From Vitrella brassicaformis CCMP3155 (lineage: Eukaryota; Protista; Chromerida): a stretch of 64,000 nucleotides of DNA. The stretch covers positions 62,001 to 126,000 of the forward strand of contig CDMY01000239.1 of the NCBI GenBank assembly GCA_001179505.1. Reading direction: 5' to 3'. Numbering within the stretch: the first letter of the stretch is position 1; every line of letters begins with the position of its first letter. Below are positions 1 to 64,000 of this stretch, piece by piece. The notes beneath the pieces were generated by a model that made no database searches, was not told where the DNA came from, and was given only the letters and a program-made list of their open reading frames with translations. Made by a program: the position numbers and the translations under genes.

Positions 1-1541
1 AGGAAAACTGACGCTTCTTCTCGTCCAAGACCTGATCGACCCCACACACAAGCATACGGTCAGTAAGTATCGCACACAGCCAGATATGGAAGCCAGGGAG
101 GGAGGGGGGTGAGAGAAATGCACGGCTTACTCACTTCTCGGTTGTTGAGTTTCCTGCTCTGGTTCATCTTCATCTTGAGCTCAAAAAGGCGCCTGCTGCG
201 CTCGTCGTTGAAGGGCTGCTCGCTGGGCTGTGCACCCGGCATGCCGCCCCCGGACATGTCCGCGTCATCCTCATCCTCATGCTCGTCGGCGTCCTCATCG
301 ATGGACGGCAGCACAGCCCCACCGCTGCCCTGGTCAGAGGCGGCCATTAACTGCGAGGCGGCTGCCTTGCCTTGAGCCAGGAGCCGCTCAGCCTGCTCCG
401 ACGCCCGCAGGTTCATCTCGCGACGGAATTGCATGAGGGGGTCGGTCATGGCCAGCTTGGTGTGAGAGGTAGTGCCGGCACTGCCGAACTCACTATCGCC
501 ATCCAACTCGCCGCAATTCACTACCACAACTGCACACACAAGAAGGGACACACAAATGGATAGACACACAGACAGACAGACAGACAGAGACAGAGACAGA
601 CAGACAGGTACGTACAGGTGCTGTTGTGTGCAACCACCGGATCGGAGTGAGTACTAATTACCTGGCACTCGAGGCCGGTCGAACTTGTCCGTCGGCACCT
701 TGGCGATGGCACGCACCACCTCCATCCCGCTGGTGACCTGCCCAAATGCCACATGCTTCCCTGCAAGCAACAACACGCACATGACAACCAACGCACCACA
801 ACACAATGCAATACAATACCAGGCAGGCAAGTATGAAATATAATTGATGCGTTCGTGCGTTGCCTTGCCTTGCTCCCGCCCTGCCTGTGTTGCGTAGGTA
901 GGTACCGTCCGTCCGTCCGTACCATCAAGGTGCTGGGCCCTTTTGAGAGTGATGAAGAATTCGCTGGCGTTGGTGTTCCTGCCCTTGTTGGCCATGCTGA
1001 GTACGCCAGCCTGCGAGTGCCGGCGGGAGAAGTTCTCGTCCCTGAAGAACCCCTCATAGATAGAGTCGGCCTGCTCGGGATCCCCGCTCTTGGTCGGCAG
1101 CTGGCTGTCAGGCGTATCGCTCTTGATCCGCAGGTCGCCTGCCTGGATGATGAACCCAGGCAGCACCTTGAAGAACCGACACCCCAAAAAGTGCAGCGGC
1201 CGCTTGGTCAGCTCAGACGCACCATACTCCCCCGTACACAGACCTCGGAAGTTCTCCGCAGTGCGGGGCGTCACGTCGGCATACAGCTCAAACACAATAC
1301 GCTGATCCGATCCAACATTCAAGCAAAACGACATGACATACACACAGCGCACGTGCTCTGCTCTGCTTACCCCTCCGGTGGCTGTGCCGATACTCACATC
1401 CATAAAAACCTGCGTGTGTCACAAGAGAGAGGTCAGGTATTCGTTTGTTTGTGCGCGTGTGTGCCACGTGTGGGATCTGTCCCAGCAACCTACACGAGGA
1501 TTCCTCCCCCTGCGACGCCGCGGCTTCTTCTCCTCAGACAT
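1..1541 (-). CDS. Cyclophilin-type PPIase domain fused to a C-terminal SYF2-like splicing-factor domain (3' end runs off the window)
   Basis: Spliced translation: MSEEKKPRRRRGRNPR|VFMDVSIGTATGG|RIVFELYADVTPRTAENFRGLCTGE...FFKVLPGFIIQAGD...GVLSMANKGRNTNASEFFITLKRAQHLDG|KHVAFGQVTSG. After an acidic linker comes RLFELKMKMNQSRKLNNRE|VLDEKKRQFS, which resembles the SYF2 motif EARKLNHQEVVEEDKR. Introns are GT-AG. Confidence 0.88.
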
Positions 1542-1798
1542 CACCGCGAGAAAAGCAGGAAAACGCCAGAAGCTGGAGAAGGGGAAGGTCACGACAGAGC
1601 TTCTCAGCGCGCAGATTCTTCCGTGAAACCGCTCTCTCACTGCGAAGCAACCTAGTTGGAGGAAGGTGAGCCACGGCACTAGACCGTTAGATGCATCCAC
1701 GCGAAGATGCCTGAACGAATGTGTTTGCCTTTGTGAATGATGCCGCAGGCACGACGCGAGTGTGGTGTTTGCTGTTCCCTCTTCTTGGTCATCCCTCG

Positions 1799-2665
1799 AT
1801 GGATGCGGTGTCGACGGACATGCTCAAGGCGCGAGCAGCGCTACGGGAGCGGCTGGGCGATGGTGTGAGGACGGGAGGGAAGGGCAGTGCCCGTCGCAAG
1901 AAGCGAGCGGCACACAAGCCAGCGACGACCGACGACAAGCGCCTGCAGAACACGCTCAAGCGCCTGGGAGTCAACAACATCCCTGGCATCGAGGAGGTCA
2001 ACCTCTTCAAGGACAACTCCACCGTCATTCACTTCGTCAACCCCAAGGTCCAAGCATCCATCTCGGCAAACACCTACGTCGTCAGCGGACATGCAGAAAG
2101 CAAAAGTAAGCACGGTGGGTCAATGCATCGACGGATGAATGGCCAAGCACACCCACACCCACACCCAAAACACCCCACGCATACATACATACATACATGC
2201 ATACATGCATACATCCCTACGCGCGAGAGAGGAGACACAAGAGCTAAAGGCTCGTACATGTGATGCACCTGACTCACCCCATGCCGTGCCCTGTGTGTGG
2301 TGTGGTGCGATTGGTTTGGCCGTTCAGAGCTGCAAGACATGCTGCCGGGTATCGTGTCGCAATTGGGTGCGGAGAACTTCAACCAGCTCAAGAAGGCGAT
2401 GGATGCGGGCGGTGGGATGGGTGGTATGGGCGGCATGGGCGGCATGGGTGGGCTGCAGGGCATGATGGGCGGCATGAACATGGGCGGCCTACAGGCCGCC
2501 ATGGCCAACATGGGGGGCATGGCCGGCATGGCCGACGCCGCACTCGGCGGCGGACGCGGGACAGGCGAGCCAATGGACGCTGACGAAGACGACGACGATG
2601 ACGACAGCGAGGAGGACGTTCCCGAGCTGGTGGACAACTTCGAGGGATTTGCAGAGGGCCAATGA
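1799..2665 (+). CDS. BTF3: Nascent polypeptide-associated complex beta subunit / BTF3, 2 exons
   Basis: [12 protein letters not shown]...[28 protein letters not shown]...[20 protein letters not shown]...[13 protein letters not shown]. Followed by a GGM-repeat linker and an acidic [17 protein letters not shown] tail. Confidence 0.95.
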
Positions 2666-2942
2666 ATGGGGATGGGACTCAAGGAAGAGGACTCAGTGTG
2701 TGCGGCCCTGGGAGGCAAGGGGGGATAGAGTGACCCTCAGGCACATGCATTCGCGAATTGCCGTTTTTCCCACTGCACGATCTGCACGCTGATCTGTTCG
2801 TCTTACGGCCCCCTGTGTGTGATTCTGCTCCATGAGACTACTTCGCGATATTTCGGTTTCCGGCTAACGAAACCTCGCCAAAGCTTGCTAAGCCTTCAGA
2901 AGGAATGAGATCTGAACTGCATCCGGCGTTACTGAACTGATC

Positions 2943-4961
2943 ATGCTCATGAAGACTGCCAACTTTGTTGCAGCCCGCCGCCCCATACGTGCAAGTCGTG
3001 CAAGTCATCGCGGCCACCTCCATCGCGTGAGAGGTGCGGGTGCGTCCCTTCTCGGTCAGCTCGATGACCTGGGGATGCCTTCTGGCCCCTCGTTGGGACG
3101 TTCCGCCATGTTGTCATCAATGGCGGAGAATCCCCTGCTTGGCGTTGCTGACATCGTGAGGCTGCCTCGCATGTTCCGCATCATGGCGGTCTACTTTATT
3201 GTCTACGCCTTCATTAGTGGTCTTGTGACGGTGACACGGAGGATCCATCAGGGGGTGGAATGGTACCTGTCGTACGTCAAGTGGCTCTGGGACGGCAAGA
3301 ACATCCCGCCAAACGACAAGAGGCCACAGCTGCTGATGCTCGACATTGCAGGCAATGGACAAGATGCTCACCGCACAATGGCGGCAGCGGCAGGAGAGGG
3401 TGCAAGGGACCCTGCTGCAGGCCATGAGGATCAGGGGAGCAAGTCAGCTCAGACTCAGCCGGCCCAACCGGCGGCCATCAGCCCCAAGATGCGAGGTCCG
3501 CCTGTCTCATTGGCACAGAGATTGTCGACGGTGAAAAAGCGAGTCCTGACGGGAGTTGGGCTCGGCTTGTTTGGAACAGCGTGGGTGTTTTCGGGCAACG
3601 CATTGTTCACGATGATTATCATTCTGCAGTGCATTGTCGCTCAACTTGAGTATTACCGAATGGTCAGTGAGTGGGATGGATGGGAACTGGGGGGGAGCCA
3701 AACATGACGCCGATGCGTCGATTGCATCGTGAGAGTGCAAACAAACGTATTGCTTGGAGTGTGTGCATTGTTTGTTTGTGCGTATGTATGCGTTCAGTGC
3801 ATCTTCAAGGGAATCTATCCTGCCCGCCGGATCAGCATGGTCAGCTCTCTTATTCTTTATACCATGGCCTGCTACGCGCCTCAGTACCACGAGCTGGTTC
3901 TTCCTTTGTCTGGCACGGCAATCATGGTGTGGTTCTTACTCATGCGGCCGTCACCAGGCACGATATCTGAGATATCCACCTCATTCATGGGGCTATTCTG
4001 GTGCTCCTATCTGCCCTCATTCTGGATCAGGTTAAGATTCCTCGGTAGGCTGCAGGCACCACTGAACTGGAAGGCACACAGCACTGCAGACAATTTCACA
4101 ATTGCCTGGTGGTGCCTCTCAGGACCAGTCGAGAAGACCAGATTTGTTGCGCTCTTGAACCTTCGGAAGTGGTAAGTGAGGGTCCTGCGACGACGCACAC
4201 GTACTGCCCACCCGACAACATCTGTCGGCTTGTCGTTTCCCACTCAGGTACCCCCCATGGCTTCCCAAGATCACTCCGCCTCCCGATCTGTGGACCCAAG
4301 GTGCGGTTGTCACCTGGTGGACCTTTCTGTCGATAGCTATGGGCGACGTCGCTGCATACTTCCTGGGTACACGAGGAGGGAAGAACATGCGCCTGAAGGA
4401 AGGAAGAGTCAAGACGAGACATCTGTATGTCGCTGTGCACAGGCAAGTCCTTCGGGCGACGCAAACTTGCGTCGATTAGTCCTGCTGCAGGGGCTGCGTC
4501 ACCCAACAAAACGGTGGAAGGAGCCCTTGGTGGCCTGCTTATGTCGGTGCTCATGTCTTTGCTGGGTGCGTGGCTTATGCATTGGCCCATCTGGCCCTTT
4601 ACAGGTACTTCCCATGAATGCTCGACCGCACGTGCATACATCCTGACGTCATCCACGATAATGGGTTCCGTTGTCAGGAGCCCTCTATGGCACGATGCTT
4701 GCGGTCGTCGGTCTTGTCGGCGACTTGACAGCTTCGACGTTCAAACGAGACGCAGGCCTAAAAGACTCAGGACACATTCTGCCAGGTGAAAGGGCAGACA
4801 ACCGGTTGCTAGCTGGCCACTAAATCACTCTGCTGCTTCATTTTGCTCTATCAGGCCACGGCGGGCTTCTTGATCGTGTTGATTCGTACATGTTGACGGC
4901 GACACCATCACTCATTTTCGTGCAATACCTTCTCCCCGCATTGCGAAAAATAGTCGCGTAG
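2943..4961 (+). CDS. cdsA: Phosphatidate cytidylyltransferase (CDP-diacylglycerol synthase), bacterial/plastid CdsA type, with a long N-terminal extension
   Basis: KKRVLTGVGLG...LEYYRM, GLFWCSYLPSFWIRLR, GDVAAYFLG|KSFGRRKL...SPNKTVEGALGG, GDLTASTFKRDAGLKDSGHILP|GHGGLLDRVDS (CTP_transf_1 signature). The start codon is uncertain. Confidence 0.93.
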
Positions 4962-5020
4962 CAGTGTGTTGTAGGTGTTGCCTCTTTGTCGTGTCAATAT
5001 GATGGTGCTTTCGTTCGGAT

Positions 5021-5375
5021 TCATCGACGGACGGCGGGCTGTAGATCTGCAGAACGCAACAATACACACGAATACATCACGCCCACACGACAATCAGCAA
5101 TGCCTTCACTCAGCCTGCGTACGTATGTGTTGATGGCGTGCTGCTTGGCCTTGGCCATCACGCTCCATATATATATGGATCACGCTGTCCAGTGCAGATG
5201 CAGCAGCGGCAGCGGATGCAGAGGCCCCATGGCCACCAGCCGCCGTTCAGTTCATCTCGAGCGGCTCCTCAAACGGCTCTGCAACGACCTGCACACGCAC
5301 AAACATCCACACACAAACATCCACCAACATCTTTTTTCCACTGGACCACAGAGCTCAGCCCACCTTGTTATCCAT
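5021..5375 (-). other. Possible spliced micro-gene or non-coding transcript: 17-aa ORF MDNKVVAEPFEEPLEMN*, or about 66 aa if the TGA is read through
   Basis: Two typical minus-strand introns: 5289-5363 (GTGGGC...GTGTGCAG) and 5047-5122 (GTACGC...TTCTGCAG). ATG at 5375, in-frame TGA at 5247-5249. Lies head-to-head with Rpn5. Confidence 0.35.
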
Positions 5376-5563
5376 GAGTGAGCAATATGCCGGTGGCCTA
5401 ACAGAGCTGGGTGCGGTGAGACCGACGCAACGAATCTCAGAGGGCTCTATCGTTTTCCTTGCTTGCCTTCTTGCCCCCTGGCCTCCTAATAAGCAATTTT
5501 CGGATGAATTTACACAGTGATTGGATTATTATTTACTGTTATTTCGAGAAAGCAGTCAGAAGG

Positions 5564-8180
5564 ATGGCGGAAGTAGGCCAAGAAAGGCATGCTTGCACCT
5601 GCCGACGGGTATGTCCGGTCTTTACTGCATTTCAGGAAGTCTCGAGCCTTATTCTCCAACCAGAGTTGGATTCGTTGACTACTGGTCAGCAGTGGACTGA
5701 TGGATCCCATGCACGTGCCGATATCATCAGTTTTGTGGCATCTGTCCCTGGTTTGCCTGCAGATGCGAAGGCCTCTGCGGACTTTTCCAAAGAGACGGCG
5801 GAGCTGATCCCAAAGTCAGAAGCCCTTGCGAAGGTTCGACGGATGTCACAAGCTCTTGAAGTCAGACTAGGTTGTTTCAGGCTGGTCGGCTGAACGAAGC
5901 GCTTGACGAGCTGATGTTGCTGGAAAAGAAGACAAGGCAGGTGTGTGTAGAACAATACCCTCGCGATGAAGTGAACGCTGAGGATCTCTTCGCCTCTCTA
6001 CCGAGTATGGGCAGGCATCTGACGGCGTGTCTTCAACGAAGTTGGTCCAGCTGATGCTACGCTTGCAGCGGGAAGCGGGAGAGTGGGAAAAACTCAATGG
6101 GAGTATAACGCTCATGTCGAAGAAAAGGGGTCAACTGAAAAGGTTGGCAACCGGGGAAAATGTGTCTGTTTCAGCGGATTGCGTTTCATCGCGTGTGCGT
6201 CATCAGAGTGATCGTCGACATGGTGCAACTGGCAATGAAATGGATTGAAGAGACCCCATCGCACAAAGAAAAGCTCAAGCTCATCACAACCCTCTCCTCT
6301 GTGACGGAAGGCAAGGTAAAAGACAGTGCTCCGGTGTCGGAGAATGAACCGTATCTCTTGCTTGAATGCAGATTTTTGTCGAAGTCGAGAGGTCACGGGT
6401 TGTCAAAAAGCTGGCGGAGATCAAGGAGGCGGAGGGGGACATTGAGTCGGCAAGCCAGCTCCTTCAGGATGTTCAGGTCGGGCCGATTCACGACACTCTG
6501 CTCTTCAGATTTGACTGGCTGCTTTTCCACAGGTGGAAACCTTCGGTAAGGTAGTTTCAGCAAGTCAACGGTTTTTCACGTTTCTGCCTTCTCCACGGCG
6601 TACTCGACAGGAGCGATGGACAGACGCGAGAAGGCCGAATACATCCTGGAGCAAATGAGACTGGTGGGCCCAAACGCGTTAGAGGAAAAATGAAATTCGC
6701 CATGTCTATTCCTCAACAGGTTCTGGCGCGTCGGGAGTATGTTCGATGCCAAATCATTGCGAAGAAGATCAATCCAAAGGTATGAAAGGAAACTGCTCAG
6801 CTTCGCTTGTGGGTCTGTCTGCCTCTGTCGAGCATGCATGTCACTTCGGTTAAGCTTCTCGAGGCTGAGGACTTCCAAGACATCAAGAGGAAGTTCTACG
6901 AACTTCTGATCCAAATGCACATCGAGGAGACGCAGAGCTATCAGCAGAGTGCAGGCAAGGGCAGGGAAGTGAAGCTGAAGCACGAGCAAGCGACGGACGA
7001 TGGTTCTCAGCTTGATTCAGCAAGATATCTCGAGATCAGCAAGTACACACTCAAAGAATTACATTGCATTACGATAGGAGGACTGTTGGTAGGTGTTCGT
7101 CCTCTGCCGTAGGTCCTTCTATGCAATATTTGAGACACCCTCTGTCAAGTCGGGCGATTGGAAAAACGTACGCACATCGGGCAAACCTTGCTCATCGTAC
7201 ATATTGCTTTGTTCTATCATACATTTTAGGTTCTTGAGTGTTACATCATCTACCTACTGCTTGCGTCCTTCACTAACGAGCAGAAAGACTTGCTGAACAA
7301 GGTGTCAACCCTTGAGCAAAAGCGGCTTGAACAGCTTGACCACTTCAAGTAGGCACAAAATATGGATCGTACAAGGAGGGACACGTGCCGAGTTAAACGT
7401 TCTTGACACGCAGGCAGCTTGTGTCGGACTTCCTGAAAAGCGAACTCATCTCGTGGCCGCTGAAATACGAAGCTGATCTTCGGAATCACGCCGTTTTCAC
7501 TGACTCACCCCATGCAGGGTGAGGATGCCTGTCGACCATGCCTGCTCAACAAAGCCTGCACCTCATTGCTGTCGTTCTCGCACGCAGTGGCGACTTAAGG
7601 TGGAACCTGTTCAAGAAGCGCGTTGGCCAGCACGTACGTGAAATAAGTAGAATGAATCCTACATTTGATTTGATGGGTAATGCTGCCCTAGGATCTCATG
7701 GTGATCTCGAAATACTATACACGAATAACGCTTGACCGCCTCGCGTCGCTTCTGACGCTATCGAGAACGGTAAGGGGAGAGGGCTTATTTAGTGGAAGGA
7801 AGAAAGAAATGGCATGCTGTCTCTGCACTGCGCATGCTAGGAGACGGAAGCTGAGATCGCAGAACTCGTCACCTCAAGGTTTTTGCAAGCAAAGATAGAC
7901 CGGTAGGGCAAATTAATGTCTGAGAAAAGCAGTATGGTGGTGTTTTGTTTTGCAGGCCATCAGGGATTGTGGTTTTCGGAGGACGCGATGAGTCGACGGA
8001 CCGGCTGAACATTTGGTCGAGTGACATCAAACGGTATGCGGAGGTGATAGGGCATCTCCAGTGCGTGTGGGAACCTTCGGCCTTTGTGCATGCAGCATTC
8101 TTGACCTGACAGAAGAGTCCAGCAAGCTCGTTGAGAAAGAACGGATGATTCATAGCGCCAAGCTGAAGAAGACGAAATAG
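5564..8180 (+). CDS. RPN5: 26S proteasome regulatory subunit Rpn5 / PSMD12, multi-exon
   Basis: LMLLEKKTRQ|ASD, SKKRGQLKR, TLSSVTEGK|IFVEVERSR, LQDVQ|VETF|GAMDRREKAEYILEQMRL, ISKYYTRITLDRLASLLTLS (PCI domain), C-terminal LVEKERMIHSAKLKKTK*. Confidence 0.96.
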
Positions 8181-9402
8181 ATCCACGCGGAACGCATGTT
8201 CTGTTTTACTGGGCCGTGTGACGATGATTTCGATGATGTCTCTGGCTTTTATGATGGACTCTGTCAATCAATCCGACAGCTGTTGCACGAAAGCTTCGAT
8301 CAACGGGTCACGTGTGTGGTCTGTCTTATCTAGGAAAAATTAGGGGGTGTGAGAAGTTCAACTAGCCTTCCTTTCGCATTCAACGCGTGATTCTGGCGAT
8401 TCCGCATCGCCCGGAAATGACGGCATCTAGATGGGCATATATATTTATAGATAAAGGCCTACTAAACACGGTGCCAAGGAAGATTTTGCCATGGTCACGA
8501 GTGTCCCCATGTTTTTCTGCCCTTAAAAAACAATAGACATAAACTCACCCTAGAATGGCGAATCGCCTCTTACATTATAGGTGACATTAATGTTGTTCGA
8601 TTGGAAGAGACAGATATTCTTCGAACGGAGACAAAGAGAAAAACAAGAAAGAACGCGAGAAAGCAGAAAACGAGAAGAGGCGAGAACGAATGAACAAGGA
8701 GACAAGCCAAACGGGAATACAGCGGCCGATTGGCTCACCTGCCGCCCTTTTGTACAGGGGTTCCGGAACAGGAGGACATCAGTCTGTCCGGCGGCCTTTA
8801 ATCTTCGTTACCTTGTAGCCGACATGTCGACGACGAAACGGAAAAGTAAAGGAAGCGACAAACGCAACGGTACCACATCGAATGAATTCTGTTGCGTCAT
8901 GACGATTGAAGATGGGGAACCAACCAATTGCATGGTCATTTTAAGTGAACAAGCAGGCAAGCAGGCAGGCAGGCAGGAGGGAAGTCCACGACAAAGACAC
9001 GCTGGGTCCCTTGGCATATCTCAGCAACCAACCAACCAACCAACACGGCCACACAAGAGGCAATCAACCGGTCCGCGTGATACCAAACTACACAGCATCA
9101 TGAGGTTGTGTTCCCTCATTTGCCAAAACGACATTGACTGATAAAGAAAAACACCATACCATCACACACTGGACGACATACAATACATCCGTTCACTAAT
9201 TCCACGTAAACGGCCGCGCCCGGCTAGCACTCAGTCCGAACGCCTGTGATACAGAGCATCGGGATTTTGACTATTCCACAGAGAATTGTCCGCTGTGGCC
9301 TACTCGGATGGGTCGGGGCTTTCCTCAGCTCCTTCTTGTGCAGAAGACGCATTGCTGAACTCGTTGTACCAGGGAGCCTAAAGACGACACAAACATTGTT
9401 GG

Positions 9403-11509
9403 CTAAGGTGCCTGTTGTTGGCCAGTTGGTACGCCTACATCAAGGGATGCAAGGGTTGAGCCACCGTCCTCATCCCCTGCTGCCGAGTCCTCGACATCCA
9501 GAGCGAAGAGCGAGTCGAGCGTCGGGGCACTGACGTGGAATTCGTCAGAAGCTTCCTTTTTTGGCGCTTTGACGAAATAGGCACTCGGTGAGAAGGGGGA
9601 GGATGATGTTGTCAACCGTCTATGATAGTTCGAGTAGCCTGTCACGCCTCTGTAACGTGCGGGCGCATCGTTGGCTGACGAGCCACCGAGATGACTGTCG
9701 TCACCACGCACGTTCCAGGCGTCGCTCTCGAGCCCGTTTCGTGGCGAATCATGGCCTGATGGACCGCCAAACAAGTGTGAAAATGCAATTGCATAAGAAC
9801 TTGCAGTACTGGTACCGTCAGACGGAACGATGGGAATGGGTGTGTGTCTGCAAAAATGAAACTCCCTTCACGCATGTTGTTCAGCAAGTTTTCGCCAGCG
9901 TGATCCTACGTGGCTGGGCTCAGTAGGTCTGGGTTGAGATGCAGAGGAGCAATACATTCATCAACACCTCGAAGCCTCCAGTGCATTGCTAGCCACTCCG
10001 AAAAAGCAATGACGTTACTGGGATAAAACCCTGCAACACGGATCGAAAGAGGCAGAAGACAAAACCTAAACTCACTCCAGATACGGCATTGAGTGAGATG
10101 TACTTATGTCGTGGTCTGCCCTGGATTTCGAGAGGACAATACAGCTGAACTCGCCGTCTTCCGGGTCCCCTGACGAAGCTGTTCGAGGTGTCGTTGCTGG
10201 CGAATCAGGCTGTGCGATTTCTCTTGATGACGAACTTCTTCTTGCGTTCGGATCATTGGCGTTGCGCTTGTGGATTTCGCGCAGCGAGATGCCCTGTGTG
10301 TACACGTAAAAACGGTGAGCTCAATGTATGATCAGGGTTGGGACTGCCAAGTCACCATCTTAGCTGGGCACTTGGAATCCTTCCGACACACGATGACGAA
10401 AAGAGGTATTTGGGCCGACCCGACCTGAGAGCAAGAGCGACGAGGAACGTTACCTCGAATATGGTGGTGTGCTGGATCGGCCTGACTACAGGAACCAATG
10501 AAATCTTCTGCACCTTTTGCATTCTGTCAAGATTGTTGAACACATGGTTGCTCTGCTTGATGAGGTTTCTGTTCAGCTTGCACAGTTCTCCGTGAATATG
10601 CAGTGGCGCCAGCTGACGAAAGTAAACGTAAGTAACACGAGGATGCGGCCAATGGAAGACGCGAGCTCTCTTACCTGTTCGATGTTCGTGAAGGGGCACA
10701 GTAGCAGCAGCGCTCGGACGGATGTGAAGAGAGTGCCAAGGTAAACCGCAGGGCCTGTGCAAGGCAGGCAGATGCACGGAGCACCGACCGTTTCGTCATG
10801 CACGTCGTGTCCGTTTTCCATCGTACCGCTCCCGAGCGAACGACCAACGATGATGATACGCTCCTCGGGGCACCCCGCTTGTTTGAGGTAGGCCATCGAG
10901 TCCACTGCTATCTCTTCCACGGCTTGCACGGACAGACGAATGCCACGTCCGCGATAATTGCCGTAGCCTGGGTACTCGGGGCAAAGCACATTGGCGTCAA
11001 GGAAGTACGACAATGTCTTGCAGCACTCGAGCATGTTGGAGAGATTCTCCCCGTTCGCGTGGAAAAGCAGGCACGTGTACTTGGCACACGGCCGCGGGAC
11101 CCAAAGAGCAGGAAACACTGACGGCTCACCTTCCTTGATACCTCCTTTGATGACCTACACGCGATACCAGAAGGGAAACACAACGACACACCACCATCCG
11201 CACCGTGTAGTATTATCCTTACCCCGTTGTTGTAGGTATAAGTAAAGGTGTACGTCGTCCGTGGAATGTTGATGAGACGCCCGTGCGGGAGGAACATCTC
11301 CTCGCGGTAACTGCAGCCACACGCAAGCAAGACAGCGGCAGTGAATCAGGCTGAGTACACTGGTAGAGTGTTGTGGCAGCCCGAGTACGTCTGAACAAAC
11401 GCGCTTTCCCATGGCGGCAGTGGAAATCTGTGACGGAAGAAGAAGAGCAACGGGTGAGTGTTTTGAACACGGCACTGTCTCCTCACAGAAGGCGTTGAGC
11501 CAATGACAT
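9403..11509 (-). CDS. Alpha/beta hydrolase, ABHD17-like, with a low-complexity C-terminal tail
   Basis: MSLAQRLL|FPLPPWESAFVQT|YREEM..., CLLFHANGENL, NVLCPEYPGYG, IIIVGRSLGSG (nucleophile elbow), PLFVIVCRKD (candidate catalytic Asp), RADHDI (candidate catalytic His). Confidence 0.85.
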
Positions 11510-11806
11510 CTCGCCAGCAAAATGGCGGCCGTTCGACGCACCCTTTCCGCTCGCAAGGTCAGAGCAAAGCATTGAGTGTGCCCGTTGGCTGACAGTGCCG
11601 CCTTGGAAGCATCCTTTCAGCGCCTGACGAGTACAGTGCACCGAAGTGTAGTCCGATGCCGTTGGAAAGCTTCATCTCTCACACCTGCTGTGCCTTCCTG
11701 TGCAGATGAGTCGCTCCGCGGAGGGGGGGATTGAGGAGCGGTCGTTGCGATTCTGCGCGCTCAGATCTCTTTGTCTGCGTGCTTTTCTTTTTGGAGCAGT
11801 CCTGGA

Positions 11807-13311
11807 ATGGCAGTGGCGCTGCTTTTCGCTGCCGTTCTCGGCTCTCACCAGGCAAATGGATTTGTTCTTAAGTCAACTTCATCTCTCCTTCCGCCATCTT
11901 TCCCCACGACTCATCCGCTCCGATGGAACTCGGCGAGATCTGGTACCGTTGCGCTATCCAGCACGGCGGTGGCAGAGAAGGTATGTATGCACGGGCGTTA
12001 CTTGAGGAGAGGGTCACGTGTGATCATGATTTTTCCCTCGTCAGGTGACTGAGTACCCCTGGCAAAAGCTTGCAGGCGCCTACACTGGTGATCGATGATC
12101 TGACGATGCCCTCTCTGCATTGTTGACGGTTGCGTGATGTTGCTTGGTTTTCAGCGGAGGATCTTGCGGGCGACTGGCGGCTTCCGTATGGGAAGATAGA
12201 TCAGGTCAAGTGGGAGATGATGAAGCTGATGGGGAGGATGGGTGACCCTTCTTTCCCCTACTACTCCGCTCCCCTGTCCCCAAAGCTGTTCCTCGACCGC
12301 CTTTTCGGCGGCAAGGAGGTGCTGGACGAAGATGAGTTCAAAATCAAGGTGGAGCGCAAGTGGAGGTTTCTGATGCCGGTGGAGGGCGACGTGTTCCGTG
12401 ACGAGCCCGAGATGTGCTGGCAGATGTGGATGGCCGTCAGGGGGGTGGTGGAGGCGCCTGAGGACACCGAGTGGAGCAAGAAAGGCGAGAGGCCCTTCTA
12501 TGAGCCCAACGAACTCCCTATCTCTACCGTGATGCGACGGGTCAACAAGGAGATAAATCAGCAGGGGATGCACCCTGGTGCCCTTGAGGCTTTATGGCAG
12601 TGGTTCTCTGAGGGTCGGGCGGCCATCAACAAGGAGGACGTCCTGAACAAGTTGTTGGTCATCATCCCCGAGGAGAACCTGGAAGACGGCACGGGCCTCA
12701 CGAGCGATAACTTCTATGTGGCCCTTGTCGACGTCATCAAGCAGGGCATCGAGGCCTTTGACGAGGAAGCATACAAACAGTATCATGAGGAAGTCACCAA
12801 GGAAAGACAGGTGCGTGCGGCGCGAAGCTCACACGGGCAGCTACGCCTTGATCAGCCTCTGATCAAGACCAACTTACCAACCTGCTGGATGGGCATGTGT
12901 TCCTCGTGTGCCTATATGTGTATCGTGCAGACTATGCAGCAGCTCATTAGCAAGAACGCCGAGTGGAACAGGTACGAGCCGTGCACTGCTGCAGTCCCTG
13001 GTTCCTTATGTCACGTCAGTATCGCTCTGCGTTCGCTTCTTTCATGTTGCAGGAGGAGGAAGGCGGCTGCAAAGCGATCTGCACAGGACTTCCAGACCTA
13101 CGTCCAGTTCCTGGAAAAGGTGATGACATGAATGCGTGAAATCAGCACGTGATACTGTCTTGTTCGTATTCCTCATGTCTCTCTGCGAGCAGGAAGCGTG
13201 GCTGAAAGCTGAAAAGGCGGCGAATGAACAGTATGGTCTGCCTTCAAAGGCGGTCAGTTCAACGAGCTGAGGCGCTTGGGGTGTTGGTGTCTGCCTGCTG
13301 ATTCCAGTTGA
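11807..13311 (+). CDS. Hypothetical protein with a bipartite (signal + transit peptide) plastid-targeting leader; 3' end uncertain
   Basis: MAVALLFAAVLGSHQANG-FVLKSTSSLLPPSFPTTHPLRWNSARSG is a signal peptide, then Phe at +1, then an S/T/R-rich transit region. A long coding exon (~12158-12810) has strong codon bias, and the C-terminus looks coiled-coil. No recognised domain. Confidence 0.75.
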
Positions 13312-13616
13312 GCCGGGTGTATGTGTGTGACCTCAAGACACATTTGTGCGTTTCAACGCTAGCCGGCATCCATGTTATAGCAAGACGGAAGACACATCTG
13401 AACAGCACTCACCAGTGTCTCAGCCATTGAGCGATGAAACACATACACCGAGGACGGAGTGCTTTGGGTAAGGCGATAATCTATCATCAAGGTTTTGGGA
13501 GAGACAGCATCGTACACAAGAAAAACATACTGGGTTCTACACCCCTGCGTTGACGAATATCACAATCATGACACATCGCATCGCGTCGCATCGCACTCCA
13601 TACACGCAACTTGACC

Positions 13617-16600
13617 TCACACCACCACCAGAGACGTCTGACTCTTACTGCGCGCCGCTAAGAATGCCCGAAGATTCGACTCGAAAGAGTGGTAGAAGGC
13701 GGCCTCAAAGTCGTGCGTCCAGACTCGCTTCGTCAGCTTCTCGGAACCGTCAGCGTCGCGAATAGACCACAGACCGCCGGCGTCCTGCGCCGAGTCGGCC
13801 ATCCTTGTGATTCGCCTCCGCTCCGTGCCGCGGATGTTGGCTGTGCCCGTCTTGATCCTCCTCGCCGTGCCACCAGCGTCCCTGAGAAAGCCCTCGATGT
13901 TGTCCTTGGAGCGCCACATGCCTCCCCTCGCCTCATGGCCGTTGTCGTCATCCGTATCTGAGCTGTCGCTTTGGGTGGTCCCTTTGACAGCATCACCCTC
14001 ATTGTCGCCCTCGTCGTCGGACAGACCAGTACAGAAGAAGCGGCTCTGCAGAGGGCCCAGCGAGGCGGCAGGTGTGGACGGCCCCCGAGTCGACACAGTA
14101 TCGTCATCGTTATCAGCCGCACCGGGGCGCTTCTTGGCAGCTTTCCCGCCCGCCCGCCTCGAGTTGGACAAGGCTGATACGGGCGACAGCGACTGATCGA
14201 CGCTCGAGTGCCCTGAATCTGTCGACCAACACACACGCAACACACGTATGTATGCATGGGTCGGGCGGGCGACTCTGGCACTAGGAGGGTACCCGATAGC
14301 TCCCCCGAAAAGGGCTCTAGTCGAGGTGAGCCGTTGTTGTGATCTAGGTGGCCCCTTCCTTGCCCCCTGCCCCTCCCTCTGGCTGCTCCGTCGCTGAGGC
14401 CCCCAAAGCGAGCGGTCTTGGGGTCGTGTCCGCCCGAGTCGCTCCCTCCCGAGTCGCCTCTGATGGCCATGTTGGCATTCCACTCGTCCTCATCGTGAGA
14501 CAGCAGGTGCTGGCGGGAGCGGACGACCTGCAGATCCAGCTGTACACCCAACTTGGAGGACACCATCTCGTTGCGCTGCTGGCTCGTCGCGTACGCCTGC
14601 ATCCATGAATGCCCGAACGGACCGACCGACCGACACAACAACACAACACAACACAAAAACAACGCCATGGGTGTGAAACAGCCCGCCCACCAGGAAGCAG
14701 GCAGCAAAGGAGGGCTCCGTCTCATGATGCACGCTCGTGTCGTGAGGGTGAGTGAATCATCAGCCGTCTGTGCACTTACCGAGTACAGAGACTGTTTGAC
14801 TATTCTCTCTAGATCTGATGGCGTGTCGAGTGTCTCGGGCTTCCGACAGAGCACTTCAGCAATCTGATGGAGGGTCAAGCGATATTCCAAGGCCCCGATC
14901 TTCAGCAGACGAGTTGTCACACGCATCGACGACAGGCACTCCTTCCTGAGACCATCACACACGCAGTATTTGTATGGCGCTCGTCCGAGACAGAGCAAGG
15001 ACAGAACAGCACCAAAGGTGCGGAGTGAGTGCAGCTGGGCAGCCAATAAGGGAAGAGAAAGCCACGACACTCACCTTATGTACAGCTTCTTCCGGAGTCG
15101 CGCTGCATCCTTATCGGGGTTCAGGGACTTGATATAACGCAGTGCGGGCATGCCGAATGGCAACTGATGGCAGCCAGGCAGACAGGCAGGCAGACAGGCA
15201 TCGAACTAGTGAGTGGATGGCCTGGTGGTGACCTAAGCTGGCTGCCGTTTGTGGTGTGTGTGTGTGTGTGTTTCCTTACCTTTGCCTGTGGCCAGTCGAA
15301 CCACACGAGATCAATGGTTGCAATCTCGAGCTGATCCGGCAGGATGAGGCCATGATCAATGGGAACCAACCGCCACCTGACGTATTTCAAAGCCACAAGA
15401 CGATCGTGCCGCCCTCCTTACGACCACGATACATCGATCCATCCATCCAATATACTCATGCACCTTACCTTGATGGCTGGATGAGTGAGGAGATCGACTT
15501 GGGTCCATCCCGCTGCTTGTCGTTGTCGAAGTATGCCTCGTTCGGCACAAGGAGAAGATTTCCGTCCTGCAGACAACGCAAACCAGACGGTGTATGCGTC
15601 GACGATTGCTTTGTTTGCGTTGCGTTGACTGGTAAAGTTGGATGGGTACACGTGTGGCACACGTACGTTTCTGTCCATGTTTGCAACCCTGATGTCGAAA
15701 ATGCCAATGCGGTGCACATCATCTCGGCTGAACTGACGGGGGTTCACGTTGCCCACCACGTCCTGCATGAACGTGAACCAACGATGAATGAAAAGCACCA
15801 AGAGAGGCAGGGCAGGGCAGGGCAGGCCCTGCCACCACCCGTCTGTCCTTGTGATAAATATATTTGTTTACCTCGGCCTGCACAAACTCCTGGAAAGATC
15901 CCTGCTTCCAGATGAGCTTCCCGTCAGGGTTGCTGAAGGACGGATGGCAACACTCGACCTGAATTCAATGGGAACGACCAAGAAACCAACACATAGACAG
16001 CAGGCCGGGAGGCTGAGACGCCGTGTGTAGGTGTTGATTGATTGCCAGAGTCGTCTCGGGAACGTCTGGCGTGTGAGGGCGATTGCAAGACGGCACAAAG
16101 ACAGATAAGAGTGTCGATGCAGCGAGCTCAGGACGTACGCTACAGGATGCAAGCGTGCCCCACTTGTCACGTACGTCACTTACTTGCAAACGAGGATGGA
16201 TTGGTGGATTGATCGAGGATGAAGGCAGCCGCCTCTCGGCTAGCCGACTCGCCAGACAGTACCTGCACGATAGGATGGACGGACACGCATACGCGCATAT
16301 TCACACATACATGTATGCGTACGTACGTACGTACTGCGCCGACTCGTCCGTGTCTTTCTGTCTGTGTGTGTGTGTGTCTGTCTCAGCTAGGTAGGGTGTA
16401 TTCATTGCGTATTACAGTACCCCCGCTCTGAATCCCTGTTGTCCGAGTTTGCCCTCATATCCCCGTGGGTTGTTGGGTGCGAAGGCCTCTTCGTCAAAAG
16501 GCTTGAATACCGATACCTGACCAACACCGCCGCCACACAACAGCACCCCATGAGTTTCCTCCGCGGCCCTGTGGCTGCCTGCCTGCCTGCCTGCTTCTCT

Positions 16601-18329
16601 AGAATGAGTGACAAACAGGTCACACGTCTGTCTGCCATGGGACGTACCACGCGGCCGTCGGAGTTCTTGAGGAAGTAAGTGCCACCTGCGCAAGCCCGAA
16701 TGCCCGACGCCAGAAAAGCAGCATGACCNNNNNNNNNNNNNNNNNNNNNNNNNNNNNNNNNNNNNNNNNNNNNNNNNNNNNNNNNNNNNNNNNNNNNNNN
16801 NNNNNNNNNNNNNNNNNNNNNNNNNNNNNNNNNNNNNNNNNNNNNNNNNNNNNNNNNNNNNNNNNNNNNNNNNNNNNNNNNNNNNNNNNNNNNNNNNNNN
16901 NNNNNNNNNNNNNNNNNNNNNNNNNNNNNNNNNNNNNNNNNNNNNNNNNNNNNNNNNNNNNNNNNNNNNNNNNNNNNNNNNNNNNNNNNNNNNNNNNNNN
17001 NNNNNNNNNNNNNNNNNNNNNNNNNNNNCCCCCCCCTCCCTCCCTTGCGCGCACCCACCCACCCAGCCCCCACCTGTGCCGTCCATGGTGAGTCTTGGTA
17101 CGATGTTCTTGGCCATGGCGCACTCGACCTCAATGATGAGGCTCTCGAGTTTGGTGGTGATGGGGATGTCCCTGCCCCTTTCGTGGCCCTTGCGGAGCAG
17201 GCTGCCACCCACACTATCGCCGCTCTTGCCCCCATGCAAGTGACGCTCGGGCGACAGGGACGAGCTGTTGTGGTCTGCATGCCGTCGACGGGGCTGCCGC
17301 TCCACGGCCGTGCTACGAACACCGTACTTGACGCCTTCGTGATCCAAGTCGCCCTTGAACGACCAGAGGAACCGAGGCACCGACCAACGACCCTTGCCGC
17401 GACGATTCTGAGTCGAAGGAGTCGGGCGCACACAGCAGAGACAGGCAGACAGAGCATTGTCGTTGGGCAATCCATCTGGCCGGGGTGCGGACGGCCATGG
17501 GGGTGTTTCTATTGATGCCTGACTGACATACCTGGTTGTCTCTGACGCCCAGGTCAAAATCGTTGACCAGTCTGGCGTATGGCACCTCGACGCCGCGATA
17601 GAGAAGTCGAATGTCGCTGGCCTTGAGGCCTGTCGTGGCGCTCAGCCGCCGCCTTGGCTGGGTCGCATCCGCGTGGCCAGCGTCGCCACGGGACGAGACC
17701 GTCGTCCGTCTTGCCGTGCTGGGGTTGGTCTGGTCCTGCCTCGACTGACTAGACACATCACGCCCATCGTCACGAAGAGTCACCTCATCCTCCTTGAGGA
17801 GACTGTCAAGGAGCTTCTGACGGACAGTCTGAAGGAGATAGCAACGGCAAGACCGGAAGCAACCATGTGTGTGTGTGTGACCATCCATCCGGTTGTCACG
17901 CTGGCTGCGGCCACTGAGTGCATCCACCATTGCGAGCCGCCCCCTTCCTGCCTGGCCGGCTGCCTGGCTGCCGTGGGTGTCCTTTGCTTGTTTGGTTGCC
18001 GGGAGTGGTTTGCGTACCATGAAGTCGTACCACGGGAAGACACTGAGTCTGATCTTCGGATGGTGGTCGCGGATGTGAACGAACTCGCACGTGAAGGGAG
18101 CATAGTCGCTCGGCTCCAACTCGACAAGGGCGTTGTGTGTCTGCGGATGGCATACACAACAAGTGCATGGCATGGCATGCCCATCTGTCTCTTCTGCCTT
18201 CCCGTCTGTCTGCCTGTATGTGTATGCATGTGTGTGCGCTTGCTTGCGTGGACACGCACGCACAATCATCCGCACCGAGAAGAAGCCGACGCCCAGCGGT
18301 GCCGCTTTCTTGTTCACTCCTTCTCCCAT
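13617..18329 (-). CDS. Phosphatidylinositol 4-kinase type II/gamma-like with an N-terminal ubiquitin-like domain
   Basis: DIRLLYRGVEV (UBL-like), GGTYFLKNSDGRVV|..VFKPFDEEAFAPNNPRG, GIFDIRVANMDRN|DGNLLL, LVPIDHGLILPD, WFDWPQAK. Long acidic low-complexity C-terminal region. One intron contains an N gap. Confidence 0.9.
16729..17028. other. Assembly gap (300 N)
   Basis: N run flanked by a poly-C tract, inside a PI4K intron. Confidence 1.
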
Positions 18330-18385
18330 TACTTCATCCCCGCTGGCGCGCGTTAGATACGCACAGACATTAATCACTCCGTTTC

Positions 18386-18402
18386 GCGAGCTATAAGCTC
18401 GC
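18386..18402. promoter_or_regulatory. Inverted GCGAGCT pair upstream of PI4K
   Basis: GCGAGCT-ata-AGCTCGC, about 57-73 bp upstream of the minus-strand ATG at 18329. Confidence 0.4.
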
Positions 18403-18827
18403 AGATGCCTCTAGAAGAATCGAATTCATGAAGAGGGTGCACAGCGCACGCAACGCAGGGAGAAGAAGCGTCTAACGCCTTTTGCTTTCATGTATCATTG
18501 CCGTGAATCGATCAATTTGCCGGGCTCATGCTCATGCGGTAAACATGCAATGCACTTAAGTGCACTCAAATTAAGGGATCCAACCAGTCGTAAGTAAAGA
18601 GAAGAGCAGCCAAGGCAGTGGCAAGAGAAAGAGCAACGAAATGGAGCCAATGTCCCGAGCCTGCCTGCCTGCCTCGCCGCTGGAAGAAGAACTGAGGCTA
18701 CCGATAGATCTTACACGTTCGTCCGTACTTGGGCCCTGCGTGCATCGCATGCCATGCATGTGTCCGTCCGAGCAAGGGTGGGTGAGTGGGTGGATGGATG
18801 GATGCACATGCACCCACCGCATATATA

Positions 18828-20892
18828 TCATCCTCGCTGAGTGTATGCGAATGCAATGCGGAGGGGTCGCCCCTTGACCATGACGTTGTGAAGGCCCACG
18901 AGGGCCTCCACGGCCTCCTCGACGGATGAGAACCTCACGATGGCCTGACGCCGAGACGGATCCAAGAACTGCACACATACACCACACCCACATCCACCCG
19001 CAACAACCACACACAAGCCACGCATTTACGTATGTATCGTTTCATTCATCAAGCGTATGTGCAAGCCACTGACACACAGGGCCAGGCCAACCCACATATG
19101 TATACGTACGTATGTATTCACCGTACGTACAGCATTTGCATGCGTACCTTGAAGCTCTCGACAGGCCCATGCTTGGAGAGGAGGTCCGTCAGCTCACTCT
19201 CGTCGGAGTTGTCTGCAAGGACCATCCATCCATAGGCCACGATGTATGGATGGCCGGATGGATGCGAGTCAGTCTGGTGGATTGTGCGTGCTTTGGCCTG
19301 TCTGTCAGCACCGACCAGCACCCGTCCCGTCTGTCTCATCCCATCTCACCCGAGAGGTTGGATAGGTGGAGCGATGACGAGGGGTCGAACATGCGAAGCT
19401 GGCGGTCGGGCTTGTGCCGGTTGTAATTCTGGTCATGGTAAAAGTCCACCGTCAACGTTCCCTCCTTCCTGCAGCCATGCAAGCAGGCAGACAGAAAAGG
19501 AAGCAACAAATAACTACAGAATCGCCACTTGCAGCAACAGCAACAGCACTGGGTTGCTGGCCGGTGTACGTACGCTGGTTGGATCTCGCCGCCTGAAGGA
19601 GTATCGTGTGTGTGCATCGATCGGTTGATGATGGCCGAACGGAATTAGGTAACATATATATTCGTTGCCCTTGCTCACTTACCCTTTGAGAGTTCGCATA
19701 TGAGTCGTTTGCCGTGAAGGGGACACCCCGACAAGGCCGATATGGCGGCCTGATCAGTGACGATGGCGCACACACGTCTGCTCCCTCCCTGCCTCCATCC
19801 AGGCATGCGTTCAGGTGCGCCACACCCACCCCACCCACCTGACACTGGTGGAGGGATTCCATCTGCACCAGCCCTCTGCTCTTCATCTTGAACATGATCT
19901 GATGGATGGATGGACGGACGAGTAGCGACGCATGCATGGGCGTGCGTAGCGCATTCTCGCATCTCATCTCATGTCTGCCCACCCGTGTGTGTGTATGTGT
20001 GCATGCAGTCAACTTACCTTGACCCTGTGTACGTTGCCGTATACGGCGAATAGTGCTGCGAGTTCATCGGGTCTGGTGTTGTCCTCATCTAGGTTGTTGA
20101 CCAGCACCACTGCAGGACGCGATATCGTCGGCGGCATCCCCATACCCATTCCTGTGGGCCACCAAATGCATAGTGTGTCCACGCATGTGGTGAACAAACA
20201 CGAGGAAAGGGGTGGAGCATGTCTGTCTGTCTGTCTGAGTGAGTGAGTGAGGATGCATGTGTGGGGTTTGCAGGTAGGTAGGTAGGCAGGTACCTACCGT
20301 AGCTGATGGGTGGGCCGTGCCAGTCGTAGCCCGGATGGTGTGGTGGAGGGTTGTAGCTGAACTGACGGACATTATTTCTCTCGGGAGGCGTGGGCGTGCG
20401 GTACGGGTGATCAGCAGCACTGGACAAACAGTAGCATACGCACATACACACATACATTTGTGTAGCATTCATTCTCCCAGTCAGTGTGCACGTGTCTGTG
20501 GTTGTTGCGGCAGTGAGTAAGCAAGCCACCCACCCAGCCAGCCAGCCTTACAATGGTCCCATCTCGACGAAGTCCCAGGATCTGCTGTTGGCGCCCTTGA
20601 CCGTCAGATTCTCCAGGGAAGAAAACTGAACCTGTACTTACACATAGGGACATCCGGCAAGCTGTGCAATGATAACTACGTGCAGGTAGAGCCGCGTGTC
20701 GTAGACACACACGTACCTTCAGATGATTGCAGCCCGAATATCTGAACGTACGAATGGCATACGCATACATGCAGATAGATAGATGTACGATGGACCCAGT
20801 AGCCAGATTGTGCAGGTCGCTCACACAAACACATACATGTTCTGTCCATTCAAACCAGCAACAGCAGCCTGACGGACGGACGGACGCACCCA

Positions 20893-20926
<34 letters not shown>

Positions 20927-23263
20927 GGAGGGAGGGAGGGAGGGAGAGGCCACGCAGAACAAACAACAAGGTATGGTTGCCAGCGGTCTGGTAAGTGTGT
21001 TTGTAATGTGACTGACTGACTTTCGCCTGTTCCAGGTCTGACAGCTCCACAAACGCCTGCTCCCCTGACCCGCGACGAAATATCACAATCTGCACCCGGC
21101 ACGGGGGAAGGGAAAGAGGGAAAGAGACACAAAGTTGGTGAAGTCGGGTGGGGGCTGGGGGCTGGGAGATAGTCATTCATGTATATGTCCAGGGGGGGGG
21201 GTGTCCGTGAGAGCTACTGCTAAATGACTGACTGACTGACTGACCTTCCGAATTTCTCCATAGCGCTGGAACTGCACACACAATCGCATTGCCTGACTGG
21301 CTGCTCGGTGCGTGTCTATATGTTTGTGTGTGCGTATGCGTACCACTGCGTGGAGGACCTCTACAGTGACGGGATACTCCACAGCATTGACAGTGACCAG
21401 CAGGATCACGTTGGGCGGATTGTCTGCCCAAAGTGACAAATAGACAAAAATGGGAGAGCGGACGGACGGCGGGTGGGTGCTGGGTCGTGTCTGTCTGTCC
21501 TGGACCAACTTACCGTCCGGATTGCCCTTCTTGACAATCTTGGACCGCCCTGCAGGAACCACATCAGGCAGACCGACGCGTTCTTGAGGTCCACACACGG
21601 ACTAACGGACAGATGAGCCCTTCCTTCTTTGCTTCCCTCTCCCCATCTGTGCCACCATACTGACTAAGGACTGACCCTGCCAATTAACACATGAATGAAG
21701 GAGAGGGAGGGAGGGAAGGAGGAAAGGAGGGAGGGAGGGAGAGAGGGAGGGNNNNNNNNNNNNNNNNNNNNNNNNNNNNNNNNNNNNNNNNNNNNNNNNN
21801 NNNNNNNNNNNNNNNNNNNNNNNNNNNNNNNNNNNNNNNNNNNNNNNNNNNNNNNNNNNNNNNNNNNNNNNNNNNNNNNNNNNNNNNNNNNNNNNNNNNN
21901 NNNNNNNNNNNNNNNNNNNNNNNNNNNNNNNNNNNNNNNNNNNNNNNNNNNNNNNNNNNNNNNNNNNNNNNNNNNNNNNNNNNNNNNNNNNNNNNNNNNN
22001 NNNNNNNNNNNNNNNNNNNNNNNNNNNNNNNNNNNNNNNNNNNNNNNNNNNGGGAGGGAGGGAGGGAGGGAGGGAGGGGACCGAGCGAGCCACACACATA
22101 CACATACACACATACGAACACGTTCAATCTGATTGATATCGGCTGTCGGTTGTTCATGCGCCTGTGTGTACCGAGTAAGCAAACTCCACCCCCCCACCGA
22201 CCGCAGGCATCTGACACACACACACACACACACACACAGACAAAAGCAACAAAGCATGTGTAAATGGTGAGTCATTTATTTGCTTGATGAGTTAGTTGCT
22301 GGCTGACTTGCATTGCCTGCGTCTATCCGATTATCTGTCTGTCTGTCTGTCTGTAAATATCCGTACATGTGACATATGTATGTGTGTAGGTTTGTGCGTA
22401 CGTATGTATGTATATACGTGTGTGTCGTGATGTATGTACCTACCGTCTTGTGGTACTCGAAGCACGCATTGGCCATGCCTTGGTTCTGCAGACATACATA
22501 CATACATATGCAGCAGGCAGGGAACAGTACAGCTCATTCAGCAGCATTTGTGCGTAGGCCGGCTGGCTGGCCGGCTGCCATTCTTACCTCGAACTCGACG
22601 AATCCTGACCGATGGATGCATCCACGCAACAACAAGGAAGGAAGCCAGCAGAGCGTGTGAGTGGTGTGTGCACACACACCGTTGTGCTGTCTGTCGGTGC
22701 ACGTGCGTGTTACCCTCCCTACCCGCTCTCTTGTCCGGCAGCCACAGGGTCTGCCTCACGGCCCCTGGACGCAAGATGAGCACACAAGTACACGCATACA
22801 TACATACAAGAGGAGAATGAATGAATAATGACGGCGGAAACATACCGCCCTGGATAGCTGTCGTACGTACCGAAATGACGACAGAGCTCGGCGATGCCTT
22901 CCTCCCCGCACAACTGGAGGAAGGACAGCAATATTTAAAGATTGTCGGCATTCCTTCCTTGATGTGCAGGCAGGTGCGAGTGTGTGGATAGCGTAGCGAG
23001 CGTACGGCGGGTAGGTTGCGGATGTAGAGGACCTTGGTAGGCATGTGGTGTATCCTCCGGTCAGGCGGCAGCCACCCGTGCCTCCCAGTGCTGAGTCCAA
23101 ACGACTGGGGTGTGGTGCTGTCTGTGGGTGTGGGAGTGGGCATGTCTGCCCATCGGGGGCCCGGACCGCCGCCATGCAGCGGGTGGTGGCTGTACTGGTG
23201 GCTACCGTAGTCGGGCGTGTAGTCCACATTGCTGGGCGATACACTCGGGGATACGCCCTGCAT
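18828..23263 (-). CDS. Polypyrimidine tract-binding / hnRNP L-like protein with four RRM domains
   Basis: TKVLYIRNLP; VILLVTVNAVEYPVTVEVLHAV|FQRYGEIRK|IVIF...QAFVEL; VVLVNNLDEDNTRPDELAALFAVYGNVHRVK|IMFK; PSSSLHLSNL...ALVGLHNVMVKGRPLRIAF. Confidence 0.9.
21752..22051. other. Assembly gap (300 N)
   Basis: N run within a (GGAG)n tract, inside a PTB-like intron. Confidence 1.
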
Positions 23264-23759
23264 CCTATCGATGGATGGACGGGGGAAACGCTCGCTCGCT
23301 CAGTCACCTCAATCAACGCCGACTCACAAACGCAAGCGGGGCGCGCACAAGGACGGACAGAACACCTCACGAGGGGCAGGCACTCAATGGGGAGCTGAGA
23401 TGGCAGCCGAAGCACCCGTCACAACCACCAATGCGATGATAAGACAGCACTTGAGACGTTTCACGCCTGAAATGCCCACAAATCAACAGAATGTCGCCCA
23501 TGCCGTTACATTAAGCGCATCGGGCCTCTTCGGCTGCTCACCCGTCGTGTCCGTGGCGCTATCGATGGAGTTCCAGTCCCTCAACGCGTACTACATTGCC
23601 TGTAATCATGGGGGCGTCACGCATAGTGGATGGAGGCAACCTCCCTATGCGCATGCGTCATTCACGAGTGCGAGAAAAGTACGCATACCTCGCGGTGGGC
23701 CTCTTTCGTCCTGTAAATTTTGCGCCTCTTTCGTTGGGGAACGCAGGGCGGGTTTCCAA

Positions 23760-26700
23760 ATGGAGGATGAGTATGAGGACGACTTTGAGGATGACTTTGA
23801 GGACGAGGAAGAGGCGGTCCAGCTGCCACCCAAACAGACACAACCACAAGCCGCCCCGCCAGCCCTCCACTCCCTCGCCAGGCCTCCCCACTTGGCAGCC
23901 GCATTCACCAGACCGGCAGCAGCCAGCAGATCTCAGGCTCCAGTGGAAGTACAAGCCCCTGTTCAGACCATCAGCAGGCCAAGGACGCCGCCATTCATCA
24001 TGTAAGAGGCAGCGAAGAAACCAACATTTAGTGTAATGAATGCAGCCCAGCCAGAGGGGAGAGGCTCATCTATCTGGAATCTATCATCTATTTATCTCAT
24101 CTCATCTAGCTGTCAAGGCAGATAGACGCCATCCGACTATGTATGTATCGCTCGCTGCTGTCATGTATGTGTTGTGTGTCCAGGCCCCTGGCGGAGTCCC
24201 CCCTTCCAGCCTTCAGAGGTAGGTTGGTGAATGAGTCAGTGGGTGGGGCAGCATGAGCACTATAGCACGGGCAGTCAGCCAGGAAGGAAGCCAGTCGACG
24301 ACGTGGAGTTGGCATGCATGTGTGCAGTTACTGCCGTGCCGACGAGCGCCACTGGCACGCACCGGTTGAACGACCTCAAGAAAGCTGGTACCAGCCAGGC
24401 AGGCAGGCTGGGGTGGGTGGGTGAGGGAATGGACTAGATTCATCATTGACCGACTGAGGAGAGTGCTTGTTGTTGGTTGTTGTTGTTGTTGTTGTCGTCA
24501 GGTGTGTTATCTCGTTGGCAGGTGGAGTCGTTCTCTTCCTACTCCACACTGCCGCAGACTCGCCTGCACCTCCTCAAGACTGGTATGTATGTATGTATGT
24601 ATGTATCTGAAGAGCTGCGTAGCCTGACGGCAGCCAGATACCAACACACACACGCCAGGCGAAACAAAGATGAGCCCAGCCCATTCACTAACTAACTACG
24701 TGCACTGCACTGAGCCGCACTCTACTGTTTTTCTGTCTGTGTGTGTGTCCGGATGCTGCGTGCAGGCAGCGGTCGATACGCTTTCACGCGGTCGGCGCCA
24801 TGCCAGTTGCGGGAGGATGATCAAGAGGTGGGCAGACACACACGTCCACCAACTGGACATACATACAGCTGAGGGAGAATCAATCGGTGGGAGCTTTGTG
24901 GTGAGCGTGTGTGTGTCAGGTTGGTGTTCAGACAGAGCCGTGTGACCGCAGGCACGCATCGTGTCAGTGCCCCGCCCTTGGAGCTGGCGCCGGCGATGCA
25001 GGCGACACGCCGATGCTCACCGGCGGACAGACAGTGCCGCCCACAAGGTATGCCGGGGGGTTAGCTAGCGCCATGATAGATCCGCAGACAGATACATAGA
25101 TACGTACGCAGTCAAGGGTCTTGGTAATGAGACAGGCAGACAGACAACTGCTCTGCTGTTCTTCGCTGCACACCGGACCTTACCTACCTTGCCGTGCTGT
25201 CTGTGATTTTGATTGATTCAGGCTCGTGTCGTTTCTGAAGCGGGCACTACCGCTCATGGAGGTATCACTGCAAGACGTCACAGGAAGGGTACGCACGCAC
25301 ACCCTTCTTGCTTCAAATGGACACACCACACCCCTGTAATCGCATCAACGCGCTGCTTCCTCATTCATTGGTCCCTGCTTGCCTCACTCACTCAGGTCAG
25401 TTCTCGTGAGGCGGCAGATGTGTCCAAGTCCCCAGCGCCAGGCCCACCGTCGCAACACCCACCAGCTAACAGTAGCGGCCCATCGCGGCGGTACGCCCTG
25501 CCGCGTGAGCTGCTGGATGGCCTCTACAAAGCCGCCCCGGGTGCAGCCCCAGGGTCAACCTGGCAACTCGTGCAAGTAGCCCCAGACCACGATGCGGCCA
25601 CCGGCGGCGGCCACAAGGGGGGCGCATCCTCCACGGCTAACAGGTGTCGTAGGGCACTGGAGTGGGAGCCTCTCACGCACAGAGTCGAGGCCGACACGAC
25701 TGGAGGCGCTGCACCAGCCACCCCTTCGGCCGACGACACCGTGCCGTTTCGATCTGGTCGCACCCTCTACGCCCTCTTCTCCCCCTCACAAGTTGGGTGG
25801 CCGTCCAGCAGCGGGCAGCGGAGGTCTGCGCCAGCACCTCCCTCCAAGGCAGACGGGGGGAATACTGACGCTGCGCGGCGACGACAGGAAATATTCGCCA
25901 CAGTCAAGGTAAGTCGGTGGGTTGATATGCCTGCATTCACGGACTCACAGATACATACTACACTGCTCAGAGCAATGTGGCCCGGTCCCCTTGCCTTGCA
26001 TGTGTGTGCATTTCAGACGATCGCTGCCGTGTTTACAATGTGTGACAGTCGACATGCTCGCCAAGAACGGGACTCCTGCATCGATGAGCACCCTACCGGG
26101 TCAGTTTAGTTCACCTCACAAGGGAGTCTGTTGGGGGATCGGAAACCTTCTCAATTCACTCACTCATGCGGTGTCTGCGTGTGTGGGGGGTGTGATTTGA
26201 TGTCTTGCTGGTTTGATGTGTGCAGGTATCTGTACTCGACTGGTCGTGTGGTATGCGTCGCCCATCTGTGTGGCCAGCGTACCAGCGTGCTGGTGGGCGG
26301 CACCGACTGTGGGACACTTGTCTGTTGGAACACCAAGGAGATGGGACACAGTGCCACACGTCCAGACGGGGGCGGCAGCAGCTCCAGTTCGCCCGCCTGG
26401 ACGAGAGAGGAATCCTGGGTGGGCCCCTGCTTCACCACAGGGGACCTGCTCTTCTCGCCGCAGCCCGCCTCCTTCGCCGCAGGTGTCGCCCCCGAAGAGC
26501 TAGATTACGTTGGAGGCACTGACACTCTCGCACTTGGCCTTCACCCCTTTCCAATTGTAAGCCAGGGAGCGAGGCGAGAGGGGGAAACGGAGAGAGAGAG
26601 AGAGAGAGAGATGGATACGTACCTTGAGAGGGCTGTGCACTCACTGGTGCCGGCTGGCTCTTTGGTGTGTGCCGTGCCGTCACTTGTGTGTCAGGCATCT

Positions 26701-28630
26701 GTCAGGACCTCTGCATCGGACGCTGGAGACGGTGGGTGGCACCGCACCCATGTATCCCGTCCGCTCTCTCTCTATATGTCTGTCTGTATGTATATGTGCG
26801 TCATGTCAGGTGTGTTGTTTGCGGTGGATACGGGTGGTGGCATGACGCAGTGGCGATTGGTGGAGTCGGAGGCTCATGGTGAGGGCAGTGCAGCCACCCG
26901 GCTGGTCTTCCTGGGGCACGAACAGGTGCCTTCACCCCCGAACGTCGCACTCAAGAGGAGGCTGGTGGACGACACACTCGACGACCACGGCAACGCGAGT
27001 GCAGCTCTCACATGTCAGGCGGGTCAGGGTAAGCACACGTCACGTCACATCACATCACTCTCTCACTCACTCACCACGGGGCGGACAGGACAGCCTAGTG
27101 ATAGTGTCGATGGATCCCCTGATGCTCTTCCCTCTCTGCCTGTCTGCCTGTCTGCCTGTCTGCCTGTCTGTCTGTCTGTCTGTCAGATGTGGCCAGTGCT
27201 TTTGCTGACGTGCAGGACATTGCCATACCGCCGGGGCAAACCAACCGGTAGGCATGCAATCCAGGGAGGGGAGGCATAAAGACAGACGGCGGAGAAAGAG
27301 TAGAGTTTCCTTCCTCCGATTGGTTTCCCATTCATTCCTGATGTTTGCAGGTGTGTGGTGTTGGTCCATGGTGAGCTTGTGCAGCTGGACCGCACTTCAT
27401 CCCTCGCCAAAACCATCGCACCCGCATGGATACACACACCGGCATTCAAACAAGGACACTCGGTCAGACACAGACAGACAGACAGACAGACAGGGAGGGA
27501 GGGACCATGCCCTCCCTGAGGGGTCTGAATGCCTGCCTGTGTTTGTTTGTCTGTTTGTTTGTCTGTCTGTCTGTGTGTCTGGGAATGTTCGTTCAGGCCA
27601 TCTGTAGCGTGTCGTTTCATCCCCGTCATTCATCACTTGTCCTCGCCCTCTCTGCCAGCCAAGAGATCATGTAATGTAGGCCGGACGGCACGGCCGACCC
27701 GACAGCCAGCCAGCACCATCCACCATGCATCCATCGTTAACGCAGTGTTGTTGCTATTTATTGTTGTCTCTCCTGCCTGCCTGCCTGCCTCTCTCAGGTT
27801 GTTTGATGTGAATTTGGGTGGTGTGCTGTGGCGATCACCATCATTCAGCACACCTCGACCACAGAGGGACGACACCACTCAAGCGGACTCGGGTGCCATC
27901 CAATGGTAGGTGGATGACTCACTCACCTGGACAGAAAGGAGTCAGATTGGCTATCGATCTGCGTTGCGTATTCATCATCTCTCCCTCCCTCCCTCCCTCC
28001 CTCCATGTGTCGCACAATCCATCCATGCATGTTTATCTGTATGTCTGTATGTCTGTCAGGAGCGATGAGCATCCGGCGGGTTTCTGTGTGCTGTGGGGAC
28101 AAAGGCTCGATGTCTGGCAGCTGCAACAAGACCAAACGGTCAGCCAGCCAGCCAGCAGGGAAAGGTTTCTATGTTCTGTGTGTGGCATGTGTGTGTGTTG
28201 GCATGCAATGCAGCGGCCTGTGGGCAGCATTGACCTGAGGAGTCTTTGTGAGGACCAAGACATGGCACATCTCGCCCATAGGAGGAGCATCCTCACACTC
28301 ATGTATGTATGTACACACCGGCCGACACGACACGGCTGCCTGACTGACATGACACCTGCGGCTCTGTGTGTGTATGCTGTGCTATGGGTACGCATCTGTG
28401 TGTGGGTGGGTGCAGTGGTAGTGCTGGCTTGGTAGGCCTCTCCCACGCCATCCTTCAAATCGACCTGAGGTAAGCCAAGCCTGCTTCTACCTATCCCCTG
28501 CTCGCCTGCACACCTGCATGCCGCATGCACCTGGTCAATTATTTGTTTTACTGGCTGCCCGTGTTGCAGGCGCTTCTTGGCCGATGGCCGGGAGCAGCAA
28601 CCGCAGTGGTTGTACAGACTTCTTGCATGA
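23760..28630 (+). CDS. WDR60: WD40 dynein-2 intermediate chain, WDR60/DYNC2I1/FAP163-like
   Basis: MEDEYEDDFEDDFEDE, RSAPCQLREDDQE|VGVQTEPCDRRHASCQCP (light-chain-binding xQT region as in WDR60), VLVGGTDCGTLVCW, PCFTT, SWTALHPS and other WD-type exons. Confidence 0.78.
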
Positions 28631-29050
28631 GAGAACATATATGGCACACCTGCTCGCCGCTCATGTAAATCTCTCTGTAATCGCGATCCACCGCTGAAGT
28701 GGGAGGGAGCGTTGCACGAGAGGTTCTGCTCACCGACCGCCGCTCGGTCGGTCGGTCGGTCGGTTATGGGCTCGTAAATTTCCTCTGCGAGCTTGGCAAA
28801 AGTGGACCTCAAAGTGCTTTGTCTGTTGTCGTTGTTCCGCGTACAAGAATCAAGCATAGCTGAGCTCCCGACTGGTTGTTCTTCAGCTCCTGACGGTGAC
28901 CGTGACCCTTTCTGCGTTTGTGAGCAGACTGTGAGTGAGTCCGCCATTGATGCCAAAGGGCGATTCGCCATCTATCGGACCATCAACAGAGCATCCCGTG
29001 GGCGAGTCAGGCGAGCTCTCTCCTGGTGCAGCCGCAGAGGGGCTGCCGCC

Positions 29051-31867
29051 ATGCAGACTGTCTTCACCAGCAGTGGAGGGGTGCCTGGCAGGGGGGGGAC
29101 CACCGCTGAGACCCTACAATTCGCTGTCAGGATCATCGCTCTACTCACTATAGCCGGTGCCTGCAGAGGGACGGACACAAAGGCACACACAGCACACACA
29201 GCATCTCGGACAGACAGACAGACCGACAGACGCCCTTTTTTCTCCTGTGTGGTGTGCCCCACCAGGTTTTGTCGTGTACTTGGTATCTGGTTGGGTGGAC
29301 AGTGTGCCCCCCGCCCCGCCAGGCGTCGCTGCCACCGACAATCTGGCGGCGGCCGGTGTGGGAGTGGGGGAGGTCCACCACAACCAGGGCAGCGGCAGCA
29401 AGGCCCTCCCACACAAGTCGCTGCGCCGAGCCGCCATATGCACCATGACCAACCCATGCAAGATACAGGTAGGCAGGCAGGCAGGCAGGCAGGGAACCAC
29501 AACGGGTGGGTGGTTATCACACCCAAGCCGCCTGTCTGGCTGTCTGGCTGTCTGCTATTGAATCCATCAGTTGATAGCTGATTTGGACGAGTCGTCTCGC
29601 GACGAGTCGCAGGGCAAACTCACATTCTTCTCCTACCTACAAAGCGGCTACCTTTATCGGTACGCACCCACGCTGGGAAGCTGACTGCTTTGCCCCATTG
29701 GATGGCTCAACCAACATGTGTGTGCTCGTTCGTCCGTCCGTCCGTTCGGTTGTGTGTGTGTGCGGCAGGGTGAGCAATCGTGGCGGTGGGTTCTTCAGTC
29801 TGGGAGGGTCGACCGAGAGCACATCGACATCGACGGCAGTCAACGGCAGCAGTGACAAAGGTGCAGATGGCAAGGAGGCATCCAGGCCGCAGGCGGCGCC
29901 CACCTATGCTGTGGAGTGGGGCGCCAGTGAGCGGGTGGACGGACACCACAACGAGGCCGGCAGGGGCATGGAACTCTCGGAACTGCTACAATTCGACAAG
30001 TGAGTGAGTGAGGACCGACCGGACCGACTTACTTGCCAAGGCGGGCGGAGGGAGGGAGGGAGAACAGCGAACGGGAGGGAGATGGCTGGTGGTGCGGCGT
30101 GTGTGTGTGCAGCGTCTTGTACACGTTTGACGACCGCACAGGGATTGTGTACGAGCTGGACACCAAGAAAGGTATGTATATTACCTACCCACCCACCCAC
30201 CTATCTGATCTGCACACGTAGCGTAGCGACCCGCACACACGGCAAGGCAAGGCAAGCAGCCGGCCGGATACACACATGCAACCCTAAATACGTGTGTGTC
30301 TGTGTGTGTGTGTATGTGGGTATGTCAGAGGGTAAGGCGAGCGTGTACCCCCGGCACATCGTGACTGAGGGTGCTGGCGACACCAACAAGGGCATGAAGA
30401 TTGAGTGGGCCACACAAAAGGACGGCAACCTCTGGATCGGATCCTTCGGCAAAGAATACACCAGTAAGCCAAATACTATATTTACCAAACCACCACACAC
30501 ATGGACAGACAATCAGACAGGACAGGCCAACCAGAGCTAGCAGGCCACCCCCTGCCCTGCCTCTACGTGTGTGTGTGTGCAGATGCCAAGGGTGAGATCG
30601 TCAACGAGAACAACATGTGGGTGGTGGCCCTGGGCGCCAACGGCAAGATGCAGAGGTTCAACTGGAAACCCGCATATGACGCTGTCAGAAGGTATTTACG
30701 TACGGATGGGATGGCTGTACATGGATGGCTAATCAAGTGTGTCGAGATACATACATACATACCCATCACAGCCCATCCCATCCCATCCCTCGCTCTCTTG
30801 CTGGCCTGGCGGCAGAGCTCTGGGCGCACCATATCCTGGGTACTGCATCCACGAGGCAGTCGCATGGAGCGATGACATGCAAAAGTAAGTGCACAGACAG
30901 ACAGACAGACAGACAAACAAGGGGAGAGGAAGGGAGGGGAGACTGCACTGCGTGTGGGAAAGACAGGCCGTCGTCACGTTGTACGGTACGGTGAGCGTGT
31001 GTGTCGGTGGCGTATGTATGTATGTGGTCAGGTGGGTGTTGCTGCCCCGGCGGGTGAGCTCTGACCCCTACGATGATGAACAGGACGAGGTAGCACGACA
31101 CGAGACACAATGAAGGCAGCCAACGGTGTTGCTGTGGGTGCCTGCCTGTCTAGTACCGTGGCTCGAACAAGTTGGTGTTGGCGTCTGAGGACTTCAGCCA
31201 GATAGAGGTGCGGGAGATCGGCGACATCGTACCGGAGAGGGGATACTCTTCATTCGCTTTCATTCCGGGCACCGACGATCAAGTAACCTAATATACACAC
31301 GCACGCACACGACACCAGACACGGAAACAGCGATGGACATATGTACGGACGTACATACTTGGGTTTAATTGATTGTCTGGTTTGTATGGCTGGGCCGGCT
31401 GATGTGGGTGCAATGCATTGCAATGCACTGCAGGTGATCGTAGCCCTGAAGAGTGTCGAGTCAGCCAAGACAAAGACACAGGTACGCACGCACGGTGCAC
31501 ACACAACACACCCTGCCCTGCCTTGCTGGCTTGCTAGGGAGGTAGGTAGGTACCATCCATCCATCCGTGGCTTGACGACTGACTCGCTTGGCTGGCTTCC
31601 TGGTGTGGGTGTGATGTGTGTCCTTCTCTTGTCTCTTTGTGTTGCGTGTCCCACATACAGAGCACGTATTTGAGTGTGTTTCACATCAACGGTGACGTCT
31701 ACCTGCCCGACACCGAGGTGCCCGGCGGATACAAATACGAAGGTCACTCACTCACTGCACACCACACCACACATGCCTGGCCTGCAAATGGCAAACTGAC
31801 CGATTGATTGATCGTGTGAATGAATTGTATATATGCTATGCGTGTAGGCATTGAGATCATCAGCTGA
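29051..31867 (+). CDS. CANT1: Calcium-activated nucleotidase / apyrase (CANT1-like), type II membrane protein; start uncertain
   Basis: TM segment FAVRIIALLTIAG|FVVYLV. Motifs LIADLDESS...FFSYLQSGYL, GRGMELSELLQF, TFDDRTGIVYEL, GMKIEWAT, WIGSFGKEYT, GYCIHEAVAWS, YKYEG|IEII*. Confidence 0.93.
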
Positions 31868-32595
31868 CACGAGCACACAAAGAGACGTGGCTGACTGACT
31901 GATGGGAGGCTGGGTGGGTGGGGTGAGTGGGCTGCCTGCCTGCATTCTGTATCGTGGGATACAGACAGACAGGGGTGAGTGAGGGTAATAAATTAATGAG
32001 TGGACGGCTGGCTGGCTGGCGGACCGGCTGAGGTTAATCTATCTCATGAGGGAGATGCCTGCCAGTGAGGCCGGGCCAGCGTTGAAAGGAAGGGCCGATA
32101 GTGCAGTTAGTTAATGGATCGGTCCGGGGTGGATGGGATGGGGTGGGATGGGCAAATGTATGTATGTATGTGTGGATGATGTACAGCCATGTGTAAGTTA
32201 AGGACTGAATGAATGAATGAGTGTCGGTGGGTGGGGCCGTGTGTGTCTGGACCAGCCATTAGTCTTTCGTGTGCAGCTAAGTGGGAAGCGAGAACCAACC
32301 AACCAACTTGTGTGTTGGGGTCTGGGTCTGTGTCTTGCGTGCTGTGTCGTGTCTGTGTGTATCTCACTCAAAGAATGAATCAACCTACCTACTTACACTT
32401 TGTTGCTCACTGGCCGTGCCCATCCCCGATCCCCTGGCCGGCCTTCAATCCACACGCACTCTCTCACTGTCAGTCTGTCTGTCTGTCTGTACACACACAC
32501 ACGCACCGCATATCATATCAATGATATCTACAATAACCCATCCCTCCCTCCATCCGCCGACACACACTCAGTGTTGCGAGCCCCTCCCTCTAGAG

Positions 32596-34662
32596 CTACA
32601 AGAAGACCACTAACACAGTCACCTGCAGGCACCACACCACAAACAACACGTCGCACACGCGGACACACACATACGTACGGCTGTATGTAATCAGTCACTG
32701 TCTGTCTGTCTGTCGGTCTCCCGCAGTCAGTCAGTATACGTTTGTTTGTCCTGTCTTACGTACGTTGTCCGAGGTGCCTCTGACGAGTGCTTCCTCCACC
32801 AGCATCCGCGACACTATCTCAGACATCATACGGATGTCCTGACAGGACCGATGGATCCGATCCACCGAGGAGATGGATGAACCGACCATATGCATATGTG
32901 TAGTGAGTGTACCAGACGCAACGACCGCTGTTCTTCCTCACTGACTGACTGACTGACCCACCCACCCACCCACCAGGTTGGGCAGGACTTTCTTGAGCTC
33001 CTCCAAACCCTCCATCACCTGAACCAACCAACCAACAGTGAGTGCAATCCATGGATGGGATGGATGCCTCGCGGGCTCTGTGTGTGCATATGTCTGTTGC
33101 CACTCATCTATCTATCTATCCATCTATCTGCCTACCTACCTACCTATCTGCCTACCAAGTTGCACGCTGTTTGGTCGTCGATCACATCCCATAGCTGACC
33201 CGACCCACAATCATACACACACATCATGTATAGGGTGGAGCGAAACAACCCCAGTCCACCCCCTGTGTGTCCCTCCTCTCCCCTCCCCTGCCTGCCTGCC
33301 CCTCCCTCGCTGAGTGACTGGCTGACCCCGTCGCAGGCCACGATCATGAACATGTCCCCCTTCACTACCACCTCCGCTGTCACGTCTGCAGCAACCAGCA
33401 AACAACCACAGGACAAGACCGCATTCATTAATGCATGGCTCGTTCGTTCTGTGTGAATGGGTTAGTGTGGGTGAGGCCCCCCCCCTGGACCCACCGGGCA
33501 CGTTTGAGACGAGGCTCTTCTCCCGCTCGGGGGCCTTTAGCTGGTGATCCCCAAACGCACGGCTGATCGCCAGCATGCCTACACCCGACGGATGGACGGA
33601 CACAAATAGACAACAGATAGAGCCACAGCACCCCGCCCCACACCACCTACCTACCTACCTACCTACCTTGAACTCGTTCGTTGAATACGTATCCGCCGGC
33701 CTGTATGACCCGTTTGGCCTCCTCGGGATCCGTGGCCTTGTGGTCACTCATTGAGGTCAGCCGATGCGCCTTGCCGCCACGACTGCACAGTCCACAAATA
33801 ACACAGGCAGGCCCACCGCGTGTGAATACAGACAGACAGACAGACAGACAGAGAGAACCGGTGTCAATACATGAGTTTCCTTCCTGACTCACTTGAGTAC
33901 GGCTCTGGCGTCTCCGAGGTGTGCGGTGTAGACCTTGCGGACGCCCTTCTCCTCTTGAACCAAACACACACAGGCCGTCGCACCCGACGACTTGACACCT
34001 GCACTGACACCTGCACTTAAGTACCCATCACAATCACACCAATCAATCAGACCGCCGTGCACACCAGTCAGTCAGTCAGTCAGTAGTTAGTTGGCATATG
34101 CATACATACATGCAATCAATAATCCCTTTGTTTATCTATCCATTTATCTATTTGTGTGGTGGATGGGCTGGCTGGGTGGTACATAGCATCCAGCTGTGAT
34201 AGGTGTCCCCTACGTACGCATGTACCCGCGTCCTGCAGCATGTTGTCGTCAGTGGCGATGAATGCACTGATGAGTGCAGCCCTGGGCTCCGCCGCAGGCT
34301 TGCGCAGCTCCTCCAGCACCTTGTCGTGCAGGTGGGTCGTCACGAACTCGACTGCCTCACGACCACCGTGGCCGTCATACATACCTGCAGCCACCACGGG
34401 ACCCACACAGTGAGGGCACACCGCTGTGTTGGCGCTCCTCTCCACTGGCTGCCAACACAAGTGCCCCGGCTGGCTGGCTGGCTGTGTGCCTACCTATCTA
34501 TCTACCTATCTGCCTCCCTCCCTGCGTACCTATGAATGCAGATTTCTTCCTGCCTCCGAAGCAGTCTACGAAGACCCATCCGTCCTCCATCTCGGCCCGG
34601 GTGCCCTGGTCCTCCGCCCACCCCACACATTTGACCGCATCGCACTTGCTCGTATAACCCAT
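32596..34662 (-). CDS. Protein phosphatase 2C (PPM family)
   Basis: RAEMEDG, GMYDGHGGREAVEF, LTSMSDHKATDPEEAKRVIQAGGYVFNERVQ, MLAISRAFGDHQLK, FMIVACDG|LWDVIDDQTAC, GTSDN|VTVLVVFL*. Confidence 0.95.
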
Positions 34663-34851
34663 GAGTCGAGGCGATAGTTAGTGCACAACACGCTAAGCTA
34701 AGCTGCGTTGCATTCATCCATCCCATACACACACACACATGACATGACAGCTGAGGGCCGGTGTGTTCGGCCTCTTTCTTTCTCTAATCCGTATTGCGTG
34801 CTGCATACCTGTAATCGTTGATTCCTTCCGATTTCCTCGCGCTCAAAGCTA

Positions 34852-34870
34852 AGCTCGCAATTGGCGAGCT
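34852..34870. promoter_or_regulatory. Inverted GCGAGCT pair in the PP2C/Rpn2 divergent promoter
   Basis: AGCTCGC-aattg-GCGAGCT, about 70 bp upstream of the Rpn2 ATG. Confidence 0.4.
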
Positions 34871-34939
34871 CGAGAGACGGCCTCCCCGTGACGCAGCTTG
34901 TGGATAGTGTCCGTGTGCGCTGTTGGTTGTGTTGATCTG

Positions 34940-35326
34940 ATGTCGGCGGCTTGCAAGGTTGAAAGGCCCCGTCAGGTGTCGAGTGCGGCCGGCGTGCTGT
35001 CTTTGCTGGACGAGCAGGAGTACTCGCTCCGCGTGCTGGCCCTGCAGAAGCTCAACTCGGTCGTGGACCAGTTCTGGGCCGAGATCGCCGACTACCTCGC
35101 TGACATGTACGTACGCCGACACACTCACACGCATACACGCCGCAGAACAGCACGCAGGACGTCACATCTGTGATTATCTGGGGGGGATTGATGTGTGTGT
35201 GTTTGTGTGTGTGAGTGCAGCGAGAGTTTGTATGAGGATCCCAAGTTTGACCATCGAGAACTGGCGGCACTCGTGGCATCAAAGGTACGGACAACAGGGA
35301 GGGAGGGAGGGAGGGAGATAGACAAG

Positions 35327-35359
<33 letters not shown>

Positions 35360-38300
35360 AGTCAGTCAGCCGAAGCACACACACACCAAAGGTGTGCGTG
35401 TGATTGGCCGTGCCCCCCGCAGGTGTATTACCATTTGGAGGAGTATGACGATGCTCTGCGGCTTGCCCTGGGGGCGGGGAATCTGTTCGTCCTCTCAGAA
35501 AAGTCACAATACGTCCACACTATCATATGTAAGCCGCCTCCCTTCCTCTCTGTCCCCACGTCACTGTGTGTCAATGTTGTGTGTCTTCTTCACATCAATA
35601 TATCAAACCCCTTCCTTGATGGGATGGATGCCATGGATGCTTGACTGACTTGATGTTTGTTTGTTTGTATGTTTTATGTCAATGTCGGTCAGCGCGTTGC
35701 ATCGATGAGTACGTGAGCGAGCGTGTCAAGCACGACGAGGCCAAGGCCAAGGAGGAGGAGGCTGCGGCGCGTCAGGGGGCCCAACACGAGGGCGGGGCTG
35801 CACCGATGGATGTGGACCAGCAGCCCCAGGCGGCCCTCAAGCCCATCGACAGCCGCCTGGAGGCCATCGTTGAGCGGATGTTTGACCAGTGTGTGGAGGA
35901 CCGCGAGTACCGTCAGGCCCTGGGCATCGCACTCGAGGCACGGCGGCTCGACCGGGTCGAGGGCATCATCAAGGCAGCACCCAACACCAGCGACATACTA
36001 CGGGTGGGTCGGTTGGGGTATATGGGTGGGAACACATACACGTGAGGAGGGAGAGATGGAACAGACATAGATCTGATCTGAATGAATGAAGCAGGGGAGA
36101 GGAGAGGTGGGGGTCCCCAGCTGTGTCGTGTCGGACTGAATTATTCGCCTGGTCTGTGTGCGTGACATCTCTGCAGTATTGTCTCCGCCATGCCCAGACC
36201 GTCATACTGTCCAAGCGATTCAGAACACACGTAAGAACGTAGAACCAGGCAGGCAGGCAGGCGACGGATGGCTGACCGAGTTGATCCGGATCCATGCTCT
36301 GCAGACATTTATTTGTGTTGATCTATCTTTATGTGCACTCACTGCAGGTGTTGGAGTTGCTGGTTCGTGTGTACCGTGAGTTCCCCCCCGTTGAGTTGGA
36401 GGGCGAGCTGGCCAACCTCTGCCAGTGCCTCTTCTTCCTCAACGACGTCACTGCTGTGGCCAACATTCTCAAAGATCTCGTCGACAAGCAGGACCAGAAA
36501 CACACCGCTATGGCATACCAAATCGCATTCGACATCGCCAACAACGGTACGCACCGCACCCCACCCACACCACCACAGCGACACGACCTGCCTGCCTCAC
36601 TTGGTGGCTACGTATGTGTGTCATGTGGGTGTCTGTATCTATGGCGTGTGTCAGAGGACCAGCAGTTTTTGAAGGATTTGTTGTCCCATCTGCCGGCCCC
36701 CAAGGTGCCGGAGCCGCCCCAGCAGGCAGCAGCCGAGCCAGCAGCGCCCGCAGAGGGCGCTGAGGTCGCCCCCGCTGCAGCAGAGACAGGCGCCGGGGAG
36801 CCTACGGCAACAACAGCAGCACAGGTCGGACGAAGGGAGGGAGGACGATAGAGACAGACACATAAGACAAGACAAGAAAGGCAGACATGGAAGGTGTGTG
36901 TGTGTCTGGTGTGCAGGGCGAGGGTGGTTCGACTGAGGCAGCGGGTGCGGCTGTTACGGCCTCATCAGGGGAGGCCCCTGCTGCAGATCAAACACAGGCC
37001 GATGCTGAAGGTAAGCAATGAATTCTACACCCTGACTTATCGACCACACCAAAGGACGCGGTCTTTGCCGTCCCTGCATGGGTGTGTGTGTGTGTGATGT
37101 CTATGTAGTGCTGCCGGCCGCGAGTGGTGAGGGCGCGGCGGAGGCCGTCGCAGAGACCACTCAGGAGGAGACACCCGAAGACAAAAAGGTGCATTTTACA
37201 CTCCACCAATTCCACCAACACATCCATTGGTTTAGTGCGATCGATATGCATGTATCCCACTCGCTGATCTGATTGATTGGCATTGCAACCATTGCTCCCT
37301 CACCACCCTGGTGTGTGTATGTATGGATGGATTGTGTGTCATGTGGTGCGGTGCGGTGCGTGTGTGTGTCCAGCTGCGTCTGCTGCGTTACATCTTGGAT
37401 GGCGATGCGGCCATCGACCTGCACCTGCTCTTTCTCAGCCAAAAGTGCAAGGCGGACCTACAGCTGCTCGAACACATCAAGGTAGGTAATCTATCATCAT
37501 ACACACCACACACAACCACATCCATCACAGACACACAGACACAGGGGCGGACGTGGCTGTGATAGATATATGTGGTGTGTGGGTGGCTTACTGCACTGCA
37601 CTGCTGCTTTGCTTGTGTGTCAGAATTCGGTGGATCAGCGCAACTCGATATCCCACAACGGCATCGTCATTGCACACAGCATCATGCACGCAGGTCAGGC
37701 GCGGTCAGGCAGGCAGGGAGGCAGTCCACCACCCCACACACGCACACACAACCAAGGGCCCCAACCTGTACAGTACCTCATGTGTTTGCGGGCCACTGCC
37801 TGCCCTGCCTGTCTACAGGCACAACTGAGGATGAGTTCCTTCGCAAGAACCTCGACTGGCTCGCTAAAGCTGGTACCTACCTCTCTGCATGCCATGCACC
37901 GCACCCATACACACATTACACAAAGCCCCCTTCCCTCTATCGAGCGGTGGACGTGTCTGTGGTCTGTGTGTGTGGCTATGCATGGATGGCTCAGTGAGTT
38001 GGGCCAAGTTCACGGCGACGGCGTCGTTGGGTGTGATCCACAAGGGCCACTTCAAGAACTCCATGAAGGTCCTCGAGCCATACCTCCCACAAACAGCACG
38101 TAAGCTAAGCTGACACACATGTGCGATGCGCACGCCTCCAAAGACACACACACGTACGGTACGTGGCTCGGCTCGCATGCACATGTGTGTTGCGTGTGTG
38201 GCTGTGCTGTGGTGTATTGCCATGACTGCAGCCCAGCCCGGTGGTTACTCTGAGGGCGGTGCGTTGTATGCGTTGGGGCTCATCCACGCCAACCACTCCA

Positions 38301-41300
38301 ACCCTACCGTGCGGCAGTACCTCATGCAACAACTCCTGTATGTAACCACAGACACAATCTACACGCAGGCAGTGTGGATGGATGCCCATCCCATGACGGA
38401 ATGTATCCATGACTGTGGTGTGTGTGTGGGTGCACTGACTGCAGTGCGTCAAGCCAGAACGAGCAGATTCAGCACGGTGCATGTCTAGGGCTGGGCCTCC
38501 TCTGTATGGGCTCACACGACGAAGGTATGCATGCGCACACAAACCCACCGCACACACCATACGGGAGGGAGGGAGGGAGGGAGTGAGGCAGGCAGGTCGA
38601 GAGGCCGTGATGTGATGTGATCCACACAAACACACTCGTGTTCCCTCCCTTCATCGTTTCTTTGCTCCTTCCTTCCCTTGTGTGTGTGGTGTTTGTTGTA
38701 GAGTTGTATGAGAAGTTGAAGGAGGTGTTGTTCACCGACAGCGCCATAGCGGGGGAGGCGGCGGGCTACGCCATGGGACTCGTCATGCTCGGATCTACCT
38801 CAGAACACGCCATCAGCGAACTCCTCGCATATGGTCGGTCACCCAACTTTAGCCAACCAGCCAGCCAGCCAGCCACATATATCCATCACACACAGCACAG
38901 CCCAGCACCTACGGCCGACTGTGTATGTTATGTGTTGTTTGTTTGTTGGTTCATTCCTTCATTCAGCCCACGACACGCAGCACGAGAAGATCATCCGCGC
39001 GTGTGCGCTCTCCCTCGCACTCATCATGTTCAAACGAGAGGAGGAGGTCACCACACCACCAATAAAGAAATATAGCAAGGAACAAAGGAATCAGACAGAC
39101 AGACAGACAGACGTGGATGGACGGACCATGAGCCAACGAACGAGCCAATGATGTGATGTGTGTGTTGTGTTGTGTGTGTGTGTGTGTGTGTGTGTGTGAT
39201 GTTAGGCTGAGACGTTGATCCAGCAGCTGATGATGGACAAGGACCCCATCCTGCGATACGGAGCCATGTTCACTATCGCCATGGCCTACTGCGGGTCTTA
39301 CTCGGTACGCACGCACTTCACTTGATGGATGGACTAAAGTTGATGAACTGACTGGCCATCAAACAAACGACAATATCGGTGTGTGGACATAACATGCGTC
39401 CTGTCCTGCACACATGGTGTGGTGTGTGTGTTGTGATCCTGAAGAACACGGCTATCCGTCGTCTGCTGCACGTGTCGGTGTCTGACGTGTCGGACGATGT
39501 GCGCCGGGCGGCCGTAATCGCACTCGGATTCATCCTCTGCAACGTACCCGAACAGGTAGGTATGCCATCACACCCATCCGGCCGGCCGGTTTAAAGATAC
39601 CAACCAAGCACTGTGGACTGAGACCACACTCATATCGAGTCCACGAGTGTGTCTGTGGTGTGTGTGTGGCGTGCCGTGCCGTGCCGTGCCGTGCTTGCTT
39701 GACCACGTCCACGTCTGTGTGTTTAGGTTCCTAAGGTGGTGAATTTGTTGTGCCAGAGCTACAACCCCCACGTGCGGTACGCCTCGTGCATCGCTCTGGG
39801 CATCGCCTGTGCCGGCACCGCCATGAGTGAGGCCGTCAACCTACTCATACCCATGGCCTCTGACACCACCGACTTCGTCAGACAAGGTCAGTCAGTCAGG
39901 CAGGCCACCGGGGGGCCGGGTCGGGTCGGTGAATGAATGGAATGAACGGGCGGCTGGGGTGGGTGGGTGCACAGCGGACGCCCTGTCCAATTCAGCGATT
40001 AGTCATTTATTTGCCTCTCCACGTGTGTGTCTGATTTATGTGTATATAATGCGAACAGGTGCCCTCCTGGCGTTGGGTTTGGTGCTGCAGCAGGCCACGG
40101 ACGCACTCAATGAGAAGGTCAGGTCACTACCCGCCTCAACCAACCACACCACACGACACGAAACACATAAATCACAAAGTCTGTTTGCGGCTGCCTGATC
40201 TAGTACTAGCTCATAGCTATGTGTGTGGTGTATGTGTGATGTCTGTCATCTCATATGTCGTCGATCGATCTGGCAGACGAAGGATGTGCGTGAGTTGTTC
40301 ATCAAGGTGCTGGCGGACAAGCACGAGGATATCATGACGCGATTCGGGGCCATACTCGCATACGGACTCATCGACGCGGGGGTGAGAGGGGGTGGCAGAG
40401 AGGACAGACAGACAGGGAGGGAGGGAGGGGCCTCACACACACATACACGCACCGGATCGCTGGGTGTGTGTGTGTGTGTGTATATTTTAGGGTCGCAACG
40501 CGGCTGTGTCGTTTTACTCGAAGGCCGGCAGTTTGCGGTCTGAGGCGGCGGTTGGGATGTGTTTGTTTTGCCAGCTGTGGTACTGGTTCCCCCTCATCCA
40601 CACCGTCGCACTCGCCTTCCAGCCCACAGGACTCATCGGTCAAAGGGACACACACACACTCAACACGACCAACGCCACCTCAGCCAGCACTGCACTGCAC
40701 TGCATGTGTCTGTCTGTCGTGTGTTCAGGATTGACGACGGATCTGAAGATGCCGTCGAGTTTTGCCGTCAAGAACACCGCCAAACCCGAGATGTTCGCCT
40801 ACCCCGCACAGTTCCAAGTCAAAAAGGACGACGCACCCACCAAAACTACCACTGCCGTACGCTACGCAACACAGAGACATGCACCACAGACTAGACCCAC
40901 ACAGACCAGACCTTAGATCTAACACACGTGCAATGCAAAGGGCGAAGAAATGTCTCTCTGGTGTCTGTATGTGTGTGTGTGTGTGTGTGTCCCAGGTGTT
41001 GTCGACGACGGTCAAGCAGCAGTTGAAGAAGCGTCAGTCGACGATGCATATCGACGACAAGGAGGGCGACTCCCCGACGGCAGCCGCTGCCGCACCACCA
41101 CCACCGCCCTCAGTCGCCGGTCAGCCAGCCAGCTAGCTAGTCAGCAAACACACTCACCACCGGAGCCAAGACACACAAGACAGCCATACCTCATGTCCGG
41201 GTGTGTGTGAGCGTACATCTGTGTGGTTATGTATTCATTCATCAGTGAAGGAGGCTGAGACTGACGAGGGGAGCAAGACGGCGACGGCCCCGGCCCCGCT

Positions 41301-42501
41301 GAGGGGCGCGGGTCAGCAGGGGGGCGAGGAGGACAGCGCATCCATACTCAGCGACATGCCATCGACAAGGTACGGCACTCACTCACTGCCATCCATCCCT
41401 CCGTATTTACGGTCCGATGTATGTGAATATATGTTTCCTCCAGGGGAGCTGACGTTGCCTCCACCGCCGCCACCATTGGAGGTCAGCCACCGTCCCGTCC
41501 CGTCCCGTCCCGTCCCGTCCCACCCACCCACCCACCCACCCACAAAAAACAAACACATTTCATTCATCAATCAGTCAAGGAGGAGTGACTGCATGCGTAT
41601 GTATGTCTCCATCCCATCCGTCGGTCCCATCAGAGTATTTGGAGACGTCGCACACCGAGGTCGAGTCCACGACCTCAATAGACGCAAGGTACGTAAGCTG
41701 CACACATGCACACACACACATGAAGCCCCCACACGTACAAAGACACATGTGTGATCTATATGATACAATTGTGTAAGGTCGATGGCGGCCCGTTCTGAGC
41801 GCAAGGAGGACGTGACGATGACGCCGGCCGATGCGCCGGCTGCTGCTGCTGCTGCCGCCGGCACGGACGATGAAAAGGACAAAAAGAAAGAGGGCGACGG
41901 CGGGGGAGACGATCCCAACAAGGCCGCCGCACCTACAGAAGAGGTAGGCAAACACATCGACAGACGCTGCGACAAGACCCTAAGTGTGGGTGTGTGTGTG
42001 TGTGTGATTGTGTAGGAGAAGGATGGTGTGTTGAAGAATCCGTGTCGTGTGCTGCCGCGGCAGGAGGCCTACATCGACATGCTGCCCGACAACAGATACA
42101 AGCCCATCATATCCGACAGAAAGTCTGGATTCCTCATACTACTCGACCAAACGTAACAAGCGAAGACGGTGTGGGTGTGTGTGGATGGCCTTGGCATTCT
42201 GTGTGTGTGTGCAGCCCCGATGAGCCGGAGGAGTACGTGCAGCCCAAGGCAGCCAAGGGTGAGCTGAAGTGGATGGGCAAGGCAGGCTCACTCCACTCAT
42301 TGACGGACCAACAAACCAACGACCGTGTGGCCTGCCTGTGCGTATCAATTTGCTTCAGAGGAGGACAAGGAGCCGGAGCCACCAGAAGCATTTGGTGAGA
42401 ACGCAACGCACACACTCGACAGCCGTCCGTCCATGTGATTCACCTGCTGTACGTATATGTGCCCTTCCGTGTCTGTGTGCGCGTCAGAATGGAGTGGCTG
42501 A
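34940..42501 (+). CDS. RPN2: 26S proteasome regulatory subunit Rpn2 / PSMD1, many exons, Ala/Glu-rich insertions
   Basis: [38 protein letters not shown]|[57 protein letters not shown]-terminal [10 protein letters not shown]...EPEPPEAF|EWSG*. Confidence 0.97.
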
Positions 42502-43246
42502 TGGCCGCCTACGTAAGTACCGCCGAGTGCGTGTGGAGAGGGGAGAGAGACTTTTACATACATACACATAGTGCGGTGCGTACATGGTGTGTGGCTCCAT
42601 GCGTCAACGAGTGCGAGTGCGATTGTGGGTGGATTCGCTGCCAACCTGCCTGCCTGCCTGACGGCCGGCTCGACTGAGTGAATGAGTGCAGGCTGACTGG
42701 AAGATCGACTCACTCAGTCAGTCAGTCACTCAACTGTGCATGACTGACCAAGTGACAAGAATGGCTGGCCGCTGCCTTTTCCTGCATCCATTCAATGAAA
42801 TCTACCTGCTGCAAGATAAGATCCCTCCCTGCTCAAGCTCAGCTCCCATACACACAAATTGGCCAGGGATGTGGGAGTGACGATACATACACACACTAAG
42901 TCTGGATGCATGTGTGACGGTGCCGACTGGATTGCCTCATCTAATGCATGCGTCAACTGACACCCACTGATTGCATGTGATTCGACACGCAGGCACACAA
43001 CACACCGGTCCATACGCACACACACGCACAATCGGGGGCTGTCGGTACAAAACTCGATGAATTCCATCCGTCCATCCGTCCATCCGCTACCCATGTATGC
43101 CACCACATATCACCACCGGCGCCAGCACTAGGCCCATCTGATGGGACGAGACAGGCAACAGACGGTTCTCATGTGTTGATTTTCCCGTGCAGCGCTGTGT
43201 GCCGCCCTTTCCCTCCCTCCTCGCACCTGCTCGACGGTCGATCCCA

Positions 43247-45258
43247 TCACTGTATGCGGCGCTTCGCGTGCAGCACGTTGCCGGCCATGTAAAGCCGACA
43301 CGGTCCGCCATTGAGATTGAGGTGGGCGGACTGCGACTGGAGCCGCTGGCGGAATCGGTCGGCAGCGTCGAAGTTTCTGAAGGTCCGTGTGAAGACGACT
43401 TCGGTGTTCTTGTGACGCTACACATAGCCAAAGCACAGTCGTCTGTCCACACCATCCCCCTCTGCTGCTCCTTATCGTGTGTTGTGGAATGGCTGGCGGA
43501 CCTTCAGCTCTGTGGACGAAACGACCAGGTCCATGACGTTCATGTAGAACTCATCAAAATGGGCATCGCCATCCAAGTTGCCTGTCACAGACACAGACGC
43601 GCACACACACACGTAATATGTCTGCCACTGTAAGGCGCTCCACCAATGTGACATCTGTGCCTCCCCCTCATCCTTACCACGAATCTTCATACGCACGGTC
43701 TCGACACTGGGCATCTCGTCAAGGCGGCGTCACAGGAAGGGGCTCGCCGCAGCGTCAGCCACCTGGCTGCCCGCAGCGTCAGCCACCCGGCTGCCCTGCT
43801 TCAGCTCGGCCGCTAGGTCTCCAGCCGACGTCAGCTCGAGGGACACCTTGCCCACGCTCCTCTCGCCCTCCCCCCTGCTGACCCACTCTGACTGCAGCCC
43901 CTCCAGGAAGCCCCACACCTTGAACAGCGGCCCGACAGTTGCTGCCGAGATTGTGGTCAGGTTGGGCATGTGCGAGGCCACCTCGATCGCCCGCCTCTTC
44001 TTGTCTTCGGTCGCGAGAGCACCGTGTCCGAGAATGAGCTCGTGGGCGGCGGAGAATGTGTCGTCAGTGATGGGTGCGGGGTGGGGCTCGTCGTGCCCGT
44101 CGTAGGTGACGGTGGTGGCCGTCTTGGTGAAGTGGGCCAGCACCTTGTGGACGGCGGGTTCTGTGGTACCGGACAGGAGCTCCACCTTGGTCAGTCTGTA
44201 GCCGCCACTCCAGTCGATGGTGGGCTCGGACAGGGCCGCTGGCTGTGCCACCGCGTCCCTAAGTGACCACAGAAACACACACCACAGCACCGCTTTACTT
44301 TTGCTCTCTGTTTTTGTCGCATCTCGTACTTCTCACCTCAGCTGGACGGCGCGCCTCAGCTTCTCTATTCGATCACCACCGTGAGCGTCAGCAAAGAACC
44401 AAACCGGCCAGACGGTGAGTCGGAGGCTGCGAAGCTGCCGACGAACGCCCCTGGCCACGAGCGCCTCACGGAGCTTGTCGGTGTCCTCGGCGCCACCCAA
44501 CTCGAGGTGGAGGGTGTGGAGGGCACTGAGCGACCTCCCGTCCGGCAGCTCACTCACCGGACTGGCGACCATCGCAGTGCCATTACTAATCAGCACCTCA
44601 AGCCTCTCCGAGCAGTCGGCCAGCCATGCCTTGACACCATTGCCGCTGGAGAACAAGCGACAGCTGTGGCTGAATGCCTTGACGTTCGGTGTCCGCCAGT
44701 TGCGGCCCACGCGAGCGGCCGCGTACTCGTTGGGGATGTCCTTGACGGTCGTGAGTGCGGGGAGGCGGACGGGGGCGGAGGGGACGGGCGGCAAATCAGA
44801 TGAGGGCGGAGGGTTGGGGATGTAACTGCTGCGGTCCAGCCCGACGTCCTCGAAGGTCAGCACCTCCAGTGTGCCCTCATCGTCCGACGGCTTGTCACCG
44901 CCGTCCACTGCTGCAGCAGCAGCAGCCGCACCATCGCCTCCCTGCTGCCGACTCTTCTCCTTGGCGGCCGCCAGTGCCGCTCGACCGCCCGCATGACCCT
45001 CTACGAGACTCACCCAAGTGCCCCGGCACCACTTCCGCGCGTAGTCGAGGCCGCGGGGATAGCGGTGCTTGAGCTGGCGAATGCTTGTGGCCCTCTCGCC
45101 CCACTTGTGTGCCACAGGGATGGGCATGGCCTCCCACATGCGCCTCGAGTGGCCGTCCTCGTAGTCGATGCTGATGTGGCTGTAGTTGGCGGCCGACTGG
45201 GTGAATAGGGACGTGCCGAGTGCGGGGCGGATCGGGGTCAGCTCCCAGGGCTGCAGGT
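43247..45258 (-). pseudogene. Copy B of a duplicated F-box-like/LRR-like hypothetical gene, with an in-frame TGA at 43730-43732; 5' end lies in the gap
   Basis: Homologous to 45559-46971. The frame reads ...AASPFL*RRLDEMPSVETVRMKIR, and downstream exons continue in register to RRIQ* at 43247. Confidence 0.6.
43747..43794. repeat. 24-bp tandem duplication (GS[R/Q]VADAA x2) just upstream of the premature stop in copy B
   Basis: CCGCAGCGTCAGCCACC(T/C)GGCTGC occurs at 43747 and 43771. Confidence 0.9.
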
Positions 45259-46971
45259 NNNNNNNNNNNNNNNNNNNNNNNNNNNNNNNNNNNNNNNNNN
45301 NNNNNNNNNNNNNNNNNNNNNNNNNNNNNNNNNNNNNNNNNNNNNNNNNNNNNNNNNNNNNNNNNNNNNNNNNNNNNNNNNNNNNNNNNNNNNNNNNNNN
45401 NNNNNNNNNNNNNNNNNNNNNNNNNNNNNNNNNNNNNNNNNNNNNNNNNNNNNNNNNNNNNNNNNNNNNNNNNNNNNNNNNNNNNNNNNNNNNNNNNNNN
45501 NNNNNNNNNNNNNNNNNNNNNNNNNNNNNNNNNNNNNNNNNNNNNNNNNNNNNNNNNNCCACTCTGACTGCAGCCCCTCCAGGAAGCCCCACACCTTCGA
45601 CAGCGGCCCGACCCCGCCCGTCAGGACGCCGTGCTGCGTGATCGGATGCACCTGCACGTGCGCTGCCGAGATTGTGGTCAGGTTGGGCATGTGCGAGGCC
45701 ACCTCGATCGCCCGCCTCTTCTTGTCTTCGGTCGCGAGAGCATCGTCTCTGAGACGAAACTCGTGGGCGGCGGGGAATGTGTCGTCACTGATGGGTGCGG
45801 GGTGGGGCTCGTCGTGCCCGTCGTAGGTGAGGGTGGCGGCCGTCTTGGCGAGATGGGCCAGCACCTTCTGGACGGCGGGTTCTGTGGTACCGGACAGGAG
45901 CTTCACCTTGGTTTGTCCGTGTCCGCCACCCCAGTCGATGGTGGGCTCGGACAGGGCCGCTGGCTGCGCTATTGCATCCCTAAGTGACCACAGAAACACA
46001 CACCACAGCACCGCTTTACTGTTGCTCTCTGTTTTTGTCGCATCTCGTACTTCTCACCTCAGCTGGACGGCGCTCCTCAGCTTCTCCACTTGACCAGCAT
46101 CGTCACGAACCGACAAGATGTTCAAGTCGGAGGCTGCGAAGCTGTCGACGAACGCCCTTGGCCACCAGCGCCTCACGGAGCATGTCGGTGTCCTCGGCCT
46201 CATCCAAGTCGAGCTGGAGGGTGTGGAGGGCACTGAGCGACCTCCCGGCGGGCAGCTCACTCACCGCACTGGCGACCATCGCAGTGCCACGATAACCACT
46301 GGTCAGCACCTCGATCGTCTCGCAGCAGTCGGCCAGCCATGCCTTGAAACCATTGCGGCCACTGGACAAGCCACAGCTGTGGCTGAATGTCTTCACATTA
46401 GGTGTCTGCCAGCTGCGGCCCACGCGAGCGGCCGCACACTCGTTGGGGATGTCCTTGACGGTCGTGAGTGCGGGGAGGCGGACGGGGGCGGAGGGGACGG
46501 GCGGCAAATCAGATGAGGGCGGAGGGTTGGGGATGTAACTGCTGTGGTGCAGCCCGACGTCCTCGAAGGTCAGCACCTCCAGTGTGCCCTCATCGTCCGA
46601 CGGCTTGTCACCGCCGTCCACTGCTGCAGCAGCAGCAGCCGCACCATCGCCTCCCTGCTGCCGACTCTTCTCCTTGGCGGCCGCCAGTGCCGCTCGACCG
46701 CCCGCATGACCCTCTACGAGACTCACCCAAGTGCCCCGGCACCACTTCCGCGCGTAGTCGAGGCCGCGGGGATAGCGGTGCTTGAGCTGGCGAATGCTTG
46801 TGGCCCTCTCGCCCCACTTGTGTGCCACAGGGATGGGCATGGCCTCCCACATGCGCCTCGAGTGGCCGTCCTCGTAGTCGATGCTGATGTGGCTGTAGTT
46901 GGCGGCCGACTGGGTGAATAGGGACGTGCCGAGTGCGGGGCGGATCGGGGTCAGCTCCCAGGGCTGCAGGT
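43886..46971. repeat. Tandem segmental duplication, offset about 1.7 kb, straddling an assembly gap
   Basis: 44837-45258 matches 46550-46971 base for base by eye (offset 1713). 43886-44836 is clearly homologous to 45559-46549 but diverged, including the shared intron. Confidence 0.95.
45259..45558. other. Assembly gap (300 N)
   Basis: N run between the two duplicated copies. Confidence 1.
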
Positions 46972-47841
46972 GGCCGAAGACGTTGGAGAGTGCGTCACGG
47001 GAGAGGCAACGACGAGCCTGAAATGGCACAGGCAGGCAGACACACAGACAGGCAGAGAGGATGGCTGAGAGTGCTACGGCTGAGAGATGGTCTTGGCCAT
47101 ACCGGTCCTTCTAGGGGGGCAGGTTGCCCGTCTTCTTGATGAGGCGATACGACGTGCGACGGGGCGGCACCTGCAACCAACACACAACAGGGAGGACGTG
47201 GATGAGGCTGTTTCTCTGCTTGTGTGGTCGTCTGTACCTCTGGCTCGTGGTTGGTTTCTTCTGCTACTGCTGGTGCTGCTGCTGCTGCTGCTGCTGCTGC
47301 TGGGGAGGAGGTGGTGGTAGTGGTGGCCGTGAGTGCACCCACTGCCGTCGACAGTACCGGGGCAGCGGTCGACAGCTGTGCTATGGAGGCGTCGAAATGG
47401 CTTCCCAGGAGGGACAATTGAAGCTGCAGCGACGCACCAGATGACGCCTGTGAAGGGTGGGCAGCAGATAACACACAGAGAGAAATGACCGGTGGGTCTG
47501 TTTGCTGTGGATACTGACAGGTGTGAGTTTGATGTGCGTCACCTCTGCCGCCGTGAGATTAGACTGGTCGAGTTGGCCGATTTGCGATAGACAAGAACCC
47601 ACCTGAACCACACCAGCCACATGCTCGCGATGCTCTGCACTGGCGAGCCAATATCAGTGGTGCCTTTCGTCACCTGAGAGCAAAGTTGCTGCAGCCGCGC
47701 CAGGCTTTGTCCAACAGCCGCCGCCTGATCCTTCAACTGCACGACAGACAAGACACACAACACGGCACAGGCCTCTGTGTCCCCCACGTCCGTTTTGACA
47801 TGTGCTGCTCGTCATTCACCGACCCCCTGCGTCGAATCCAT
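45559..47841 (-). CDS. Copy A of the duplicated F-box-like/LRR-like hypothetical gene; apparent frameshift near 46103; 3' end lies in the gap
   Basis: CLSRDALSNVFGHLQPWEL (F-box-like), followed by LRR-like LSALHTLQLDL, LRSLRL and MPNLTTISA segments. It stops at LVGS* while the conserved EKLRSAVQLR lies in another frame. The start is approximate. Confidence 0.55.
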
Positions 47842-48282
47842 GACGATGTGCTAAACCGACTCGTCCGCTGCCTCGAGCCACTCACACACCAACAGCCGTG
47901 CACCACTTCTCAACGCTCCGTCAGGTGAAGGCTCAGATCTGCAACACACACCATCCACAGCAGCCACAAACAGACACCATCAACGAACAGACAGACACCA
48001 GCCAGCCATCCATTCCATCCATCCCTCCCGCCCCTCGTGCACTCAGTAATCATCTCACCCGAACTGAGCCGAACACGGTCGTGAAAAGCTTCAACGTCTG
48101 TGCAGTGGTGCAATATCGACGGTCGCCAGCTGTGGCCTCCCTCACAGTGGCCGAGGCGCCGGGAGCGGAGCGATGAGAATGTTGAAACGTCGTCAAAACA
48201 GAGGTCGGCCGCTGGTGGACTCATCCATTCTGTCAGACCAGCCGCTACATGGCCTGACACGCCCCAAAGAGTTCATTCCCTA

Positions 48283-48331
48283 TTTCAGCGATCGCGAGCT
48301 CTTTCAGCGATCGCGAGCTCAGGGGCGAGCT
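48283..48331. promoter_or_regulatory. Perfect 19-bp tandem repeat (TTTCAGCGATCGCGAGCTC x2) plus a third GCGAGCT, upstream of the POT transporter
   Basis: Copies at 48283-48301 and 48302-48320, with another GCGAGCT at 48325-48331, about 55-100 bp before ATG 48386. A regulatory role is inferred. Confidence 0.45.
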
Positions 48332-48385
48332 CGAAAATCCGCTCGCCTTCGTTGAAGAGCGCAACAGGGAGCATCATCACTCACC

Positions 48386-49346
48386 ATGGAGAAGGCGACC
48401 CACCGCTTGGCTCCCTCGGGCCATCAGAGCCTCACGAATCCATCGTCGGCCGACGCATCCCTGAGTACCAATGAGTCGAGCTTGAAGCCGCCGACGTTCT
48501 TCTCCAGTGCAGTGGCGTCGATGGCCCACTGCCCGCGTGAGCTGTGGCTGATTTTCCTCCTCAAGTACCTCGAGTCGTACGCCTACTTCGTCTTCTCCTA
48601 CACGCTCATTCTCTTCCTCTCGGACGAGTTCGGCTTCACCGACGAGGAGGCCGGCCTGGCGTACGGCATCTTCGGCATGCTCGTGTCCGTCTACGGCTTT
48701 GTCATCGGCATCATCATCGATATCCTGGGGGTCAAGTGGAGCCTCGTGGGCGGCACAGCCATACTCTTCTGCTCCCGACTGATGCTCACCTTCACCACCG
48801 ACGTCCACGTCCTGACGCTCATTCTCTTCACGGCACTGCCTGTGGGCTCGGCCATGGGCATCCCCGTCATGCAGGTCAGCTGGGGTGGGGGAGGGAAAGA
48901 ACCGAATCGATGCAGGCCCGACAGTGATGCTGACGATGCGATACGATGTGTGTGTGTTGTGTGTGTTGTTGTGCGGTGTGTTCAGATTGGCATTCGGCGG
49001 TACACTGACGAGGGCAACAGGAGCCTGGGCTACTCCATCTTCTACGTTATGATGAACCTCGCAGCCATATGCGCTGCACCGGCAATTGGTAACACCCCTC
49101 CCCACACACACAGCCATGGACACAGACATTCACACACACGAAGCACATCTATATGTGTCGGTGTGTGCAGATGCCTTCCACGAGGCCTTTCCGACGGGCG
49201 TGGCCATCGCGTTCGGCGCCCGCACTTACAGGATATCCTCATTCAGGCTGCTCATATTCACCGGGGCCGTCATGACCCTCGTCAGGTCAGCCAGGCACAC
49301 ACAGGGCACGAACACACACCAGACTGCAGAGAGAGGCCATTGTGTG

Positions 49347-49381
<35 letters not shown>

Positions 49382-51393
49382 ATGTGTGTGTGTTCCATGC
49401 AGTTTCGGCATATCGCTGACGTGCATGCGGGAGGTGTCGATGTCGCCACAGGGGCTGGTCTACAGAGATACGGGCCGGGAGAAGGCCACACGCGACACAA
49501 ACACCCAGCAGAAGGGGCCCTTCGGCGCATTCAAGTGAGCCATCTAGAGGGGAGGATGTTTGCTGGGCCATGTGTCTGTGTCCATGTATGTGTGTGTGCA
49601 TCAGGGATGTGTTGAACCACCCCAGCTTCTGGCGGTTCTTTTTGCTGGTGGTGTTGCTGTTGGGCGTGCGCATCATATACCGACACCTCGACGCAACCTT
49701 CCCAAAATACATGGTGGGAAGGGCACCTCACACACACAGAGAGAGGAGCATACGCACCCCGATGGGTGCTCATATGTGTGTGTATGTGTGTATGTGTGTG
49801 TTTAGGTGCGTGAGTTCGGCAAGGATGTCATGTTCGGGTCGATCATCGCCATCAACCCCCTGTGCGTGGCCATAGTGGTGCCCCTCCTCGCACCGCTCAA
49901 CATGCGCCTCCACCCACTACAGATGATAATCGTCGGCGCGTCGCTCTCCGCGCTCTCGCCCTTCCTCCTCGCCATGGGACACACCTACACCACTGCCATT
50001 GGGTCAGCCAGGGAGGGAGGGAGGGGCCGCTGTTGTCAATCTCTCTCTCTCTCTCTCTCTGTGTGTGTAGGTTTGTGACCCTCCTGTCGTTGGGCGAGGC
50101 GATTTGGTCTCCGCGATTCTACGAGTACACCGTCACCATTGCCGAAAAGGTTAGTAGACGAGGAGGTGGCGGTGGCGGGGAGGCAACGCAGCACAGACAT
50201 ATCACATGAGTGTCCCCCTCTGTCTGTCTGTGTGTGGTTTGTGGTGTGTGATTGATTGATCAGGGTCGTGAGGGCACTTACATGGCGCTGGCGTCGACGC
50301 CCATGTTCATGGCCACACTAGTGACGGGCGCCATGTCGGGCTGGCTGCTCGACACGTTCTGCCCAGAGACCGGTGCGCACAGACACAGGCAACCAACCCT
50401 TTACTGTACTTGGTCACTCGACACGTGTGCGTGGTGCAGGCTCGCGTCACTCCGAGATGATGTGGTTCATCGTGGGCTGCGTGAGCATCACATCGCCGCT
50501 CGGCATGGTGCTCCTCTACGAGATTATCGAAGAAAAGGTCACACTCGCGCACACACACTCGCCCTCTCACACACCTTGTCGCACGCCCAAGGCGCCGTGT
50601 GTGTGTGTGTGTGTGTGCAGGCTCACCGTGTGCACTCTGCCTCGTCAGTGCAACTAAAGCTGACGGCCGACGAGCGTGAGCAGGAGAGCCTTCCCAGCGA
50701 CAGCCGCCATGTGGATGGGCTGCTTAAGAGCTCCAACTCGGTCCCTCGCCTGTCTGCCTACGCCACTCTGCCGTCGACCGTCACGGCCACTGACCTGAGC
50801 ACCAGCATCACGACGGAAGAGGTCAAACCACACACACACACAGAGAGACAGCACTCTCCAACCACAGAGCGCATGATATCTGCCTGCCTGCCTGCCTGTG
50901 TGTTGGTCCTCAGCCTGTCGCCGTCGTCACCACCGCCACCACCGAGAAGACCGGCCTGTTGGCCTTTCCACCCACCAGCAATAAGAGGAGGGACAACCAC
51001 AGTGCGAACGACCACCACCACCTCATTCACCGCCGCAGAGCCGACGACACACAGACGGCGGCCGCGCCCATCGAGGCCATCATCCCCGACCCGCTGTACA
51101 GCAAATATGACAAGGGGCCGGCTGACACCGTCAAGGCGGTGGCGGGAAGGCCGCCCTGCCCACACGGGGTCAGTTTCAACAGCACGGCTCCGGCCACCGA
51201 TGAGAGTGAGATGCTGGAGTCGGGCACTGGGGGGAGCGGGGAAAGCTTCGGGTACCCACTCGCTGCCCACAAACTAGGTACGTGGAGTGCCGCCCACACA
51301 CACGCAAATTCTTGCGCGCCCGCCGGATGCATGCCTGCTGTGTGTTGTGTTGTGTGTTGTCTTTTGCTGGGTGCAGTTGATCGCTGTGCATAG
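48386..51393 (+). CDS. Major facilitator superfamily transporter, proton-dependent oligopeptide (POT/PTR)-like
   Basis: ELWLIFLLKYLESYAYF...EFGFTDEEAGLAYGIFG, GIRRYTDEGNRSLGYSIFYVMMNL, FGSIIAINPLCV, LSLGEAIWSPRFYEY, GREGTYMALAS. Many TM helices and an S/T-rich C-terminal tail. Confidence 0.88.
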
Positions 51394-52320
51394 GTAGGTA
51401 GGGAGATAGCTGGGGCGGCGGCGGTGTTGCTGCTGCTGTTTTGTGTGCATCGAATGAACGGTCCATCGATCGCACCAACGGTCGGCAGCGCAGTGGAGTC
51501 ACAACATGCTCGGGCCAGCTCGGCTCCACACCGATGCGATCGATCACGGCAGACCTTGCTCAACAGACAGAGAGAAGGGAGGGTGTGTGAGGGGTGTCGT
51601 GTCGACGATTGCTTAGCAGCATCAGCCGTGCTGGCGTCGTGGTGTCTTTCTTATTCCCTGTGCGAGTGTGCATGTCTGTCTGTGGGGCATTCATTCACTC
51701 ACTCATTTCTTTCTTTCATTCTGTGTACATACATACATCATACATACATGCAGACGTTTGGGTGTCTATAAATAGTCAGTCAGTACGGGAGAGGCATTAA
51801 CGACGTGTTGGTTGCTCTCTCTGCGGGGGGTGGTCCATCCATCCCATTCATGTATAGGGGGGAGGGGCTGCTGCCTGCATGGCATGGCATGGCATGGCAC
51901 ACTGGAGTGCTCTGCGTGTGTCATGTATCGGTCCATTGGATGAACATTATCCATGCGTGTGCGTGTTTGCGTAGGGGGAGGGAGGGAACTGATCATGACA
52001 ATGGCTTTCTCAGAGGCCAGGGTCAAGGGTTCCTCAGTCTACGGGTTTGGGTAAGGCATCGTGAAAGCGAATAGAATCCTGCCTTTTTCCCTTCGGTTCG
52101 GTCCTTTTCGCGCTTTCCGAGATCTCTGCCACCTCTTTCGGCACGTCAGCTCTCGGTTGCGTGCCTTTCGCCCCAGCGCCCACCCCACCGTGCTCACCTC
52201 TCAGCCCCTCCAAGTCACCCGCCAGTCGAGGAGGCCGCGTAGGACGCCACTCAGGGCTCCGCTGACCGCCGGATCTGCGCTCCCCTCCCGCATCGCACGC
52301 CGTCCTCAACTCTCGCCAAG

Positions 52321-54853
52321 ATGTCTGTCAGAGAGCTGCTCGACAGCAACGTCGTGCGGCGTGACCGGTTCGGAGGAGATGGAGGGCACTACGACGGGCA
52401 GAACCGGAACGCCAAGGCCATCAGGGCGCTGACCAACCTCGTTAAAGGTACGTGGGGATGCATGCGACACAACATGCACTGTGTTTGGGTGTGGGTGGTG
52501 GTGCGGGCGTGTGGCGGTGGGACAAGTCGTGAGACGGGCTGAGACAGATGTGGGTGTGACGGGCGGGAGGGTGGGGGTGTGTGGTGTGGCGGTTTGGACG
52601 CGTGGTGTGTGACCCTTGTGTGTCTGTGTGTGCATGTGTGTGGGTGTCGGTTTCAGTCACCGTTGGCGCCAAGGAGAAGGGCCAGGAACCCCAACTGCAC
52701 ATCTACTCAATCAAGTGAGAGCACTGGACATGCACTGACCGACCGACTGAGTGGTTGAATGGCCTCCTTCTCTCTCTGTGTGGGTGCAGGTTCCACCCAC
52801 CTCTGCCAGGTAGGTGTGGGTGTGGCGGCGGTGTGGGGAGGTGTGTATCGGCTGTGTGGCGTGTCCATCTGTGTGGGGCGGTCGTGCAGGTGACTTCCGC
52901 GTCCAGTCGAAGATCATCAACACGGCCGGAGCTGACGGCATCAAGACCGAACTCCGACAACTCAACCTCAACGGACCCCTCTTCACCGTACGCACACACC
53001 GCCCCGCCCCCAACACGCCCACACACACACACCCCTGCACAGCTGCCTGTTTCTCTCTCTCTCTCTCTCTCTCTCTGTGGTGTGTGTGGATGCGTGTACA
53101 CACCTGCCTGCAGGGGACGGCGTTGCTGACGATCAACCCGACGGGCTGGGAGGGCCAGCGCGAGGCAAAGACCTTCGACAAGGTCCTGGGCGGCACCAAC
53201 ACGACGGTGGAGGTTGCGTGGAGGGTGGCCGTGTCCCTCTCGCCCATGGCCATCACCCCGCAGACCCACTCTGACGAACGAATCCGCGCTAAGATGATCA
53301 ACGCACAGGTGGGTGCCGNNNNNNNNNNNNNNNNNNNNNNNNNNNNNNNNNNNNNNNNNNNNNNNNNNNNNNNNNNNNNNNNNNNNNNNNNNNNNNNNNN
53401 NNNNNNNNNNNNNNNNNNNNNNNNNNNNNNNNNNNNNNNNNNNNNNNNNNNNNNNNNNNNNNNNNNNNNNNNNNNNNNNNNNNNNNNNNNNNNNNNNNNN
53501 NNNNNNNNNNNNNNNNNNNNNNNNNNNNNNNNNNNNNNNNNNNNNNNNNNNNNNNNNNNNNNNNNNNNNNNNNNNNNNNNNNNNNNNNNNNNNNNNNNNN
53601 NNNNNNNNNNNNNNNNNNGGGGGGGGGGGGGGGGTGTGGTGGTCATGTCTTGTGTTGTGTCTGCCTGGGTTGTGTGCAGAGTTTCTTCGTCGACAATGCC
53701 GTGCGCTCGGCGCTACGCGCCAACGAAGTCCTGCATCAGCTGCGCGACAGCTTCTACAAGTACGTGTGTGTGTCGTTGGCCACCACACACCACACCGCAC
53801 CTCACCGCACACCAATCCCATCCCATTGTGTCTGTGCGTCTGTGTGGTTTGCCGGACAGGTTGCATGAGGCGCGTGACATCTCGGTGACGCAGGCGCTCA
53901 AGCTCTCCCTCGCCAAGGGGTTCAAGACGGTAGGTCGACTCTCGAGGTTCGCCATGATTGGGGGCGGTGTGGGCCCCTTGGGGTCGAATCGCGGGACACG
54001 CCATACAGATTGGGAGGCTGCATGTGGTGGTTGGTTGATTCAGGCGGCGTTGTCCATCGCCCGCGGCCCCCATGTCGCGCTGGCACTCAACCACCTGTGG
54101 GCCCTCAACTGCACACACACATACACATACACGCAACACATACCATCACACTGATCATATGTGAGTGTCTGTCTGTCTGCCTGTCGTCTGTGTGTGTGTG
54201 TGTGTGTGTGCAGCATCAGTCAGTACCGACACCTGCGACAGACAGACAGACAGACAGACCCCCACATGTGATCAATGTGATGGGATGTGTTGTGTTGTGT
54301 GTCTGTGCGTATGTGTGTGTGCAGTTGAGGGCGAGGCCCGCAAGTTGATAGAGGACATCTACAGCCGCACCAGCGGCACTGTGCAAGAGAAACGACAGGC
54401 CGTCAAGGAGGCACTCGAGGGACGGTACGCACACACACACAGAGAGACAGACAGACAGACACTCGCGCGTGTGTGTGTGTTGTGCAGCACCATCACGACC
54501 AGCCACGTCAAGCAGGCCTACACCATCGTACGCACACACGCCTCACACACTCACTCACTCACTCACTCAGTCACCCACCCACACTCACACGCGCACATCT
54601 GTGCTGTGCTGTGCTGTGCTGTGGTGGATGCAGCACGAGATCGACTACACCAAGACAGCCGACAGGTCACACAAACAAACACCGCAGTCGATACGATAAA
54701 CCAATAATGCATTGAGTCACTGTCTCCCTGTGAGTGTGTGTGTGTGTGTGCATTCCTGCTCACTGGCTGCAGTTTGTTTGAGTCGGGCGGCGTTCAGACA
54801 TCGTTCAGAACAGTGAGCAGAACACGCTCATGGATGGATGGATGGATGGGTGG

Positions 54854-54890
<37 letters not shown>

Positions 54891-57800
54891 TTCTCCACGC
54901 GCTACAACATTGATCTCCCCCCAGGCAGCGTCCGCCCATGCTAGTACGGATGCTGCCTGCATCCACTGACACATCAATCACACTCTGACTGAAATTTTTG
55001 CCCCTCTCTCTCTGTTCTGTGTGTGCAGGTGTGTCTGCGTGGCCGTCGCGAGTGCGTCATTCCACCTGCTGTGGTCAGTCAGGCTGCATAGCACTCACTC
55101 CACACACGTGGCTGTCTGTCTGGATTTCTCTCGGTGGGTGATGTGTGTGATGTGTGTGTTCCCGCAGTGCCGTGTGACGGGTGCGCCCAAGCGGGGTGAC
55201 GAGCGCTCCCTACAACTCGTGCGCCGCACCATGATCTCAGAGACGTACGCACAACCCCCTCTCTCCCTGCTCCCCCGCACTTTTCCCCCTGTGTGTCATG
55301 TCTGTGTGTCTGTCTGTTTGTCTGTCTGTGTGTATGTCAGTCGTATGGATCCGGCCCAGCGCATGAAACACCTCAAGGGCTGCTGCCTCTGTTCGGCAAT
55401 CCAGCTGGCCGACCAGTTCCTCCAGGCACGTGTGTGTGCGTCTGGGGGGTTGGCAATGGATGATGAATGGCATTGTGAACCGACCCATGGATGGACGGAT
55501 GGACGTGTATGTGTGTGGATGGTCAGGTGGAGGGCTGGGAGCTCGACAAGAACCTCTTCAAGTGCGACATCGGCAAGAGAGACGTACGCGAGATGCCACA
55601 CACACACACATACACAACACCAGGACACACACAGAGATGTCCATGCCATATCCCTCCCTCCCTCCCTCGTGCGTGTGTGCGTGTGTGTGTGCAGCCGATC
55701 GACCCCACTATGTTGGACCAGCAGCAGAAGCAGTCGGTGGCCAAGCCGCCACCCCTCGTCGTCGACCAGAACAGCATCATGGCCGTGTGCGTCATCCAGG
55801 AGCAAGGCGAAAGACAGCTCGGACCCTTCCTAGGCGCACTCAAAACGCAACTCGACACGTACGCCACACACACACAAACACCCTCTCTCTCTCTTTCACA
55901 CACACGGAGGGATGGATGGCACAGAGGGATGGATGGATGCCCTCTCGTGTGTGTGTGTGTGTGTGCGTGTGTACAGTTACCGCGTGCGTGTGGCCTCTGA
56001 GCCATTCTGCATCCCGGTGGGGGGTCGTGGCAGGCCCGAGGACAGGTGGCGAGAGGCGGCGCAGCAGGGCGTCGAGAGGATGCTCCAAATGGGCAACATG
56101 GGCCCCAAAGAACACGCTCTCGGGTACACACACACACACACACACACACACGTGGGGGAGTGGGAGAGGCAGAGAGAGAGCTGTGCGTTGACTGCATCCG
56201 TGTGTGTGTGTGTGTGTGTGTGCAGTTGTCTGCTGCTGGCGATCATCCCGGACAGCCTCGAGAAGGTCGTCTACAAGCCCATCAAGAACGTCCGCAAACA
56301 CACACATACACTGGAGGGATGGACGGGCGGATGGGATGGGGGGATGCGCTCCCTCCCTCTGTCTCTGTCTGTTGTCCTCAGGTGTGTTACGTGCAATATG
56401 CCGTCAGCTGCCAGTGCATCAAGCGCGGCACCATCGAGAAGAAGATGACGGTGGGTACCCACTGAGTCAATCGCGCACTTGGCCATTGCTCACACTCATC
56501 CCTCTGTGTGTGTGGTGTGTTGATGCCATCGATCAACGCATCGCATCAGGTGGTGGCTCCCAAGCTGGTGACGCAGATCATCTGCAAGATGGGCGGCCAC
56601 GGCTGGTCGATCCCGGCCATCAAAGGTGAGAGCGATGGGGCGAGTGACACACAGCACAAGACACCACACCGAACAACACGGACCCACACAATCCCCCATG
56701 CGTGTGGCGTGCGTGTGTGCAGATTCCATCAGCCCGCCCGACAAGGGGCCCAAGCCGACAATGGCCATCGGCATCAACATGGGCAAGTGCCTCAGCAGCG
56801 CCATGTGTGCCTTCACCGCATCCGTCAACATCGAGTACGCACCCAGTCAAACACCCCCACCTCCCCCCACCGCCCAGCCCATTCACCATTGAGGTGTGTG
56901 TGTGTGTGTGTAGGTTCACGAGTTACGTGTCGGTGGTGGAGTTTCTGCAGCAGGACGACCCTGCCGTTGGCCGCAAGCGGAGCTACAAAGAGAGGGAGGC
57001 CGAGGCGTTCAAGTGGTGCTTTCCCAAGTTCGTCCAGGCCTTCGCACGGTCCAACGAAGGCAGAAAGCCTGCGTAAGGAGGACTCACCACACAAGGAACA
57101 GACACAGCAGACAGACGGGCAAGCTTGTGTGTGACTGTGTGACTGTGTCGGTCGGTCAGCCGCATCATCATATACCGCGATGGCGTGCCCGAGGCCGAGA
57201 AACCCGACTTCTTCAAGTGAATGAGTCATCGCATCGCGGCCATGGATGCATCTCTCTCTCTCTGTGTGTGTGTGTGGTCAGGTACTACATGAATTCAGGC
57301 AGGAAGGGCGAGCCCGGCGCGATCCCCACCGCACTCGACCAGCTGCGGTCCCAAGAGGGTTTCGAGAACTACAACCCTGCCGTCCTCCTGTGCATCGTAC
57401 GCACACCACCACCCACACACACACACAACACCCGCTCACATAGTGGATGGATGGATGGATGGATGACACACCCCCTCCTCCCTCTCTCTCTGAATATCTA
57501 TGTGTGTGTGTGTGTGTGTGTGGTGCAGGTGAGCAAGCGTGGCCCGGGTGCTGTGAAGTTCTTCCAGATCACCGGAGAGGGCAGGGACGGCACTCCACAG
57601 GTAGGCGCCTGAACGACTGAGGGGGGGGTGGGGGCCTTCGGTTACATCCGTTGTGCTGTGTGTCTATTTTGTGTTGTGTTGTGTTGTGTTGTGATGTGTT
57701 GTGTGCAGGTCAGGAACCCGCCCGAGCGTTGTGTGTTCGATCGTGACGTGACCTACGACTACAAGTTCGACTTCTGTAAGCACCTTTGTTTGCACCCACA

Positions 57801-58330
57801 CGCGCAGCGCACCCACAGGCATACGACGTAGGTAGACGTGTGTGCATCCATCTCCCTCTGGATGCATGTGTGTGTGTCTCCATGATGTAGACTGCTGCCA
57901 TCAGCGCGTCACTCAGGTACGCACGCACAGCAGACAGACAGACATACAGACCCATGGATGGATGGATGGATTTATGCCACCGAGCAGGGCTCCATCACGC
58001 CGACATACTACGACGTCTTGTACAACGACTTCATCATCAAGAAGGAGGGGCAGGAGGGCGGCATGCAGGCAGCCAAAATTCAGGAATTCACACAGCAATT
58101 CGCGTCCATCTACCAGAACTGGTACGTTGGCTGGAGGAGTGGGGGTCGTCGTATGGCTGGCTCTGTGTGTGCGTGTGTGCGTGTGTGTGTGTGTGTGTGT
58201 GTTCAGGCCGGGTGGCCCGATTCGGGTGCCTGCGCCACTCATATACGCCGCCAAGCTGTCAGACATGGTGGCCGACCACCTGCGAGAGCACTTCAACCCA
58301 CGCCTCGAGAGCTTTCTGTTCTTCCTCTAA
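52321..58330 (+). CDS. PIWI: PIWI-clade Argonaute protein (N-PAZ-MID-PIWI), about 32 exons, non-canonical catalytic tetrad
   Basis: PAZ: SFRT|YFSTRYNIDL, PPAV|CRVTG. MID: VVYKPIKN|VC...SCQCIKRGTI...TQIICKMGGHGW. PIWI: TMAIGINMG, RIIIYRDGV, IVSKR, VRNPP...DF|YCCHQRVTQ|GSITPTYYDVLYND, IYQNW|PGGPIRVPAPLIYAAKL...LESFLFFL*. Confidence 0.95.
53319..53618. other. Assembly gap (300 N)
   Basis: N run next to a poly-G tract in a PIWI intron. The flanking exons are phase-compatible (0/0). Confidence 1.
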
Positions 58331-59411
58331 GCCAACACACCCATACTCGGCCACACCTACGTGCGCATGAAGGTGCGTGCATCGCATCCACACACGCAGA
58401 CGAGCGCACCAAACCACCCACACCCACCCGAGCAGCATATTTCTCTGCCTGCCTGCCTGCCTGCCTGCTTGTGCGTGTGTGTGTGGTCGTTCAGCAGTGG
58501 TTTTTCCGTCCGTGTCGATCGCTTTGAAGGAGGGGCAGTGGGATGGCATACATACAGACAGTTTTGCAATACGTGTGGGGGGTGGGTGCATACAAGGAGG
58601 AGAGATACACACGATACACACCCTGTGTATCGTCAGCACATCGCTAGCTGTGGTTTTCCCCCACTCACTCACTCCCTCACTCACTCGTCGTCTCGTCAGC
58701 TGTCTGCCTGCATATATATGGACACTTGGCGGCCCACCGAGTGACTCTGTCCCTCTCTCTCCGTGGCGTGTGTTGCTTGGGCGCGCTTGTGCGAGTAAGT
58801 GTGTATGTGATCTTCTGACAATGCATTGTGGGGTGGATCTACTGTGTGAAAGTGAACCTGTGGTCGTGACAGATGTGAGCTGGTGACACTGACACGTCAG
58901 CGCATATGTGTTACGACCACACGTCGCCCGGCACACAGTCTGCATGCCGCCGATTTTGCACCACATACGGGTGGTGGTTTCGTATGTGTTCCGGACACGT
59001 TTGTACGTGCTTGCGTGACATCCCGGGCACGAAAGAGAGAGACACGCCTAGGTTTTTCCGCCATTCATAGGGCCGCCGTCGTTGTGCATACATTTGTCCG
59101 TAGGTCTGTCTGTCTGTCTGTCTGCAGAGAGTCTGTCTCCCTCCCTCCCTTTCTGACTGCCTGGATGTCTCTGTATGTATGTATGTAGATACCTATTACA
59201 CCATCATGCCGAGTCAGAGAGGAGTGATCGTAAGTAGGGTGACCAATCGCTTTATGCACGCACGTGTGCACATGCGCCATCCGCGTACATATGTGGACAC
59301 AAATGATCCGTTTTGGCGCGTGACGACACAGACGCCATAAGCATCGATCGATACAGGCCGCACACATAGCAACAGCTTTACTGTGTGAAACCACGCACGC
59401 TTACCGATGTC

Positions 59412-62400
59412 ATGAGTGGCGCCAACTTGAGAGGGGCGCGGCATGGAGAGGGCGTAGGGAGGGATTCTCGGATTTCCACATCAGTTGTCCCACATCGACT
59501 GTCGATTCATTCGCGCATGCAAGAAGGACGCCCCCATAGGCCCCCATGTCGAAAAGATGTTCCTCGTATTCTCTGCTCTCCTGTGTCGGTTTGCACTGGC
59601 CAACGGGCTGCGACACACACCGTCAGCCCGGCGCTTCACACTGGCAGGGGCGATGTGGCTCAACGTGACGTAAGCGCACAGACAGCCTGGCCCAAAGAGG
59701 AAGCAGAAGCAGGAGAAGGGCATCACCGTTTCCTTTGAACACTCATGTAAGTAGGTCTGTGTGCAGCCATGGACAGATGCAGACAGAGACCCACAACACA
59801 CATGCATATGCGTGTGTGGGCGTGACATCGATGTGATATACATCCCTTCAGACTGCAATCAGGTCAACGATGTCTGTTTCTCGTGGGACTATCCCGCTCC
59901 GTCTGAGAAGCGAATGTATAGCCTGACCGACGACAAGTTTTCGAGGTGCGTGTCACACACAATCCATATGTATGCAGCAGACCGCAGGCAGGCCACTGCG
60001 CTGTTTGTGTGCATGTGTGTCACGGACAGTATAATTCGGAACATGGACGCGCCTGAGCGAGGCCTCGAGTGCGAGAGGCGCCAGGTGTTCTGCCCCGAAG
60101 ACTACGACGGCGAGGGGGAGCTAACCTACCGGGGTCAGAATCAGACTGCCGCATGTCCGGGCCCCAAAAAGGAGATACTTCGGTGTTGCCGCTCGTGGGA
60201 CGCCTCGAACTTTGAGCACTTCTTCATCGACGACACCACTGCTGCACCTGCAGAGGAGACAGACGAAGAGTGAGGGAGCCAATGAAAGGCATTCCTTCGT
60301 GCGTACGTACTTATGCGTGCATCTGTGTGCAGGGCCCTTCCTCTGAGCGAGGATTGCTGTAGCAGTCCCAAACACGCCCCGGCCACCGTTACCAGCGTAT
60401 GTATGTATTGTATGCACCCACGTATAGTATCCAGCGCCAGACCAGACAACGCAACGGGAGGGCAAGGCAAGTACCCGCCTGCCCTGCCTATGTAGTGCTT
60501 GTCTGGTGTGTGACCAGCTCTGGGACGTTTGGCAGCTCCTCGCACAGGCATGCACTCACTGCAGCCCAGCCACCTGACCTTGATGTCGTGTTGTCTTGTT
60601 TGCTCGTCTGCTTGTTTGCTTCAGCTTCACTACGTCACTTTGCAGCGGACGGCGAAGTGGCACAAGTGGGAGACACCGCATATGCACTGGGGACATCCGC
60701 AGGAGGGAGGTGTTGAGGAGCCGCCGCGTGTGAAGGCCATGAACGATTGGGTCAGGACGTGGTTGAAACAGTACTGGCCGGTTGTCATGGAAGAGGTGAG
60801 TGACGTGACAGTCATCCAGAATGCTCCCTGCCTGCACGCGCCCTCATGGCGGCCATGAGCTTTGGATGGGCAGATGACCGTGTGGAGACGGATTCAAGTG
60901 GCCACACGCATACACATACACGCGCACACCCAGCACAAGAAGTTCATCGCGTAAGCAAGAAAGGGCCGATGGAACGAATCAGGTCGGGTGGCTGCGTCCC
61001 TCCCTGCCATCCATTTGTCGATTGATGCTCAGGCAGGTGTGCCGGTTCATCGGGCAGGCCCGTCTGCCCGTCCCTTATGACCACACCACCCGAAACCGCC
61101 TAGCGGCGCTGTACGTCCGCCCCGATCTGTGGGAGGAGGACCCTTTAGCAGATACTCTGAGACAGCGTGAGGCCTGCATCAGTGTGCCCAAGACATGGGA
61201 GATCCATGAGGCGACTGAGTGTGACGCCTTCGCAGCCCGCGAAGAACCCCGGGCCTCGGAGAAGACAGCGACTGAGGCAGGTAGCGAGGGGGAGAGACAA
61301 AGTGAGTCTGAGGAGGAGAGAGACATTGAGACGGTGTGCGTGGAGCCCACGTGGGAGACACCGGTGTTATTCGATTTCCCATCGTACGCCAACCAGCTAT
61401 GTGAGGGAGAACTGAGGGATGCCTGAATAATTCATGTATGTGTCGCTTGCTGCTGACGATGTACGGCACGTGTGCGTCTGCGGCCCATGTGCCTTTGCAG
61501 GTGGTCCTCATGGCGCGTGCAAGGCCTATGACATGTACAACTTCGAGTTTGCTGACTTGTTCTGGTTGAGTGGGCCTGCTGCTATCTATCGATGCGCTGT
61601 CTGCTTACTCTGACTTGCCACATGCAGGTGCCGAAGAGGGACGAGACGTCGGCGGCATGGAAGAAGCTGTTCGACCGAAAGACCAAGGAGAAGTGCTGTG
61701 CGGTAGGCACGAGACATGGAGGCACAAACGCACACAAACCCAACACAACACATGCGCCTTTCCCTCACACGTGCGCGTGTGCATTGACTGACTCAATCAG
61801 GGCTATGTGCCGATGCGGCTCATCGAGTTGTGGCGACTGGCTTCCATCGGCTACTTCGAGACAGAGAAGCTGGGAGAAGATGCCATCAATGAAGCCAAGA
61901 AGGTTGTCGAGGCTGCCTTGTTAAGGTTTCGCGTCTCTGCGGCGCTTCAGAAAGGTCTGGACAAATGTAACAACACAGATTGATCCATCGTGTGTCGCCG
62001 AGTGCGTGTCTTCACGTGTGTATCAGGTCCTCTGCGTTTTGTGTGCAACTTTATATCCAACTACATGGCCAACTCACTGCTGGAGGACGTCAAGGCGGAG
62101 GACGTCAAGGACGTCAGGGGAGATTTTGTAGGCGACGCTGTAAAGATCAAGATCGGCCTAAAGCTGGTGCTGCAGCCAGACATCGAGGACCTGGTGCTCG
62201 AAAAGCAAACGGGGGGGAAGTCGCTTCTTGAACTGGGCACATGTAAGCGACTGACTGGAAGGGGAGCCACATGCTACGAAAGAATGTATTGATTGACGGG
62301 TGCGAATGTGGGTGAATAGGTGTGCCAGAGGACATGCTTGCCGCCTACGATGCTTCGTTCCCCACCTTCAAGCCTCCCTCCGATGCCGACAAGAAGGCCC

Positions 62401-63853
62401 CTTGGCTCGACTTTGAAGGCCTTTTGCACAAGGCGTGTGGAAAAAAGTTCGGCGGCCATGGGTATGACGCTCCATCCCAGGTATGACAGAAAGGAGAAGG
62501 AGTGTGTCGAGGTGTGTCGATGTGCCGATATGCGTGTGTGGTTGACTGCACTGCCACCGCTGGATGAAACACGCACACACACGTCAGATGTACAGACTAT
62601 ACAAGCCCCACCACGCCGTGCCCGCCCACAAGGTGAACGGGCCACGCCCAACACTCAGTGTCACGGCTCCAGTAGCTTGAGGACACATATAGCATGTGTG
62701 TCTCTCTCTCACGTACTCGTCTAGGACTTCGACAAGTGCCTTCCTGGCTATTCCCACGTCACGTTACGTCAAGTCTGGTGCGTATGTAGGCTCAAAGAAG
62801 GACCCTTCGGCGCGGTCAGCCAGCCTTCTTCTCTTCGCTTGTGTGCAGGGACTATCTCAGCGCTCGGTTTCATGTCGAACACGACATCCTGAAGCCGAAA
62901 TGGCCTGCGGGAAAGCCATCGCCATCAAACAAGAAGGTGAGTGATACCTGTTGCATTGTACGCAAGAGACGAAAAAGTACAGAAGCAAGCTCCGTTGATG
63001 GTGTCCGTCAGGGAGAGCCGGTCAAGTGGGAAGATGTGACATTTCACTCTCCGGAACTCAACAACATTTATGCGCTGACCTCTGCCGAGATCGACAAGGC
63101 CTTCAGCGACATGTATGAGCTGGACCAAGCCATGCACCACGTCGCAGTCTTGAGACTCACACAGACCCGCCGTCGCATATTTCTATTGTACGTATGCGTC
63201 GTGTCAGCACGCTCCGTTTCGCCACTTGTGTCTGCTGGTGATGCGTGCGGTGAAGGACCTCCCGGACGGTCTGGTGGTCACATTGCGGCCAGAAGACGTC
63301 ACGCCGTACCTTTCAGACTCCTATAAAGACCTGCTGGAAACGGGACACTGTGAGCAATGCAGTACTGCAATGCACTCCCGAGTACATGCATGTAGCCGTG
63401 CGTGATGCGTGTCTCTTTTGGTGTCACAGGTTTGCCGCATCGGTACAAAGATCCAGGTGGGAGAGAGTGCCGATATCTGCGACTGGCTACCGTTCTTCTC
63501 GCGCAGATATTGTTAAGCGGAGGACCAAGAATGTGAAAGCCCTCAAAACCAATCCATCCGACGTCACCAAGGCACTCAACGCATATATCATGAAGAAACT
63601 CGACCACCTATGTGGCAAGCGCGACTTTGGTAAGGAAGCAAGCCGCGACACGCAGAAGCCATTCCACTTTGCATCTATGGCTTGGACTTTTGTGCCTTCG
63701 TTGTGTGTGTGTTCCTTCTTGTCTGTGTGTGTGGGTGCAGAGTCACCCAATAACCGCGGCAATCGGGTCGAAACATTCATGCTGGTCGCCATCATGGCTG
63801 CACTGCTGCCGCTGCTCAGCACGTACATCGGCGATAGACGGATAGACAAATAG
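59412..63853 (+). CDS. Large multi-exon hypothetical gene (possibly two genes); exon structure only partly resolved
   Basis: A chain of codon-biased segments bounded by GT/AG sites, e.g. PGPKRKQKQEKGITVSFEHS|YCNQVNDVCFSW, KAMNDWVRTWLKQYW, GYVPMRLIELWRLASIGYFE, DYLSARFHVEHDILKPKW, ALTSAEIDKAFSDMYELD. Hydrophobic C-terminus FMLVAIMAALLPLL. No recognised domain. Confidence 0.5.
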
Positions 63854-64000
63854 GTCTGCAGTGCGTGTGTGTGTTTGTGTCTCTGAGACATGCATCTTTG
63901 GCCGCAAGTATTTGTGACATGCGCCAGATGTCCACAGGCAGGTTTTCAATGAGGGATAGCCACAGAGACGCCTATGTATGTCTGAGTGTCACGTTTGCCA

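Follow-up and report, generated by a model that had tools for sequence, protein, structure and literature searches.

The WAGO proteins of Caenorhabditis elegans form an expanded clade of slicer-less Argonautes that act through partners and show gene turnover. Within the PIWI clade, Drosophila Piwi is a natural non-slicer with a DVDK tetrad, which slices once the canonical residues are restored, and which holds nascent transcripts uncut while recruiting other factors (PMC7015924). Its structure (PDB 6KR6) identifies a Tyr/Lys/Gln/Lys set as the ligands of the guide 5'-phosphate, a second Gln as a PIWI-specific metal ligand that is replaced by Lys in eukaryotic AGOs, and the carboxylate of the C-terminal Leu as the group that completes the site (PMC7015924). 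Tg-AGO, the single Argonaute of Toxoplasma, is without catalytic residues and has kept the MID residues that contact the 5'-phosphate; it binds small RNAs and functions without efficient slicing, through partners (PMC2877743). At its triad positions Tg-AGO carries E/S/E, and a case has been made that it is Piwi-like (PMC9935688). In the ciliate Tetrahymena there are several Twi paralogues with varied roles, one of which, Twi12, binds fragments of tRNA and acts together with Xrn2 (PMC5340916).

Here we describe a Piwi-type Argonaute gene, copy A, from the chromerid Vitrella brassicaformis CCMP3155, together with a sister copy (B) and a more distant relative (C). The window, that is, the whole stretch of DNA analysed, covers 64,000 nucleotides of contig CDMY01000239.1 (assembly GCA_001179505.1), and positions below are counted from its first letter. 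The corresponding NCBI locus agrees with positions 52231-61330 at 100% identity. Copy A is like Drosophila Piwi in belonging to the PIWI clade, in its Tyr/Lys/Gln/Lys pocket, Gln metal ligand and C-terminal Leu, and in having two non-canonical tetrad positions, the fourth among them; the fly protein is a non-slicing, guide-directed platform (PMC7015924). However, both Asp residues survive in Drosophila Piwi and the Glu and His are gone, whereas copy A loses the first Asp and the His and has probably kept the Glu; and the fly protein belongs to the animal germline and is under clear selection, whereas copy A carries frame-breaking lesions. The likeness to Tg-AGO lies in the loss of catalytic residues beside a retained MID pocket, and in a host that is the best-studied relative of the chromerids. 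Against this, the triad is E/S/E in Tg-AGO and N/D/A in copy A, and Tg-AGO has an N-terminal RGG region, whereas the first 60 residues of the copy A model contain no RG or GR; the two are likened by description, and orthology is not implied. Arg-Gly and Arg-Ala motifs for Tudor partners at the N-terminus are a feature of animal piRNA proteins and are not needed outside animals. The WAGO proteins belong to a different clade and kingdom, and the Vitrella expansion amounts here to two verified copies. The Tetrahymena Twi proteins are, like copy A, alveolate members of the PIWI clade that act outside an animal germline, but they are tied to ciliate nuclear dualism, unlike the Vitrella gene.

No description of Argonaute, Piwi or RNAi in chromerids was found in the literature searched, and copy A therefore adds a data point between the ciliate Piwi proteins and Tg-AGO. 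The first-pass annotation of this DNA, which was made from the sequence alone, had predicted an effector that binds small RNA without cutting and named no characterised chromerid pathway of this sort. The rarity so claimed was overstated, given that the Toxoplasma Argonaute was already known to lack catalytic residues while retaining its MID pocket (PMC2877743), and copy A is an ordinary and probably decaying example of a type of Argonaute, already known, that does not cut.

Gene structure, clade and active site of copy A

The exon chain of copy A was assembled by eye and verified by script, and its junctions are confirmed by transcript-derived proteins of the sister copy. The locus consists of many short exons separated by introns rich in TG/CA repeats; in the scripted check 30 of the 31 introns were GT-AG and one was GC-AG.

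52321-58330, forward strand: Piwi-type Argonaute gene, copy A (32-exon model, 869 aa; V. brassicaformis CCMP3155 contig CDMY01000239.1)
54214-54218, forward strand: micro-exon CATCA of 5 nt; transcripts read NHLIIEG
55426-55526, forward strand: GC-AG intron, common to copy B, whose transcripts read FLQ/VEGW
58373-58494, forward strand: 3' UTR intron, skipped in transcript contigs L001 and L002

The two introns that flank the micro-exon (54097-54213 and 54219-54324) are mutual inverted repeats with arms that are 81-87% complementary, and relative C is without introns at this position. The locus is transcribed, the 3' UTR of transcript contig L002 being 99.3% identical to it. The public annotation (CEL95830.1 / A0A0G4EH75; 513 aa; 55231-58330) is an exact substring of the model, residues 357-869. 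This MID-Piwi half consists of 17 exons with no break in the frame, and its splice sites are intact. The first-pass statement that the Piwi-domain exons are open and in phase was confirmed, and GT-AG was found at their boundaries.

Used as a query, CEL95830.1 matches the Pfam Piwi family PF02171 across profile positions 2-301 of 302 (E 9.8e-38, 130.5 bits). A phmmer search of the PDB placed eleven PIWI sequences at E 3e-24 to 1e-13, among them human PIWIL1 (3e-24), sponge Piwi-A (2e-21), fly Piwi (2.8e-17), MILI (1e-15) and Siwi (4e-15), against 5.5e-10 for the best AGO; with the C-terminal 140 aa as query PIWI sequences again rank above AGO, in the same C-terminal register. In the ESM Atlas the 140-aa fragment returned unrelated families at low scores, and the single exons searched against Pfam and the PDB gave no matches. 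Neither exon 24 on its own nor a 63-aa peptide across the exon 23-25 junctions matched anything in the PDB or Pfam, and the register of the Asp-to-Asn change consequently depends on the 513-aa alignment. An AlphaFold2 model of CEL95830.1, built on a seven-row alignment, had a mean pLDDT of 29. Copy B matches the PAZ family PF02170 at E 6e-13, and the PAZ exons of copy A, searched as short pieces only, gave no match singly. Judged by its sequence, the product of copy A is a PIWI-clade Argonaute, as first proposed; the PDB ranking, the PIWI-type Gln and the 25 residues between tetrad position 4 and the C-terminal Leu all point this way.

The register of the catalytic and pocket residues was taken from HMMER alignments of CEL95830.1 to human PIWIL1 (9s0z) and sponge Piwi-A (7kx7).

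56272-56588, forward strand: 5'-phosphate pocket, Y528 (56272), K532 (56284), Q544 (56412), Q565 (56574) and K569 (56586), aligned on Y/K/Q/Q/K of PIWIL1
56776-56778, forward strand: Asn600 (AAC), in place of the first catalytic Asp; it falls on the Asp of GID in PIWIL1 and Piwi-A
56990-56998, forward strand: Glu645-Arg-Glu647, putative glutamate finger, with 32 residues from Glu647 to Asp679
57179-57181, forward strand: Asp679 (GAT), the retained RDG Asp, from the HMMER alignment to PIWI structures
58250-58252, forward strand: Ala844 (GCC), in place of the catalytic His; it falls on the His of YAHKL in PIWIL1 and Piwi-A

The three codons lie where they had been read (AAC in MAIGINMG, GAT in YRDG and GCC in IYAAKL), and two public DNA runs that cover them report no difference there. 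The claim that two tetrad positions are replaced while the RDG Asp is kept is borne out, Asn and Ala falling on the catalytic Asp and His of PIWIL1 and Piwi-A. The tetrad of copy A is thus N-E-D-A (N600, E645/647, D679, A844) instead of D-E-D-H, and departs from the DEDH/DEDD of slicing Argonautes. The glutamate finger is ambiguous, since HMMER sets the PIWIL1 Glu on Arg646 and so leaves Glu645 or Glu647 as the residue; the spacing of 32 from Glu647 to Asp679 is that of hAgo2, Siwi and Piwi (spacings from PMC7015924). The motifs VYKPIK, SCQC and ICKMGG and the FLFFL-stop end were all found, and the pocket residues align to PIWIL1. The pocket residues stand at 0/+4/+16/+41, the spacing of hAgo2. 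Q565 aligns to the PIWIL1 Gln that is the PIWI-type metal ligand, four residues before the pocket Lys, and the C-terminal Leu869 lies 25 residues past tetrad position 4, likewise the distance in Piwi (818 to 843) and Siwi (874 to 899).

An RNase H-type centre requires both Asp residues. No alternative Asp ending a hydrophobic strand was found between the MID Lys and the RDG Asp of copy A, and no substitute acidic residue was found near tetrad positions 1 or 4. We infer on sound grounds that the copy A protein would have lost slicing, and the earlier prediction of a non-slicing protein appears well founded in view of two precedents, the H874K form of Siwi, which has almost no slicer activity, and the DVDK tetrad of Drosophila Piwi (PMC7015924).

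Lesions in copy A and its sister

A homologue search with a 446-aa open frame that spans exons 4, 5, 7 and 8 found an MMETSP transcript protein, and copy B (CEM02727.1, contig CDMY01000334.1) belongs to the cluster of that protein; searches with shorter stop-free frames returned nothing new. The alignment of the two copies extends for 7.4 kb or more, with exons 95.3% identical and introns 92% identical with many more gaps. Relative C is more distant and comes from two short contigs of the metagenome assembly ERZ893784; a search of metagenomes with exon 25 gave chance matches only, and tblastn found no Argonaute at those loci. Both GIN and YAAKL occur in copies A and B and in the transcript-derived proteins, and YAAKL occurs also in C, from which it follows that the Asn and Ala changes are older than the duplication.

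Copy B has lost 5 nt from exon 25 and stretches of 1 and 25 nt from exon 27; AA now stands at the acceptor of its exon 20, and two in-frame deletions are also present. It is frameshifted within the Piwi domain and still transcribed, with transcripts that stop early, and it is clearly a transcribed pseudogene; the annotation CEM02727.1 bridges the frameshifted stretch. The variant letters that the DNA runs show at 58243, 58291 and 58307 are not strain differences but copy B sequence aligned onto copy A.

Copy A has two lesions upstream of the Piwi domain, which are derived, because copy B and relative C have the other state in common.

54930-54943, forward strand: 3' remnant of ancestral exon 14; derived loss of 1 nt, and a G-to-A change (A/B alignment, polarised by C)
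55341-55425, forward strand: exon 17, with derived deletions of 1 and 35 nt (A/B alignment polarised by C)

Ancestrally, exon 14 ended in GSVPPML followed by a GTACGG donor, and C reads GSVPPML and then GT. In copy A one C has been lost, and splicing from the old donor (54943/54944) gives SVRPC and then TAG, within PAZ. The exon 17 deletions leave eight frame-shifted codons and remove 12 residues directly after PAZ. An A-type RNA contig matches 54891-54943 without mismatch and ends exactly at 54943, and MMETSP Transcript_16396 contains one open reading frame ending in PPGSVRPC-stop and a second starting at MLVCLRG. In the observed mRNA, then, a single open frame from the start codon to the Piwi domain is not kept: the old donor is used and TAG follows codon 324. 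The RNA evidence consists of assembled contigs that are A/B mosaics, probably from one data set, and speaks for transcription and splicing and not for abundance. An assembly slip behind the 1-nt deletion of exon 14 is unlikely, as DNA contigs and the RNA contig match the window. The same deletion also creates an in-frame donor, AGC/GTCCGC at 54929/54930, which the 869-aa model uses; a full-length isoform without five residues is thus possible, and the RNA and transcript records examined gave no record of this donor in use.

These lesions make doubtful the intact effector that the first-pass annotation drew from copy A: the exon-14 deletion with its PAZ stop, the exon-17 lesion and a sister that is a pseudogene all weigh against it. 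Its view was limited to the Piwi exons, and the upstream damage was therefore missed; an argument from catalytic residues in these exons alone can overlook breakage elsewhere in a copy.

Selection and the standing of copy A

Comparison of copies A and B gives an overall pN/pS of 0.57, with 0.89 in N-PAZ, 0.35 in MID and 0.45 in Piwi, and a pS of 0.07, near the intron divergence. With C as the third sequence, synonymous and non-synonymous changes number 9 and 18 on the copy A lineage, 9 and 27 on the copy B lineage, and 43 and 45 on C and the stem; the counts are small, reject neither neutrality nor constraint, and are too few to prove copy A neutral. In the comparison with C, exons 29-32 are 96-100% identical and the intervening introns 77-82%, with splice sites kept. 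The first-pass annotation had named neutral evolution as a sign against its effector, and here the result is divided: the older branch looks constrained while already without slicer residues, and the substitutions since the duplication look relaxed.

Our preferred reading, to which we give a probability of about one in two, is that copy A, one of a recently duplicated PIWI-clade pair, has become a pseudogene not long ago and is still transcribed, or at most makes full-length protein only through a minor isoform. The ancestral protein most likely loaded a 5'-phosphorylated small-RNA guide with a metal ion in the pocket and served as a guide-directed platform that held target RNA uncut and recruited other factors, a role that we suggest by analogy with Drosophila Piwi and the Toxoplasma Tg-AGO. 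The Asn and Ala of the N-E-D-A tetrad are older than the split into A and B, and the PIWI-type pocket is retained. The exon-14 deletion, with the splice site observed in RNA, has brought a stop into PAZ, and the second lesion has scrambled and shortened the linker after it. The family to which copy A belongs is most likely a true Piwi lineage that does without slicing.

The best-placed alternative is that copy A is a working full-length non-slicing Piwi that silences through small RNAs without cutting, with the donor at 54929/54930 restoring the frame and the change to the exon-17 linker tolerated. The 869-aa model is open, with GT-AG or GC-AG at 31 of 31 introns, and the new donor (5.3) does as well as the old (5.1) under a rough scoring matrix built from the remaining 30 donors; the low pN/pS of MID and Piwi (0.35-0.45), the transcription of the locus and the much better conservation of exons than introns against relative C point the same way. 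Yet the PPGS/VCLRG junction that this would produce is in no RNA or protein record, and the records found have the old donor and the stop. The annotators, whose listed work includes transcriptome profiling, began CEL95830.1 downstream of the exon-14 lesion; the copy A lineage has four non-synonymous changes to one synonymous in the C-terminal part of Piwi; and the donor of its intron 21 is altered from GTAGGC to GTCCGC. We consider this reading unlikely, though by some way the strongest competitor.

More improbable is a truncated MID-Piwi protein made from an internal start (as CEL95830.1, or from MLVCLRG), which would be a shortened Argonaute that binds guides but has neither the N domain nor most of PAZ. 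The annotated frame of 513 aa has no interruption and matches Pfam Piwi in full, and an MMETSP open reading frame does begin at MLVCLRG; but there is no sign of an internal promoter, the truncated frame sits in the observed mRNA behind an upstream open reading frame of 344 codons, and the 3' end of the guide would not be held without PAZ. It is very hard to credit that the protein slices anyway, by way of Asn600 and some other residue in place of the His, because, while weak Mg-dependent cleavage also without canonical residues is reported for Tg-AGO in work cited in PMC9935688, two of the four tetrad positions are changed here, no replacement acidic residue lies near either, and the single H874K change in Siwi is already enough to almost abolish slicing (PMC7015924).

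Implications for the Vitrella Piwi family

A tentative possibility, to which we give roughly the standing of the best alternative above, is that Vitrella has a fast-turnover PIWI-clade family which lost slicing long ago and remained under selection; the suggestion of long-kept selection comes from the nearly equal synonymous and non-synonymous counts on C and the stem. If this is true, slicer-independent, Piwi-type small-RNA silencing would already have existed in the free-living relatives of the Apicomplexa and may be the root of the slicer-deficient Tg-AGO, and copies A and B would be recent losses in a family that evolves by birth and death. A broader question concerns the number of intact Piwi genes in Vitrella and whether any of them encodes a slicer, and a family-wide survey is merited. 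The practical value of the copy A locus is modest, but two public annotations are corrected by this work: CEL95830.1 is short at its N-terminus, and CEM02727.1 conceals frameshifts.

Extent of copy A

The public model of copy A, the Piwi-type Argonaute gene at 52321-58330 (+), is CEL95830.1, which begins at MISETR in exon 16 and lacks the 15 exons upstream of that start (52321-55230). These omitted exons match the N-terminus of copy B, its sister gene on another contig, almost residue for residue. Intron 5 of copy A holds an assembly gap of 300 N (53319-53618); the reading frame nevertheless continues from exon 5 into exon 6, and the junction is confirmed by transcripts of copy B.

The micro-exon and its flanking introns

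One exon of copy A is exceptionally short:
54214-54218 (+): micro-exon CATCA, 5 nt, with one intron on each side (span 54097-54324)

The two introns around it are inverted repeats of one another, with arms that are 81-87% complementary, and transcripts encode NHLIIEG across the micro-exon. A metagenome deposited in ENA as ERZ893784 (contigs L003 and L013) contains a Vitrella-like organism, whose copy of the Piwi-type gene, here called relative C, shows 77-91% DNA identity. In relative C (L013, approximately 1450-1490) the same coding sequence as in the micro-exon region is found with no introns at all. Because relative C is intronless at this site, the intron pair looks like a recent double gain, or else the introns would have been lost in relative C.

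Copy B as a pseudogene

Copy B is a transcribed pseudogene that is masked by its annotation:
L011 (copy B locus, contig CDMY01000334.1) 3001-9228: CEM02727.1, annotated product of 857 aa

The annotated protein includes a frameshifted stretch after EAEAFK, and CA repeats are read through where the micro-exon should be. The transcripts of copy B end early.

Other splice sites and the upstream neighbour

A GC-AG intron at 55426-55526 (donor GCACGT) is conserved in copies A and B, and is confirmed by transcripts of copy B. At the donor of intron 21 (56290) copy A has GTCCGC whereas copy B has GTAGGC, and the unusual C at +3 might weaken splicing of copy A. An intron in the 3' UTR (58373-58494), beginning 42 nt past the stop codon, is spliced out of the transcript contigs L001 and L002. 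Immediately upstream of copy A lies a multi-exon gene (48500-51270, +) coding for long hydrophobic stretches, which from its sequence looks like a putative membrane transporter.
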